NCBI GenBank assembly: GCA_965224245.1
Contig: OZ245046.1
Location: 3,456,001 to 3,520,000 of the forward strand
Source: Candidatus Eiseniibacteriota bacterium
GTDB taxonomy: Bacteria > Eisenbacteria > RBG-16-71-46 > CAZAMP01
Length of the DNA: 64,000 nt
Reading direction: 5' to 3'
The position numbers and the translations under genes were made by a program. Each line of letters opens with the position of its first letter. The stretch's first letter is position 1. Positions 1 to 64,000 of this stretch are shown piece by piece. The notes below the pieces were generated by a model. It made no database searches and was not told the origin of the DNA. It saw only the letters and a program-made list of their open reading frames with translations.

Positions 1-713
1 CGCGTGAAGTGGGTGTGCTCGGCGACGGGGTCGACGTATCCATCGCGCCAGGCGGTGAAGATGGCCGCCAGCGTCTCGCGCGGAACGCGGAGCGTATCGG
101 CCACCACGTAGTCGATCGTGATGTCGGTGATCCCCAGATCCACGAGGATCGCGTGCGTGTGCCGACCCACGAAGAGGTCGGTTCCGGTCGCGGCCCCGAA
201 CTGAACCGGCCCGTGGTGCCAGAAGTCCCTCGGATCGGGGGTTCCCCGCTCGAAGTGCAGCATCCCGTAGTCCTCGGGGATGAGGTGCAGCCGTCCTCCC
301 GGCCGCGTCACGCGGACGAGCTCGGCGATGGCGCGCTCGGGGTACGGAATGGAGTGCAGCACGTGACGGTTCACGGTCAGGTCGTACGTGTCGTCGGGCG
401 CGTCCAGCGCGTAGACGCTCTGGTTGCCAAAGCTGAGGCGCGGCGCGAGCGGCGCGTAGCGCGATCGGGCGAACGCGAGGCTCTCGTCGAGGATGTCGAC
501 GCCCAGCACGGTCGCGCGCGGGAACGTCTCGGCGAGCCGCGAGGAGATCTCTCCCGTGCCGCAGCCCACGTCGATCACGCGGATCTCGTCGGTCAGTCCG
601 TAGCGCCGGATGAGCTCGGACTCCTGCGGCCAGATCGCGCGCGCCTGCGCGTCGAGCGTCCGCACCATGGACTCGTCCGCCATCTGCCTGGCGTGGGGAT
701 TGAGATCGGTCAT
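1..713 (-). CDS. Class I SAM-dependent methyltransferase (3' end runs off the window)
   Basis: Not in the ORF track. Manual translation from ATG at 713: MTDLNPHARQMADESMVRTLDAQARAIWPQE...VIDVGCGTGEI...VLGVDI...YDLTVNRHVLHSIPYPERAIAELVRVTRPGG. Motif I (DxGCGxG) and the post-motif-III PGG are present. Confidence 0.9.
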   Translation of the reverse strand, partial: MTDLNPHARQMADESMVRTLDAQARAIWPQESELIRRYGLTDEIRVIDVGCGTGEISSRLAETFPRATVLGVDILDESLAFARSRYAPLAPRLSFGNQSVYALDAPDDTYDLTVNRHVLHSIPYPERAIAELVRVTRPGGRLHLIPEDYGMLHFERGTPDPRDFWHHGPVQFGAATGTDLFVGRHTHAILVDLGITDITIDYVVADTLRVPRETLAAIFTAWRDGYVDPVAEHTHFT

Positions 714-914
714 GGGCGAGAGCATACCAGGCGCGACGCATCCGCCCCATCGCGCATCGCGTCGGCCGGCCCATGCATGGGGGCGGCGCGGGTGGATGCT
801 CACGGGAGTTTCATCGCGCGCCGGCTCGGGCTAGTGTTCCGGGTCCGACACGACGACGGCCCGCCGCGGGTGACCGCCATCCCGGCGGGCCATGCACGAC
901 ACGACCGAGGTCCC

Positions 915-2537
915 ATGTCATCGAGCTGGATCGCCAACATCGACCGCTGCGAGGCCGTCGTCGCGGGTAACCGCGGCCCACGCGTCCTGATCCCCGTGGT
1001 GGGCAGCCGATCCGACGCCGCGTTCTGGAAGTCCGCCCTCACGCGGTCCGCGCCGGAGGTCCAGAACGCCGACGGCCGGGTCGCGGTCGCGCCGGCGGTC
1101 GAGACGCGTCGCCTCGGCAACCTCCTGGGAACCCTCGCGGCGTGGTCGGAGGCCGGCCCCATCGACCGCCGCGACGTCGCGCTGATCAGCATGGTGGTCG
1201 GCCAGGGGAAGCGACTGAGCCCGTTCACCCAGGCCCTCGGCAACCGCAAGGCCGCCTTTCCCACACCCCGGCGTGGCTCGGACGGCGCGTTTCTGACCAT
1301 GTGCGAGGTCGCGAACTTCTCGGTCTGCCCGTGGGCGGACGTGCTCCGAGACGCGGGCTTTCGCGGCGTCATCGTCAAGTGGGGCGACGAGGCGGTGGTG
1401 CCCGGCGTCCCCTTGACCGCCTCCGCATCGGCGTTCGGCGACGTGGACGTGGTGCGGCTCGTCGGCGACGCCGAGCCCACCGACGAGCTCGCGCGGCAGA
1501 AGGAGTGGATCGTCACCGACTCCCGGACCGGCGACGTGGCCGGCGTGGTGGCCCGACAGCCGCACCGCTCGCTGATCGCGCGCCTCGACGAGCTCGGCGG
1601 CGCCGATCGGCGCGTCGGGATCAACCTGGGAAGCCTCGCCATCGGGCACGACCTGATCACGATCATCCACGAGGCCTTCGCCGACGCACTGGAGCGGCCC
1701 GGCGTGTGGATCGACTGGGATCCCTACTTCTGGATCGCGCTGGCCTGCGAGACGCGTGACCGGTGGCGCGCCGAGGGCGCCCGCGAGCGCGCCATCGGCA
1801 AGTCGGACCTCGACACGCTGGAGGCACGCGTGCCGGACTTCGTGGATCGCGTCCACCGCGTCCGCGATCTCTTCCGGGATCGCCTGGGGCGACCCATCCG
1901 CCAGCGGGCGCTGGCGTTCGGCGAGCCCCTGTGGATCGACCTGGGCCAGCAGACGGCGCTGCGCGAGCACATGGAAGCGCTGCTCGCGCACGACGATCAC
2001 GGGGCCGCCCTCCGGCGCCTGCACCGCATCGGCGAGCGCCGCGACGCGCGGGGCAACATCGTCGTCGACGGGCTCGTGGCTCCCGATGCCGACGTTCGCG
2101 ACAGCATCATCATCGGATCGACGATCGCCGACGGCCGATCGCGCGTGCACCGCGGCGTCATCCTGGGCAGCCGGATCGGACGGGTCGACATGCCGCGTGG
2201 CGGCGCCCTCATCGAGTGCGTCCTCGGCGACGCACGCGCCGAGGGCGAGGGTGCGATCGCGTTCCGTTCCCTGGGAGACGCGCTGGCCCTCTCTGCCCTC
2301 GATCGTCACACGAGCCTCGTGCTGGGAGGGCGCGTGGTCGACGTGCGCGGCAGCGAGACCCTCCGGTCCTACGACGGCGAGGCGTACGAGGCGCCCGTGC
2401 TGGGCAACACCATGTCTTTCGCCGAGCTCGCGACGCGCGCGGGGGCGGCGGACGGCCGATCGCTCGCCGACGACTGGATGCGTCACGCGACCCGGATCGC
2501 GGCCCGCATCGCGGCCCGCATCGACGCCGGCGGCTGA
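915..2537 (+). CDS. Hypothetical protein, divergent sugar-phosphate nucleotidyltransferase-like with a C-terminal beta-helix-like region
   Basis: Likely start is ATG 915 (MSSSWIAN..., preceded by GAGG) within ORF 9..2537. Motifs VVGQGKRLSPFT...K (cf. GxGTRLxPxT...K), VIVKWGD, and hexapeptide-like ADVRDSIIIGSTI. Confidence 0.6.
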   Translation: MSSSWIANIDRCEAVVAGNRGPRVLIPVVGSRSDAAFWKSALTRSAPEVQNADGRVAVAPAVETRRLGNLLGTLAAWSEAGPIDRRDVALISMVVGQGKRLSPFTQALGNRKAAFPTPRRGSDGAFLTMCEVANFSVCPWADVLRDAGFRGVIVKWGDEAVVPGVPLTASASAFGDVDVVRLVGDAEPTDELARQKEWIVTDSRTGDVAGVVARQPHRSLIARLDELGGADRRVGINLGSLAIGHDLITIIHEAFADALERPGVWIDWDPYFWIALACETRDRWRAEGARERAIGKSDLDTLEARVPDFVDRVHRVRDLFRDRLGRPIRQRALAFGEPLWIDLGQQTALREHMEALLAHDDHGAALRRLHRIGERRDARGNIVVDGLVAPDADVRDSIIIGSTIADGRSRVHRGVILGSRIGRVDMPRGGALIECVLGDARAEGEGAIAFRSLGDALALSALDRHTSLVLGGRVVDVRGSETLRSYDGEAYEAPVLGNTMSFAELATRAGAADGRSLADDWMRHATRIAARIAARIDAGG

Positions 2538-2691
2538 CCCGACCGTTCACCTTGTACATTGTCGCCCGGAATCCCCGTGCGAAGGACGAGTGCTCCCGCC
2601 TCGCGGGCGGTATGATGACGGCGCTCGGTTGCCCGGGGTTGGCGACCCGCCCGTCGCCGCGACGCGGTGATGCAGTCTCGGAGGGATCGTC

Positions 2692-5421
2692 ATGTCGCAT
2701 TCCGCCGCCTGGCTGGCACGTTTCACACTCACGCTCGCTCTGGCCACGAGCGCCGCGGCCGCGCTCGCGAGCGAGCCCGTGGCCCTCGATCCCGCGCTGG
2801 CCCGGCGCCATCAGCTCGAGTCCGGTACCCGTCAGTCGATCACGATCCGGGTCGCCGACACGCCCGGTGCGGAGCCACGCGCGGCCGACGGCGCGATCGA
2901 CGTCACCGTCAGCCTCGCGGGGTCGCCGGTGGTCATCCACCTCGAGCCCCACGACGTCCGGGCACCCGGCTTCACGGTGCTCGCGGAGTCGGCCTCGGGT
3001 GCGCGACCGGTACCGGTGGCCCCGCCGCGCACGTACCGCGGCCACGTGCTCGGGCGGCCCGAGGTGCGCGCCGCCGCCACCGTCGACGGCGGCGAGCTCC
3101 GGGCGCGACTCACCGATGGCACCGAGACGTGGTGGCTGGAGCCGGTCGGAGACGGATCCACCGAGCACCTCGTGTATCGATCCGAGGAGGTCCTTCCCCT
3201 TCCCGGCGTGTGTGTGCTCCCCGACGGTGTCGCGTCCGCGCCGGCGGCGGGCCCGGATGCCGACCCGGACGCGATCGGCGGGGACCCCGGGTGCGGCAGC
3301 CTCTGCCAGATCGCGATCGACGTGGATCCCCAGTACGCGGGGATCTTCGACACCCTGGACGAGGTCGTGGCCGACATCGAGGGGCTCCTGAACGTCGTCG
3401 ACGCGATCTACGCCGACGATCTCGGCATCACCTACGAGATCACGACGATCCACATCCACGGGGCCGACGAGACACCGTACTCGACGAACGACCCGTACGC
3501 GCTCCTGGATCAGTTCGCCGCGCTCTGGAACACCGAGTACGCCGACGTCGTGCGCGACGTGGCGCACCTCTTCACGGGTCGCGAGCTGTCGGGCGCCGTG
3601 ATCGGGATCGCCCAGGTGGCGGCGATCTGCACCGACGAGGGCTACGGCATCTCGCAGTCGTTCTTCGGCGGCAACTACGCACAGCGGGTCACCGTCACCA
3701 CGCACGAGCTCGGACACAACTGGAGCGCCCTCCACTGCAACGGCGATGCCGACTGCCAGATCATGTGCGCGAGCGTCTCCGGCTGCACGAGCGAGAAGGA
3801 GCACTTCGGGCGCCGGTCGCTGAGCGCGATCGCCGCTCACCGGGCCACGCGGACGTGCCTGGACGACGGCGGCCCGGTGGCGCCCTCGTCGAGGGACGAC
3901 GACACGGTCACGCTCATCGGCGAGCCCGTCGACGTCGACGTGCTGGCGAACGACTTCAGCGTGACCTGCGCGGAGCTCACGATCACCGCGTTCGACGTGA
4001 CGACCGAGGCCGGCGGAACGGTCGCCCGTCACGCCGGTGGAGGCGAGGGCGGTCGCGACGTTCTCACCTACGTGCCGCCGGCGGGCTATGAGGGGACCGA
4101 CAGGTTCGGCTACGTCATCGTCGACGACCAGGCCCTGGAGGCGACCGCCCGCGTGCGCGTGGACGTGCTCGAGTTCCGGGATCCCGACGCGGCGACGGAG
4201 CGTGCGCCAGGTCTGGCCGCCACGTACTACGCCTATCCGCGCCCGTTCTCCGCGCCGGACCTCGACGCGTTCACGGCCTACGCGTCCGACGCGCTGCCCG
4301 AGCTGTTCTTCCGGCGGACCCTCCGCGAGGTCGGGACCAGCGGACGGATGGACGAGGTGGGCGCCCGCATCGCGGGGACGATCGTCCTCGACGAGCCGGG
4401 GACCTACACGTGGTTCGTGACCGCCGACGACGGTGCCCGCGTGAGCGTGGATGGCGTGCCGATCGTGGAGAGCTCGTTCTCGGAGGCGTCCGGGAGCCTC
4501 GATCTCGAGGCCGGCGAGCACGCGCTCGTCGTCGAGTACTACGAGATCGACGCGGCCTCCGGCCTCAGCGTGGAGCTGGAGGGCCCCTCGCGTCCTCGCG
4601 CCGTCGTGGCCACCGATCTCACCGGCGGCGCGGACTTCGCGGTGAGCTACTACGCACTGCCCGACGCGGCCTGGCTGCCCGACTTCACGACCCTCGTCCC
4701 GCTCGCGTCGGAGACGGTCCCCTCGCTGTTCCGGGTCTCGCAGACCGGAGAGCTGGGCACCAGCGGACGCGCGGACCTCGTGGCCGCCCAGTACGTCGGG
4801 TTCCTGGAGGTGCCCGTCCGGGGTGTCTACCGCGTGTGGTTGGAGTCGGACGACGGCTCGGCGCTGTGGATACACGACCGCCGGATCGTCGTGAACGACG
4901 GTGGTCATCTGATGCGAGATCGCGGCGGCTGGATGGCCCTCGAAGCGGGCGCGCACCCGATCCGGGTGGACTACTTCCAGAAGCGTGACGCGCACGGGCT
5001 CATCGCCCGGATCGAAAGTGACGGGCTCGAGCGACAGGTGATCCCGGCCGACTGGCTGTCGCAGACCGACGTCGGCACGCCGATCCTGCCGCCGGGCGAC
5101 GGCTCCGATCCCTCGGGGGGCACCCCGAGCGCGCTCTCGGTCGGGCGGGTGACCCCGAACCCGTTCTCGTCGATCACGACCGTGGAGATCGCGGTCCCGG
5201 GCGACGGGCGAGCGGAGGAGGCCGTCCGGGCCGACGTCCACGACGCGGCGGGACGCCGGGTCGTGTCGCTGGCCGTTCGCCCTCCCGGAGCCGACGGAGT
5301 CACGACGGCGTCCTGGGATGGCCGGGACTCGGCGGGACATCCGGTCGCGCCCGGCGTCTACTTCCTGCGCGTTCGGTCCGGATCCCACCAGGTCGTGCGT
5401 CCGGTGCGGCTGACCCGATGA
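2692..5421 (+). CDS. Secreted reprolysin-like (M12) zinc metallopeptidase with Ig-like domain, two PA14 domains and a FlgD-Ig/T9SS-type C-terminal domain
   Basis: Signal peptide; HELGHNWSALH plus Met-turn CQIMC; VDVLAND...YVP...FGY (Big_9-like); two TADDG/ESDDGS PA14 motifs; C-terminal PNPFSS...WDGRD..G.PVAPGVYFLR. RBS GGAGG. Confidence 0.85.
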   Translation: MSHSAAWLARFTLTLALATSAAAALASEPVALDPALARRHQLESGTRQSITIRVADTPGAEPRAADGAIDVTVSLAGSPVVIHLEPHDVRAPGFTVLAESASGARPVPVAPPRTYRGHVLGRPEVRAAATVDGGELRARLTDGTETWWLEPVGDGSTEHLVYRSEEVLPLPGVCVLPDGVASAPAAGPDADPDAIGGDPGCGSLCQIAIDVDPQYAGIFDTLDEVVADIEGLLNVVDAIYADDLGITYEITTIHIHGADETPYSTNDPYALLDQFAALWNTEYADVVRDVAHLFTGRELSGAVIGIAQVAAICTDEGYGISQSFFGGNYAQRVTVTTHELGHNWSALHCNGDADCQIMCASVSGCTSEKEHFGRRSLSAIAAHRATRTCLDDGGPVAPSSRDDDTVTLIGEPVDVDVLANDFSVTCAELTITAFDVTTEAGGTVARHAGGGEGGRDVLTYVPPAGYEGTDRFGYVIVDDQALEATARVRVDVLEFRDPDAATERAPGLAATYYAYPRPFSAPDLDAFTAYASDALPELFFRRTLREVGTSGRMDEVGARIAGTIVLDEPGTYTWFVTADDGARVSVDGVPIVESSFSEASGSLDLEAGEHALVVEYYEIDAASGLSVELEGPSRPRAVVATDLTGGADFAVSYYALPDAAWLPDFTTLVPLASETVPSLFRVSQTGELGTSGRADLVAAQYVGFLEVPVRGVYRVWLESDDGSALWIHDRRIVVNDGGHLMRDRGGWMALEAGAHPIRVDYFQKRDAHGLIARIESDGLERQVIPADWLSQTDVGTPILPPGDGSDPSGGTPSALSVGRVTPNPFSSITTVEIAVPGDGRAEEAVRADVHDAAGRRVVSLAVRPPGADGVTTASWDGRDSAGHPVAPGVYFLRVRSGSHQVVRPVRLTR

Positions 5422-5436
5422 TCGGAGCCGCCCGCG

Positions 5437-8028
5437 TCACTCGATCCGCACGACCTTCGACGTTCTGACGAGGCCCGGGGCGCTCAGCCGGAAGAAGTAC
5501 ACGCCGGCCGTCACCGGGCGCCCGACCTCGTCCTGCCCGTCCCACGTGACCGTGCCGCCGCCCGCCGGGGCGAGTCCATCGAGCACCGTGGCGATCCGGC
5601 GTCCCACGACGTCGTGCACGGTGACCCGGATGGGTCGCGCGGACTCGAGCGTGAAGTCCACGCGGGAGGCCCGCGTGAACGGGTTCGGGACCGCCGGTCC
5701 GAGGCCGATGGTGACCGACGCCGTCGGCTCGGACACCCCGACGGTGGCGGCGCCCGTCCCGCGCACCAGTGACACCCCGCGGTCCAGGTCGTACGGCGGG
5801 TACCCGATGACGGCGGCCACGTCGCCGACCCCGTCGCCGGTGAAGTCGCCGAAGGCGAGATCGGTCGGACTGAAGCCGACGCCGTAGCGCACGTGCGGCT
5901 CGAACGTGCCGTCGCCCCGGTTGCGGTAGAACGAGAAGTCGTTCGACCCGAAGTTCAGGAGCATCGCGTCCACGTCGCCGTCCGCGTCGGCGTCCCCGAC
6001 GGTGAGGCTCCGGACGCCGCCGATCGTCGAGTACGACGCGACGTAGCGGGAATACGGCTCGAACGTCCCGTCACCGTGACCGATCAGGACGCACATCGAC
6101 TGCTGGGGATCGCCGGCCATGTTGCAGGTCAGGAGATCGGCGAACCCGTCACCGTTCAGGTCGGCGCCGACCACGTCCTTCGGCCCCCAGTCGGTGACGA
6201 AGCGGGTGAACGGCCCGAACGTGCCGTCGCCGTTCCCCATCGAGACCGCGATCGCGTCGGCCTCGGTCCAGACGAGGTCGCGGTTGCCGTCCCCGTCGAG
6301 GTCGACGCCCCGGACGATCTCGGCCGCGATGAACGTCGGGTGGACGTACGGCGCCATGAACGTCCCGTCGCCCGCGTTCTCGCAGATGTAGATGAAGTTG
6401 CTGTCCCCGCCCCCGGCGCAGCCGAGATAGTCGGTCAGGAACACGTCGAGATCGCCGTCGTTGTCCATGTCGAACGCCTCGATGCCGCCGGTCCCGCAGG
6501 TGCCAACGGGCCAGGTCACCGTCGGACCGAACGTGCCGTCGCCGAGGTTCGTCCGCGTGTGGAAGTCGTACGGCGGCGACGTCGGGGCGGTGGCCCACAG
6601 AAGATCGACCATCCCGTCCCCGTCCAGGTCGCGCAGCTTCACGTCCAGCGCGGCGCGCGGCGCGGGATAGATCTCGATCGGCGCCAGCGTGCCGTCGCCC
6701 TGATTGCGGAGCACGCCGATCACGCCGCTGGTGGAGTAGTAGCCGGACGTCGCGACGTCCAGATCGCCGTCACCGTCGACGTCCGCGGCGTCCATGTGCT
6801 CGTGAAACGCACCGGCCGGTGTGGACGGCGGCGACCGGAACGCCCCGTCGCCGGGGTTGGGATGCACGGTGATCTCGAGCGAGTTGCGGCTGACGATGAC
6901 CACGTCGGCGTGGGCGTCCCCGTCCACGTCGGCGGTGTCGATGGCCACCGGGGAGTCGCCGGCCGGGAGCTCGGTGCCCGGCAGGAAGCCCCCCGAGCCG
7001 TCGCCGCGGGCGAAGGTCCAGCTCCCGGTGTCGATGTGCACCGTCATCAGATCGACCCATCCGTCACCGGTGACGTCCGTGACCGCCATGTCGACCGGTC
7101 CGGCCAGGAAGTCCACGATCGGGACGAACGACACGGGCGCGAACGTGCCGTCGCCCGCGTTGGCGAACGTGGCCACCGCGTAGTCGTCGGTGTCGATCTG
7201 GGATCGCGTGCTTCCGTAGAAGATGTCCAGGTCGCCGTCGTTGTCGGAGTCGGCGAGCCGCACGCACGGGAACACGTCGTTCACGCCGAACCCGGCGTTC
7301 AGCGCGACCGGAGCTGCGAAGGCACCTCCGGTGTTCATCAGCACCGCCACCTGCGTGCCCTCGCACGCGGCGACCACGTCCGGACGGTCGTCGCCGTCGA
7401 GGTCTCCGGCGACGAGCTTGTAGGGCGCGGGCAGCGCGGGGAACACCCGAGGGGGTCCGAAGCCGCCGCTGCCGTCGTTCAGAAGCAGCACGACGGTGCT
7501 TCCGAGGCCGATGCGGCCGTAGCCGGCGACCGCGAGGTCGACGTGTCCGTCGCCGTCGAAGTCCGCCGGGGCGATCCCCACCGGACCCTCCACGGCCGCG
7601 TAGTCCTGGCGGGGAGCGAACGTCCCGTCGCCCTGGTTCAGCAGCACCGAGATCGACGTACCCAGCATCGAGCTCCCGGTGTTGGCGGCGACGATGTCGC
7701 CGAAGCCGTCGCCGTCAACGTCGGCCACCTGGACCTCGAAGGAGCTGCCCTGGATCGTGTAGTAGACCGCCTCGGCGTAGCGCCCGTTCTCGTTGATCAG
7801 CACGCTCACGATGCGGGGAAAGAACCAGTGCGAGGTGACGGCGTCCGGGTCTCCATCCCCGTCGAGATCGGCGACGGCGCCCGCGTACGGGAAGTGCGCG
7901 TCGCCGTAGAAGCCGGTGTCGAAGCCGTACCACGTGTCGAAGCCGGGCTCGAACGCGAGGACGGCCGGCGCCAGGATCAGCGCCGCCATCACAGCCGGGC
8001 CGACGGCCGTTCGGCTCATCGTGCTCAT
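5437..8028 (-). CDS. Secreted FG-GAP/VCBS repeat beta-propeller protein with FlgD-Ig/T9SS-type C-terminal domain
   Basis: Signal peptide MSTMSRTAVGPAVMAALILAPAVLA; about 14 DxDGDGxxD repeats with NxGDGTF; C-terminal PNPFT...WDGQD..G.PVTAGVYF. GGAGG RBS upstream of ATG 8028. Confidence 0.88.
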   Translation of the reverse strand: MSTMSRTAVGPAVMAALILAPAVLAFEPGFDTWYGFDTGFYGDAHFPYAGAVADLDGDGDPDAVTSHWFFPRIVSVLINENGRYAEAVYYTIQGSSFEVQVADVDGDGFGDIVAANTGSSMLGTSISVLLNQGDGTFAPRQDYAAVEGPVGIAPADFDGDGHVDLAVAGYGRIGLGSTVVLLLNDGSGGFGPPRVFPALPAPYKLVAGDLDGDDRPDVVAACEGTQVAVLMNTGGAFAAPVALNAGFGVNDVFPCVRLADSDNDGDLDIFYGSTRSQIDTDDYAVATFANAGDGTFAPVSFVPIVDFLAGPVDMAVTDVTGDGWVDLMTVHIDTGSWTFARGDGSGGFLPGTELPAGDSPVAIDTADVDGDAHADVVIVSRNSLEITVHPNPGDGAFRSPPSTPAGAFHEHMDAADVDGDGDLDVATSGYYSTSGVIGVLRNQGDGTLAPIEIYPAPRAALDVKLRDLDGDGMVDLLWATAPTSPPYDFHTRTNLGDGTFGPTVTWPVGTCGTGGIEAFDMDNDGDLDVFLTDYLGCAGGGDSNFIYICENAGDGTFMAPYVHPTFIAAEIVRGVDLDGDGNRDLVWTEADAIAVSMGNGDGTFGPFTRFVTDWGPKDVVGADLNGDGFADLLTCNMAGDPQQSMCVLIGHGDGTFEPYSRYVASYSTIGGVRSLTVGDADADGDVDAMLLNFGSNDFSFYRNRGDGTFEPHVRYGVGFSPTDLAFGDFTGDGVGDVAAVIGYPPYDLDRGVSLVRGTGAATVGVSEPTASVTIGLGPAVPNPFTRASRVDFTLESARPIRVTVHDVVGRRIATVLDGLAPAGGGTVTWDGQDEVGRPVTAGVYFFRLSAPGLVRTSKVVRIE

Positions 8029-8163
8029 GCAATCCTCCAGGTTGCGCGCCCGTCCGACGTCCCATCGGACGAGATGCCTCGTTCCATCCGCCGTGCCTCC
8101 CGGCTGGTCACACGGTGTTCTGCTCTCGATTCTCTCCACGTCGACTCGTTGCGCGGTCGACCC

Positions 8164-9609
8164 TCATCGGAGGGTCCCCTCGCCCACGAGCGTCGCCTCC
8201 CCGGCGCGGACCGTGACCTGCGTCGAGGGGAACTCCAGATCCAGCGTGGCGCGGGTCGTCCCGCCCAGCAGCTCGTTGTTTCCGAACCCGAGCGTGACGG
8301 TGCCGGCCAGACATCCGTCGAGAACCGGCAGGCCGGTCGGTCCCGCTCCGGCCGGATTGATCCCGATGCGGACGCTGGCGAGAAGGTCGGCGTCCCCGGC
8401 GGCGTGCGCGATCGCGCCACGGATCAGCTCGGCGCCGCTGTCCCCGCGCACGTCGGTGATGCGGCCGTCGCGCAGCTCGAGCGCGACGTTCCAGACGTGA
8501 CGGCCGCCCACCAGTCCGTAGTCGGCGACCCACGTGCCGCTCGCCCTCGGGGTCGCCGGGAGGATCGTCAACGAGCCGGCCGGAAGGACGTCGAAGCCGA
8601 AGCCCGACCCCAGGTCCTCGCGGGAGACGACGCCGTCGTTCACGTGCGCCGACGCGAGGTCCACCGTCACCGTCAGGTCGGTGCCACGCGTGCAGCCGAG
8701 CGACAGTGACGCGCCGTCGCGGATCCGAGATCGAACCGACTGCGCGCGTTCGGCGAGCCGCTCGTAGTCGGTGTGTACGCACCGCCAGTACAGATCGATC
8801 GCCGCCTCGGGCGTGACGTTTCCGGTCTCGAAGTGCCCGCGGTGCGGCAGGTCGACCTCGAGGTAGCGTGCGCCCCGCTCCCGGATTCGTTGCTGCCAGC
8901 CCGAGACCGCGTCCAGCACGATCGGAAGCTTCTCGCGCTGCGCCCCGCTGGGCGGCGCGCCCTGCGGCATGTGGGTGCTGATGAAGAGCACCGCGTCCAG
9001 GGTCCCGTCCAGATGCGCGTCCAGGAACGGGAGCCGCGCCAGCGACGCGGCATCGTGACGATCGAGGGTCCGGAGAACGACGTTGCGCGACCACAGCTTC
9101 GGTCGCGGTCGCGCTCCGAGTGCCTCGATCTCGACGACGCACGCCTCGGCGAGCTCGAGCCCCATGGGGCCGAACATCACGAGGACGGTCTCGTCCTCGT
9201 GCACGCCGAGACACGTCGCCACGACGGTGCGCGCGACCTCTCCCAGGTCGATGTCGAGGATCTCCTTGCGACGCCAGTCCAGGAACGCCGCCTCGGCCGA
9301 CTGCCGGAGCGCGGCCGACGTGCTGCCGTCACCACAGGCCAGTGCCGGATCCATCAGGAAGTTGCGCGCCACCGCGCGGTAGTAGCGCTCCTCGCGACGC
9401 CGCTTGCGGCCCGTTCCCACGACCTCGAGGAGACCGTGCTCGAGAAGCTGCCGGACGTGGTAGTGAGCGCGGTTGGCGGGCATCTCGAGCTTCCTGGCGA
9501 CCCCGGTGACGGTCAGGGGCTCGCGCGTCAGGAGGTTCAGCATTCGAAGCCGCTCCTCGCGCGCGATCGCCCAGATCTGCGACATGCGCAGGAGCTCGAA
9601 GTCCTTCAT
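8164..9609 (-). CDS. ArsR/HTH_20 winged-helix regulator fused to an M29 (thermophilic aminopeptidase)-like domain, probably catalytically inactive
   Basis: N-terminal RLRMLNLLTREPLTVTGVARKLEMPANRAHYHVRQLLEHGLLEVV...ERYYRA. C-terminal region follows the M29 layout (LARTVVATCLGVHEDETVLV; GTDLTV; LPAG; IGINP; GTVTLGFGNN..GG). Start MKDFELL at 9609. Confidence 0.8.
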   Translation of the reverse strand: MKDFELLRMSQIWAIAREERLRMLNLLTREPLTVTGVARKLEMPANRAHYHVRQLLEHGLLEVVGTGRKRRREERYYRAVARNFLMDPALACGDGSTSAALRQSAEAAFLDWRRKEILDIDLGEVARTVVATCLGVHEDETVLVMFGPMGLELAEACVVEIEALGARPRPKLWSRNVVLRTLDRHDAASLARLPFLDAHLDGTLDAVLFISTHMPQGAPPSGAQREKLPIVLDAVSGWQQRIRERGARYLEVDLPHRGHFETGNVTPEAAIDLYWRCVHTDYERLAERAQSVRSRIRDGASLSLGCTRGTDLTVTVDLASAHVNDGVVSREDLGSGFGFDVLPAGSLTILPATPRASGTWVADYGLVGGRHVWNVALELRDGRITDVRGDSGAELIRGAIAHAAGDADLLASVRIGINPAGAGPTGLPVLDGCLAGTVTLGFGNNELLGGTTRATLDLEFPSTQVTVRAGEATLVGEGTLR

Positions 9610-9646
9610 GGCGATCGTCTCTTCCGTCCCGCCCGGCGGTCCGGTA

Positions 9647-9666
9647 TATGCAATTTTTCTTGCATA
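9647..9666. promoter_or_regulatory. Palindromic operator TATGCAA-N6-TTGCATA
   Basis: Perfect 7-6-7 inverted repeat in an AT-rich patch, 37 bp upstream of the HTH-M29 start codon. Confidence 0.7.
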
Positions 9667-10832
9667 ACTCCTCAAAACAAAGACGGCGGCGGACGGCCCG
9701 CCTCCGAGGGTCCGATCATCGGGCCTGCGCGCCCCGCGCGCAATCGCGGGTTCCCCGAACCGGCCGCGCGGGCGGGCCACCTCTCGTTCGAGAGTGGGTC
9801 CCCGGACCGCGCTGATACCCGGAGCCGGGCATTTTCCTCGGACCGCGCGCGCCCCGACGGGGCCGGCTCGGTCAGGTGCTCCAGCTCTGCAGGAGCTCCA
9901 TGTAGTTCCCGCGCTCGTACGCGCCCGGATCCGGGGAGCGGCTCAGGTTCATGCTCCCCTGCATCTGCCGCAGCGACTCGTACTCGTGCGCCTCGAGCCA
10001 CGTCGTGAGCTCGGACTTGACCGCGCTCAGGTGATCGGGCCCCCGACGCAGCAACGACGACACCATCTGGACCGCGTGCGCCCCGCACATGATCGACTTG
10101 ACGACGTCGGCGCTGGAGTGGACGCCCCCGGTGATCGCCAGTGAGAGCTCGGTCTGCTCCGAGAGAATGGCCAGCCAGCGAAGTCGCAGGAGCAGCTCGT
10201 CGGACGTGCTGAGTCGTAGCGATCGCGTGACCGTCAGCTCCTCGATGTCGAGGTCGGGCTGGTAGAAGCGATTGAAGACGACGAGCCCCGCGGCGCCGGC
10301 GCGGAACAGCTCCCGCGAGAGGTGCGGCAGCGCGGTGAAGAACGGCGAGATCTTCACCGCGATGGGAATGTGAATCTGCGCGCTCGTCGCGTGCACCATC
10401 TGCACCAGCCGGCGCTCGATGCTCGCGGCGTCCTCGGCGGGATCGGTGGCCAGGAAGTACACGTTCAGCTCGAGCGCGTCGGCTCCGGCCTCGGCGAGCT
10501 GCTTGGCGAAGCGCAGCCATCCCCCCATGCTGGTGCCGTTGAGCGAGGCGATCACCGGGACGTCCACCGCGTCCTTCACCCGGCGCAGGTGCGCGAGGTA
10601 CTCGTCGATGCCCATCGCGAACGTGGGCGTGGACGGGAAGAAGCTCATCGCCTCGGCGAAACCCTCGCTGTGGCTGTCGAGGTGGGCGAGCGCGCCGAGC
10701 TGGTCGGCCACGATCTGCTCCTCGAACAGCGACCGCAACACGATGGCGCCCGCGCCGGCGTCCTCGAGCGCCCGCACCGAGTCCAGCTCGTCGGCCAGCG
10801 GGGACGCGCCGGGCATCAGCGGGTTTTCGAGC

Positions 10833-14507
<3,675 letters not shown>

Positions 14508-14690
14508 GACGATGTCCCAGGCGAGAGGTTCGGGGTCGAGGGCGGGCACCTCGGAGGGCTGTATGTTGGAGGTCCGTGTCCCAAGGGGGGCTCGGATCCG
14601 AGATGCCCGCAGCGTTCGCACCGGACAAGACTCGGTGATCGAGTCCCCCGGAACCATAAGGGGTTTCCGTAGCGGAAGTTGCGAGAACCG

Positions 14691-15884
14691 CTATGCGGGA
14701 TTCGGCGTACCGTTCGCGTGCCCCGATCGGGCTGCGTCCCGGGCGTTTTCGGGGATCGCGGAGGCGATGACGGCGCCCCCGACGACACGATCGCCGTCGT
14801 AGAAGGCCGCGGACTGACCCGGCGTCACCGAATCTCCGGGCGAATCGAAGCGGAACGCGACGCGACCATCCGACCGGAGTTCGAGCGTGCCCGGAGCGCC
14901 GGCGTGGCGATATCGGATCTTCGCGCTCACCCGTAGCGGCTCAGACGGTGGCTCGCACGAGACCCAGTTCACGTCGCGACCGACGAACCCCGCGGACGCC
15001 AGCGCATCGCGCGGCCCGACCGTGACCACGTTGTCCGAGGCGTCGAGGCCGACCACGTACAGCGGCTCGTCGTGCGAGATGCCGAGACCGCGGCGCTGGC
15101 CGATGGTGTAGTGCGCGACGCCCCGGTGCTCCCCGAGCGTCGACCCGTCGACGTGCCGGATCGAACCCGCGCGAAGGGCCACCGGCCGTGCGGCCGACCG
15201 CCCCGTACGCTCCCCGGCGCGAAGCTCGACGAAGCGCGCGTAGTCGCCGTCGGGCACGAAGCAGATGTCCTGGCTGTCGATCTTCTCCGCCACGGGAATG
15301 CCACCGCGACGCGCGTGCGCCCGGATCTCGTCCTTGGTGTACGCACCGATCGGAAGCATGGTGTGGCGGAGCACGTCGCGCTCGACCGACCAGAGCGCGT
15401 ACGACTGGTCCTTGTCGGGGTCCACGCCGCGCCGGAGCTCGACACCGTCCGGCGTCTCAAAGAGACGCGCGTAGTGCCCCGTGGCCACGCGGTCGGCCCC
15501 CGCCGCCCGCGCCTTCTCGAGCAGCGCGCCGAACTTCACGTGCTGGTTGCAGAGCACGCACGGGTTCGGGGTCCGCCCGGCGAGGTACTCGTCGACGAAC
15601 CGGTCCACCACCCGCTCGGTGAAGCGATCCTCGAAGTCCAGCACGTAGTGGCGGATGCCGAGCACGTCGCACGTGGCGCGGGCATCCTCGATCGCCGACA
15701 GCGAGCAGCAGCTGCGGGGGCCGGCGTCGCGGTCCCCGTAGCACCAGAGCTTGAGCGTCACACCGAAGACGTCGTGGCCCGCCTCCACCAGGAGCTGCGC
15801 GGCGACCGCGGAATCCACGCCGCCGCTCATCGCCACCGCGACGCGTCCGGACCGGGCGGATCGACTCGGGGTGCTCGGGCTCAC
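14691..15884 (-). CDS. mnmA: tRNA 2-thiouridylase MnmA
   Basis: AMSGGVDS, SCCS, TPNPCVLCN, ATGHYAR, KDQSY, DSQDIC, YTIGQRRGL, TPGQ. GTG start overlaps the iscS stop (GTGA). Confidence 0.96.
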   Translation of the reverse strand: MSPSTPSRSARSGRVAVAMSGGVDSAVAAQLLVEAGHDVFGVTLKLWCYGDRDAGPRSCCSLSAIEDARATCDVLGIRHYVLDFEDRFTERVVDRFVDEYLAGRTPNPCVLCNQHVKFGALLEKARAAGADRVATGHYARLFETPDGVELRRGVDPDKDQSYALWSVERDVLRHTMLPIGAYTKDEIRAHARRGGIPVAEKIDSQDICFVPDGDYARFVELRAGERTGRSAARPVALRAGSIRHVDGSTLGEHRGVAHYTIGQRRGLGISHDEPLYVVGLDASDNVVTVGPRDALASAGFVGRDVNWVSCEPPSEPLRVSAKIRYRHAGAPGTLELRSDGRVAFRFDSPGDSVTPGQSAAFYDGDRVVGGAVIASAIPENARDAARSGHANGTPNPA

Positions 15885-17035
15885 GGCGTATCCTCGCGTC
15901 GGCGCGCGATCGCGCCCAGTCGGGTCGCGATCGCCAGCGCCTCGTCTCGGGTGTTCTGGCGACCGAAGCTCACCCGGATCGCCGACCGAGCGAGCGCCGG
16001 ATCGACGCCCATCGCCGCCAGCACGTGCGATGGCTCGAGGGCGCCGGTCGTGCACGCCGCCCCACTCGACACCGCGACGTCGGCCAGGTCGAGCGCGATC
16101 AGGGTCGCCGCGGCGTCGGTGTCCGGGATGAGCACCGCGCTCGTTCCGGGCACGCGCGGCGCCCCGCCGCCCGCCACGACGAGGCCGGGGCATGCATCGC
16201 GAACCGCCTCCTCGAATGCCCGGGTGAGGTCTGCGAGTCGAGAAGCATACGTGGCCTGCTCGGTCGCAGCCAGCTCGCACGCCACGCCCAGCCCCACGGC
16301 CGCCGCGACGTCGGGCGTGCCGCCGCGACGGCCCGCCTCCTGTCCGCCCCCCACGACGAGCGGCGTCAACGGAGCGCCCCGGCGCGCGACCAGGGCCCCG
16401 ATCCCCCGGGGTCCGTAAATCTTGTGCCCCGACAGCGACAGATAGTCGACGCCGGTGGACCCCACGTCCACCGGCATCCGGCCCAGCGCCTGCACGGCGT
16501 CGGTGTGTGCGCGCGCCCCCGCCGCGTGCGCGATCCGGACCACCTCGGCCACGTCCTGGACGACTCCGGTCTCGTTGTTGGCGGTCATGACCGAGACGAG
16601 GACCGTATCGGGCGTCACGAGCCGGTCGAGCGCCCCGAGATCCACGCGTCCCTCGGGATCCACCGGCGCGTGCGTGCCACGCCAGCCGGATCGGGCCAGC
16701 ACGTCGACGGCCGCGAGCACGGCGTGGTGCTCCACGCTCGAGGCCACGACGTGTCGCCGGCCCTCGTCCGCGCGCTCGTCCGCGGCGCCCAGCGCGCCGC
16801 CGAGGACGGCCAGGTTGTCGGATTCGGTCCCGCCGGACGTGAAGATCACGTCGCGGGGCTCCGCGCCCACCGCCGATGCCACCCGGCGCCGGGCCACCTC
16901 CAGGAGCCGGCGCGCGTCCTGTCCGAGCCGGTGAAGGCTCGCGGGGTTACCCGCTCCGGCGACCGCGGCCGAGGCGACGGCCTCGCGCACCTCGTCGCGC
17001 ACCGGCGTGGTGGCGTTGTGATCGGCGTAGATCAT
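15881..17035 (-). CDS. iscS: Cysteine desulfurase (IscS/NifS family)
   Basis: IYADHNATTP, FTSGGTESDN, NNETG, HTDAVQ, SGHKIYGP, SSGAACT, IRVSFG. Confidence 0.93.
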   Translation of the reverse strand: MIYADHNATTPVRDEVREAVASAAVAGAGNPASLHRLGQDARRLLEVARRRVASAVGAEPRDVIFTSGGTESDNLAVLGGALGAADERADEGRRHVVASSVEHHAVLAAVDVLARSGWRGTHAPVDPEGRVDLGALDRLVTPDTVLVSVMTANNETGVVQDVAEVVRIAHAAGARAHTDAVQALGRMPVDVGSTGVDYLSLSGHKIYGPRGIGALVARRGAPLTPLVVGGGQEAGRRGGTPDVAAAVGLGVACELAATEQATYASRLADLTRAFEEAVRDACPGLVVAGGGAPRVPGTSAVLIPDTDAAATLIALDLADVAVSSGAACTTGALEPSHVLAAMGVDPALARSAIRVSFGRQNTRDEALAIATRLGAIARRREDTP

Positions 17036-17075
17036 CGTGGTCGCTCCGGCTGAGGTCGGGAGCGCCCGAGGACGC

Positions 17076-17690
17076 TCAGGACCCGACGTCGGCCGGGTCG
17101 ATCACCCGGAGCGTCATCGGCACCGGGCTCTCCGGATGCCCGGCCACGTCCGCGGGCTCGCTCGCGATCAGATCGGCGATCTCGTATCCACGCACGACGC
17201 GGGCGAACTGGGTGTACATGCCGTCCAGGTGCGCCGCGCGCCCGAGCGTGATGAAGAACTGACAGCTCGCGCCATCGAGGCGGTAGTCGCGGGCCATGCC
17301 GACCGAGCCGCGCGTGAACGGGCGCCCTGACGGCTCGAGCGGGAGCCGCGCGTCCTCGATCCCCCCGTAGCCGTCGTTGGCCGGGTCCTCGTCACGCGAG
17401 TTGGGATCGCCCCCCTGCAGGACGAAGCCGCTCAGCGTGCGGTGGAACGTCGTGCCGTCGTAGAAGCCCTGCCGCACGAGCTCGAGGAAGCGCTCCACGT
17501 GACGCGGTGCGAGATCGGGCATCATCTCGATCACGATCGATCCCGGCGGCGTGTCGATCGAGACGCGCGTGCCGGACACGGGGGGGTCGGGGTGACCGGG
17601 GATCTCGTCCGGCGCGGGCTGGGGCTGCGGCGCAGCCGTCGCCACCCATCCGAGCACCATCGCCGTCATGAGGGCGGCGACGGTGCTCAC
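17076..17690 (-). CDS. Exported cyclophilin-type peptidyl-prolyl isomerase
   Basis: APRHVERF...GFYDGTTFHR...FVLQGGDP, RGSVGMAR, QFFI, LDGMYTQF; N-terminal hydrophobic signal. Start (GTG 17690) uncertain. Confidence 0.9.
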   Translation of the reverse strand: MSTVAALMTAMVLGWVATAAPQPQPAPDEIPGHPDPPVSGTRVSIDTPPGSIVIEMMPDLAPRHVERFLELVRQGFYDGTTFHRTLSGFVLQGGDPNSRDEDPANDGYGGIEDARLPLEPSGRPFTRGSVGMARDYRLDGASCQFFITLGRAAHLDGMYTQFARVVRGYEIADLIASEPADVAGHPESPVPMTLRVIDPADVGS

Positions 17691-17719
17691 ATGGGCTACG
17701 CGGCCGCATCCGACGCACC

Positions 17720-18931
17720 TCACTGCTGCGAGGCGACCTTGCGGGCGCGGGCGGCCTTGATGCGGTCGTCCATCCGGCCGACCTCCTCGGTACAGTATCC
17801 GACGTATCGCTTCCACTTGTCCGTGCAGGGATTGGCGACCACGCTCTCGAACTCGGCCTTGGCGCTCATGTACTTCTGGGCCGCACCGTCGAAGTTGCCG
17901 GCCTTCTCCATCTCGATTCCCTGGCCTTCCAGGCCCTTGCCGAGCGCGGCCTTGGCGCCGCAGTTGGCGGGCTCGATCTCCAGCGCGCGCTGGGCCGCCG
18001 TGACGCACTTGGTGTAGTCCTGTGCATCCTTGTAGATGAAGGCCAGCGAGATCCACAGGCCGACGTCGTCGGCGTACTGCTCGTGCTCGACCACCTTCTC
18101 CATGACGGCCGTCGCCTCGTCGAACTGCTTGATCGCCTTCAGGTAGTTCGCGTAGCGCCACATGTCGCTGGCCCGTCTGGCCGTGTACTCGATGCCCTCG
18201 GTGCCGTCGGGCGGCCACAGGAGCTCGAACATGCGCTGGTACACGGGCAGGCACCGGCTGTAAACCTTTGCCATGCCATAGGTTCGAGCCACGAACGACA
18301 TCGAGACCTCGTCGTCGGGGTCGCGCAGCAGGAGGCGTTCGGCGACCGTGAGCCGCGGCAGCCGCATCCTCGGCACCTGTGCCATGTAGCTGTTGAGCTC
18401 GCTGATGAGCCGCAGAGAGTCGGGGCGGATCTCGAAGGCCTGGGCCGACGCCATGATCGCGTCCGGATTCTGGTCGACCGAGTACGCCGCCCGCGCGAGC
18501 TGTCCCCAGTAGTTGATGTCGTCGGGGTTCTCGCGAATGAGCTCCTTGTAGACGTTGATCCCCTCGTCGAACTGCTCGGAGCGGACCAGCGCGTTGGCCA
18601 GGAGCTCACGGATGCCGAGGTTGGCGGGGTCCCGCTCGTTGCCGGCCTTGAGCGTCTTCACGGCGTCCGCATACTGCTGCATCTTGGTCTCGCAGCGGCC
18701 CTTGTAGAAGTAGCCCTCCACGAAGTCGGGGCAGGCTTCGACGACCGTGGTGAACAGCTCGAGCGCGTCGGGCACCTGCTGGCTGCGCCAGTACTCCACA
18801 CCCGCGCGGAAGTCGCGATTGCACTTCTCCTCGATGTCGAACGACTCGTCCTGCGCCATGGCGCCCGACCCGAGAAGCGCCACCAGCGCGACGACCCCCG
18901 TCCCCACCCGCTTGCTCTGGCACCAACCCAT
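17720..18931 (-). CDS. Exported tetratricopeptide-repeat protein
   Basis: Signal peptide (MGWCQSKRVGTGVVALVALLGSGAMA) followed by TPR-like repeats (PDFVEGYFYKGRC...YADA; ALEIEPANCGAKAALG). Confidence 0.8.
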   Translation of the reverse strand: MGWCQSKRVGTGVVALVALLGSGAMAQDESFDIEEKCNRDFRAGVEYWRSQQVPDALELFTTVVEACPDFVEGYFYKGRCETKMQQYADAVKTLKAGNERDPANLGIRELLANALVRSEQFDEGINVYKELIRENPDDINYWGQLARAAYSVDQNPDAIMASAQAFEIRPDSLRLISELNSYMAQVPRMRLPRLTVAERLLLRDPDDEVSMSFVARTYGMAKVYSRCLPVYQRMFELLWPPDGTEGIEYTARRASDMWRYANYLKAIKQFDEATAVMEKVVEHEQYADDVGLWISLAFIYKDAQDYTKCVTAAQRALEIEPANCGAKAALGKGLEGQGIEMEKAGNFDGAAQKYMSAKAEFESVVANPCTDKWKRYVGYCTEEVGRMDDRIKAARARKVASQQ

Positions 18932-18966
18932 CACCACACTCCTTTCACGCTCGCACGAGCCGCTCG

Positions 18967-19617
18967 CTACGAACGACGAGAGAGGATCGTCTCGACCACG
19001 CCGATGTTCTCCTCGGCGGCCTCGGCCGCGTCGGTGCCCGGAGCCAGCTCGATGACCTTCTGCCACTTCCGGATGGCCTCGCGGTAGATGCCCGCGTCCG
19101 CGAACGCGACCGCGATCTGATAGTAGGCCTCGTAGGACGTCGGATCGAGCTCGAGCGCTCGGCGGAACTCGGTCATCGCGTCGTAGTAGTTCCCGGTGCT
19201 GTAGAACGCGCTCCCGAGGTTCACGTGGGCGCGCGTGTCGTCCGGACGCACCTCGAGCGCCTCGCGCAGGTACTCGATGGCCCTGGGCGTCTCACCCTGC
19301 TCGTTGAGGAGGGCCCCGAGGTTGACCAGGACCTCGACGTAATCCGGCTTCAGGCTGAGCGCGGCCTCGTACGACGCGACCGCGTCCGCGCGCCGCGAGA
19401 GCTCACTGTAGACGTTGCCGAGCTCGAAGTAGTACGTGGGATCGTCCGCCCGGTCGGCACTCTGCGCCTGGAGCTGCTCGAGCTCGGCGGTCAGATCGTC
19501 GACCTTCTTCAGGGCCTCGGTCACGGCATCCTCGCTCTGGGCGAGCACCGATCCGGGGATGGCGAGCGCCGTCAGGAGCGCGGCGGTGAGTCCGATGGCG
19601 ATCGAGCGTGTCTTCAT
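18967..19617 (-). CDS. Exported tetratricopeptide-repeat protein
   Basis: Signal peptide MKTRSIAIGL...VLA; canonical TPRs (YYFELGNVY...A..YE.AL.L.P, repeated). RBS GGAGG. Confidence 0.9.
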   Translation of the reverse strand: MKTRSIAIGLTAALLTALAIPGSVLAQSEDAVTEALKKVDDLTAELEQLQAQSADRADDPTYYFELGNVYSELSRRADAVASYEAALSLKPDYVEVLVNLGALLNEQGETPRAIEYLREALEVRPDDTRAHVNLGSAFYSTGNYYDAMTEFRRALELDPTSYEAYYQIAVAFADAGIYREAIRKWQKVIELAPGTDAAEAAEENIGVVETILSRRS

Positions 19618-19764
19618 GTTCGGTTCTTCCTCCGGACGACGGGAGACCACGAGTTGATCGGCTGAGAACTGTAACAGCTCGGGCCGCGTCGTTTCCCGGG
19701 ATTCTGCCGCTCCCGCGATCTCATCCGGCGAGCCCGACGACCCGCGGGACCGCCCGGGCCGCCG

Positions 19765-20487
19765 TCAGGCGCCGATCAGCCGGGGCAGGATGGCGCCCGC
19801 CTTTCCCCCGAGGTGGATCGCGACGTGCTCGGTCAGAGGCGTCGGGACCGGGTTGACCTCGATCACCTCGGCACCGGTACCGAGCGCCAGCTCGGGCAGC
19901 GCCGCCGCCGGATAGACGAGGCTCGACGTTCCCACCACCAGCACGACATCGCTCTGGACGGTGACCTCTTCGGCCCGTCTCAGCGCCTCCCCCGGAAGGG
20001 CCTCTCCAAACCAAACCACCGCGGGTCGGATCAGTTCCCCGCACGAGCACCGCCCCGGGGGGCCGGTGCGGGTCGGCATGTCGCCGCCCCCATTGACACA
20101 ACTCAAGTCGCTACAACGAGTTTTGAGGATCGAACCGTGCAGCTCGATCACGTCGTCCGACCCCGCGCGCTGGTGCAGACCATCGACGTTCTGGGTCACC
20201 ACGACGACCCGCTTCCGGCGGCCCAGGGCCGCGATCGCGGTGTGCCCGTCGTGGGGCGAGGCGTCGCGCACCAGGCCGGCGCGCCACTGGTACCACTCCC
20301 ACACGCGCTCGGGATGGCTGGCGAACGCCTGGGGACTGGCCAGCTCCTCGGCCCGGAATCCCCGCCAGAGCCCGTCAGGGCCGCGAAACGTGGGGACGCC
20401 GCTCTCGGCCGACATCCCGGCTCCGGTGATCACGACCACCCGCTCGGCGATCTCGAGCATGCCCCGGACCGCGGCCAGCTGGTTCAT
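19765..20487 (-). CDS. cobB: NAD-dependent protein deacylase (class III sirtuin)
   Basis: TGAGMSAESGVPTFRG, WEWYQWR, TQNVDGLH, LHGS, Zn-binding Cys pairs, RPAVVWFGE, VGTSSLVYPAA, EVNP. Confidence 0.95.
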   Translation of the reverse strand: MNQLAAVRGMLEIAERVVVITGAGMSAESGVPTFRGPDGLWRGFRAEELASPQAFASHPERVWEWYQWRAGLVRDASPHDGHTAIAALGRRKRVVVVTQNVDGLHQRAGSDDVIELHGSILKTRCSDLSCVNGGGDMPTRTGPPGRCSCGELIRPAVVWFGEALPGEALRRAEEVTVQSDVVLVVGTSSLVYPAAALPELALGTGAEVIEVNPVPTPLTEHVAIHLGGKAGAILPRLIGA

Positions 20488-21395
20488 TCCCGTCCTCCGG
20501 CCGGCAGGTCCGGCGTACCCGGCGCGGTGTCTCCGCCGCCGACCCTCAGGTTGTGGAGCCCCATCACGATCAGCTGGAGGATGCCCGCCACGAACAGCGC
20601 GCCCAGCCCGAGGAAGAGCACGTGCAGCACGTCGTCGTTCTCGTCGATCAGCCCACCCCCGACCAGCGCGAGGAGGACGAGGTTGATCCCCGTCATCACC
20701 AGCCCCGACGAGCGCCCGTAGGCCGTGGGCTGGATCGCCACCCGCCCGTTTCGGAGATACAGGATCGTCACCCCGCCGAACAAGAGGACATACCGCGCCG
20801 CCACGAGACCCATCAGCCACCCCGGGATCCAGCCGCTCGCGTAGAAGCCGGAGTAGATCGCCACGATGTAGCCGACGTCGACGAGGGGATCCAGGATGAG
20901 CCCCAGCCGCGTCCCCATCGACCAGCGTCGCGCGATGAAGCCGTCCAGCACGTCCGAGAGCCCCGCGACGGCATACGCGAGCGTGGCCAGCACCAGATAC
21001 CCCTCCACGATGAACAGGTGGATCGCCGGGATCAGGAGGAGCCGGAACACGCTGAGCTGGTTCGGCAGCCCGATCCGCGATCGGGGCTGGCCGTCCGCGT
21101 CGCGCAGGAGCCCCAGATGCGCGAGCAGCCATACCGTGCCGGCCAGCACCCAGACGCTCTGGTGGAGGATGAAGCGGATCGCGACGCCGCCCTCGACGCG
21201 AAACGCCAGGCCCAGCGCGCCGGCCAGGAACAGGGCGTGGAAGCCGAGAGCGTTCACGAGCACCGATCGGACGGCGTCGGGGTTCGCCTCGGCCCGGCGC
21301 CTGGCCAGGCCGATGCACCGCCCGACGTACTCGGCGAACGCCGGGGGCGTGTATCTTCGGCGCCTCAGCACCTTCAGATACGGCTCTACGAACAT
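20484..21395 (-). CDS. CDP-alcohol phosphatidyltransferase with extra N-terminal TM helices
   Basis: LPNQLSVFR, SDVLDGFIARRW...TRLGLILDPLVD (DxxDGxxAR...GxxxDxxxD). Confidence 0.88.
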   Translation of the reverse strand: MFVEPYLKVLRRRRYTPPAFAEYVGRCIGLARRRAEANPDAVRSVLVNALGFHALFLAGALGLAFRVEGGVAIRFILHQSVWVLAGTVWLLAHLGLLRDADGQPRSRIGLPNQLSVFRLLLIPAIHLFIVEGYLVLATLAYAVAGLSDVLDGFIARRWSMGTRLGLILDPLVDVGYIVAIYSGFYASGWIPGWLMGLVAARYVLLFGGVTILYLRNGRVAIQPTAYGRSSGLVMTGINLVLLALVGGGLIDENDDVLHVLFLGLGALFVAGILQLIVMGLHNLRVGGGDTAPGTPDLPAGGRE

Positions 21396-21447
21396 CCATC
21401 GCCCCTGCGGGGGCGGCCGGGGTACGGCCGCCCGGATGGGGCCCGAG

Positions 21448-24168
21448 CTACGCGTCGAGCACGGCGCGGGCCGCCGCGAGCCGCGCCACCGGGACGCGGA
21501 ACGGTGAGCACGACACGTAGTCCAGGCCGAGCGAGTGGCAGAACACCACCGATCTCGGATCGCCTCCGTGCTCACCGCAGATGCCCAGCTTGATGCCCGG
21601 ATCGGCGGCCCGTCCCTTCTCGACCGCGATCCCGACCAGCGCGCCGACACCCTCGGCGTCGATGCTGACGAACGGATCCTCGTCGAGGATGCGCTTAGTG
21701 ACATAGTCGGGAAGGAACTTGCCGGCGTCGTCGCGACTCAGGCCAAACGTGGTCTGCGTCAGATCGTTCGTGCCGAACGAGAAGAAGTCGGCGTGCTCGG
21801 CCACGCGATCGGCGGTCAGTGCCGCGCGGGGCAGCTCGATCATCGTGCCGATGAGATAGGGAATCTCGAGGCCGCTCTCGCCGATGACCTCCGCGGCCAC
21901 GCGCTCCACGACCGCGCGCTGGAGCGCGAGCTCGTTGGCGTGGGACACCAGCGGAATCATGACCTCGGGATGGACCGGGATCCCCTCCCTGGCGACGTTC
22001 ACGGCCGCCTCGAAGATCGCGCGAGCCTGCATCTCGGTGATCTCCGGGTACTGGATGCCCAGCCGGCAGCCGCGGTGCCCGAGCATCGGGTTGGCCTCGG
22101 AGAGGTTCGCCACGAGGTCCTGGATCTCTTGAACCGAGATGCCCATGGAGTCGGCCACGCCGGTCAGCTCGGCCTCGCCGTGGGGCAGGAACTCGTGAAG
22201 CGGCGGATCCAGCGTCCGGATCGTGACCGGGCGACCCTCCATCGCGCGGAAGATCCCGATGAAATCCTCTCGCTGCATCGGAAGGAGCTTGGCCAGCGCC
22301 TCGCGCCGACCCTCCGCGTCCTTCGCGAGAATCATGCGCCGCACCTGGAGAATGCGATCGGCGTCGAAGAACATGTGCTCGGTGCGACACAGACCGATCC
22401 CCTCGGCCCCGAACGCGACCGCGTGGGCGGCGTCCTCGGGGGTGTCGGCGTTCGTACGCACGCGGAGCCGTCTCGCCTCGTCGGCCCAGCTCATCAGGCG
22501 GGCGTACTGCTGGTACACGGGAGCCTCGTCCGGCGCCAGCGACTTCTCGATCAGCACCTGGAGGATCTCCGACGGGCGGGTCGTGAGCGCCCCGACGATG
22601 ACCTCGCCGGTGAGCCCGTCGATCGAGATCGAGTCGCCCTCACGGAGGACTCGCCCGCCGACCTTGATCTCGGCCGCGGCGTAGTCGATCGCGAGCGCGC
22701 CACAGCCGACGACGCAGGGCTTACCCATGCCACGGGCGACGACGGCCGCGTGCGACGTCATGCCGCCACGCGCGGTCAGGACGCCCTCGGCGACGTGCAT
22801 GCCGTGGATGTCCTCGGGACTGGTCTCGACGCGCACCAGGACCACCGGCTCGCCGCGCCGCGCCCACTCGACCGCGTGGTCGGCGGTGAAGACGATCTTC
22901 CCGGTGGCCGCGCCGGGCCCGGCGTTGAGTCCGGTGGCCACCACGCGCTCCTCGGCGATCGCGCGCCGCTTCTCGTCCGCGTCGAAGATCGGGCTCAGGA
23001 GCTGCACGATCTGCTCGGGCTGGACGCGCCGGATGGCCGTCGTCGAGTCGATGAGCCCCTCGTCCACCATGTCCGTGGCGATGCGGAGCGCGGCGAATCC
23101 GGTGCGCTTGCCCGATCGCGTCTGGAGCATCCAGAGCTTGTCACGCTCGACGGTGAACTCGATGTCCTGCATGTCCTGATAGTGTGCCTCGAGCCGCCGC
23201 CGGATGTCGTCGAGCTGGCGATACGCCTCGGGCATCGCCTCTTCGAGGGGACGCTCGGGGTTCGAGCCGGCGCCCGCGCGGTTGATCGGGGCCGGCGTAC
23301 GGATGCCGGCGACGACGTCCTCGCCCTGCGCGTTGATCAGGTACTCACCGTAGAAGACGTTCTCCCCGGACGACGGGTCGCGCGAGAACGCGACCCCGGT
23401 CGCGCAGTCGTCCCCCAGGTTGCCGAAGACCATGGCCTGCACGTTGACGGCGGTCCCCCAGTCTCCGGGGATACGATGGATGCGGCGATACTCGCGGGCC
23501 CGTGGGATCTCCCAGGACTTGAACACCGCGCCGATCCCGCCCCAGAGCTGCTCCATCGGATCGTCGGGGAAGTCGCGTCCGGTGTGCTCGCGGATCGCGG
23601 CCTTGAACCGGGGAATCAGCGACTCCCAGTCCTCGGCGGTGAGCTCGTTGTCGCGCTCCACGCCCCGGCGCTCCTTGGTCGCGTGCAGGAGCCCCTCCAT
23701 CACGTCGCCGTCCACACCCATGACCACGTTGCCGTACATCTGGAGCAAGCGCCGATACGAGTCGAACGCGAAGCGACGATCACCGGAGTCCTCGATGAGT
23801 CCGGGCAGCGTGGCCTCGCAGAGACCGAGGTTGAGCACGGTGTCCATCATGCCCGGCATGGAATCGCGCGCGCCCGAGCGCACCGACACCAGGAGCGGGC
23901 GCTCACGGTCGCCGAACTTGCGTCCGACGATGGTCTCGATGTGCCGCAGGCCGGCCTCGACCTCGGCGCGGAGCTCGGCCGGGTAGGAGCCGTCGTGCGC
24001 GTGGTAGTACGTGCAGACGTTCGTGGCGATCGTGAACCCCGGAGGCACCGGAAGGCCGATGCGGCTCATCTCGGCGAGATTGGCCCCTTTGCCGCCCAGG
24101 ACGTCCCGCATCTTGGCGTGGCCGTCGGCCGATCCGCCGCCAAAGTGGTACACGTGTCGTGATGTCAT
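21448..24168 (-). CDS. ppdK: Pyruvate phosphate dikinase
   Basis: [70 protein letters not shown]. Confidence 0.98.
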
Positions 24169-24230
24169 CGATGTCCTCGCTGTGGTCGGTGGTCGCGGAC
24201 GTCACGGCGCCGAGAGCGCCGGAGGGCTCC

Positions 24231-26030
24231 TCATCGAACGATGACGAGCTGTCCAGTCTTGCGTTCACCGGTGGGCGCTTCGACGAGCCAGAGATAGACG
24301 CCGCTGACGACGATCTCGCCGGACTCGTTCCGAAGGTTCCAGTCGTGCGTGCCATGCACCTCTGCGTGCTCGAGCCGGCGGACGAAGTCCCCCGCCAGCG
24401 TGTAGATCTTGATCGTCGCCTCGGTGGGGAGATTCACGAACTGGATCTTGCGCTGGCCGGGAAGCTCCCATCGTGGGAAGCTCGCGCTGTCGACGTCGCG
24501 GACGTACGGGTTCGGAACCGGGTACACGTCCGCGAGGAGTGAGGTCCTGTTGGCCGCCTGCGATCGCGCGTAGAGCGTCTCCGGCCACACCGCGGCCGTG
24601 TTGGGCACGACGCGATCGGGCACGCCGTCCACGAACACGGTGTCCTCGCACGCCGAGGGAAACTCCACGTTTCGGGATCGGTTGCGGTACCGGGAGAACG
24701 TCGTGACCGCGTAGCGGAGCTCGAAACCGTTGTACGGACCGGGAGCGTCCAGCACGATCACCGGCGGCTGCTCGTCCTCGCCGCCGCCCAGGTCGTCCTC
24801 GGTCTCGCCGAGGGTCAGGGCCCGGATCGACTCGGGGTCGTTGAACGACCGGGACTCGACGCCGCCCTTGCGTTGCTGCAGGAGAACGCGGGCCGTGCCG
24901 CCTGGCGTGTCGGAGCCGACCATGACGAACGCGAAGTCTCCCTCCACGTCGTCGGGCACGGACCACTCCGTCTCGTCTGTGGTGAGGAGGCGCTGGCCGC
25001 CGGGAACGGCGTCGAAGAATGCGCTGGCCCACGACACCGAGGCCTGCTGCCCGACCAGCTGGGGCGTGCCGCGCAGCACCATCGCGATCTCGGAGCCGGC
25101 GGTGAGGATGGGCCGCGGCAGCGAGTCCGGGAACTCCCAGGACGCCCACGCGATGCCCGAGGTCGCACCGCCGCTGCCGAACCGCCGGGTGGTGGATCCG
25201 ATCACGGCTTCCACGTTGGGAACGCCGCCCGGTGCCTCCACGATGTCGAGCTCGGTGACCCAGATCGACTCGGCCGGCCCGAGAAACAGCCGTACGCGAT
25301 GGAGCTCCACGTCGCCGCCGGCGGGCATCGTGAGGGTCTGCGCGAGCGAGAATGTCTCGATGATGTCCTCGCCGGTGAACTCGTCCTGTCCCACCACGAT
25401 GGGGCCGAAACCGATGGAGCCGATGTCGAAGTCCCACGACTTCGAGGACTCCTCGTCGAGGGGCCGCGTGACGTCGTAGGTGCGGATCTTGCGGAAGCCG
25501 CGCAGCTTCGGATCCAGCTGGTTGTCGTACGCCGCGCGCCAGACGTTGTAGCCGCCGAATGCGCGATCGCCGGGGTCGGGGATGCTGACGCGCGTCGCGC
25601 CGAGCGTGTCGGCCGGGTCGCGTCGCCACTCGAGGTCGACCGTCCGGCTGCCGACCTCGGCGATCGTGAGCAGCAGACCGTCGATCGCGAAGCGACCGCT
25701 CCGCACGCTGCCGGTGGCGCACCCGATCCGGAGCGACAGGTTGCACGCCGCCCCCATGCCCAGGTCCGACACGGTCCACTCGTACCGACCACCGTTGGGA
25801 ATGTCGTCCGCGATCGTGTCGATGTAGTCGCGGCCGGCGTAGAGCTCGATGTCCACGAGGGAGCACTCGGAGAACGTGTCCCAGGTCACCTGAATGGTGT
25901 CGCCGACGAGCAGGCTCGTCCCGCCCGCGGGCATGGTCACGGCGGCCTGGGGCCGCGGTGCGATCGCGCACGTCGCCGCGAGCGTGAGGGCCACGAGCCG
26001 CGCGTGAGCCGAAAAGCGTCGATCAATCAT
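24231..26030 (-). CDS. Secreted multi-domain beta-rich protein with T9SS-type C-terminal domain
   Basis: Signal peptide; N-terminal Ig-like module (GDTIQVTW...VDIELY...IA..IPNGGRYEWTV); C-terminal VPNPY...IQFVNLP..ATIKIYTLAGDFVR...WNLRNESG..VVSGVY. GGAGG lies 6 nt before ATG 26030. Confidence 0.75.
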   Translation of the reverse strand: MIDRRFSAHARLVALTLAATCAIAPRPQAAVTMPAGGTSLLVGDTIQVTWDTFSECSLVDIELYAGRDYIDTIADDIPNGGRYEWTVSDLGMGAACNLSLRIGCATGSVRSGRFAIDGLLLTIAEVGSRTVDLEWRRDPADTLGATRVSIPDPGDRAFGGYNVWRAAYDNQLDPKLRGFRKIRTYDVTRPLDEESSKSWDFDIGSIGFGPIVVGQDEFTGEDIIETFSLAQTLTMPAGGDVELHRVRLFLGPAESIWVTELDIVEAPGGVPNVEAVIGSTTRRFGSGGATSGIAWASWEFPDSLPRPILTAGSEIAMVLRGTPQLVGQQASVSWASAFFDAVPGGQRLLTTDETEWSVPDDVEGDFAFVMVGSDTPGGTARVLLQQRKGGVESRSFNDPESIRALTLGETEDDLGGGEDEQPPVIVLDAPGPYNGFELRYAVTTFSRYRNRSRNVEFPSACEDTVFVDGVPDRVVPNTAAVWPETLYARSQAANRTSLLADVYPVPNPYVRDVDSASFPRWELPGQRKIQFVNLPTEATIKIYTLAGDFVRRLEHAEVHGTHDWNLRNESGEIVVSGVYLWLVEAPTGERKTGQLVIVR

Positions 26031-26057
26031 CCTCATCCTCCACACGTCAGGCGGCCC

Positions 26058-26086
26058 ATTATAGAAGGGCGCCATCGGTCTCACAA
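26058..26086 (-). promoter_or_regulatory. Sigma70-type promoter TTGTGA-N17-TATAAT
   Basis: On the minus strand, -35 at 26086-26081, 17-bp spacer, perfect -10 at 26063-26058. Confidence 0.7.
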
Positions 26087-26247
26087 CAAGCGAGAAGGCT
26101 CGCGCCGCGCTCCGCGGCGAGCCGGACGGGACCGGCCCCGCGGTGTCCGGGATCGGCTCGGTCCTGCGCTCTCGGCTCTCTGGAGGGGGTCGATGCGGCG
26201 CCGGCCCGGGGACCGGGCGCCACATCGTCGAATGGGAGAGATCCGGA

Positions 26248-28770
26248 CTACGGCGACACTCCGAAGACCCAGTCCGTGGCTTCCTTCATCAGCCTCGACA
26301 TCGATCCATCCTCGGCCTCGGCCTCGCGGAAGGCGTAGAGCTGGAACCCGAGCCACACGATACGCCCCTGGGCCGACTCGGGATCGGGGTTGCGATACCG
26401 CATGACGACCGGCTGGTTCTCGAGCTTGGAGCCGAAGGGCGTCAAGCACACGTCTTGCACGAGGTTCAGCCACTGCGGGCTGTCCGGATCGTCCGGATCG
26501 TAGTCGGGGTTGAGCTCGGCCCGCTCCCACGCCCACGCGTTCGCGGTCATCGTGTACAGCGTGTCGAGGCCGGCGGTGATCAGGGGCGGCGCTCCGTCGG
26601 GAGCCGAGATGAGGCCGCCGTTCGTGTTCTTGCGCCCGAGATTCCAGCTGTCGTGCCAGATCGCGACGCGCTCGGGATCGTAGCCGGTCGGGTCGGGGAT
26701 GCCGAGCGGGTACTCCTCGGCGATCGCCCGGGCCGACGGGCGCAGGGCGACGATGCCGCTGCACGGCAGCAGCAGCGAGGTCACGGTGCCACGCGGAGCC
26801 CGGTCGAACTTCGTTCTGAATCGCATGATGTCCCACACGAACGACCCGGGGCCGAAGTTCGGGTTGTCGAACTGCGGGAGCTCGGGAACGTAGGCGTCGG
26901 ATGTCAGGTAGAAGTCGCCGAGGAGCGCGCCGATCGTCTGGCGCCCCCACACGATCAGGTTGCCGCCCGCCCGAACGTAGATCGACAGGTACTTGCCGAA
27001 CTCCGCGGTCGGGCTCTGGTCGGTCAGGTTGCCCAGGAGCGAGCCGTCCAGCCCGCCCGGGGCCACGTTCCAGTAGAGCGTCTTGAACCGGCTGAGGTAG
27101 GACAGCTCCATCTCGCGCCGGTTCGTGCTTTCGACGCACTCCCGGGGCGTCAGCGCCGCGTCGAACAGGAAGAGCTCCTCGCCGAGCTCGAGGTGATCCT
27201 CGACCGCGTGGCGCACGATGGGACGGATGAAGTTGTCGTGGTCGCAGTCGTTGATGCCGGACGCGGTGAAGTCGTCGATCAGCACGGCCGTGCGGTCGAA
27301 CGAGAACGGGATGACCTCCATGATGATCGACGCGATGATCTCGCGGTCGGCGCGATCGCTCTCGTCGCGCGCCTTGATGTACAGGACGTGCGACTGCCCC
27401 GCGTCCTCCTCGGTGAACGTGTACTTGAAGCCGGTCGAGTTTCCCCAGCCGATCCATCCGCCGATGCCGTTGTCCGATCCGCAGACCTCGCACTCGGGGT
27501 CGGGGATGTCGAGGGCGAAGTTCATGTTGCCCTCTTCGGCACCGTACCAGGACGCGTCCTGCGTCCACTCGAAGTCGAGCTCGACGTTGACCGGCACCTC
27601 CACGCGCCACTCCTCCCCGGGCGCGGTGAACCGCCTGATCCCCAGGAAGTTACGCTCGCGGACGGTCAGGTGCGGATTGACCGGCCGGAGCGGGTCGACG
27701 AACAGCTTCAGCACGTTGCCGATGTTCTCCTCGTCGCGTACCAGGAGCACGCGATCCGGACTGACCGCGCCGGCCTGATCCACGGCACGGATGGCGATCG
27801 CGTAGAAGCGCGGGCCCGCGAGGTTGCGGAGCTGAATCCGGTCGCTCGGATACGGAGCGTCGAGCTTCGGCCACCAGTCGGTCTCGTAGTAGTGCTCGGG
27901 CGTCGGTAGTGGCGGGAACTCGACCCCCGCCTCCTGGGGCTCCGGCACGGCGAGTGAGTCGGGGATCAGGAGGTTCCTCTCGCGGATGGCGGACCAGCCG
28001 GTCGGCGGCAGCGAGTGGATGAGCTTGCGCAGGATCGGGGCGTCGTCACTGCTGAGCCCCTCGGTCTCGCTGATGCCGATCAGCTTGAGCTGGTAGCCGA
28101 CCGGCAGCTTGTCCGGATTGACCGCGTCCTCGTCGCGTCCCGACCAGCGCACGTTCAGGAACGTGCTGACCGAGGCGAGCTTCTCCGATCCGCTGCCCAC
28201 CGGCTGCAGGATGCGTGCGGTCGGAGCGATCGTCACGGCGTTGAAGAAGCGCATGTCGGACGGTGACTCGGCTCCGCGGTTGTCGATGGCCTTGATGAAG
28301 AACGAGTGCCACTGCGACGCCGTCGGCGGCACGCCCGGTCGCTCGTCGTCGGCCGCCTCGAACGCGAAGCTACCGGAGAAGGTGTCGATGCGCCGCCAGA
28401 GCGAGTCGGGGCTGTCGTACAGGGGCTCGACGCCGTTGGCGATGCAGACGGCCGGGTCGTTGGACTTGCCCGGCACCTCGATCGTCGTGGTCTCGCCCGT
28501 CTCCTCGTCGATCACGTCCACGGTCTCGGTGAACCGACACAGGCACGTGTCGTCGATGGCGTACAGGAAATGTGAGACGGTGCCGTCCGGGTCGGACCCG
28601 AACCAGTAGAACTCGACGCGGTAGTCGGCCTCGCTGCCGTTGGCGGCGCCACCGGTGATGCGGACCGAAGGCGACTCGTTCGGCTGCGGGTTCTCTCGGA
28701 GACCATCCCAGCCGCACCCCATGACGAGTGCGGTCGTCAGCGTCGCCAGAAGCAGAGGTCGGGATCGCAT
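26248..28770 (-). CDS. Large acidic lipoprotein of unknown function (Fn3/Y_Y_Y-like repeats plus C-terminal alpha/beta domain)
   Basis: Start MRSRPLLLATLTTALVMG-C (lipobox) at 28770 within ORF 26248..30849; modules FYWFGSDPDG, VRWSGRDED, F.IKAIDN.G. Confidence 0.75.
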   Translation of the reverse strand: MRSRPLLLATLTTALVMGCGWDGLRENPQPNESPSVRITGGAANGSEADYRVEFYWFGSDPDGTVSHFLYAIDDTCLCRFTETVDVIDEETGETTTIEVPGKSNDPAVCIANGVEPLYDSPDSLWRRIDTFSGSFAFEAADDERPGVPPTASQWHSFFIKAIDNRGAESPSDMRFFNAVTIAPTARILQPVGSGSEKLASVSTFLNVRWSGRDEDAVNPDKLPVGYQLKLIGISETEGLSSDDAPILRKLIHSLPPTGWSAIRERNLLIPDSLAVPEPQEAGVEFPPLPTPEHYYETDWWPKLDAPYPSDRIQLRNLAGPRFYAIAIRAVDQAGAVSPDRVLLVRDEENIGNVLKLFVDPLRPVNPHLTVRERNFLGIRRFTAPGEEWRVEVPVNVELDFEWTQDASWYGAEEGNMNFALDIPDPECEVCGSDNGIGGWIGWGNSTGFKYTFTEEDAGQSHVLYIKARDESDRADREIIASIIMEVIPFSFDRTAVLIDDFTASGINDCDHDNFIRPIVRHAVEDHLELGEELFLFDAALTPRECVESTNRREMELSYLSRFKTLYWNVAPGGLDGSLLGNLTDQSPTAEFGKYLSIYVRAGGNLIVWGRQTIGALLGDFYLTSDAYVPELPQFDNPNFGPGSFVWDIMRFRTKFDRAPRGTVTSLLLPCSGIVALRPSARAIAEEYPLGIPDPTGYDPERVAIWHDSWNLGRKNTNGGLISAPDGAPPLITAGLDTLYTMTANAWAWERAELNPDYDPDDPDSPQWLNLVQDVCLTPFGSKLENQPVVMRYRNPDPESAQGRIVWLGFQLYAFREAEAEDGSMSRLMKEATDWVFGVSP

Positions 28771-28772
28771 GA

Positions 28773-30797
28773 CTAGTGCCTCCCTGTGGCGTGCGGGTCG
28801 GCGTCGGCACTGGCCCGGTCGCCCGCCGGCACCCCCTCGTCGATGACGGTGAATGGAATCACGTACCGACTCGTGCGCTCGGCCACATCGGTCCCGGCAT
28901 CGAGGGTCTGCTCCAGCCAATCGCGGATCTCGACGTAGAGATAGTGCTCCTGCACGCGACGGTCCTGGATGATCAGCGGCTTGAAGCAGATGGGCACGAT
29001 CTCGTTCTCCCGGATCGGGCGGCCGGGCAGCATGATCCGGTCCCAGCCGGCGGTCCGTCCCGGCGCCACGTCGACACCCCAGCGTACGTGCGTGACCCAC
29101 CCGGCCGAGAACGGGCGAATGCCCGCGGACATGCCGGTGTCGGTGTCGCGCGCGAACAGGAGGGCGCAGAACGAGGCCACGCGCGTGCCGGCATCGGGAT
29201 CGAGGTCCTCGAACTCCAGCGAGAACGTCTGGCCGGGCTGTGGGAACGCGGCGAAGTCCAGCGCGCTGATCGGCGCGTCCTCGCCGCTGTCGGCGTATAG
29301 GGTGGTCACCGCGCACGGCGTGTCGGACTCGGCAGCGCTGCCCTGGGTCCGATCCACGACGTACGTGGTGTCGTTGCCGCAGACCGTGACGGTGTCGCCG
29401 GGGGCCCCGGTCAGACACCCGCATGCGCCCATGTCGAATCCGGGCTTGTCCAGAATGAGGCGCGGCGACCTGTCGACGTGGATCTCGAGCGTATCCGCAT
29501 ACGCGGTTCCGCGCTGACCGGTGTCGTCGACGCCGGCCACGATGATGCGCCAGTCCCCCGACGTGAGCGGGCCGGCGATGACGGTGTTCGGGGTGTCGGG
29601 TGCGTACGCGGCGCAGTTCCAGCCCGTGTTCACGCAGGTCAGATCGCCCGGAACCTGCTCCTCGCCCGGCGGCGCCCACGGCGCGTACCGCGGCGAGCAC
29701 TCGAGCACGGTGATGTCCAGTCCCTGGACCTCGCCGTCGGGGTCGTTCACCTCGACCTCGAACTGGACCCACCAGCTGCTCGACGGGGATTCGACACCGA
29801 GGGTGTCGGCCGTGCTGACCCAGGTCATGCCGTTGCCGATGTCGGGATCCCAGGGAGGCTCGGGCAGATTCTGCGCCGTGTAGTCGTAGGGCGCGGTCTC
29901 CGGCCCGAGATCGCAGTCGAAGTCCGGGTCCACGACCCGGAGGTTCGAGATGCGGAACGCACAGTCCTGGGGATCGGCGCCCGGGGGACACTGGACGTCG
30001 GCCTCGGCGTCGATGTTCACGTGGAAGTAGCGGCAGGCCTCGCCCTCCCAGCCCGCGTCGTCGATCGGCTTCACGAAGAACGAGTACGACCCGGGCGAGA
30101 GATCGGGGTACACGACGGACGTGTCGGAGATCGACCCGCCCCGGAAGTCGCTGTCCACGCCCGCGAGCTTGTACTCGAACGCCACGACCGATCCGACACC
30201 GGTCCCGAACAGCGAGTCGGCGTCGACGCCGCGCCAGCGGAACTCCGCGGTCGCGCCGATCGGAAGCGTGTCGGGCGGGAAGCCGACCTCGCACCGGGCG
30301 GGCACGTGCATGTCGATCGTGTCCGGCCAGTCGGCCCGGTAGCCGCGGTCGGCGGTGAACACGACCGTCGGCGGCTCGAAGTCCTTGGCCTGGAAGAGCA
30401 CGTACGCGGGGTCCAGATCGCGGCGGCCGAGGTTGTCCACGGCACGCACGTAGAACCGGTTGTGAAGGAGCTGTGCGGTGCCGTCGTCGCCGCCGACGGG
30501 AAACCGCACCAGGCTGTCGGTGCGAAACGTCTGGTGCCACACGACGTCGTCGAGGTTGCCGGCCGAGTCGGTCACGGTCACCTCGAAGAACGCCACCTGG
30601 CCGTCGGGGTCGTACCCGTCCCAGTAGAGCTGATTGATGTAGAACCCGGCTTCGTTGTACTCGGGCGATTGAACGAGATACGTCTCGGGCGCCCGGTTCT
30701 TCTCGTCGCCGACCGGATCCTGGTCGCGACAACCGGCCCAGAGAACGCAGACGGCCCCGACCGCCATCACCAGCCGGGAGCGACTCGTGTTCGTCAT
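28773..30797 (-). CDS. Large acidic Cys-rich lipoprotein of unknown function (paralogous modules to neighbour)
   Basis: MTNTSRSRLVMAVGAVCVLWAG-C lipobox; NRAPET, LYWDGYDPDG, FYVRAVDNLG, FRWRGVDAD, FFVKPIDDAG. Confidence 0.75.
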   Translation of the reverse strand: MTNTSRSRLVMAVGAVCVLWAGCRDQDPVGDEKNRAPETYLVQSPEYNEAGFYINQLYWDGYDPDGQVAFFEVTVTDSAGNLDDVVWHQTFRTDSLVRFPVGGDDGTAQLLHNRFYVRAVDNLGRRDLDPAYVLFQAKDFEPPTVVFTADRGYRADWPDTIDMHVPARCEVGFPPDTLPIGATAEFRWRGVDADSLFGTGVGSVVAFEYKLAGVDSDFRGGSISDTSVVYPDLSPGSYSFFVKPIDDAGWEGEACRYFHVNIDAEADVQCPPGADPQDCAFRISNLRVVDPDFDCDLGPETAPYDYTAQNLPEPPWDPDIGNGMTWVSTADTLGVESPSSSWWVQFEVEVNDPDGEVQGLDITVLECSPRYAPWAPPGEEQVPGDLTCVNTGWNCAAYAPDTPNTVIAGPLTSGDWRIIVAGVDDTGQRGTAYADTLEIHVDRSPRLILDKPGFDMGACGCLTGAPGDTVTVCGNDTTYVVDRTQGSAAESDTPCAVTTLYADSGEDAPISALDFAAFPQPGQTFSLEFEDLDPDAGTRVASFCALLFARDTDTGMSAGIRPFSAGWVTHVRWGVDVAPGRTAGWDRIMLPGRPIRENEIVPICFKPLIIQDRRVQEHYLYVEIRDWLEQTLDAGTDVAERTSRYVIPFTVIDEGVPAGDRASADADPHATGRH

Positions 30798-30865
30798 GGT
30801 AGGAATTCCCAAGTGGTAAGAGGGTGCAACCCCGCCCCTTCGTCGTCATCCACCCCAGCGTGAAT

Positions 30866-30894
30866 ACCCTATCAGCAGCCTAATCCACGGTCAA
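30866..30894 (-). promoter_or_regulatory. Sigma70-type promoter TTGACC-N17-(TG)TAGGGT for the lipoprotein pair
   Basis: -35 at 30894-30889, 17-bp spacer, -10 at 30871-30866 with extended TGn. Confidence 0.6.
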
Positions 30895-30977
30895 CAATGC
30901 CCCGAGACGGCCCGCGCGCCTCGGTTTCCGCCCGTCCTTCCCGCCGGAGGGGCGTCTCCATCGGTGCGGACCGCTCG

Positions 30978-32024
30978 TCAGCCACCGGCGTGCCGGGCGG
31001 GCGGGGGCGACGCGAGAGCCCGCGCGATCGGACCGGCCAGCCTCGCGGCGATGAACCCGTTCCCGGCGGCGTTGGGGTGCGCGGGATCGAGAAACCACTC
31101 GCCGTTGGTAGTCGGATCGGCCTCGCAGAGTTCCGGAATCCGCACGAACGGTACCCCCTCCCGCTCCGCGATCCGGGCCGCCAGGTCGCGATACCCGGAG
31201 ACGGGGGTCCGAAGCGTGAACCAGGTCGGGCCGTAGGGTGTCAGTGTCTCGGTTTGAAACGGGGTTCCGAGGACGATCCCCTGCGCACCGGTCGCCCGGA
31301 TGTCCGCCAGGAGGCCCTCGAGCGTGGTGGCGTAGTCCGCCGGCCCCAGGCGCGCGACCGGAGCGCCCCCCGCTCTCGCCCACGGCGGAGACGCCAGCAG
31401 GCCCCGCATGAGTCGGTAGAAGCGGCGTTCGTGGAGCAGGGCGCGGACCCCGAGTAGACGCGCGCCCGCGCGATGGACGTCGAGGTCCGAGGCGAACATC
31501 TCGCGCGCGTCGTTGAAACCGTAGGAGACGACGACGAGGTCGGGGCGGAGACGTTTCGAGAGCCGGCGCCACTGTCGGCGGCCCTGAAATGCCGTGTATC
31601 CGGGGATGCCGGCGTTCACGACGTCCACGTGCAGGCCCTGTTGCGCGAGGCGTTTCCGGACGAGCTCGGGGAACGTCTCATCCCACGAGAGACCGTAGCC
31701 GAACGTCACCGAATCGCCGAGGAAGAGCACCAGTGGACGATCCCCGCCGGAGCGCACGGGCTCCGGGCCACGCAACCCGAGCGAGTTCGTTCGAAAGCGC
31801 GTGCGCTCGCCGACGACGTCGAGTCCGGGACGCAGGACCCAGAAGAGATCGGGATCCGTGTCGTAGAACAGCTCCTGAGCGTCGATTTGATGGACGAGCT
31901 CATGGAACGTGGGGTCGCTCTCGGTGCGCGGGAGGCCGAGCAGGGCGAGCACGATCTCGACGCCGCCCACGAAGATGAGGAGGGAGGCCGTGGCGAGACC
32001 CAGCTTCACCAGAACCTGCCGCAT
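30978..32024 (-). CDS. Membrane-anchored SGNH/GDSL hydrolase (AlgJ/AlgX-like glycan acyl-modifying type)
   Basis: N-terminal TM; TNSLGLRG, FLGDSVTFG, NAGIPGY, GFND, DPAHPN. Confidence 0.88.
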   Translation of the reverse strand: MRQVLVKLGLATASLLIFVGGVEIVLALLGLPRTESDPTFHELVHQIDAQELFYDTDPDLFWVLRPGLDVVGERTRFRTNSLGLRGPEPVRSGGDRPLVLFLGDSVTFGYGLSWDETFPELVRKRLAQQGLHVDVVNAGIPGYTAFQGRRQWRRLSKRLRPDLVVVSYGFNDAREMFASDLDVHRAGARLLGVRALLHERRFYRLMRGLLASPPWARAGGAPVARLGPADYATTLEGLLADIRATGAQGIVLGTPFQTETLTPYGPTWFTLRTPVSGYRDLAARIAEREGVPFVRIPELCEADPTTNGEWFLDPAHPNAAGNGFIAARLAGPIARALASPPPARHAGG

Positions 32025-32135
32025 GTGCCGCCGCCGTTCGTTTGGACCAACGCTACCCGACGTGTGCATCCGGGCGCCAATGGTAGCACCCGTCGATCGG
32101 TCAGGATCGGTTCCGGCTCGCTCGCATGGGGCTGG

Positions 32136-32439
32136 GTGCCGGCTCGACAAGCGTGGGGCGCTACGTCGCTCGTTTGGGGGCTGCGTGCCGGCTCGTCAAA
32201 CGTGGGGCGCTACGTCGCTCCGGCTGCCGGCGTCACCCCGAGACCGGTCCGGGCATCATTTAGTGCCGGAGCGGCTCTGCGGCACTCGTGTGTCGCACGA
32301 GTCGCGACTCCGGCCCCACGCTTGTCGAGCCTGTGCCGAGCTCCCCGAAGCTCGCTCCGGGGATGACGTGCTCGCCCCCGCGGGGCGACCCGCGGAGTGA
32401 ACGAGCGTCACACCGCGCCCGGGACGCCGACGTGAGGAG
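32136..32439 (+). repeat. Left arm of a ~300-bp long inverted repeat
   Basis: Aligns by eye to the reverse complement of 32857..33156; roughly 90% identical over the outer ~240 bp, decaying inward. Confidence 0.92.
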
Positions 32440-32856
32440 ACCGACCGACTGACCGGCAGGCACGCGCCACGACGGTACCGCTTCCGCGTGAGTCTGGGTT
32501 CGGCAGCCGCCGCCTCCGGGGCCAGACGAACCTCGAATCGGGGGTTCGTGGCGCGGTGGCCAGCTCTCTGACTCCACTCCCTGAGAGCGTTCCCGTCGAG
32601 CGGAGACGGGGCCCTCCGGCGATGGGCGTGAACACTGGCGGATGACGCGAAGATTACCCGGGCGCAGCCGGACGGTGGCCGTGGCAGCAGTCGGGGCCGG
32701 GGTCGTAGCGCTGGAGCCCTCGTGGGCGTCGAGGCCGTGGGCACCGAGCAACCTCGATCACGCCGTCGGGCGCCTGGCCATGCGCAGGGAACAGGGAGCA
32801 CGTGGGTTCACCCGGCGCCAGTGACGAAGCGTGCCGGCGTGCAGGGGTCCGTCTAC

Positions 32857-33156
32857 CTCCTCACGTGGGTGTTCCGGGCTCAGTGTGACGCTCGGTAACC
32901 ACTGCCGATCCCCGGACCGGCGAGCACGTCTCCCCGGAGCGAGCTTCGTGAACTCGGCGCAGGCTCGGCAAGCGTGGGGCCGGAGTCGCGACTCGTGCGA
33001 CACAAGAGCGCCGCAGAGCCGCTCCGGCACCAAATGATGCCCGGACCGGTCTCAGGGTGACGCCGGCAGCCGGAGCGACGGAGCGCCCCACGGTTGTCGA
33101 GCCGGCACCCAGCCCCAAACGAGCGACGGAGCGCCCCACGCTGGCCGAGCCGGCAC
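32857..33156 (-). repeat. Right arm of a ~300-bp long inverted repeat
   Basis: Reverse complement matches 32136..32439, e.g. GAGACCGGTCCGGGCATCATTT.GTGCCGGAGCGGCTCTGCGGC and TGTGTCGCACGAGTCGCGACTCCGGCCCCACGCTTG. Confidence 0.92.
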
Positions 33157-33210
33157 TCGAACCCGGACACCGTTGGCCGGAGCACCGGGCGACCCGCGAC
33201 GGTGGGCACG

Positions 33211-33242
33211 AAAAAGGGCCCCACCCGGAAGGGGTGAGGCCC
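33211..33242 (-). terminator. Rho-independent terminator of the 1142-aa surface protein gene
   Basis: Minus strand reads GGGCCTCACCC-CTTCC-GGGTGGGGCCC-TTTTT, about 30 nt after the stop at 33272. Confidence 0.85.
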
Positions 33243-33271
33243 CGAGTCGACCTATGTCAGGTCGGTCCGAG

Positions 33272-36200
33272 CTACTTCAGCACCACCATCTTCGTGGAGG
33301 CGTCGAAGCCGTCGGACGTCGACATGCGGGCCCAGTACACGCCACTGGAGACCTTCGCACCGGCGTCGGTGAGACCGTCCCACTGGAGGCTGTACGTGTT
33401 GGGCGCCTGCACCTCGTTCACGAGCGTGCGGACGAGGCGACCGTTGACGTCGTAGATCCCCAGGCTCACGTGAGCCTCGCGACCGACCACGTAACGGACC
33501 GTCGTGCGCGGGTTGAACGGGTTCGGGCTGTTCTGGTACAGCGCCGTCCGGACACCCGGGGACACGACTTCGTCAGCACCGACGATCAGCCCGTCGAACG
33601 ACTTCATGACCGTCGTGTTGGTCGGAGCCTCCAGGTAGTCGAAGACGTCGTTCAGACGCGCCAGGATCGCGTAGTCCGCGCACGGCGTGCCGTCGCCAGG
33701 GGCGTCGAGCGGATCGCCGTCACCGGTCCAGCCGGCCGGGGTCGCACGGAGGTAGTGGATCGAGAACGCATCGAGAACGGTACGGTAGCCCGTGCTCGTC
33801 GGCGACTGGTCGTTGGAGACCGACGCGTACGGAGTCTGGACCTCACCGTTGTCCTGATCGACCCAGATCAGGTCGCCCTGACCGTCGCCGACCGCGCCGA
33901 TGACGTCGAAGGCGAACTCGGTCGGGCAGCCGTTTCCGCGAGCGGACGAGTAGCTGCCGGCCGCACTGACGTCACTGGACGGATCCGCGTCGAGACGGAC
34001 GCACAGCGACGGATCCTCCACACCACCGGTCCGGTTCTCACGGTACGGCGCGGCGATGAAGCTCGTCTGTGCGAACTGGTTCAGCAGCGCGTTGTTGTCG
34101 GTGCGGTCGGTGCGGTTCAGGATCGAGGCGATCCCGTTGCCGCTGAGCCACAGACCGCGCGTGAAGTCGCTGCCGCCCGGACGGGCCACCGTCAGCCACG
34201 TCGCGATCAGGTCGGCGTCACCGTCACGGAGACCCTCCTGCGCGAACGTGCCCGTGTTGTACAGCATCGTCCGGTAGATCAGCGACTGGTACTTCGTCAT
34301 GCCGTTGTCACCGGACGACTCGCGAGCGAGCGGGGCCGGCACGTTGGACGACGCGGCGATGTAGTCGTAGCGATCCCAGTTGTCGTGCACGATGCCGTCG
34401 CGGTCGGTGGTCGTCCCGAGACGCGGGCGAAGGCCCTCGTCCTCGAGCGGCACCTGCGCGCCGAAGTTGAACGCATCCACGTACAGGACACAGGACGAGA
34501 GGTAGCCCAGGTTGTCCTGGCCGCCATCGTCCGGACCGATCGCGACGTTGCCCGGAAGCACCTCGAACTCGAGGAAGAAGAACGTATCCGGGTCGGTGTC
34601 GTTGTTCGTCGTGTCCGGGGTCACGCGGACCTGATCCGGGAACGAGGAGCCGACGACGGAGAAGAAGTACTCCACCGTCGAGCCCGGCGTCAGTTCGCCG
34701 TCCGGCAGGATCTTGTTGCCGTTCGCCGAGCTGTACGTCGAGAACAGACCCGGGTTGACGCCCGGATCGAGCTCGGTCATCTCGCAGGACGCGAAGCGAC
34801 CGTTGCCGTCCTCACCGTTGCCCTGATCGGCGACCGCGTCACCGATGCCACCCTGCGCGCCCACGATGCCGTTCGGACCGGCACCGGACTCGCCGAGGAA
34901 GGCATTGACGTCCCCGTCCGACATCGCGGGACCGCGATACAGACGGTAGTTCAGGTAGACCTCTGCGCCGCTCGCCGTGAGAACGGTCGCGGAGTCACCC
35001 ATGTTGGCGTTCGTCTGATCGGTGTCCGCACGGTTGTTGTCGTAGTACGAGTGCACGGACGCCGTGGCGGTCGGGAGCAGCGAGTTCTCGTCCGGGAACT
35101 GGTCCTGCCAGATGATCTCGGTCGAGATCTGGGGCGCATCCACAGGATCGCCGGCGAGGCCGATCGAGAGGTTGTCCCAGTACGGCGACTGGTTGGTCTG
35201 ATCCGGACCCGTGCAGTTCGCGGTTCCGAAGTCGTCGCAGTCACCGAGGAGCTCGAACACGATCTTCAGCGAGTCCACGCCGTTATCGAACGCGGTGGTC
35301 ATGAACTCCGAGTTGTCGGCGCGGAGCGAGACGCAACGCGCGCCGCCGAGACCGGAGAAGATGAAGCCACCGTCACCGGCGGGCTCGATCGTCCAGCCGA
35401 CCTCGTCGGTCTCCGGGCAGGTCCAGGGCCAGTAGCCCATCGACGCACGGTAGCCGACACCGTTCGACGTCGGGGTGTCTTCCCAGACATCCCAGTCGAG
35501 CAGGTAGATCGCGCGAGCATCGTCCTCACCGGTGACGACCGCGGGGTTCGAGATCAGGAGCTCACGCTGCTTCTGCGGGTGCGGGAACCCACCGGCGATG
35601 CTGCCGTCCCAGTCCGCCGCGACCATGACGAAGTCATTCTCGACGTCGAGCGTGATGGGGCAGGCGCAATCGTCGGCGATGGGATCCAGACTCGCCAGCG
35701 CGACGACCTGCTGGAAGTTACCGATCGCGGGATCGGTGGAGAACGTCCAGCCCTCTTCGTCCACCTCGAAGTTGTCCGTATCGGAGAGGCCGACTCCGTT
35801 GATCACGAAGTTGTCCATGCCGAACGGACCCCAGAACGAGTTCAGGAAGCCCGAGAACGAGTCCAGGCCGTCCGAGTACAGCGGGTCGGAGTCGAAGTTG
35901 AAGATGACCTGGAACGGGTCACCGTTGTCCGGCGGAAGGAACGCGAGGTCGATGACGATGGTGTCGGTGGCCGGGTTTGTCGGATCACCGATCCACGTGC
36001 CCTCTTCCTGCGCGCCGGAGTAGCCCCAGCCCTCGGGGGTCGACCACGCCGAGCCGTTCAGCGGCGTCGAACGCACACCCGCCACGTCCGTGTACACGTA
36101 GACGTAGTCGAACTGGGTCTCGCAGTCCGTGAAGTAGTCGAACTGGAGCGTGACGGTGGACGTGCCGCCGTAGATGAACGTCTTCGTCGCGTTGACGCCC

Positions 36201-36700
36201 CAGCCGTTGTCGTAGCCGAGTCCACCCGGCCAGCAGCCGGCCGCCGCCTCTTCGTCGTTCGCACCGGCCCACAGGGAGCCGACGCCGGACATCACCGGGA
36301 TCGTCGTGGCACCGGAGAAGTCGGCCGCCGTGATGCGACGGAAGTACGTGTCGCCGCCAGTCGACGGGTCACCCGGGGGGTCCGCCTGGCCGACGTCGGT
36401 CTTGTCTTCGGAGGACCAGCCCTGAAGCGTGCCGTCCTCGAAGTCCCAGATGCCGGTGGACTCACCACCCGAACGGTCGCCCTTGAACGCGAGGCCGTCG
36501 ACATCCTCACCGCCGAACCAGACCGTATCCGCGATGCCACGCTGCGTGTAGCTATCCTCGCGGACCGGCGGATCATTCAGAAGGTCCTGCTGGCCGCGCG
36601 GCAACAGGTCGGTGCGGACCTCCAGCTTGCCACCCGCGAGAGCGGTGGTGCTGAGACCGACGACGAGTACCGACGCCAGCACAACTGAGCGCTTAGCCAT
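33272..36700 (-). CDS. Large acidic secreted protein with FlgD-Ig/T9SS-type C-terminal domain; candidate major surface/S-layer protein
   Basis: Signal peptide MAKRSVVLASVLVVGLSTTALA; Asp/Gly/Thr/Asn-rich; C-terminal LYQNSPNPFNPRT...IYDVNGRLVRTLV...WDG....VSSGVY...KMVVLK. GGAGG RBS (alternative TTG start at 36706). Confidence 0.8.
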   Translation of the reverse strand: MAKRSVVLASVLVVGLSTTALAGGKLEVRTDLLPRGQQDLLNDPPVREDSYTQRGIADTVWFGGEDVDGLAFKGDRSGGESTGIWDFEDGTLQGWSSEDKTDVGQADPPGDPSTGGDTYFRRITAADFSGATTIPVMSGVGSLWAGANDEEAAAGCWPGGLGYDNGWGVNATKTFIYGGTSTVTLQFDYFTDCETQFDYVYVYTDVAGVRSTPLNGSAWSTPEGWGYSGAQEEGTWIGDPTNPATDTIVIDLAFLPPDNGDPFQVIFNFDSDPLYSDGLDSFSGFLNSFWGPFGMDNFVINGVGLSDTDNFEVDEEGWTFSTDPAIGNFQQVVALASLDPIADDCACPITLDVENDFVMVAADWDGSIAGGFPHPQKQRELLISNPAVVTGEDDARAIYLLDWDVWEDTPTSNGVGYRASMGYWPWTCPETDEVGWTIEPAGDGGFIFSGLGGARCVSLRADNSEFMTTAFDNGVDSLKIVFELLGDCDDFGTANCTGPDQTNQSPYWDNLSIGLAGDPVDAPQISTEIIWQDQFPDENSLLPTATASVHSYYDNNRADTDQTNANMGDSATVLTASGAEVYLNYRLYRGPAMSDGDVNAFLGESGAGPNGIVGAQGGIGDAVADQGNGEDGNGRFASCEMTELDPGVNPGLFSTYSSANGNKILPDGELTPGSTVEYFFSVVGSSFPDQVRVTPDTTNNDTDPDTFFFLEFEVLPGNVAIGPDDGGQDNLGYLSSCVLYVDAFNFGAQVPLEDEGLRPRLGTTTDRDGIVHDNWDRYDYIAASSNVPAPLARESSGDNGMTKYQSLIYRTMLYNTGTFAQEGLRDGDADLIATWLTVARPGGSDFTRGLWLSGNGIASILNRTDRTDNNALLNQFAQTSFIAAPYRENRTGGVEDPSLCVRLDADPSSDVSAAGSYSSARGNGCPTEFAFDVIGAVGDGQGDLIWVDQDNGEVQTPYASVSNDQSPTSTGYRTVLDAFSIHYLRATPAGWTGDGDPLDAPGDGTPCADYAILARLNDVFDYLEAPTNTTVMKSFDGLIVGADEVVSPGVRTALYQNSPNPFNPRTTVRYVVGREAHVSLGIYDVNGRLVRTLVNEVQAPNTYSLQWDGLTDAGAKVSSGVYWARMSTSDGFDASTKMVVLK

Positions 36701-36951
36701 TACCAAAATGCCTCCATCGTTGCTGAAAGAACATCCCAGGCTTGCAGGTGGGTTGCGCGCCGGGGCGAGATGGGGTCGCCGACGGGAGGTTCACCTGCGG
36801 AGATGTCAACCCCTGGCTCTGCGACCTCCTTTTCCGGGTGTGCCCTTGATACCGATGCCCTGCTGAAAAACGCAACTACGCGTCAAAGTCCTTCGTTGAC
36901 CAGTGGGAGAGTCCAGTCGACCGTCTCGCCGTGTTGCAGTCCTCGCTGTGT

Positions 36952-37027
36952 CTCGTCGCTGGCCGTGCACGCTCTGCACAGGGCCGACGTCACGACGCGG
37001 GGGATGGGAACCGCGTCGAGCGACGAG
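36952..37027 (-). ncRNA. Predicted three-way-junction RNA at the 5' end of a ~340-nt leader
   Basis: Minus-strand pairings CUCGUCGCU/AGCGACGAG, CGACGCGG/CCGCGUCG and GGCC(CU)GUGCA/UGCACGGCC. No known family recognised. Confidence 0.45.
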
Positions 37028-37047
37028 TGCATTCTGAGACAGCCGGA

Positions 37048-37076
37048 AGTATACGCGCGCGCGTAAAGGGCGTCAA
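37048..37076 (-). promoter_or_regulatory. Near-consensus sigma70 promoter TTGACG-N17-TATACT
   Basis: -35 at 37076-37071, 17-bp spacer, -10 at 37053-37048; points toward the 1142-aa gene. Confidence 0.8.
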
Positions 37077-37088
37077 GAGCCCGTACAG

Positions 37089-38015
37089 TCAGGGTTTTCG
37101 CGCTCTGGCGATCCGTCTGACGAACCTCGCCAGCACCCCGGGAGGACGCCGCCACGCGCCCGACCTCCAGAACTCCGGGACTCGCGATTCGAAGAACCGC
37201 CACTCCCCCGGTCCGGGTACGGGAAGGCCGGCGCCGGCGCCCCGATCACCCCGGTGGGTCCGCTCGACGAGCCTCCCTCCGTCGAGGATCAGGACCCGGC
37301 TCACGACCGGCGTGATCCATTCCAGGTCGTGTCCTGCCAGCACGATGCCGCCCCCTCTGCTCGCGATCCTGGAGACGGCCGCCGCGAGGTCGGCGCGTCC
37401 GCGGACGTCCAGACCGGCCACCGGCTCGTCCAGAAGGAGCAGCCGCGGGGCGAAGACCAGGACCGACGCGATCGCGACGCGGCGCTGCTCCCCGGCGCTG
37501 AGCTGCCAGGGGCCCCGATCCTCGATGCCGCGGTCGCCGGCGAAGCCCATCGTGGCCAGCGCCGCCCGGGCCTGATCGCGGGCCTGATCGCGGGCCCGAT
37601 CGCCGGCCCGATCGTGGGCCCCCTGCGCACCGAACGCGACCTCCGACAGCACCGTGGACGCGAAGAACTGCCGCTCGGGGAACGACCGCGCCAGCCCGAC
37701 GTCGGGGAACGCCACCTGTCCGGGCGCCAGGGCCCGCCCGGCCACCGTCAGCTCGCCTCCCCATCGGGGATGGACCCCGGCCAGCACGCGGAGCAGCGTC
37801 GTCTTGCCCGACCCCGACGCCCCGAGGACGGCCACGACGTCGCCGGCGCGCACGGTCAGCGAGACGTCCGACAGGACGGTGAACGCCGATCGGGCCGGCT
37901 CCTGGCGGGGCCCCGGATCGGGGTCGGAGGCGCCCGGCCCTCGTCCATGGCCGGCGCGAAGCCGTCGGGCCACCAGGATCGGCTCGGCGGCGGGGCCGGC
38001 TAGCGCGCCGGCCAT
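37089..38015 (-). CDS. ECF-type ABC transporter ATPase (EcfA2/CbiO-like)
   Basis: GASGSGKTT, FPERQFF...TVLSEVAFG, PWQLSAGEQRRVAIA, LLDEP, GHD. Start uncertain. Confidence 0.85.
   Translation of the reverse strand: MAGALAGPAAEPILVARRLRAGHGRGPGASDPDPGPRQEPARSAFTVLSDVSLTVRAGDVVAVLGASGSGKTTLLRVLAGVHPRWGGELTVAGRALAPGQVAFPDVGLARSFPERQFFASTVLSEVAFGAQGAHDRAGDRARDQARDQARAALATMGFAGDRGIEDRGPWQLSAGEQRRVAIASVLVFAPRLLLLDEPVAGLDVRGRADLAAAVSRIASRGGGIVLAGHDLEWITPVVSRVLILDGGRLVERTHRGDRGAGAGLPVPGPGEWRFFESRVPEFWRSGAWRRPPGVLARFVRRIARARKP
37567..37620. repeat. In-frame 12-bp tandem repeat (CGGGCCYGATCG, about 4.5 copies)
   Basis: Read directly; encodes AHDRAGDRARDQARDQAR in the ECF ATPase. Confidence 0.8.
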
Positions 38016-38854
38016 CGGGCCTCCAGTTCGGCCCAGGACCGCGGACACCGCCGCACCGCCGCTGCATCCGGCCCGGCGTGGGCGGCATCGCCCTCGTGGG
38101 GCGCATGCGGTCCGGGCAGCTCGCCGAGCTGGTCCATCACCGTCAGCAGGGACGGCTCTCCGAGATCCCAGCGGCGCCACCGGCGCGTCCGGAGCACCTC
38201 GCCCGCGGTGTGCTCGTCGACGATCCGGCCGGAATCGAGCACCACGACGCGGGTCGCCAGGAGGACGAGGTCGATCCGATGAGTGGCGACCACGATCGCG
38301 TCCGGCGGCGGACCGGCCGTGGGATCGCCGGACAGGAAGCGGGTCAGAAGCCCGGTCGCGTCCACGTCGGCGTGAGTCGTGGGCTCGTCCAGGAGGACGA
38401 GCGGCGGTCCGGGCGCCAGCGCCGCGGCCAGATGCACGCGCTGCTGCTCGCCGGCCGACAGCATGCGAGGATCGCGACGTTCCAGGTCTAAGAGCCCGAG
38501 CCGCGAGACGGTCTCGGCCAGTCGACTCTCGGCCGCGTCTCCGGTCATCCCCCGACACGCGAGGGCGAACCGAACCTCGTCGGCGACGGTGTGAGAGGCC
38601 CAGGCGCCCGCCGGGGACTGCCGGACCAGTCCCACGTCGCACGCACGATCGGCCCGGCCCGATTGCGGCTCCAGGACCCCGGCCAGCACGTTCAGCAGGG
38701 TGCTCTTGCCCGATCCGTTCGCACCGAGAAGGACCATCCGGTCGCCGGGCCAGACCGAGAGCGTGACCCCGGCGAGCGCCGGCGGTGCGCCCGCGCTCAG
38801 CGTGACCGAGGCGTCGCTCATCGATGCTAGCGGTTCGCCGCGCGCGCCCACCAT
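38000..38854 (-). CDS. ECF-type ABC transporter ATPase (EcfA1/CbiO-like)
   Basis: GANGSGKST, VGLVRQSP, TVADEVRFAL, LSAGEQQR, LLDEPT, ATH. Confidence 0.85.
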   Translation of the reverse strand: MVGARGEPLASMSDASVTLSAGAPPALAGVTLSVWPGDRMVLLGANGSGKSTLLNVLAGVLEPQSGRADRACDVGLVRQSPAGAWASHTVADEVRFALACRGMTGDAAESRLAETVSRLGLLDLERRDPRMLSAGEQQRVHLAAALAPGPPLVLLDEPTTHADVDATGLLTRFLSGDPTAGPPPDAIVVATHRIDLVLLATRVVVLDSGRIVDEHTAGEVLRTRRWRRWDLGEPSLLTVMDQLGELPGPHAPHEGDAAHAGPDAAAVRRCPRSWAELEARWPAR

Positions 38855-40002
38855 GCCGCCTCGGCCTCCCGGTACACCTCACGGACCGGGACGTTCGAGC
38901 TCCGGGCCGCGCGGCGGCAGTCGTCGTACTCTGGCGCCGCGGTCTCCCGGCCGCCGGGCCGGACGACGACCTTCACCCGGATCGTCCCGTAGTCGGTCTC
39001 GACCGTCTCGATCCGGCGGTCCAGCTCGTGACGCGCCTCGCGTCGCACGCGAAGCCCGATCGTGGTGGAGTGCGCGAGGACGAGGCTCGCCAGCGCGTCG
39101 GCCCGCCCCACCGGGGCGAGCACGGTCAGGAGGTGGCCCGATCGCCCCTTCTTCATCTGCACCGGTGTCACGAACACGTCCAGCGCCCCGTCGTCGATGA
39201 GACGCTCGGTGACGTCGGAGAGCCACTCGGGGGTCATGTCGTCGAGGTTGGCCTCGATCACGTCGACCGCGCCGCGGGGCGCCGCGGCGTCCAGCCGCAT
39301 CACGCGGACCATGTTCGGCGGTCCGACCTCGTCCTGGCGCGCTCCGAACCCGACCCCGATCGGCCCCAGCGTGACCCGGCCCGGCCACGTGTCCTCGCGC
39401 GCCAGCGCCGACACGATGGCCGCCCCCGTCGGCGTCGTGTGCTCGCCGGGCCGGCCCGTGAAGTGCACTGCCCGTCCGTCCAGGAGGTGGGCGGTGGCCG
39501 GTGACGGCAGCGGGAACACGCCGTGCGCCCCCGTCGTGTTGCCGGTCCCCAGCGGCAGTGGTCCGGCGAAGAGGTCGTGCGCGCCGAGAAGCTCCAGCGC
39601 GATCGAGACGCCGGCGACGTCCACGATGGAATCGACCGCGCCGACCTCGTGGAAGTGCACCCGCTCGAGCGCGATCCCGTGCACGAACGCCTCGGCCTCG
39701 GCGAGCCGGCGAAACACGTGCTCGGCCCGCTCCAGAGCGCCCGGGGCCAGCGAGCCGCGGCGCAGGATGGCCAGAACGTCCTCGAGGCCCCGGTGCGCGT
39801 GCGACTCGCCGATCGTGACGTCGACCCGTCGCCCCCGAAAGCCCCTCCGGACCTCCTCGACCACGGTCAGCTCCCACCCCTCGAGGCGGAGCGTGGCGAG
39901 CTGGGACCGGATCGCCTCCTCGGGAGCGCCGGCGTCGATCAGCGCCGCCAGCAGCATGTCGCCGGCGATTCCGCCCACCGGATCCACGAAGAGCCCGCTC
40001 AT
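38827..40002 (-). CDS. larC: Nickel pincer cofactor biosynthesis nickel insertase LarC
   Basis: GIAGDMLLAALID, AEAFVHG..VHFHEVGAVDSIVD, AHG..P.PAT, TPTGAA, EANLDD, MKKGR, TTIGLR, PEYDDC. Confidence 0.95.
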   Translation of the reverse strand: MSGLFVDPVGGIAGDMLLAALIDAGAPEEAIRSQLATLRLEGWELTVVEEVRRGFRGRRVDVTIGESHAHRGLEDVLAILRRGSLAPGALERAEHVFRRLAEAEAFVHGIALERVHFHEVGAVDSIVDVAGVSIALELLGAHDLFAGPLPLGTGNTTGAHGVFPLPSPATAHLLDGRAVHFTGRPGEHTTPTGAAIVSALAREDTWPGRVTLGPIGVGFGARQDEVGPPNMVRVMRLDAAAPRGAVDVIEANLDDMTPEWLSDVTERLIDDGALDVFVTPVQMKKGRSGHLLTVLAPVGRADALASLVLAHSTTIGLRVRREARHELDRRIETVETDYGTIRVKVVVRPGGRETAAPEYDDCRRAARSSNVPVREVYREAEAAWWARAANR

Positions 40003-40766
40003 GACCGGTCGCGTCCCCGTACCACGAGCCGGTTGATGGTGGCCGCGGCGTATCCCGCACCGAAGCCGTTGTCGATGTTCACGACGGTCACGCCCGAGGC
40101 GCACGAGGTGAGCATGCCGAGCAGCGCGGCGACGCCGCCGAACGCCGCGCCATACCCCGTACTCGTCGGAACGGCGATCACCGGACGATCCACGAGCCCG
40201 GCCACCAGCGACGGCAGCGCGCCCTCCATGCCCGCCACGACGACGATCGCGTTCGCGTGCGTGAAGCGGTCGCGGCGCGAGAGCACGCGATGAACGCCGG
40301 CCACGCCGACGTCGGCGATGCGATCGACGGCCGCGCCCAGCGCGCTCGCCGTCACCGCCGCCTCCTCGGCGACCGGAGCGTCGGACGTCCCCGCGCTGAT
40401 CACGCTGACGGCGCCGATCGGGTCGGCCGGCTCGCGATCCACGTGAAAGACGCGCGCGCGACGATGCACGTCACCGTCCGGAAACGTCCGTGACAGCGCG
40501 GCGACCTGCTCGTCGGTCACACGCGTCAGCAGCACGCGCGACGAGGTGGCGAGAATCGTGGATGCGATCGCCACGACCTCCTCGGTGGTCTTGGCCGCGC
40601 AGAAGACCACCTCGGGATAGCCGCATCGGGCCTCGCGTGCGGCGTCCACGGTCGCGTTCGGGTGTGCGCCGCCCAGATGAGGCAGGAGCTCGTCGGCCGC
40701 GCGGTCGGCGGTCAGCGAGCCCGCTCGGACGGCCTCCAGTAGCTCGGTCAGCCTGACAGGGTCCAT
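39999..40766 (-). CDS. larB: Nickel pincer cofactor biosynthesis carboxylase LarB
   Basis: GYPEVVF, SAGTSD.PVAEEA, DVGVAG.HR, VAGMEGAL.S, AVPTSTGYG, VNIDNGFGA. Confidence 0.95.
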   Translation of the reverse strand: MDPVRLTELLEAVRAGSLTADRAADELLPHLGGAHPNATVDAAREARCGYPEVVFCAAKTTEEVVAIASTILATSSRVLLTRVTDEQVAALSRTFPDGDVHRRARVFHVDREPADPIGAVSVISAGTSDAPVAEEAAVTASALGAAVDRIADVGVAGVHRVLSRRDRFTHANAIVVVAGMEGALPSLVAGLVDRPVIAVPTSTGYGAAFGGVAALLGMLTSCASGVTVVNIDNGFGAGYAAATINRLVVRGRDRS

Positions 40767-40840
40767 GTCGTCGATCTCCGCCCGCGCGTCGCCGCGAGCC
40801 CGATCGACCGGCGGCTCGTCGTCCCGGCGGGCGGACCAGG

Positions 40841-42298
40841 CTAGTGTGAGGACTCGCTCGCGGCGACCACCGCCGCTCGCTTCGCGTGGACCTCCTCGGC
40901 CGCCGCGGCGAACTGCGGATCGGAAGGGAGCTTCACGCGCAGTGCCGCGCCCTCGCCGCCGGTTCGATAGGCGATCTCTTCGGCCAGCGCGGCGCCGAGC
41001 GCCTGGTCGGAGATCCCGTCGGCGGCTCCGGGTCGTTCGCGCGACACGAAGTCTCTGAACGCCGTCAGTGTGGACTCATCGAACGCGTGAGACAAGTCCG
41101 GCGCGTGCTCGGTGCCGGTGTCCAGGAAGCCCGTGACGAGCCCGTCCACGACCAGGTCGACGACGAGCGAATCGGCCCCGGCGGCGGCGACGTGGACGTC
41201 TGGCGCGATGCCTCCCTCGTGGGCGAGGGCCGGGTCGTCCGACGCGATCGCTTCCACGCTGCGCCCCGAGGGCGTGTAGTAGTGGGCGGTGGTCAGCTTC
41301 AGGGCATGGCCGCCGGTGAAGCCGAACACCGACTGCACCGACCCCTTGCCGAACGTGCGCGAGCCCACCAGGACGGCCCGGCCGTGATCCTGGAGCGCAC
41401 CCGCGACGATCTCGGCGGCGCTCGCGCTGCCCTCGTCCACGAGGATGGCCATGGGCAGCGTGCAGGTGTGCACGAGCCCGGCGCGGTAGAGTCGGTTCTC
41501 GGAGGTCTGACGGCTTCGCACCTCCACGATCGCCTCGCCGGCGTCGAGGAACAGCTCGGCCACCTCCACGGCCTGCGTCAGGAGACCGCCGGGATTGCCG
41601 CGCATGTCGAAGACCAGTCCCGTGGCGCCCGCATCCTCGATCTCGGACAGCGCCCTCGCCACGTCCTGCCCCGTCGTCTCGGAGAACCGGCGCAGACGAA
41701 GGTAGGCCACGTCGTCGAACCACAGCGGCCCGATCACGCTCTCCACGCGGATCTCCGACCGCGTCAGCGAGATCGAGAAACTCGAGGCGCCGGGGCGATC
41801 GATCGAGAGCTCCACCTCGGAGCCGAGGTCCCCCCGGAGGAGGTGGACGACGTCCCCGAGCGGCATCCCCTCGGTCTCGGTCCCGTCGATGGCCAGGACG
41901 CGGTCCCCGGGTCGGATCCCGGCCCTGGCGGCCGGCGTCGCGTCCATCGGGCTCACCACGGTCGGGAATCCCCCGCGCTCGGCCATCACGACCCCGACCC
42001 CGTGAAACCGGCCTCGCGTCGTGGACTGCATGGTCGTGTAGGCGTCGGGCTCGAGGAATCGCGAGTGGTCGTCCAGGCCCGTCATCACGCCCTCGATGGC
42101 GAGGCCGATCAGCTCCTCGGTGGAGAAGCGCGTGACGTAGTGGTCCTGCACGCGCTCGATGGTCTCGAAGAAAAGATGAAAGTGCTGGTAGATGTCCGCG
42201 TCGTCCGAGCCGGCAGAGCCGGGGTCGCCGGCGGCGACGCCGATCGCGGTCGAGACGAGCAGCAGCGGGGTCCAGACGAGGCGGCGGTGATGCTTCAC
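40841..42298 (-). CDS. ctpA: S41A carboxy-terminal processing protease (PDZ)
   Basis: LDDHSRF, F.GVG, PAARAGI, DMRGNPGGLL, SASAAEIVAGALQD, TFGKGSVQ, LKLTTAHYYTPSG, GIAPD. GTG start at 42298 with AAGGA. Confidence 0.92.
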   Translation of the reverse strand: MKHHRRLVWTPLLLVSTAIGVAAGDPGSAGSDDADIYQHFHLFFETIERVQDHYVTRFSTEELIGLAIEGVMTGLDDHSRFLEPDAYTTMQSTTRGRFHGVGVVMAERGGFPTVVSPMDATPAARAGIRPGDRVLAIDGTETEGMPLGDVVHLLRGDLGSEVELSIDRPGASSFSISLTRSEIRVESVIGPLWFDDVAYLRLRRFSETTGQDVARALSEIEDAGATGLVFDMRGNPGGLLTQAVEVAELFLDAGEAIVEVRSRQTSENRLYRAGLVHTCTLPMAILVDEGSASAAEIVAGALQDHGRAVLVGSRTFGKGSVQSVFGFTGGHALKLTTAHYYTPSGRSVEAIASDDPALAHEGGIAPDVHVAAAGADSLVVDLVVDGLVTGFLDTGTEHAPDLSHAFDESTLTAFRDFVSRERPGAADGISDQALGAALAEEIAYRTGGEGAALRVKLPSDPQFAAAAEEVHAKRAAVVAASESSH

Positions 42299-42342
42299 GA
42301 TGATGATCCTTCGTGCTGGCGCCGGGGCGCGGTGCTGCACGA

Positions 42343-42351
42343 AGTATATCA
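42343..42351 (-). promoter_or_regulatory. Extended -10 element TGATATACT upstream of ctpA
   Basis: TGn-TATACT in an AT-rich patch about 45 bp upstream of the start; no good -35. Confidence 0.45.
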
Positions 42352-42453
42352 ACTGCGCTATGTTTTCGGGGAAGCCCCCTGCGCCGCCTCGAGCCGGAAA
42401 CGACGCGGACGCGCGACTCCGGTCGAGGTCGGCCGCGCCGGTGGGCCGCGCGG

Positions 42454-43083
42454 CTAGTCCGGGCCGGCGCCGATCAGGTCCCGCGTGCTCTCCCAGACGC
42501 GCGCCGCGATCTCGTCCGCGGACCGGGTCGCATCCAGGACCACCACCCGCGGCTCGGTGGCGAGCGACAGATACGTCTCGCGCACCCGGTCGTGAAACGC
42601 GATCGCTTCGCGCTCGAGCCGATCCAGGCCGCCGCGTCCTCGAACTCGCGCGAGGCCCTCTCGCGGATCCAGGTCCAGCAGGAACGTGCGATCGGGCCAG
42701 CGCGATCGCGTCGCGAAGGTGTTGAGCTCGGTCACGAGGTCCACGCCGAGCTCACGGCCGCCGCCCTGGTAGGCCGTGCTGGCATCCACGTAGCGGTCGC
42801 AGATCACGACGCGGCCCGCCGAGAGCGCCGGCTCCAGCTCGCGATCGACGAGCTCGGCCCGCGCGGCGAGGTAGAGAAGGAGCTCGGCCCGGGCCGACAC
42901 CGGCCCGCTCCCCGCATCCAGGAGAATCGCGCGCACGCGCTCGCCGAGCGGTGTGGCGCCGGGCTCCCGGAAGATCGCCGGCTCGCGACCGATCCCGGTG
43001 AGGCGCTCGGCGAGCCGTCCGATCTGCGTCGTCTTGCCCGCGCCCTCGCCTCCCTCGAACGTGATGAGGACCCCGGTGCTCAT
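42454..43083 (-). CDS. tmk: Thymidylate kinase
   Basis: ITFEGGEGAGKTT, REPG, ELLLYLAAR, CDRYVDAS.AYQG, PD.T..LD, DRLE. Confidence 0.96.
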   Translation of the reverse strand: MSTGVLITFEGGEGAGKTTQIGRLAERLTGIGREPAIFREPGATPLGERVRAILLDAGSGPVSARAELLLYLAARAELVDRELEPALSAGRVVICDRYVDASTAYQGGGRELGVDLVTELNTFATRSRWPDRTFLLDLDPREGLARVRGRGGLDRLEREAIAFHDRVRETYLSLATEPRVVVLDATRSADEIAARVWESTRDLIGAGPD

Positions 43084-43667
43084 TCGTCCGCGAGCTTGCC
43101 GTACACGTGGACCAGTCGGTGGAGCGCGGTCGCGTGTACGAGCACGACCAGGACCCACAACACGATCGAGACCGCGGGCCCCCCGATCAGACACATCGCG
43201 ATCATCAGCACCAGACGTTCGGGGCGCTCCATCAGACCCACCGTGCAGGTGGTGCCGACGCCCTCGGCGCGCGCGCGCACGTAGCTGACCAGGAGCGATC
43301 CGAGCAGCACGAGCACGATCGCCAGGAGCGTCCAGTCGGCGCCCCCACGCCCGGCGAAGTACCAGGCGAGTCCGGCGAGAAAGAACCCCTCCGCGTACCG
43401 GTCGAGCGTCGAGTCGAGAAACGCGCCGCGGGCCGACGTGCGCCCGCTCTTGCGGGCGACCGCGCCGTCCATCATGTCGAAGATGCCCGAGAAGAGGAGC
43501 CACACGCCGCTCTCGCGAATACCCCCACGTGCGGCCGTCACGCCGGCCACGATCGCGCAGGCGAGCCCCACGATCGTCAGGACGTTGGGGTGCACGTTCG
43601 CCGAGGCGAGAAACGCCACCACGGGATCGAACACGCTGCGGACGTTCTCCTTGAACTCGTGAACCAT
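43080..43667 (-). CDS. CDP-alcohol phosphatidyltransferase, phosphatidylinositol-phosphate synthase-like
   Basis: HPNVLT, DMMDGAVAR, GAFLDSTLDRYAE, VSYVRARAEG, VGLMERPERL. Confidence 0.85.
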   Translation of the reverse strand: MVHEFKENVRSVFDPVVAFLASANVHPNVLTIVGLACAIVAGVTAARGGIRESGVWLLFSGIFDMMDGAVARKSGRTSARGAFLDSTLDRYAEGFFLAGLAWYFAGRGGADWTLLAIVLVLLGSLLVSYVRARAEGVGTTCTVGLMERPERLVLMIAMCLIGGPAVSIVLWVLVVLVHATALHRLVHVYGKLADE

Positions 43668-43717
43668 GAACCGACCTCGATTCCGCCGCGAAGTCGCGGC
43701 TCGCTGACGTGCGGGGG

Positions 43718-44518
43718 CTAGCCGAAGACCTCGCGCGTTCGTGCCCTGGCCTCTGCCGGTGAAAGACCTTCCGCGAGAAGCCGCTCGTACGTGGCCAGCG
43801 CCTCGCCGTGAAACGTCGGGTCGTCGTCCGCCTCGTCCCTCGCTCCTGCCACGACGATCGTGAGCTCCCCACGCACCCGCTCGGTCTCCGCCCATGTGAC
43901 GAGCTCGGAGAGCCGCCCGCGCACGAACTCCTCGTGACGCTTGGTCAGCTCGCGCGCGAGCACCGCCGGGCGATCGCCGAGCGCCGCGACCAGATCGCCG
44001 AGCGTCTTCGCCAGCCGGGGCGGTGCCTCGTAGACGATGAGCGTCGCGTGGAGCGCTCCGAACTCCTCGAGCACGCGGCGGCGCCGAATGCGTCGGGGCG
44101 GCAGGTACCCGATAAAGCAAAACCGATCGGTCGGCAAGCCCGACGCCGCCAGTGCCGCCAGCGCGGCCGAGGGTCCCGGAACCGGAACCACCCGCACGCC
44201 GGCCTCCACCGCGGCCACCACCAGCCGGTAGCCCGGATCACTGACCGACGGCGTTCCGGCATCCGTCACGAGCGCCAGGGTCCGCCCGTCGACGAGCGCA
44301 CCGACGAGGCCGGGCGTCGTGGCGGCCTCGTTGTGCTCGTGATGACTCACCAGGCGCGCGCGAATGCCCAGGCGCTCGAGGAGACGGCCGGTGTGGCGAG
44401 TGTCCTCGCACACGACCTGGTCGGCGGTGCGGAGCGTCTCCTCGGCTCTCGGGGACAGGTCGGCCACGTTTCCGATCGGGGTCGACACCACGAACAGCGT
44501 TCCGGCGCGGTCGCTCAC
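43718..44518 (-). CDS. rsmI: 16S rRNA C1402 2'-O-methyltransferase
   Basis: LFVVSTPIGN..D.S.RA, CEDTR, DAGTP.VSDPG, PGPSA, YEAP.R, RELTK.HEE, RGE. Confidence 0.96.
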   Translation of the reverse strand: MSDRAGTLFVVSTPIGNVADLSPRAEETLRTADQVVCEDTRHTGRLLERLGIRARLVSHHEHNEAATTPGLVGALVDGRTLALVTDAGTPSVSDPGYRLVVAAVEAGVRVVPVPGPSAALAALAASGLPTDRFCFIGYLPPRRIRRRRVLEEFGALHATLIVYEAPPRLAKTLGDLVAALGDRPAVLARELTKRHEEFVRGRLSELVTWAETERVRGELTIVVAGARDEADDDPTFHGEALATYERLLAEGLSPAEARARTREVFG

Positions 44519-46992
44519 GACGATCTCCGGCGCCACCATCCGACGAGCCCGAAGGCGATCGAGCCCAGGGCCAGGAGGCGCCCGCCGTTCGAGAGACGCG
44601 ACGCCAGCACCTGCGAGGCGTCGTGAAACTCGAACACGACGTCGTGCTCGCCCGGAGGCACGGCGACCGCGCGTGCCACGTAGTCGGCGGGGACGATCGG
44701 AACCGGCTCGCCGTCCAGCGTGGCTCGCCAGTCCGTGTAGTAGGCGTCGGCGAGCACCAAGTAGCCTCCGTCACCGGACGTGCGCACGTCGACGCGCTCG
44801 TCGGCGTAGTGCGTCAGACGCGCGGTCGCGTGCCACGCGGTGGAGTCGGACGGGGCGCCCGCCCCCGCCGGCAACGGATGCGGAGACTCCAGCAGAACGG
44901 TGGACGTGGGATCGAAGTCCGGCTCGGCCAGCCGATCGAACATCGCGAGCGGGTCCTCGATCACCTCGGCGGTCGGCACCACCCAAGCCCGCTGGCTCGG
45001 ACCGTCGTACTCGAGCACGAGGATGTCGCCCACCGGGGACGGAGACGTCGTGATCAGGGGCAGCCCCATCTGCTCCGCGAGCGACTGACGATCCTCGGGA
45101 TGCAGACGCACGCCGGGAACGTGGATGATGACGTGCGACACGTCGAACATCGGCCAGAGCGAGTGGTTGTTCCAGGCCCCGACGTCGACAAAGTCGCGGA
45201 AGCGCCGGAGACCGGCGACGTGGTAGCCGCCGACCGTCTGCACGTCGATCTGGCCGTACTCGTTTCCCTTGTGCAGCTTCAGCTCCGCCGAGCTCTCACC
45301 CACGAAGAGATCGAACACCAGCACGCGCCGCGGCTCGGGCTCCGCACGCAGGATCCGCTCGACGTCTGGAGGAAGGCCGATGGTCTCCTGGATGCGCGCG
45401 GGCGCCATGGGCGCGTAGAACTGACGGTCGAGTCGAACCAGATCGACCGCGAGCAACACGAAGAGCCCACCCCAGAACGCCGCGACGGGGACGGTCCCCC
45501 GCCGGCGGAGCCAGCCGAGGCCGAGGACGCCCAGCGCCAGGAGCGAGGTGACGAGAAGATCCGAGTACCGCATGTCTCGACGCGCCTCGAGAATCTCGGG
45601 GGGGACCAGCGCCAGCGACTCGCCCGGCTTGGTGTACCCGGCGCCTGGCTCCGCGCCGGACAGCCCGCCCAGCAGACCGGCCAGCGCCGTGAGGGCGAAC
45701 ACGATCGCCAGCCCGACGAGAACGCGATCGGCCCGGCGGTCGGTCGCGACCGCATCGTCCGATGGGGGCTCCACGTCGGCGTCCGCGCGCCGGGATCCCA
45801 GCCAGTCCGCCGCGCGCATCATCGGCCACAACGCCAGGAACGGCAGCAGCCCGTAGATCATCGAGGGCACACGAAACCGATCGAAGAGCGGCAGCACGTC
45901 GTAGAGCGTTCGATACACCGCCGAGGCGTGGCGCCCGAACCCGATGGACAGCACCACGACGACCGACACCGTCACGAACCACCGCCGCCAGCCGGTCAGC
46001 AGCGCCATGCCGAGCGCGGCCAGCACGAGCGGGACGATGCCCAGCGCGTGCGTCGATTGCGTGAACGGCATCCAGCCGAAGTACGTGGCGGTCTGCAATC
46101 CGTAGTAGGACGGGAACACCAGCGAGATCAGCTCTCGTGGGTGGAACGACCAGTTGGTCGCGTACGCCCACGGCAGCGCGCCGCCTCCGCCGGCCTCGGG
46201 CAGGACGCTCGGCGCCCCGCGGATCGATTCGCCGATGTAGTGCGCGACCGGCACGTACGGCAGCGTGACCATCAACCCGGCGAGAACGAGAGCGGCGGCC
46301 AGCTCGGCCGCGCGACGACCTCGAACGCCGCTCCCCTCGCGCCACAGCCGCACCACGACGTAGGGACCGGCGATCATCCAGCTGTAGTAGATGATCTGCG
46401 GGTGGTTGGCCCAGAACTGGAGCGCGATCGCGATCGCGGCGACCCCGATGCCGAGCGCGCCCCCGCGCGCGAGCAGAAACTCGAGGCCCCAGAACACCAG
46501 CGGCAGGAACATCAGCGCCATCATCTTCGAGCTGTGACCGGCGCCCAGGTTTCCCAGCATGTACGGCGTGAACAGATACGCGGCCGTGCCCGCGAGAGCG
46601 GCCGGACGGCTCGCACCGCGTCCCCGGAACAGAGCGAAGAGCGCGATCGCACCGATCGCGAACCACAGGCAGTAGCGCGAGCCGCGGTTCATGTCGAACG
46701 TGCGGTGGGCCCAGCTGAGCGGACTCCCCGGCGTGAAGATGAAGCTCCCGTAGGACGGCATGCCGAGGAAGATGTCGGGGTACCAGAGCGGAACGTGACC
46801 GGTCTCGGCCATGTTCCGCTCGGCCCACGCCTTGTGAGCCTCGGCGGACGCGGTGTCCGCCGCGAGGGGCTCGCGTCCGTCGAAGACCATCGCGCGGAAC
46901 ACGAAGACGGTCAGCGCGATGAACCCGATCACGATCAGCGCGGAGACGACCGGGCCGCGGGGCGCGACGGCGCGCGAAGTGGAGTCGGTCAT
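44515..46992 (-). CDS. YfhO-like multipass membrane protein (GT-C fold)
   Basis: PLWYP.IFLGMP, HPQIIYY, FRVPS, C-terminal LVLADAYY..W.A.LDG....ARAVAVPPGEH.V.F; many TM helices. Confidence 0.85.
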   Translation of the reverse strand: MTDSTSRAVAPRGPVVSALIVIGFIALTVFVFRAMVFDGREPLAADTASAEAHKAWAERNMAETGHVPLWYPDIFLGMPSYGSFIFTPGSPLSWAHRTFDMNRGSRYCLWFAIGAIALFALFRGRGASRPAALAGTAAYLFTPYMLGNLGAGHSSKMMALMFLPLVFWGLEFLLARGGALGIGVAAIAIALQFWANHPQIIYYSWMIAGPYVVVRLWREGSGVRGRRAAELAAALVLAGLMVTLPYVPVAHYIGESIRGAPSVLPEAGGGGALPWAYATNWSFHPRELISLVFPSYYGLQTATYFGWMPFTQSTHALGIVPLVLAALGMALLTGWRRWFVTVSVVVVLSIGFGRHASAVYRTLYDVLPLFDRFRVPSMIYGLLPFLALWPMMRAADWLGSRRADADVEPPSDDAVATDRRADRVLVGLAIVFALTALAGLLGGLSGAEPGAGYTKPGESLALVPPEILEARRDMRYSDLLVTSLLALGVLGLGWLRRRGTVPVAAFWGGLFVLLAVDLVRLDRQFYAPMAPARIQETIGLPPDVERILRAEPEPRRVLVFDLFVGESSAELKLHKGNEYGQIDVQTVGGYHVAGLRRFRDFVDVGAWNNHSLWPMFDVSHVIIHVPGVRLHPEDRQSLAEQMGLPLITTSPSPVGDILVLEYDGPSQRAWVVPTAEVIEDPLAMFDRLAEPDFDPTSTVLLESPHPLPAGAGAPSDSTAWHATARLTHYADERVDVRTSGDGGYLVLADAYYTDWRATLDGEPVPIVPADYVARAVAVPPGEHDVVFEFHDASQVLASRLSNGGRLLALGSIAFGLVGWWRRRSS

Positions 46993-47182
46993 CCCAGAGC
47001 CTCGGCAGGAGTGTCGGCGATCGCGGCACCGCGACCGCCCGTCGATCGCCGCGCCCGGCGTGCGGGCGCGGCGGGTCGCCCCGGCGGCTGTGCGGCGAAG
47101 AGCCGCGGGGGACGCCTCATCCCATCATCCCGCAACGACATGAGCGGGTGGTCGGGGACGACGGGGATGCACGCGCGATGTA

Positions 47183-47461
47183 TCAGGGCATCGCGACCTT
47201 GTCTTTGAGCTCCTTGGATACCTTGAACACGGGCACGCGCCGCGCGGGCACCTCGACGGCCTCGCCGGTGCGCGGGTTGCGCGCGATGCGCGCCTTGCGG
47301 TCCTTCACCTTGAACGTCCCGAAGCCGCGAATCTCGATGTGCTTACCCGACTCCAAGGCCCGAGCGACCGCGGTCAGAAACTCGTCGACGGTTTCCGCCA
47401 CGTCCTTCTTCGTGAGTCCCGTCCGTTCAGCGATCTCGTCGACCAGATCCGCCTTGGTCAT
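47183..47461 (-). CDS. hup: HU family DNA-binding protein
   Basis: MTKADLVDEIAE, IEIRGFGTF, RIARNPRTGE, VPVFK. Confidence 0.93.
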   Translation of the reverse strand: MTKADLVDEIAERTGLTKKDVAETVDEFLTAVARALESGKHIEIRGFGTFKVKDRKARIARNPRTGEAVEVPARRVPVFKVSKELKDKVAMP

Positions 47462-47566
47462 CGCTTCCCTCCTGCTCCTCGCCCGATGGGTGACCCATGC
47501 GGCGAGGGGTGTGTCGACTTGGCGCCGGGGCACATCATGAAGCGCCGCAACATCTTAACCGGATCG

Positions 47567-47595
47567 ACGCTAGCACGGGCTTTTGGGAGGGTCAA
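47567..47595 (-). promoter_or_regulatory. Sigma70-type promoter TTGACC-N17-(TG)TAGCGT for the HU gene
   Basis: -35 at 47595-47590, 17-bp spacer, -10 at 47572-47567, A/T-rich UP-like tract upstream. Confidence 0.65.
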
Positions 47596-47632
47596 GAAAA
47601 AAGAGGTGTCTAACTCTTTGACTCGCTTGAAG

Positions 47633-48613
47633 CTACCGAGAACCCGGCGACGATTCGTTTGCGTCTCGAATGTGGAGCTGGAACTCGGCGGGGTGGATTC
47701 CGATGATCCGGAGCCCTCCCGCGAGGTCGACCGACGGCGTCACGGTGTGCGTGCCGGGGCCGAGACCGGCCGCGTCGACGTGGATCGTGATGCCCGTCGG
47801 CTCGCCGCGCGCGGCTCGCTCCCCGAGCCGATCGAGCCGGCTCCGGGGGCCGAAGAGCGTGACCGCGCCCGAGTCCGGGGTCACGTCCACGAGGTAGCGG
47901 CGCGCGTTCCGGACCGCGACCGGGATCGCGTCGAGCTTCAGCTGGGAGACGGGCTCGACGTCGGCGTGGACGGCCACGGTGCCCGGGTGCGCGGTGAGCC
48001 CGCGCGGAAGCGATATCTCGACGCGCTCGGAGACCGGACGATCCCAGGTCGACGTGTCGATGGGGCGCGTCCGGACCCCTTCGAGTCCCTCGACGATTCG
48101 CTCGGGCCCGGTGATCGCGACCGCCGACGGAGCGATGGTGACCTCGCCGCTGATGTCGAACCCCTCCGGCGGCGACCCGACCAGCGCGGCCTCGACGTCC
48201 ACCTCGCGGGTGAGCCGCTCGTCGAGACTCAGCGTCAACGCCTTCGGCTCGATGATCGCCAGCACGTTGACCGGAAGATCGAGCGGAACCACCACGTCGC
48301 CCCGGGCGAGGACCCGGCGGACGTCGGTCTCGTCTCCATCGAGACGGACCGCGACGAACACCCCGCTCTCGGCGGGCGGCGTGGAGCGGAGCTTCAGCGC
48401 CAGCCGTCCCTTGGCCGAGACGCGAATCGTCGCCAGCGGCGGCGGCTGACTCACGAGCACCATGTCGGGCGGGCGCTCCACGACGAGCCGAACATCCAGA
48501 TCCAGCTCGTGCTCGGTGTCGAGGTACACCCCCCCGAACACGACGAGGGCGAGCCCCAGGGCCAGGAGCTTGGCGCCCAGGTTCTCGGTCAGCCGCCTCC
48601 GGATCGGTGTCAT
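47633..48613 (-). CDS. YbbR/CdaR-like protein
   Basis: ENLGAKLLAL.LA N-terminal TM followed by YbbR-like repeats (PSAVAITGP, PDSGAVTLFGP, GTHTV). Confidence 0.8.
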   Translation of the reverse strand: MTPIRRRLTENLGAKLLALGLALVVFGGVYLDTEHELDLDVRLVVERPPDMVLVSQPPPLATIRVSAKGRLALKLRSTPPAESGVFVAVRLDGDETDVRRVLARGDVVVPLDLPVNVLAIIEPKALTLSLDERLTREVDVEAALVGSPPEGFDISGEVTIAPSAVAITGPERIVEGLEGVRTRPIDTSTWDRPVSERVEISLPRGLTAHPGTVAVHADVEPVSQLKLDAIPVAVRNARRYLVDVTPDSGAVTLFGPRSRLDRLGERAARGEPTGITIHVDAAGLGPGTHTVTPSVDLAGGLRIIGIHPAEFQLHIRDANESSPGSR

Positions 48614-48665
48614 CCCCACCTCGCTTCGGGCGCGCGCCGTCGCGCGCGCCGCCCGGTCGCGCCGG

Positions 48666-49502
48666 TCAGGCGCGCGTCGCCAGGAACCACGCACCCGTCG
48701 TCAAGAGCTCTCCGAGTCCCGGCAACCGGCCGAGGAGCCCGGCCCGGACGACGGGAACGCGATACCGATACCGAAACGCGGGGCGCAACACAAACGCCGT
48801 TTCGTCCACGAGGGTCAGCGGACTCGATGCGATCGCGGCTCGCATGCGGCGCCGGCCGAGGCGGCAGCGTCCCAGGTGCAGGACCTCGGCCGAGTGGTCG
48901 GGGTCGAGACGCCGCGCCAGACCCAGGAAGCCCGGCACGTGCTGGATCCAGGGGAGCTTCAGGATCGGCCGTGACAGGAGCTGCTGGTGCGCGCCGAACG
49001 GCGACGCATAGGGCGGAAAGGTGAACAGCACGTGCCCGCCGGGTGCCAGGAGTCGCGCCAGCACCCCGAGCGCGCGATCCAGCGCCTCGACGTGTTCGAT
49101 CACGTCGCGAAGGAGAACGAGCGCGTACGGCGGACGGAGCTCTCCGAGGGTCGCCTGGTCGGTCACGTCACCGACCGCGAACCGGATCGCGCCGAATCCG
49201 AGGGGCTCGTTGATCGCGCGCGCGAGCTCGGTCCGCGGCGCCGAGAGCTCCAGACCGTCGGCGTCGAGGCCGGTCGCCACGTGGAGCGCGGCCAGACAGC
49301 CGCCCTCGCCGGCGCCCACCTCGAGCAGTCGCCCCGACGAGGGCCGCGCCCCATGCGCGTCGAGGTAGGGCAGGATGTGGTCGCGTGTGATCGCCCCCTG
49401 GAACTCCCAGTACGCGACCTTCCAGCGCGGCACGTCCGGTCCCAGACGCGCGAGGTCGGCCTCGGACAGCGTGGGGCGCAGTCGCTCGGCCCAGTACGTC
49501 AT
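48666..49502 (-). CDS. Class I SAM-dependent methyltransferase (surface-glycan locus type)
   Basis: LLEVGAGEGG, GLELS, LRDVIEHV, LAPGG, FPPYASPFGAHQ. ATG overlaps the upstream stop (ATGA). Confidence 0.88.
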   Translation of the reverse strand: MTYWAERLRPTLSEADLARLGPDVPRWKVAYWEFQGAITRDHILPYLDAHGARPSSGRLLEVGAGEGGCLAALHVATGLDADGLELSAPRTELARAINEPLGFGAIRFAVGDVTDQATLGELRPPYALVLLRDVIEHVEALDRALGVLARLLAPGGHVLFTFPPYASPFGAHQQLLSRPILKLPWIQHVPGFLGLARRLDPDHSAEVLHLGRCRLGRRRMRAAIASSPLTLVDETAFVLRPAFRYRYRVPVVRAGLLGRLPGLGELLTTGAWFLATRA

Positions 49503-51115
49503 CGAGGATTCCCCGGCGTGACGCCATCCTCGCCGACCACCTGGAAGATCACGTACCAGAACGTCGGGATCGGCATGTCCTTGGCCATCGGCCGGTAGCG
49601 TTCCGGGCGCCGCGCGAAGTACTCGGCCGGCACGTTGCCCTCCAGACGGTGGCTGAAGTGACTCTCCCAGACCACGAAGCTGCCGGCGGGAAGGCGGCGC
49701 AGCGTCTCGATCGTGACCAGCGGGTACCGCGTGCGATCGAACCGATCGTGGTCTCCCAGGAAGAAGAACCACGGGTGATTGACGGCCACCGGTCGACCGC
49801 GGGCGTTCGCATCGATCCAGCGCACGATGTCGGCGACCGCGCGTCGCTCGGGATTGAGCCCGATCGGCGGCTCGGCCACCGCCGTGGTCACCACGAGGAC
49901 GGCGACGACGGCCCACGCCCGGCGTGCCACGTCGCGGACGAGGGCGAACGCGGCGGCAGCCGCCACCGCGCTCCCGAACCAGATCCACGGCTCGACACCC
50001 CGGTTGACCGGGTGCTCCCACACGAGCTCGTGCACGCCGAACACCGCGATCGCGAGCGTGTGCGCGAGCGCGAGCGCCACGGCGACCCGATCGACCCACG
50101 CCCCGCGCCCACCGCGACCGGCTCCCGCGGGCTCCCAGGCAAAGCCGGCCACGAGCGCGATGAACGGACCGATGGCCACGAAGTGACGCAGATAGCCGAC
50201 GCTGCCCCCGATGTCGTGAGCGTTCCAGGCCAGGAGGCTCAGCCCCGCGAGCAGTGTGAGCACGCTCCCCGCCACGATCGTGCGACCGGTCCGCGCTCCA
50301 ACGCGCGTGGACCCCCGCGGCGCCGCGTCGGTGGGATCCGCGTCGCGGGCGCGGACGAGACCGCACAGCACGAACGCGTACAGCGCACCGCCGGTGACCA
50401 TCGGAAACGTCCGGACGTGATGGACGAGCGGCTGCCCCCCGGCGAAGGAGCGTCCGAACTCGTTCCCGAGGAGCTGGTTCAGGAGCCACAGCGGCTCGCC
50501 GTCGACGATCCATCCCCCGACGTTCCACACGATCAGACCGAGCGCGGCGAGTGGCAGCGGTCGTGGTCCGTACCGGCGTACGAGCGGCACGAGCAGCCAC
50601 GGCAGGACGAGAACCAGCTCCAGCCGCGTCAGGGGCACGAGCCCGATCAGGAAACCTGACAGCATCGCCCGGCCTCTCATCAGGGACCAGAGCGCGGCCG
50701 TCAGGAGCAACGCCGCCAGCGGCTCGACCAGCCCGCTGTACCCGAGCTTGAACGCGAAGGGCTGCGCCGCCACCGCCACCGCCACCGGCAATCGGACCGC
50801 ACCGAGCCCCAGCGCGCCGGCGACGCTCCAGGTCACCAGCAGCGTCGCCGCCGACACGAGCGCCGTCGTGATCTCGACCGCCCCGTACCCGAGCTGCGAC
50901 GGCAGCGCGTACACGAGCGTGAAGAGCGGCCGGCCCCACAGGCTGATCAGCTTGGAGGGATCGTGGATGCTCTGCTTGGCCAGGAAGTAGTGGGCGATGT
51001 CGTCGTCGTTGAACGTTCCGGGCGAGAGCCGGCCGTAGATCACCCAGACGAGAAGCCACACGACGCACACGGCCAGCACGCGCGCGTCGGGTCGGGTGGG
51101 GCGCACGGCGATCAT
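49499..51115 (-). CDS. Multipass membrane glycosyltransferase-like protein (GT-C/PMT-like)
   Basis: NDDDIAHY after TM1, WGRPLFT, LVEP, TRLE, YLRHF; many TM segments. Confidence 0.7.
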   Translation of the reverse strand: MIAVRPTRPDARVLAVCVVWLLVWVIYGRLSPGTFNDDDIAHYFLAKQSIHDPSKLISLWGRPLFTLVYALPSQLGYGAVEITTALVSAATLLVTWSVAGALGLGAVRLPVAVAVAAQPFAFKLGYSGLVEPLAALLLTAALWSLMRGRAMLSGFLIGLVPLTRLELVLVLPWLLVPLVRRYGPRPLPLAALGLIVWNVGGWIVDGEPLWLLNQLLGNEFGRSFAGGQPLVHHVRTFPMVTGGALYAFVLCGLVRARDADPTDAAPRGSTRVGARTGRTIVAGSVLTLLAGLSLLAWNAHDIGGSVGYLRHFVAIGPFIALVAGFAWEPAGAGRGGRGAWVDRVAVALALAHTLAIAVFGVHELVWEHPVNRGVEPWIWFGSAVAAAAAFALVRDVARRAWAVVAVLVVTTAVAEPPIGLNPERRAVADIVRWIDANARGRPVAVNHPWFFFLGDHDRFDRTRYPLVTIETLRRLPAGSFVVWESHFSHRLEGNVPAEYFARRPERYRPMAKDMPIPTFWYVIFQVVGEDGVTPGNPR

Positions 51116-51279
51116 CAGAAGAGCGTGTAGATGAACGGCGCCGCGCTCTGCCCGATCACGACCACGAGCCCGAGCGTCAACAGCAGCAGCACCAGGGGAA
51201 CCGGCCACCAGACCCGGTTCACCACCGAGTAGGCGCAGAGCTCGAGGAAGAGCCGGCCCAGATGTCGAACGCGCATCAT
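51115..51279 (-). CDS. Small membrane protein, SxtK/DUF5989-like (54 aa)
   Basis: Below the ORF-track cutoff. Manual translation MMRVRHLGRLFLELCAYSVVNRVWWPVPLVLLLLTLGLVVVIGQSAAPFIYTLF*, with the typical WWxxP and APFIYTLF end; TGATG coupling to the next gene. Confidence 0.85.
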   Translation of the reverse strand: MMRVRHLGRLFLELCAYSVVNRVWWPVPLVLLLLTLGLVVVIGQSAAPFIYTLF

Positions 51280-51325
51280 GACGACCTCGATCGGGTTCCA
51301 GAGGACCCAGCGGCTCTCGCCGGGA

Positions 51326-53161
51326 TCAGTCGAGCACGTAGTCCTCGCGCCAGTCGTCCCGGTCGGCGAACTCGGGCTGCCGGGACTTCTCGAGCACGCA
51401 GTTCTCGAGCACGAGATGGTCCATCTCCGTGCGCATGAAGCAGCGATACGCGTCCTCGGGCGTGCAGACGATCGGCTCGCCGCGGACGTTGAACGACGTG
51501 TTTATGATGACCCCGCATCCGGTCAGGCGCTCGAACGCCCGGATGATCGCATGATAGTCCGGGTTCCGCTCGGCCGTCACCGACTGTACGCGCGCGGAGT
51601 AGTCGACGTGCGTGATCGCCGGGATGTCCGAACGGACCTCGTTGACCCACTGGCGGAGATCGCCCGTCTGGGGCCCGGTGCCGGGGTCGAGCCGCCGCTT
51701 CTCGCGCACGTCGGCCACCAGCAGCATGTACGGCGACTCCACGTCCAGGTCGAAGTACTCGTCGATCGTCTCGTACAGCACCGACGGCGCGAACGGCCGG
51801 AACGACTCCCGGTACTTGATCTTGAGGTTCATGATCGACTGCATCTTCGGCGACCGCGCGTCTCCGACGATCGAACGGTGGCCGAGCGCGCGAGGTCCGA
51901 ACTCCATGCGTCCCTGGCAGAGCCCGACCACGTTCTGGTCCGCGATCAGCTCGGCCACGTGCTCGGCGCGGGCCTCCGGTGATTCGAACACGCGGTACGG
52001 GTACCCGTTGGCGTCGAGGTAGGCCCGGATCTCGTCGGGATCGAAGCGCGGTCCGAGGTACGCGCCCTGCATCGCGTCGTGCACCCCGTCGGGGGACCGC
52101 GGCTTGCCCGCGATCTGGTGCCACGCGTAGAGGGCCGCACCGAGCGCGCCGCCCGCGTCCCCGGCCGCGGGCTGGATCCACAGCTCGTCGAAGATTCCGT
52201 CGCGGAGCAGCCGTCCGTTCGCGACGCAGTTCAGGGCGACGCCACCGGCCATGACCACGCGGCGCTCGCCGGTGACGAGCCGGGCGAAGCGCGCCATCCG
52301 GAGCACGATCTCCTCGGTGACCACCTGGATCGAGCGCGCCAGGTTGCGCTCGCGCTCGGTGATCTCGCTCTCCGGCGTTCGGGGTGGGCCGTCGAACAGC
52401 TCGGCGAACGCACCGTTCGTCATCGTGAGCCCGCCCATGTAGTCGAAGTAGCGCTGGTTCATCCGGAACGAGCCGTCCTCGCGGAGATCCACCAGATGCT
52501 CGAGGATGCGGTCGACGTACGTCGGCTCACCGTACGGCGCGAGGCCCATCAGCTTGTACTCGCCCGAGTTCACCCGGAACCCGGTGAAGTACGTGAACGC
52601 CGAGTACAGGAGTCCCAGCGAGTGCGGAAACCGCAGCTCACGCACGAGCTCCACGTGGTTCTCACGACCCACCCCGATCGTGCTCGTCGCCCACTCGCCG
52701 ACGGCATCCAGGGTCAGGATGGCCGCCGAGGGAAACGGTGACGGGAAGAACGCGCTGGCCGCGTGGCTCTCGTGGTGCTCGGTGAAGTACAGCTCGACCG
52801 GGCGCGGGTACCCCAGTCGGCCCAGCTCGCGCTCGATCTCGTAGGGGATCCAGAGCTTCTGTCGCATCCAGAGGCTGATCGCCTTGCGGAACGACGAGAA
52901 CCCCCGGGGCGCGACACGAAAGTACGTGGCCGCCAGCCGCATGAACTTCGTCAGCGGCTTGTCGTAGAACACGACCACGAGATCGTCCGACGGCGACGCG
53001 CCGGCCTCGCGGAGACAGTACGCCACCGCGTGGCGCGGAAAGCGGAAGTCGTGCTTCCTGCGCGTGAACCGCTCCTCCTGCGCCGCGGCGACGATCTCGC
53101 CGTCCCGAACGAGGCAGGCGGCCGAGTCGTGGTAGTAGGCGCTGATCCCGAGGATGATCAC
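51326..53161 (-). CDS. O-carbamoyltransferase (NodU/CmcH/SxtI family)
   Basis: ILGISAYYHDSAACL, QEERFTRRKH, EHHESHAASAF, GEYKLMGLAPYG, AGGVALNC, PAAGDAG, EFGPRALG.RS, FRPFAP, NTSFN. GTG overlaps the upstream stop. Confidence 0.95.
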   Translation of the reverse strand: MIILGISAYYHDSAACLVRDGEIVAAAQEERFTRRKHDFRFPRHAVAYCLREAGASPSDDLVVVFYDKPLTKFMRLAATYFRVAPRGFSSFRKAISLWMRQKLWIPYEIERELGRLGYPRPVELYFTEHHESHAASAFFPSPFPSAAILTLDAVGEWATSTIGVGRENHVELVRELRFPHSLGLLYSAFTYFTGFRVNSGEYKLMGLAPYGEPTYVDRILEHLVDLREDGSFRMNQRYFDYMGGLTMTNGAFAELFDGPPRTPESEITERERNLARSIQVVTEEIVLRMARFARLVTGERRVVMAGGVALNCVANGRLLRDGIFDELWIQPAAGDAGGALGAALYAWHQIAGKPRSPDGVHDAMQGAYLGPRFDPDEIRAYLDANGYPYRVFESPEARAEHVAELIADQNVVGLCQGRMEFGPRALGHRSIVGDARSPKMQSIMNLKIKYRESFRPFAPSVLYETIDEYFDLDVESPYMLLVADVREKRRLDPGTGPQTGDLRQWVNEVRSDIPAITHVDYSARVQSVTAERNPDYHAIIRAFERLTGCGVIINTSFNVRGEPIVCTPEDAYRCFMRTEMDHLVLENCVLEKSRQPEFADRDDWREDYVLD

Positions 53162-54744
53162 GGTCGCGTCCCCGATCCGGTCCCGCGTGCCTGAAGGAGC
53201 GGGCGCACGCGCTCGTAGATCGCCGTGGCCACCGCGCGGGCCCCGTCCTCGTCGGTGTGACACCAGTCGATCATCGTGGGACCGTCGAGCTCGTCGAGGG
53301 CGCCGGTGATCACGTGCGTGCCCCCGCGCAGTCGCGCCGTCGCGGCCGCGTAGACCGTGCCCAGGCCGGGGCCGAAGCCGTCGCGAATGTGCGGCTCGTC
53401 CTCCACGAGGCGGACCTTGGTGTAGACACAGGGCTGCCAGAACGCCGCGACGTCGAAGCCGTAGCGCGCCCCGATCGACCCGGCGTGCGCGATCGCCGCC
53501 TCGTAGATGTCGACCGCGTGGCCGGCGAGCGTGTCGGCCGGCGCGGGAAGATCCGCCTCGCCGTAGTACCAGGTCCGGGGGGTCGCCGGCCTGAACGCGT
53601 TCGCCAGCACGTGGAGCCCGCTGAACCGCTTCAGGACCGGAAGGAAGCCGCGATCCTCGAAGCTGGCCTCGAGCTGGCGGTAGTTCTGCGGCGCGGGCTC
53701 GGGACTCGGGCGCTGGAGCTGGGCGAAGACGTCGTTGACGCCGTCGTAGAAGATCGCCAGATCGGGAACGTCGCCGGCCGCGCAGCGCTCGGCCAGGAGC
53801 ATCGCCTCCTGCCAGCTCACGTAGGCGGACTCGCCGTAGTTCACCGCCCGCACCGGCAACGCGTCGGCGGCGGCCAGCTCCGCGAACGCGGACGGGATCG
53901 TGTGGGCGTCCCGGTTTCCCTCGCCCCACATCGTCGACCCGCCGAAGAAGAAGACGGTCGCGACGGCGGCATCGCGCGAGGTCGGCGTCGCTCGCAGACC
54001 GCCGGCCACGCGAATGTACTCGCCCGAGAAGTCCTTGCGGCGCCATCCCGCGAACCCGGCGTAGCGCTGAGCCCGGCTCTGCTCGAGCTCGCGGAAGTAG
54101 TCGGCGGTCCAGCTCGCGTCGTCGTAGGCGGCCGCGTCGGCCCGCGCGTCCCCCCGCCGCCATCCATCGGCGCCGATCGCTCGCAGTGCGACCCCGGCCG
54201 CGAGATTGATCCCGACGACGGCGATGGCGAACGTGACCGCCGCCCGCCAGACGCTGGCACCCCGCGCGTCCACGTCCTCGGACTCGCGCCCGAACTGCCA
54301 GCGCGGCATCGAACGCTCGGCCGACGGATGCAGGCGAACCCAGTAGCTGCTCCGGGACGGCGAGGGCTCCGAGCGGGTCGGATCGCGACCGATCAGTCGG
54401 AGGATCACCGACACCAGCGTGAAGAGCGTGTAGAACACGGCCCCGAGGAGCACGACGCTGAGGATCCCGGACACGACGTGGCCCAGCCACGCGCCGGCGC
54501 GAGCGATCGCCCGCTCCGCCGCGCGCGAGACACGAGCCGAGATCGCCAGGGCGCCCCCCACGACCAGCACGACGATCGCCATGGGATGGTGCCCGAGGAA
54601 CCACAGGAGCGCGGCGACCGCGACCGGCACGAGGATCGACAGCCACGGCGAGACCCGGGGCGCCGGGTCCTCGACGGGAACGGACGGAACGCTACGCCAC
54701 ACCCACGAACCTCCAGGGGAACTCGTCCAAACGGCGTGGATCAT
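53158..54744 (-). CDS. SxtJ-like membrane domain fused to an SGNH-hydrolase-like domain
   Basis: N-terminal LG..VS.ILS..LL..VFY.....V...LRLIGRDP...SSYW (SxtJ-like); C-terminal FGGSTMWG, NYGESAY, YDGVND, WQP, DWCH. Start uncertain. Confidence 0.75.
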   Translation of the reverse strand: MIHAVWTSSPGGSWVWRSVPSVPVEDPAPRVSPWLSILVPVAVAALLWFLGHHPMAIVVLVVGGALAISARVSRAAERAIARAGAWLGHVVSGILSVVLLGAVFYTLFTLVSVILRLIGRDPTRSEPSPSRSSYWVRLHPSAERSMPRWQFGRESEDVDARGASVWRAAVTFAIAVVGINLAAGVALRAIGADGWRRGDARADAAAYDDASWTADYFRELEQSRAQRYAGFAGWRRKDFSGEYIRVAGGLRATPTSRDAAVATVFFFGGSTMWGEGNRDAHTIPSAFAELAAADALPVRAVNYGESAYVSWQEAMLLAERCAAGDVPDLAIFYDGVNDVFAQLQRPSPEPAPQNYRQLEASFEDRGFLPVLKRFSGLHVLANAFRPATPRTWYYGEADLPAPADTLAGHAVDIYEAAIAHAGSIGARYGFDVAAFWQPCVYTKVRLVEDEPHIRDGFGPGLGTVYAAATARLRGGTHVITGALDELDGPTMIDWCHTDEDGARAVATAIYERVRPLLQARGTGSGTRP

Positions 54745-54855
54745 AGCGCGCCCTGCATGTCCGGGGAAGCCACCGGCCGGGAGCCGCCGGCGTGGCGCGC
54801 GAGGAGCGCAGCCGGGCCGACACCGAGGGCCCGGGCGGGACCGGAGCGGTCGACG

Positions 54856-56187
54856 TCAGCGAAACCGGATCCCGCAGCGGACGTTCATCAGGAAGAACGA
54901 CACGTCGTCGGCGTCGGTGTCGTGCGCCTCGACCGTGTACTGCGCGAACGCGTCCACGACGAGGACCGACCAGGCTCCGCCGAACAGGAGCGTCAGCTCG
55001 TCGAAGAGGAAGTCCGACGACTCCAGCGTGAGCGCGTCGGTGGTCGCGAAGTCCAGGGTGGAGCCCGACCCGAGGTAGTTCCGGTAGCCGACGGCGTTCT
55101 CCAGGTCGACCCACAGATCCAGATCCCCCGCCCCGAGATAGCCCACCCGCGCGATCAGCCGCGACTCGTCGTAGTCCCCTTCCCCGCTCAGGTCGGGGAT
55201 GGTCGTGGTGTCGCCATCGGTGGGATCGTCCGGCGACCGGACCCACTCCCCGCCGATCCCCAGCTCCGCCGATGCACCGCTCAGGGTGGACCACGCCCCG
55301 AAGAGCCGGCAACGCGCCAGTCGGTAGCTCGAGTAGGCCTCGTTCGGATCGTCGTAGTGCACGAGCTGACCGTCGACCTCGACGCGAGCGCTCCAGGTCC
55401 ACGAGAGCTCGCGCGTGAACGCGCTCCGCAGGTCGAGGTCGGTGTTGCTGGGAGACACGACACCCGCCTGGTAGTCGTACCGGGTCACCGACAGCGTCGC
55501 GTCGTAGCGCCAGGGCGTGGCCAGGAGCGTGTAGCCGCCGACCTCCCCGAACCAGCGCGTGCGGTCGCCGAAGTACCCGCTGTAGTCGTTTCGATGAGAG
55601 ACGTCGGCGACGGCCCGCACGGTCGTGTCGCCCCACGGCGCGGTGAGCCTGGCGCGGATGCCGGCGCGGTCGTGATCGTACAGGCTGTCGCCCGAGACGC
55701 GTGAGAACGTGTGCCGCGCGGTCAGTCGGAGCCTCGCGCGCGGCGCGAGGGCGCGCTCGGTCCAGACGTCGACGTCGTGGACGAGATCGCGGCTCCGGTC
55801 GTCGCCGGTGAGCCCGTGGTTCAGACGCAGATCCGAGCCCGCGCCGACCGACCAGCCGTCGGCGGGTCGTACTCGATACGCACCGGCGAAGGTCAGCGAC
55901 GAGCGCTCGGCGTCCTGCTCGTACTCGGCGTCGAGCCGCCGCTCGTAGTCCGTCGCCGAGCGCCAGCTCACGTCGACGAAGCCGCCGGCGAGCGTCTCGT
56001 CCGAGCGGATGCTCTCCAGCACGACGTCGGGCACCTCGTCGTCGAGCGAGGGACTGTCCTCGAGATCGAAGAAGAGATCACCCTGTCCGTACGACTCGCT
56101 GAACACGTCGAGCTGGAATCCGAGCTCGAGGCGGAAGGGGTCGAGCCCCTGGGCGGGCGCCGCGCCCGCGAGGGCGATCCCGAGCAA
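54856..56187 (-). CDS. Putative outer-membrane beta-barrel protein
   Basis: Signal-like N-terminus (AAPAQG), alternating amphipathic strands rich in Tyr/Trp/Asp, C-terminal VRCGIRF(R). Start uncertain. Confidence 0.6.
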   Translation of the reverse strand: MLGIALAGAAPAQGLDPFRLELGFQLDVFSESYGQGDLFFDLEDSPSLDDEVPDVVLESIRSDETLAGGFVDVSWRSATDYERRLDAEYEQDAERSSLTFAGAYRVRPADGWSVGAGSDLRLNHGLTGDDRSRDLVHDVDVWTERALAPRARLRLTARHTFSRVSGDSLYDHDRAGIRARLTAPWGDTTVRAVADVSHRNDYSGYFGDRTRWFGEVGGYTLLATPWRYDATLSVTRYDYQAGVVSPSNTDLDLRSAFTRELSWTWSARVEVDGQLVHYDDPNEAYSSYRLARCRLFGAWSTLSGASAELGIGGEWVRSPDDPTDGDTTTIPDLSGEGDYDESRLIARVGYLGAGDLDLWVDLENAVGYRNYLGSGSTLDFATTDALTLESSDFLFDELTLLFGGAWSVLVVDAFAQYTVEAHDTDADDVSFFLMNVRCGIRFR

Positions 56188-56224
56188 CCCGACGACGCCG
56201 AGGCCGGCGACGCCGCGCCGGAGG

Positions 56225-57259
56225 CTAGTCGCGAACGGACTCGACCTGCCCCAGGAGCGACGACGCCAGCTGCGCCTCGGCCAGCGCTTGCTTCGGGTTT
56301 CCGTCCTGGAGTGCGCGCCGTCCGCGTTCGACGTGCGACGCAGCGCGCTCCAGAAGCATCTCGACGTTACGATCGGAGCTCTCCCGCAGCTGGGCCTGGA
56401 GCAGGGTCAATCGGTCGGTCACGCGGACGATCACGGCTCGAACCTCGTCCGCGTCCGGCTCTCCGGCCTCCTGACGCAGGATGTCCAGCGCGCGCTGCCG
56501 GGCGCGAAGCGTCAGCTTGCGGGCGGGCTCCAGCTGGCGATCGCGCAGCCGCGCGCGCGCATCGTCCTGCAGGCGACGCGCCTCGTCGAACATCGGGTCC
56601 AGGGCGGGAGCATCATTCACGGCCAGTCGGGCCTCGCGCAAGAACTCTTCAGTGCGGTCGATCTCGGTCTCGATGCGCGCCGCGTCCACACGACCATCAC
56701 CCTGCGCCGCATGCAGGGAGCGCAGCAAGAGGTCGCGTCCGAAGAGCGCGAAACGAACGGCCTGGCGATACAGCCCATCGTCGAACGCGCGCCGGCCGCG
56801 CGAGAGCTGCTGGAGGCCCGCCTCCATCAGTCGCTCGGCCTCGGGATTGGGGGCCGACGTGAGCGCGTCGCGAATCCGGGCCACGAGATCCTCGTTGGCG
56901 GCCAGGGTGACCCGGACCTCGTCGAGCAGCCGGAGCTGAGATCGGGTGATGTCGACGGCACGGATGGCGCTGCGACGCGCCTCCTTCGTGAGCGAGAACG
57001 CGCGGACGCGGCTGTCGTTGCGGAACGCCGACCAGGCTTCGTCCTGCATCTCGGCCGCCAGCGAGAGCACGTTGGACGGGCGCGGACCGAGCGCATGCGT
57101 GACGACGTCGCGAGCCTCCATCAGGATCTCGTCGGTTCGCCGCAGCTCGGCGAGCAGCCGGTCGGCGTTGGGCTGAGCCGTCGCCGGGACGGTGACCAGC
57201 GCCGTCAGCGTGGCGGCGGCGACCAGCGCGAGCATGAGGTGTCGAATGGCGTTCGTCAT
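56225..57259 (-). CDS. Exported all-alpha protein with four helical-bundle repeats
   Basis: Signal peptide MTNAIRHLMLALVAAATLTALVTVPATA; internal repeats; AGGAG RBS. Confidence 0.75.
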   Translation of the reverse strand: MTNAIRHLMLALVAAATLTALVTVPATAQPNADRLLAELRRTDEILMEARDVVTHALGPRPSNVLSLAAEMQDEAWSAFRNDSRVRAFSLTKEARRSAIRAVDITRSQLRLLDEVRVTLAANEDLVARIRDALTSAPNPEAERLMEAGLQQLSRGRRAFDDGLYRQAVRFALFGRDLLLRSLHAAQGDGRVDAARIETEIDRTEEFLREARLAVNDAPALDPMFDEARRLQDDARARLRDRQLEPARKLTLRARQRALDILRQEAGEPDADEVRAVIVRVTDRLTLLQAQLRESSDRNVEMLLERAASHVERGRRALQDGNPKQALAEAQLASSLLGQVESVRD

Positions 57260-57306
57260 CGTCGATCACTCCTGGGTGCTCCGACGGGAGCAGTGCCCCA
57301 GAGTTT

Positions 57307-57323
57307 AGCAGTCATCGTGCCAA
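57307..57323 (-). promoter_or_regulatory. Sigma54 (-24/-12) promoter TTGGCACGATGACTGCT
   Basis: GG-N10-GC spacing with TGGCACG; 47 bp upstream of ATG 57259 and directly downstream of an NtrC-type gene. Confidence 0.8.
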
Positions 57324-57483
57324 CGGCCGGGCGCCGCATCGGCCGCCGAAACCCATTCTACCACAACACGATACCGACAGCCGGGGGACCGCCGGGTCTC
57401 CGTGGCCGGGCGCGGGAGGTGCCCGAGGGGGGACACCGACGCCGCGCGCTGCTCGCCCCGGTACACGGGCCCGTCTCGACCGC

Positions 57484-58896
57484 CTATGCGGGCTCGCCCG
57501 GCCCGGGCATGAGGCCGTGCTTCTCCATCCGCGAGTAGAGCGTGCGGCGGGTCAGCCCCAGGAGCCGCGCGGCCTGGCTCTTGTTGCCGCCCGCGCGCTC
57601 GAGCGCCGCCAGGATCAGGTCGCGCTCGACGGCCTCCAGCGAGAGCCCGTCCTCGGGAATCCGGACGACCGCACCCCTGGGGCCGCCCCCACCGGCGGGC
57701 CCCCTGGAATCGGCACCGGCGGAGTCGGCCAGCGACGGCAGCTCCGCTGGCGTGATCGGCCCCGCACCGGCCAGGATCAACGCGCGCTCGAGGACGTTCT
57801 CGAGCTCGCGGACGTTCCCGGGAAAGGGATGTGCCATCAGCGCCCGCATCGCGTCGGAGGTGACGGCCGTCTCGTCGCGTCCCCGGGACGCGAGGTAGTG
57901 CCGCACCAGAAGGGTCAGGTCGTTGTCCCGCGCCCGCAGGGGCGGCATCTCGATCGGGAACACGTTCAGGCGGTAGAAGAGGTCCTCGCGGAACTCGCCG
58001 GCGCTGATCATCGCCTCGAGCTCCCGATGCGTGGCGGCGATGATGCGAACGTCGGTGGTGAGCGTCTCGGTTCCCCCCACGCGCACGAAGCTCTTCTCCT
58101 CGAGCACCTGGAGGAGCTTCACCTGCGTCGCCGCGGTGAGCTCGCCGATCTCGTCCAGGAAGACCGTCCCCCCGTCGGCGACCTCGAACCGCCCCGGCTT
58201 GTCCCGGATCGCGCCGGTGAACGCACCCTTCTCGTGGCCGAACAGCTCGCTCTCGAGCAGCGTCTCGGGCAGCGCCCCGCAGTTGATCTTCACGAACGAC
58301 CGGGCGCTCCGCTTGCTCGCGGCGTGGATCGCTCGCGCGATCCGCCCCTTGCCGGTGCCGCTCTCTCCCCGGACGAGAACCGTCGCGTCGGAGTCGGCGA
58401 CCTTCCGGGCGAGCGTGAACACGTCGGACATCGCCGCGGACTCGCCGATGATGCCGTCGAACGCGGCGCCGGCGTCCCCGAGTCTCGTGACCAGGCGCTC
58501 GTTCTCGGCGCGCAGCGCGTCGCGATCGGCACGGACCGATCGGAGCTCGGCCACGCGCGTCGCCAGTGCCGACACCTCGTCCAGCTCGAACGGCTTGGTG
58601 AGATAGTCGTAGGCGCCGGCGCGCATGGCATCGACCGCGTTGGACACCGTACCGTGCGCGGTCATGATCACGACCTCGGGCGCGCCCTCGAGCTCCCGGC
58701 ACGCGTGGAGGACGGCCATCCCATCGGGTGGCGGCATCCGCAGGTCGGTGATCACCAGATCGTAGGCGTGCGCCGCCAGGTGTTCGAGCGCGGCGCGTCC
58801 GCTGTCGGCGGTGTCCACGGCGTGACCGTCGTCGGCGAGCGTGTCGGCGACCAGCCTCGCCATCCGGGTCTCGTCGTCACACACGAGTATGCGCAT
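57484..58896 (-). CDS. Sigma54-dependent response regulator (NtrC/AtoC/ZraR family)
   Basis: REC (CDDE, TDLRMP, MTAHG, KPF), GESGTGK, ESELFGHEKGAFTGA, FLDEIG, FREDLFYRL, PGNVREL, Fis HTH. Confidence 0.96.
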   Translation of the reverse strand: MRILVCDDETRMARLVADTLADDGHAVDTADSGRAALEHLAAHAYDLVITDLRMPPPDGMAVLHACRELEGAPEVVIMTAHGTVSNAVDAMRAGAYDYLTKPFELDEVSALATRVAELRSVRADRDALRAENERLVTRLGDAGAAFDGIIGESAAMSDVFTLARKVADSDATVLVRGESGTGKGRIARAIHAASKRSARSFVKINCGALPETLLESELFGHEKGAFTGAIRDKPGRFEVADGGTVFLDEIGELTAATQVKLLQVLEEKSFVRVGGTETLTTDVRIIAATHRELEAMISAGEFREDLFYRLNVFPIEMPPLRARDNDLTLLVRHYLASRGRDETAVTSDAMRALMAHPFPGNVRELENVLERALILAGAGPITPAELPSLADSAGADSRGPAGGGGPRGAVVRIPEDGLSLEAVERDLILAALERAGGNKSQAARLLGLTRRTLYSRMEKHGLMPGPGEPA

Positions 58897-60263
58897 CACG
58901 TCTTCCCATCGAAGGGGACCCGCGGCAGGCGGACCCGGAACTCGGTTCCCGATCCGACCGCGCTGGTCACGTCGATCCGTCCACCGGCGTCGGACACGAC
59001 GCGCTGGGAGATGGCCAGCCCGAGCCCGCTGCCCGTCTCGCGTCCGGAGTGGAACGGCCGGAAGATCGCGTCGAGGTCATCGGCCGCGATCCCGACCCCG
59101 GTGTCCGTCACGCAGACGACCGCCTCGTCCCCGTCCAGCTCGGCGGACACGCGCAACGTACCGCCTTCGGGCATCGCCTGTCTCGCGTTCAGCACGAGAT
59201 TCAGGATCACCTGCTGGAGGGCGCCGGCGTCCAGCGCGACCCCCAGGCCGGTCGGGACGTCGACGGTCACGTCCACGCCCGCGTGGTCGAGGTCGGCGCG
59301 GACGAGTCCGAGCACGACGCCGGCCACCTCACCGACGTCGGCCACCGCGCCGGCATCCCCGGCGCCACCGCGTCGCGCGAATGCCAGGTACGCGTCGACG
59401 ATCGTGGTCAGCCGATCCACCTCGGCCGGGATGTAGTCGAAGAGCTCCTCGCCGGTACCGTGACGCTTGCGCAGCCGCTCGGCCGTGGCGCGGATGATCC
59501 CGAGCGGATTCTTGATCTCGTGCGCGACCGACGCCGCCATCTCACCCATCATCGACAGGGTCTCGGTGCGCTGAAGCGTCTCGTCCAGCTGCCACTGCAT
59601 CCGGACGGTGCGAAAAAGCGTCACGCCCAGAAGCACGATCGCGATCGCGCTGGCGCCTCCGGCCAGCAGCGCCGCGTGGCGCACGCGATCGAGCGCGCCG
59701 AAGTAGCCGGCGCCCGCCTCCACCGCCACCACGGCGATCACGTCCTCGCCGTCGCGGAGCGGCGCGTAGCCGTTCTTGTAGTACGCGCCGTGCGACGCGT
59801 AGAGGTCGCTGGTGGCGTCGAGGCCGCTGCGGGCCGCGGTAAACGCGGCCCGGTGGAGGCTCGCGACGGGATGCGGCTCACCCGCGGGCACGCCGCCGTT
59901 CAGGTCCACGAGTGATCGCCCGCCGACGTCCAGCAGGCTGACGTTCGCCAGATCCAGATCCGAGGCGAGCTCTTCGAAGTGCAGGCGCACCGAGAGCGCG
60001 CCGAGCGATCCCTCCGGATCGCGCCGGATGTCCTCGACGTCGCTCACGTCGATCGGACGCGTGGCCGCGATGGAGATCGCGGCCAGCCGCGCCCCCAGCT
60101 CGGAGTCGAGGGCGCCCCGGGTCGCGCGATAGAACCGCCAGCCCGCCACGTTCACCACGGCCAGGATCGACGCGAACACGAAGAAGAAGACGAGGATGCG
60201 CCTGGCCCGCCGGTCGCTCCGGCGCCGGACCCGGCGAGAGAACGTCGACTCGACGCGTCCCAT
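58896..60263 (-). CDS. Membrane sensor histidine kinase
   Basis: Two TMs flanking a periplasmic domain; H-box AHEIKNPL, N-box NLVLNA, DTGVGI, FRPF, GSGLGL. Confidence 0.95.
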   Translation of the reverse strand: MGRVESTFSRRVRRRSDRRARRILVFFFVFASILAVVNVAGWRFYRATRGALDSELGARLAAISIAATRPIDVSDVEDIRRDPEGSLGALSVRLHFEELASDLDLANVSLLDVGGRSLVDLNGGVPAGEPHPVASLHRAAFTAARSGLDATSDLYASHGAYYKNGYAPLRDGEDVIAVVAVEAGAGYFGALDRVRHAALLAGGASAIAIVLLGVTLFRTVRMQWQLDETLQRTETLSMMGEMAASVAHEIKNPLGIIRATAERLRKRHGTGEELFDYIPAEVDRLTTIVDAYLAFARRGGAGDAGAVADVGEVAGVVLGLVRADLDHAGVDVTVDVPTGLGVALDAGALQQVILNLVLNARQAMPEGGTLRVSAELDGDEAVVCVTDTGVGIAADDLDAIFRPFHSGRETGSGLGLAISQRVVSDAGGRIDVTSAVGSGTEFRVRLPRVPFDGKT

Positions 60264-60366
60264 CAGCGCTCGCTTCGTTGGATCCGGCGGCCGGGGCCCG
60301 CCGAACGTCCCCGGCCCCCTGCGCTCCGGCGGGCTCGCCGGTGGCGCGCGGCGGGCCGGGCCGTGA

Positions 60367-60846
60367 TCACCCGCGCGAGGCCAGGTTGGCGTCGCGGCGC
60401 GCCTTGGCCTCGGCGGCGCGGCGGCGGTCCTCGTCGGTCTCCAGCTCGAGCGGCGGGACCGGGACGGGCCGGCGCTGCTCGTCGAGCGCCACGAACGTGA
60501 GATACGCGCTGGACGTGTGCGTCTGATCCCCCGTCATCGGGTTCTCCGACCAGACCTTTACGCCCACCTCCATCGACGTGCGCCCGACGTAGTTCACCTG
60601 CGCCCTCAGGATCACGGCGTACCCCTGCGGGATCGGACTGCGGAACGTGATCTGGTCGACGTGCACGGTGTTGACCGGACGGCGGCAGTGGCGCATGGCC
60701 GACATGGCCGCCGCCAGGTCGATGAGGTGCATCACGCGCCCACCGAGGATGTTGCCCTGGTGGTTGGTGTCGTTCGGCAGCACGAGCTCGGTCATCTCCA
60801 CGCGGGAGGCGGAGACCGGCTTGGGCGCCGGCGTGGACGGGGTCAC
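60367..60846 (-). CDS. Acyl-CoA thioesterase (hotdog fold, YciA-like)
   Basis: VLPNDTN..G..LGG..M..ID, VNT...D...F..PI, VGRTSMEV, YLTFVALD. GTG overlaps the etfA stop. Confidence 0.92.
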   Translation of the reverse strand: MTPSTPAPKPVSASRVEMTELVLPNDTNHQGNILGGRVMHLIDLAAAMSAMRHCRRPVNTVHVDQITFRSPIPQGYAVILRAQVNYVGRTSMEVGVKVWSENPMTGDQTHTSSAYLTFVALDEQRRPVPVPPLELETDEDRRRAAEAKARRDANLASRG

Positions 60847-61820
60847 CCCGCCATCGCCTTGGCCTTCTCGGTCATCTTCGGCACGATCTCGAACAGATCT
60901 CCGACGATGCCATAGTCGGCCACCTTGAAGATCGGCGCCTCGGGGTCCTTGTTGATCGCGACGATCACCCGCGAGGAGCTCATGCCGGCCAGGTGCTGGA
61001 TCGCGCCGGAGATCCCGCACGCGATGTACAGATCGGGCGAGACCGTGCGACCGGTCTGACCGACCTGATGCGAGTGATCGATCCACCCCGCGTCCACGGC
61101 CGCCCGGGACGCGCCCATCGCGCCGCCGAGTGCATCGGCGAGTGCCTGGATGATCGGGAAGTTCTCCGGCCCCTTCACGCCGCGCCCCCCGCTGACGATC
61201 GTGCGCGCCTCACCGAGATCCACCTTGTCGCCCTCGGCGGTGCGGAACTCGGTGATCGTGGCCCGCCCCGCGAGCTCGGTCGGTGTCACCGCCAGCGTCG
61301 CGACGGCCGCCGCGCCGCTAGCGGGCGCCGGGGTGAACACGTTCGGCCGGATGCCGATCACGTGCGGGCCGTCTCCCTCGAACCGGCAGCTCGCGCGGAC
61401 CTTGCTCGCGTACATCGGCCGGCGGACGCGGGGACGTCCCCCGTCCACGGTGATCTCGATCGCGTCGGAGACGTAGCCGACGCCGAGCATCGCGGCCAGA
61501 CGGGGCGCGGCGTCCTTGCCGAGCGCACTGCCCGCCACCACCACGGCGGCCGGCGAGACGGCGCCGCACGCCTCTCGCAGCGCCTCGGCCACGACGCCGC
61601 CGTGCGGCCGCGCGAACGCGGCGCCGTCGGCCACGTGCACGTGATCGGTCCCGCACTCGGCGAGTGCGCTCGCCGAGGACATGACGTTCTCTCCGATCAG
61701 GACCGCGTGCGACTCGCCGCCGAGCGCGGTCGCCAGGGCCCGGGCGGCGGTGGCCGCCTCGAACGCGGTGCGACGCAGCTCGCCGTCGCGTGCCTCCGCG
61801 AAGAACAGGACGTTGGCCAT
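60843..61820 (-). CDS. etfA: Electron transfer flavoprotein alpha subunit
   Basis: [50 protein letters not shown]. Confidence 0.97.
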
Positions 61821-61833
61821 CGTGCGTCGTCTC

Positions 61834-62625
61834 CTACAGAACCTTCGCGTCGTCGCGAAGAAGCGTCATCAGTTTGTCCACCGCCTCGTCGACGGGCATG
61901 TCGGCGAGGATCGTGCCGCTGGCTCGCTCCGGTGGCGGCGACAGCTCGTCCACGACGAGCGATCGACCGGTCGCACCGACGGTGGCGGGGTCCACACCCA
62001 GGTCGGACAGCGTGAGCGCCTCGATCGGCTTCTTCTTCGCCATCATGATGCCCTTGAGATTGGCGTACCGCGGCTCCTTGCCGCGCGCCTTCTCTGCGCT
62101 GAACACCGCGGGCAGCGAGGCCGTGACCACCTCGATGCCGCCCTCCACGGCCCGCTCGCACCTCGCCGTCGATCCGTCCACGGCGATGGGATAGGTCGCC
62201 CCCACGAACGGGCGCCCCGTCAGTGTCGCCAGCTGGGCGCCGACGGCGTGCAGGTCGTCGTCGGTGGCCTGCTTGCCGAGATACACGACGTCGGGCGATT
62301 CCTTCTCGACCACCGCGGCGAGGATGCGGGCCACGCCGAGGGAGTCGGACGCCTGGGCGGCCGGGTCGTTCACGTGGAGCGCGCGCGCGGCGCCGACCGC
62401 CAGGCACGAGCGGAGCTGAGCCTCGCACTCGGGCCCGCCGATGGTGACGGCGACGACCTCGCCCCCGTGCGCGTCGGTGAGCGTGAGCGCGTCCTCCATC
62501 GCGAACTCGTCGTACGGCGCGATGATGTGCTCGACGCCGGTGAGGTCGGCCGACGTTCCGTCCGCCGCCACCTTGATGCGCGCCGACGTGTCGGGAACGC
62601 GCTTGATGCAAACCAGGATCTTCAC
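61834..62625 (-). CDS. etfB: Electron transfer flavoprotein beta subunit
   Basis: KILVCIKRVPD, PYDEFAMEDAL, GKQATD, EPRYANLKGIMMAKKKP. Confidence 0.97.
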   Translation of the reverse strand: MKILVCIKRVPDTSARIKVAADGTSADLTGVEHIIAPYDEFAMEDALTLTDAHGGEVVAVTIGGPECEAQLRSCLAVGAARALHVNDPAAQASDSLGVARILAAVVEKESPDVVYLGKQATDDDLHAVGAQLATLTGRPFVGATYPIAVDGSTARCERAVEGGIEVVTASLPAVFSAEKARGKEPRYANLKGIMMAKKKPIEALTLSDLGVDPATVGATGRSLVVDELSPPPERASGTILADMPVDEAVDKLMTLLRDDAKVL

Positions 62626-62785
62626 GGGACGTATCCTTCCTTCGCCCGTTCGCCGCCGCTCGCCGGCGCCTCGCCGTTCGCCGCCGGTCGTGCCGCGCGT
62701 CCGGCCGGAGGGGCCGAGACGTCTCGCGGCCACCGAGGCGTGCGAGCTCGAGAGATCGGGTCGGGGTGAGAATTCGAGCCCGACT

Positions 62786-62814
62786 ACGCTAACGGGTCAC
62801 CCCGGTCCGGGCAA
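62786..62814 (-). promoter_or_regulatory. Sigma70-type promoter TTGCCC-N17-TAGCGT upstream of etfB
   Basis: -35 at 62814-62809, 17-bp spacer, -10 at 62791-62786 (same -10 hexamer as the HU promoter). Confidence 0.5.
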
Positions 62815-62837
62815 GGGTTTTGCCGAATGCCGGGCGC

Positions 62838-63713
62838 TCACGGGTCCTCGGGCCGCGTGGACACGTCCACGTGCTCGGCGTCGGAGGGCCAGCTCGGGAC
62901 GAACGCGTCGGCCGGCAGCTCGTCGGGCAGGTCCAGCCGACGAATCTCGATCGCGACGCGTTGATCGCCGCCCGGGTGGCTCACCGCGATGCGCTGGGGG
63001 ATCGTGCGTCCGTCCATCGCGCGGTAGCGCCCGTACGTGACACGCAGCCGCACGCGTCCGTCGACGGTGTGCTCGAGCGTCGACAGCCGCAGCCCGCCGT
63101 CGAACGTGGCGCGCCATCGCCCGTCGCGGCCGGGCACCCGGAAGCCGATCGACACCGAGTCCGCCGACGCGTCCAGGAGCGCGAGGTCGGTGGCGCCTTC
63201 CAGCGGCCCGTGCCCCCCGACGATCAGCAGCCGGTTCAGGTCGCCCGGGCGTGCGGCCAGCCCCAGACGGGCCGCCGCCCCCGCGTCGTCCGCCGGCGCG
63301 GAGTACCAGACTCGCTCCCGGTGGTCGAACAGGTCGAACGAGAAACCGTCCACGACGAGGTCGAACACCTTCTTGAACGCACCGTACGCTCCCACGAGAC
63401 GGAAGCGGTCGGGCTGGGCGATCGCGACCTGTCCGCCCAGCGTGAGGCGCCGGTCGCCGAGGAACCCGCCGGTGAACGTGAGGTCGAGGCGACCGGTCGT
63501 GTAGGACGCCATCGGGTCACCCTCGTCCAGGGCATCGAGGATGCGCTCGAGGTCGGGTGGAGTCCCCGCGTCCCACTGCGGAATCGGCCGCTTCGCACAC
63601 GACGTCGGCAGGAGCAAGGCGGCACACGCGGTCACCACCCCGAGCGCGCGCCACGCCGCCGCGAGCCGGGATCGATCGGAACCCCTCTGCCGGGAACGCG
63701 GTAGCGAGTTCAT
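62838..63713 (-). CDS. Putative lipoprotein, LolB/DUF4292-like
   Basis: Lipobox-like LLLPTS-C; PDRFRL, beta-rich body, YGRY...IPQRIAV...D.FV. Start uncertain. Confidence 0.6.
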   Translation of the reverse strand: MNSLPRSRQRGSDRSRLAAAWRALGVVTACAALLLPTSCAKRPIPQWDAGTPPDLERILDALDEGDPMASYTTGRLDLTFTGGFLGDRRLTLGGQVAIAQPDRFRLVGAYGAFKKVFDLVVDGFSFDLFDHRERVWYSAPADDAGAAARLGLAARPGDLNRLLIVGGHGPLEGATDLALLDASADSVSIGFRVPGRDGRWRATFDGGLRLSTLEHTVDGRVRLRVTYGRYRAMDGRTIPQRIAVSHPGGDQRVAIEIRRLDLPDELPADAFVPSWPSDAEHVDVSTRPEDP

Positions 63714-63777
63714 GCGCGGCATGGTAGAGATCGCGACCACCGCCCACAACCGTCCGGCATCGGGGCTCGGAGGACAG

Positions 63778-64000
63778 GTGCGTCAATCCGATCGATCATC
63801 CCGTCTCGTCCTCTCGTCGTGGATCGGGGCGGTCGTGGTCGCGTTCGCGGGGTGCGCCTGGGTCCGGTCGCCGGCCCCGCTCGCGGTGAACGCCGGAAAC
63901 GCCGCCACCGTGCTCGCCCAGGCGCTGGCGCGCGAGCTCGAGGTGGACCCGTGCACCCGGGTCACCCTGTACCCCGGCGTGGACCGCCCGGCTCTCTGGT
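63778..64000 (+). CDS. Putative lipoprotein (5' part only, runs off the window)
   Basis: GGAGG at 63769-63773, GTG at 63778: MRQSDRSSRLVLSSWIGAVVVAFAG-CAWVRSP...; open to the window end. Confidence 0.55.
   Translation, partial: MRQSDRSSRLVLSSWIGAVVVAFAGCAWVRSPAPLAVNAGNAATVLAQALARELEVDPCTRVTLYPGVDRPALW

Follow-up and report, generated by a model that had tools for sequence, protein, structure and literature searches.

The window analysed here, the whole 64,000-nucleotide stretch of Candidatus Eiseniibacteriota DNA, contains a gene for a protein (P0001) in which a winged helix-turn-helix (HTH) is joined to a domain with the fold of M29 aminopeptidases. The gene, its parts and the elements around it are as follows.

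5437..8139, minus strand: gene for a secreted beta-propeller protein of the FG-GAP type with FlgD_ig at its C-terminus, downstream of the P0001 gene on the same strand (FG-GAP_3 E 2.3e-74, FlgD_ig E 3.1e-07)
8164..9609, minus strand: gene for the 481-aa putative HTH-M29-like regulator P0001 (ATG at 9609, stop codon 8164-8166; open reading frame and Pfam)
8167..9255, minus strand: full-length M29-aminopeptidase-fold domain without metal ligands, residues 119-481 (hhalign and Foldseek)
8233..8319, minus strand: former active-site segment, residues 431-459, with D431, G432, T439, E446, D457 and E459 (alignment mapping and conservation)
9259..9327, minus strand: long linker helix between the HTH and the M29-like domain, residues 95-117, with a conserved WRR motif (DSSP on the model)
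9418..9558, minus strand: ArsR-type winged HTH, residues 18-64 (Pfam HTH_20, 41.6 bits, cut-off 27, E 1.2e-10)
9647..9666, no strand: perfect palindrome TATGCAA-N6-TTGCATA, a candidate operator ending 38 nt upstream of the ATG
9675..9702, minus strand: terminator-like hairpin and T-run after the upstream DHO_dh-like gene (one site found against 1.1 expected in shuffles; weak alone)

The ATG at 9609 is the likely start of P0001. Were translation to begin at an in-frame GTG at 9780, the protein would be 57 residues longer; the ATG is preferred because the homologues have a common N-terminal start at the motif MKDFE and because the extension would cross the AT-rich promoter and palindrome region. 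For the FG-GAP gene, translation is likely to start at an ATG near 8028, which a signal-peptide-like stretch closely follows. The resulting gap of about 135 nt means that co-transcription of the two genes is not certain; a terminator scan revealed no terminator-like site between them. The other neighbours are the DHO_dh-like gene and a very long open reading frame, which we take to be pyruvate:ferredoxin oxidoreductase. The hairpin after the DHO_dh-like gene, itself weak evidence, suggests that P0001 has its own promoter; a scan of positions 5300-10000 for promoters of the sigma-70 type found nothing.

Two Pfam models above their cut-offs, HTH_20 and HTH_5 (23.7 bits, cut-off 22), bear out the N-terminal winged HTH claimed in the preliminary description and place it with the ArsR/SmtB type. 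The NCBIfam metalloregulator model NF033788 was not reached by P0001 (28.2 bits against a cut-off of 55). A near-invariant NRAHYH motif sits in the recognition helix, and in the 32-row family alignment (A1) Y50 and H51 of this helix and R113 of the linker helix are invariant.

The M29-like domain to which the HTH is joined extends over the full length of the two-domain fold, as had been proposed. Pfam Peptidase_M29 scores 35.2 bits on P0001 (cut-off 27), with its best stretch, residues 290-405, covering profile positions 193-308 of 406; in a six-frame search of the genome the gene scores 23.7 bits, under the cut-off. Comparison by hhalign of A1 with an alignment of 26 stand-alone M29 proteins whose ligands are intact (A3) aligned residues 119-481 over 358 columns (probability 100, E 7.9e-53). 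The AlphaFold2 model of P0001 (pLDDT 89.6, pTM 0.78) is matched in Foldseek by PepS (4icr, 4ics, 4icq), AmpS (1zjc) and AmpT (2ayi) at E 8.7e-19 to 4.8e-16, and by NicX, a 2,5-dihydroxypyridine dioxygenase, at E 2.4e-17. Pfam PF26233 appears in the precomputed domain listing. The same genome also contains one ordinary M29 enzyme (508 bits) with the residues EEDEHYHD intact.

The metal site of the peptidases is gone from P0001. The AmpS ligands listed in PMC4661694 were mapped by MAFFT, profile HMM and hhalign, and the three mappings agree: Glu253, Glu319, His348, His381 and Asp383 are replaced by S346, S412, T439, D457 and E459, and Tyr355 by E446, so that none of these six positions holds the M29 active-site residue. 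The preliminary description had all ligand positions substituted on a retained scaffold. All three alignments show replaced residues, and the claim stands for the five metal ligands and the tyrosine; it fails for the Asp of the 'DE' motif, which is kept (D431), only its Glu being lost (G432). With the di-metal centre lost, P0001, judged from these alignments, cannot be a canonical M29 peptidase. A NicX-like dioxygenase function was considered and dropped: the NicX site is His/His/Asp, and the corresponding positions of P0001 read Thr, Asp and Glu.

The loop of the former active site is nonetheless better conserved than the rest of P0001. D431 is present in all 47 members of the clade and E446 in 42 of 47. 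At the position of His348, 37 of the 47 have Thr and none has His; at that of His381, 32 of the 47 have Asp or Asn; and at the first ligand position none of the 47, all of them full-length, has Glu. Clade members differ freely at three of the five ligand positions. Among 15-residue windows of A1, conservation peaks at 436-450 (0.83), compared with 0.75 for the recognition helix (46-60). The second-metal positions of P0001 hold two carboxylates (D457 and E459), besides D431 and E446, and a residual or relocated cation site may be formed by D431, E446 and D/N457. Conservation of the former active-site loop suggests, indirectly, a sensor role for the domain.

Among the relatives, fusion to the HTH goes together with loss of metal ligands. 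Not one of the 75 relatives (of 151) that bear the HTH keeps all five ligands, 53 of them keeping none and the best case four, whereas all five are kept in 29 of the 76 relatives without it; ligand loss in fused homologues is thus systematic, as had been suspected. A FastTree phylogeny of 158 domains accounts for the distribution of the HTH label with only 5 changes, where shuffled labels require 52.8 on average. Some distant fused relatives (P0058, P0049, P0059 and P0079) keep three to four of the five ligands. The fused gene is conserved in several phyla, including the cultured Bacillota Natranaerobius thermophilus and Zhaonella formicivorans, and the fused form is seen on long contigs and makes up 75 protein clusters, which rules out an assembly or annotation artefact; the fusion is real. 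A profile search of genome contigs with the A5 alignment recovered 72 loci, all HTH-only, with open frames of about 140-375 aa and typically near 190 aa; the M29 profile A3 matched none of them. The database name for the fused genes is 'aminopeptidase', which is probably wrong. Full-text literature searches found no publication on HTH-M29 regulators, in agreement with the earlier remark that the architecture was not known to be characterised, and no regulator built on the M29 fold is known to us from earlier descriptions.

P0001 is predicted to be a homodimer. The two-copy complex prediction scored 0.80 against 0.00 for the best control and passed the mark set for the method. In the calibration, 20 of 30 proteins whose structures are pairs of one chain passed this mark, as did 1 of 23 whose structures are single chains; with the custom alignment supplied here these figures apply only roughly. 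At least 98% of contacts are common to the runs, and the partner pLDDT is at least 86. The predicted interface comprises residues 4-28, 82-116 (into which the linker helix falls) and 141-203, and includes a conserved WSRN motif. M29 enzymes dimerise via their N-terminal portions, according to PMC10070186, and P0001 is predicted to do likewise through its N-terminal half. Because M29 enzymes are solved dimers, the result may reflect likeness to those structures and not P0001 itself.

The palindrome upstream of the gene is a candidate operator for such a dimer. A palindrome search of the window gave one match where 0.10 was expected at up to two mismatches, and the core ATGCAA-N6-TTGCAT occurs as a single exact copy, before the P0001 gene, in the whole 6.94-Mb genome (G000). 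Across G000, G050 and G099, all six exact copies adjoin a family gene or precede a gene for a signal-peptide FlgD_ig propeller protein. More specifically, two exact sites flank the orthologue in G050, one in its divergent intergenic region and the other about 40 nt before a convergent gene for a signal-peptide FlgD_ig protein; the three sites of G099 comprise the same pair and one before a Reg_prop/FlgD_ig gene on another contig. G144 carries a copy with one mismatch 87 nt upstream of its orthologue. A second subclade possesses a related 6-6-6 motif, TTTCAG-N6-TTGAAA; G102, G053, G099 and G182 each have an exact copy at a distance of 44-55 nt before the family gene. A perfect variant of this motif heads an operon of G000 that ends in a paralogue of P0001. 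Because NRAHYH is nearly the same in both subclades while the upstream motifs differ, the recognition helix alone does not explain motif specificity. A DNA-binding domain and a candidate sensor domain reside in one polypeptide, as in one-component regulators, and the unique, conserved palindrome before its gene may be an autoregulatory operator.

The adjacent FG-GAP/FlgD_ig gene is a probable target of P0001. FlgD_ig genes adjoin family genes at about 15 of 18 loci, although these loci are related and not independent. At least 150 FlgD_ig proteins scored among 451 candidates in this genome, and adjacency alone is weak evidence where such proteins are extremely common. In this phylum the putative targets beside the family genes are propellers of the FG-GAP, Reg_prop, LVIVD and BNR types, proteins of unknown function, and such neighbours do not by themselves point to a peptide as ligand.

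A link to peptides comes instead from other members of the family. Full-length fused relatives numbered eight in 401 Bacillota genomes, and four of these are immediately followed, on their own strand, by a complete Opp-type oligopeptide ABC operon encoding SBP_bac_5, two permeases (one with OppC_N) and two ATPases with oligo_HPY. The remaining four adjoin MFS transporters and not peptide transporters. A search for inverted repeats shared by the Opp-linked and MFS-linked genes returned only unrelated hairpins in AT-rich spacers. CgnB and CgnE of crocagin biosynthesis derive from M29 enzymes and bind a peptide, and in CgnE the metal site is gone (PMC10070186). The Opp linkage and the CgnB/CgnE precedent together suggest, indirectly, a sensor role for P0001.

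On balance we favour the reading that P0001 is a homodimeric, ligand-sensing and locally acting one-component transcription regulator, for which a peptide or amino-acid-like molecule is the most likely ligand. Two ArsR-type winged helices are predicted to be held together by the long linker helix and by the M29-like domain, through its N-terminal half. The C-terminal half of this domain is the old active-site half; its di-metal centre is lost, yet no part of the protein is better conserved than its pocket loop. The dimer would bind the unique 20-bp palindrome just upstream of its own start codon, and from there would control its own transcription and that of the adjacent secreted propeller gene. 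Ligand in the conserved pocket would change the geometry of the two helices and hence their affinity for DNA. In the least certain step, a peptide or amino-acid-like ligand would be held by the carboxylates D431, E446 and D457 at the old metal positions; a peptide as ligand is plausible.

The nature of the ligand is where this reading is most exposed. P0001 might sense a metal ion at D431/E446/D457, a fragment of a sugar or cell-wall kind, a sugar itself, or some other metabolite with a link to the propellers. The propeller targets of this phylum and the MFS pairing of half of the Bacillota relatives speak for such a ligand. NicX likewise demonstrates that the M29 fold accepts non-peptide ligands, and the old metal site is still surrounded by three carboxylate or amide side chains. 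Nevertheless, we judge a non-peptide ligand unlikely, given that the ancestral ligands of the fold are peptide N-termini, that the other half of the Bacillota relatives are linked to Opp operons, that CgnB and CgnE bind peptides (PMC10070186) and that the metalloregulator model is not reached.

It is also conceivable that the M29-like domain binds no ligand and serves as a dimerisation scaffold only, with regulation through protein level or a partner. The predicted interface does use the N-terminal half of this domain and the WSRN motif, as the dimerisation of M29 enzymes would lead one to expect (PMC10070186), and stand-alone HTH proteins of about 190 aa possess the same N-terminal module. 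However, loop 436-450, where conservation is highest, is not part of the predicted interface, and the 190-residue C-terminal half, needless for a simple dimeriser, is full length in all 47 clade members, which makes this explanation quite improbable. Very improbable in our estimation is a trigger enzyme, in which turnover of a substrate at a relocated or mononuclear catalytic site is coupled to DNA binding. The invariant D431, the frequency of E446 and of Asp or Asn at the His381 position, and the partial ligand sets of the distant fused relatives would suit such an enzyme, but the free variation at three ligand positions and the replacement of His348 by Thr would not, and any single substitution of six active-site residues in Lmo1603 almost abolished activity (PMC4661694).

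New here are the upstream palindrome, its recurrence in G050, G099 and G144, the predicted homodimer and the Bacillota Opp linkage. More tentatively, and as something possible rather than probable, P0001 may represent a widespread, undescribed class of one-component regulators in which a decayed M29 domain is the sensor and reads peptides by their N-terminal end, controlling peptide import in Bacillota and small local propeller regulons in this phylum, each with a near-unique 18-20-bp palindrome. If so, living members would display a stepwise path from enzyme to sensor, from stand-alone five-ligand enzymes, through Opp-linked Bacillota fusions that keep the first metal site, to the ligand-free Eisenbacteria-like clade. 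The Opp-operon link makes the family a testable candidate for a cytoplasmic peptide sensor. The near-unique palindromes define a predicted regulator, operator and target set, and give unusually concrete access to how a poorly known, uncultured phylum regulates its greatly expanded repertoire of secreted FlgD_ig proteins.

Among known systems, the HTH of P0001 resembles PH1932 (1uly/2cwe) and Phr (2p4w) in sequence (phmmer E 0.0019 for 1uly and 0.0069), and its fold is matched in Foldseek by SmtB, CzrA, NolR and Phr. P0001 differs from ArsR/SmtB regulators with a C-terminal extension in that its putative sensor is a 360-residue enzyme-derived domain and not an alpha3/alpha5 metal site. With the M29 enzymes AmpS, PepS, AmpT and Lmo1603 it has in common the scaffold motifs LPxG, LNP, GxN and GG and the scaffold glycines, and it differs from them by the added N-terminal winged HTH and linker helix. 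CgnB and CgnE (6zsv, 6zsu) are matched by the model at Foldseek E about 1e-6 (TM 0.36 by query, 0.52 by target), much more weakly than M29 enzymes. They bind a peptide instead of cleaving it, and are monomers without the N-terminal dimer part or an extra domain that act in RiPP biosynthesis and not in transcription (PMC10070186); their genes lie in a RiPP cluster together with a precursor peptide. P0001, by comparison, retains an N-terminal half predicted to dimerise, is fused to an HTH, and has as neighbours the propeller gene, the DHO_dh-like gene and the very long open reading frame named above. GabR, PdxR and PurR match the model weakly in Foldseek, their enzyme folds being unrelated to M29. 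The MocR/GabR/PdxR regulators (aminotransferase fold) and Bacillus subtilis PurR (phosphoribosyltransferase fold) join a DNA-binding part to an enzyme-derived fold that recognises the relevant metabolite, and Escherichia coli PepA is an M17 aminopeptidase that also binds DNA, with its catalytic site kept and no separate HTH. All of these follow the same logic as that proposed for P0001, the coupling of DNA binding to an enzyme-derived fold. Retired enzymes as regulators are a recurring bacterial way of sensing metabolites.

The dead metal site, the conserved HTH-M29 fusion and the putative regulator role of P0001, the 481-aa protein under study, are well supported. To that extent the preliminary description, an ArsR-type HTH joined to an apparently inactive M29 aminopeptidase as a candidate peptide sensor, is upheld in its observation, while its interpretation is borne out in part only.

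Features at and around the P0001 gene (window coordinates)
2692-5421, forward strand: secreted protein of 909 aa comprising an M12B (reprolysin-like) zinc protease domain, a bacterial Ig domain, two PA14 stretches and, at the C-terminus, FlgD_ig
5437-8139, same strand as the P0001 gene and downstream of it: FG-GAP/FlgD_ig protein gene
8164-9609, reverse strand: P0001 gene, an ORF encoding 481 residues (start codon ATG 9609, stop codon 8164-8166)
9647-9666: palindrome 1, TATGCAA-N6-TTGCATA, perfect, ending 38 nt 5' of the P0001 ATG
9872-10951, reverse strand: DHO_dh-like gene (Pfam E 5.3e-16), overlapping the end of the 1274-aa ORF
10833-14657, reverse strand: 1274-aa ORF, just upstream of the P0001 gene together with the DHO_dh-like gene

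ATG 9609 was kept as the start because the homologues begin at MKDFE and the 57 additional codons from an alternative GTG at 9780 would run through AT-rich DNA that contains a perfect palindrome. In Pfam, residues 18-64 match HTH_20 with 41.6 bits (E 1.2e-10), and Peptidase_M29 reaches 35.2 bits with residues 290-405 as the best stretch, the cut-off being 27 for each; the NCBIfam ArsR/SmtB metalloregulator model stayed below its cut-off (28.2 bits versus 55). The nearest solved chains by sequence were the archaeal ArsR-like PH1932 (E 0.0019) and Phr (E 0.0069), and PepS was below significance in the same search (E 0.41). A stand-alone module of HTH plus long helix, mostly of about 190 aa, was also seen in Peptostreptococcaceae, other Bacillota and Chloroflexota (loci L062-L133).

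A word-indexed search gave 35 homologue clusters including P0001, of which 32 were aligned, the shorter or partial P0010 (459 aa), P0032 (309 aa) and P0033 (358 aa) being omitted. An exhaustive HMMER search found 1854 proteins at E <= 0.001 and 36 at E <= 1e-30, and 26 stand-alone proteins of about 365 aa with intact ligands were drawn from the best 150 of the 1854 matches. The two alignments matched in hhalign over residues 119-481 (358 columns, probability 100, E 7.9e-53), the catalytic half without gaps. The AlphaFold2 model built from the family alignment (pLDDT 89.6, pTM 0.78) retrieved PepS (4icr, E 8.7e-19), AmpS (1zjc, E 1.6e-17), AmpT (2ayi, E 4.8e-16) and the dioxygenase NicX (7cn3, E 2.4e-17) in Foldseek, with CgnE/CgnB weaker at about 1e-6, and its N-terminal part matched PH1932, SmtB, CzrA and Phr. 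Thus, the earlier reading of an ArsR-type HTH joined to a full-length M29-like domain holds, the HTH by Pfam and the full-length M29-like domain by profile alignment and predicted structure, the last including the comparison with AmpT and AmpS.

In AmpS, according to PMC4661694, the M29 ligands are Glu253, Glu319 (bridging), His348, His381 and Asp383, with Tyr355 close by. Three agreeing mappings (MAFFT with the true M29 enzyme of the source genome, a profile HMM of the stand-alone alignment, and hhalign) place S346, S412, T439, D457 and E459 at the five ligand positions of P0001 and E446 at Tyr355. The substitutions initially described therefore stand for all five ligands, and the tyrosine is replaced too; one correction concerns the 'DE' motif, where the Asp is retained (D431) and the Glu has become G432. 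P0001 thus lacks the catalytic hallmark that defines M29 and should not be classed as an aminopeptidase.

This loss is systematic among fused homologues. The survey comprised 151 proteins, namely all those of at least 340 aa among 180 collected plus three from the source genome, shorter fragments being left out. The 75 bearing an HTH keep no ligand in 53 cases, one in 16, two in 2, three in 3, four in 1 and all five in none, versus five ligands in 29 of the 76 without an HTH (three in 1, one in 31, none in 15). The close clade has 47 full-length members. In these, the first Glu position is never E but holds S, A, T, F, Y, L or another residue; the bridging Glu position varies (E in 5), that of His348 is T in 37, that of His381 is D or N in 16 each, and that of Asp383 is nearly random. 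D431 is retained in all 47 and E446 in 42. The most conserved 15-residue stretch of the whole protein, 436-450, is the loop that bore His348 and Tyr355, and its mean top-residue frequency (0.83) exceeds that of the recognition helix, residues 46-60 (0.75). As judged from the alignments, then, the metal site is gone and the pocket region strongly constrained.

A separate large group consists of HTH-less M29-like proteins of roughly 350-430 aa (P0081, P0086, P0090, P0098, P0103, P0106 and about 25 others). Nearly all retain the first Glu alone, and in most of them the Glu of the 'DE' motif is replaced by an aromatic residue, as a rule Trp. Of three longer members, P0063 and P0155 carry fused TPR repeats, whereas P0161 (757 aa) has none. 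This group seems to be a further branch of the M29 fold that is not catalytic.

The source genome encodes one ordinary M29 enzyme (508 bits, EEDEHYHD intact) and three HTH-M29-like genes, that of P0001 and two paralogues. Family matches at E <= 1e-20 occurred in 15 of 201 genomes searched across the phylum, absence meaning not found among these 201, and were concentrated in one family (9 of 12 genomes), a single genome having as many as four copies; homologues with a named source came from Candidatus Eisenbacteria MAGs. Distant fused forms, labelled 'aminopeptidase' or 'ArsR family regulator' in databases, occur in Zhaonella formicivorans, Natranaerobius thermophilus, a Clostridium sp., Cloacimonadota and Aegiribacteria, and this recurrence argues for a real fused gene and not an artefact. 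In a FastTree phylogeny built from 158 M29 domains, 5 changes suffice to account for the HTH label, versus a shuffled mean of 52.8, and three of these changes are 358-370-aa rows nested within fused clades that may be truncated gene calls. With its weak support and long branches, the tree would sustain a claim of one or two fusion events and no more. Elsewhere in the source genome, at C1:2438339-2438941 on the forward strand, an open frame of just 321 aa gives a further weak match (E 1.5e-22, positions 283-488) to the family profile in its C-terminal half; this may be an M29-like C-domain that stands alone or has been truncated.

Complex prediction with two P0001 copies scored 0.80 versus 0.00 for the best control, with at least 98% contact agreement between runs and a partner pLDDT of at least 86. 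The calibration mark was reached by 20 of 30 proteins solved as pairs of one chain and by 1 of 23 solved as single chains, counts that hold only roughly because a custom alignment was supplied. Three parts meet in the predicted interface, namely residues 4-28 at the HTH N-terminus, 82-116 in the linker helix and 141-203 in the N-terminal half of the M29-like domain, which would explain the conserved WSRN motif. M29 enzymes have been solved as dimers via their N-terminal half (PMC10070186), so the score may reflect likeness to those structures.

The 18-base core of palindrome 1 has one match in the window, where chance alone would give 0.10 even at a tolerance of two mismatches, and is the sole exact copy in the 6.94-Mb genome. 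The palindrome recurs upstream of orthologues in G050:C5 and G099:C18, and with one mismatch in G144:C42. In G050 both exact copies flank the regulator gene, one within the divergent spacer of 307 nt between that gene and a Reg_prop/FlgD_ig gene and the other about 40 nt 5' of the start of a convergent FlgD_ig gene, each of these genes starting with a signal peptide; G099 has an equivalent pair and a third exact copy, on another contig, ahead of a Reg_prop/FlgD_ig gene. One-mismatch matches elsewhere are about as frequent as those of a reversed-pattern control. A second subclade carries TTTCAG-N6-TTGAAA, of the same 6-6-6 layout, in exact copies 44-55 nt 5' of the family gene in G102, G053, G099:C6 and G182. 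In G099:C18 a further exact copy precedes a signal-peptide gene. A perfect variant, TTTTCAGG-ATTT-CCTGAAAA, heads a three-gene run ending in a paralogue in the source genome.

Beta-propeller proteins (FG-GAP, Reg_prop, LVIVD, BNR-like) with C-terminal FlgD_ig are neighbours in about 15 of 18 loci, an adjacency that alone is weak evidence because FlgD_ig is exceedingly abundant in the source genome (at least 150 matches scored among 451 first-look candidates, mostly proteins of 500-1500 aa) and the loci are kin. In this phylum the greatly expanded FlgD_ig domains probably mark proteins for secretion or sorting; some such tails in related genomes are also matched by CHU_C and Por_Secre_tail models. 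A terminator scan found no terminator-like site between the P0001 gene and the FG-GAP gene downstream, and a terminator-like hairpin after the DHO_dh-like gene separates P0001 from that gene and the 1274-aa ORF, which we take to resemble pyruvate:ferredoxin oxidoreductase. The M12B protease gene, convergent with the FG-GAP gene, lies two genes from a possible peptide sensor, which is suggestive.

Among 401 Bacillota genomes searched, 7 contain 8 full-length fused genes. Four of these are immediately followed on the same strand by a complete Opp-type operon, which comprises SBP_bac_5, a pair of permeases (OppC_N in one of them) and a pair of ATPases bearing oligo_HPY; the other four adjoin an MFS_1 transporter. 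All four Opp-linked forms have lost the second metal site; two keep the first-site ligands (E, E, H) and two keep one or two. CgnB/CgnE show (PMC10070186) that the M29 fold can bind peptide without cleavage, a role for which no metal site is needed. Given this precedent and the Opp linkage, a peptide or amino acid would be the best single guess for the ligand of the P0001 family, a tentative one that is rather more apt to be wrong than right; the putative targets in this phylum give no hint of a peptide ligand. Two genes from an MFS-linked HTH-M29 gene in the Bacillota genome G512, a 933-aa protein (L164 4018-6816, forward strand) combines an MCPsignal chemoreceptor signalling domain with an SBP_bac_5 peptide-binding domain.

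The architecture had been thought uncharacterised, and in agreement no publication on an HTH-M29 fusion was found in searches of openly available full texts. MocR/GabR and PurR are enzyme-derived one-component regulators, and P0001 may be likened to them as sharing the same working logic.
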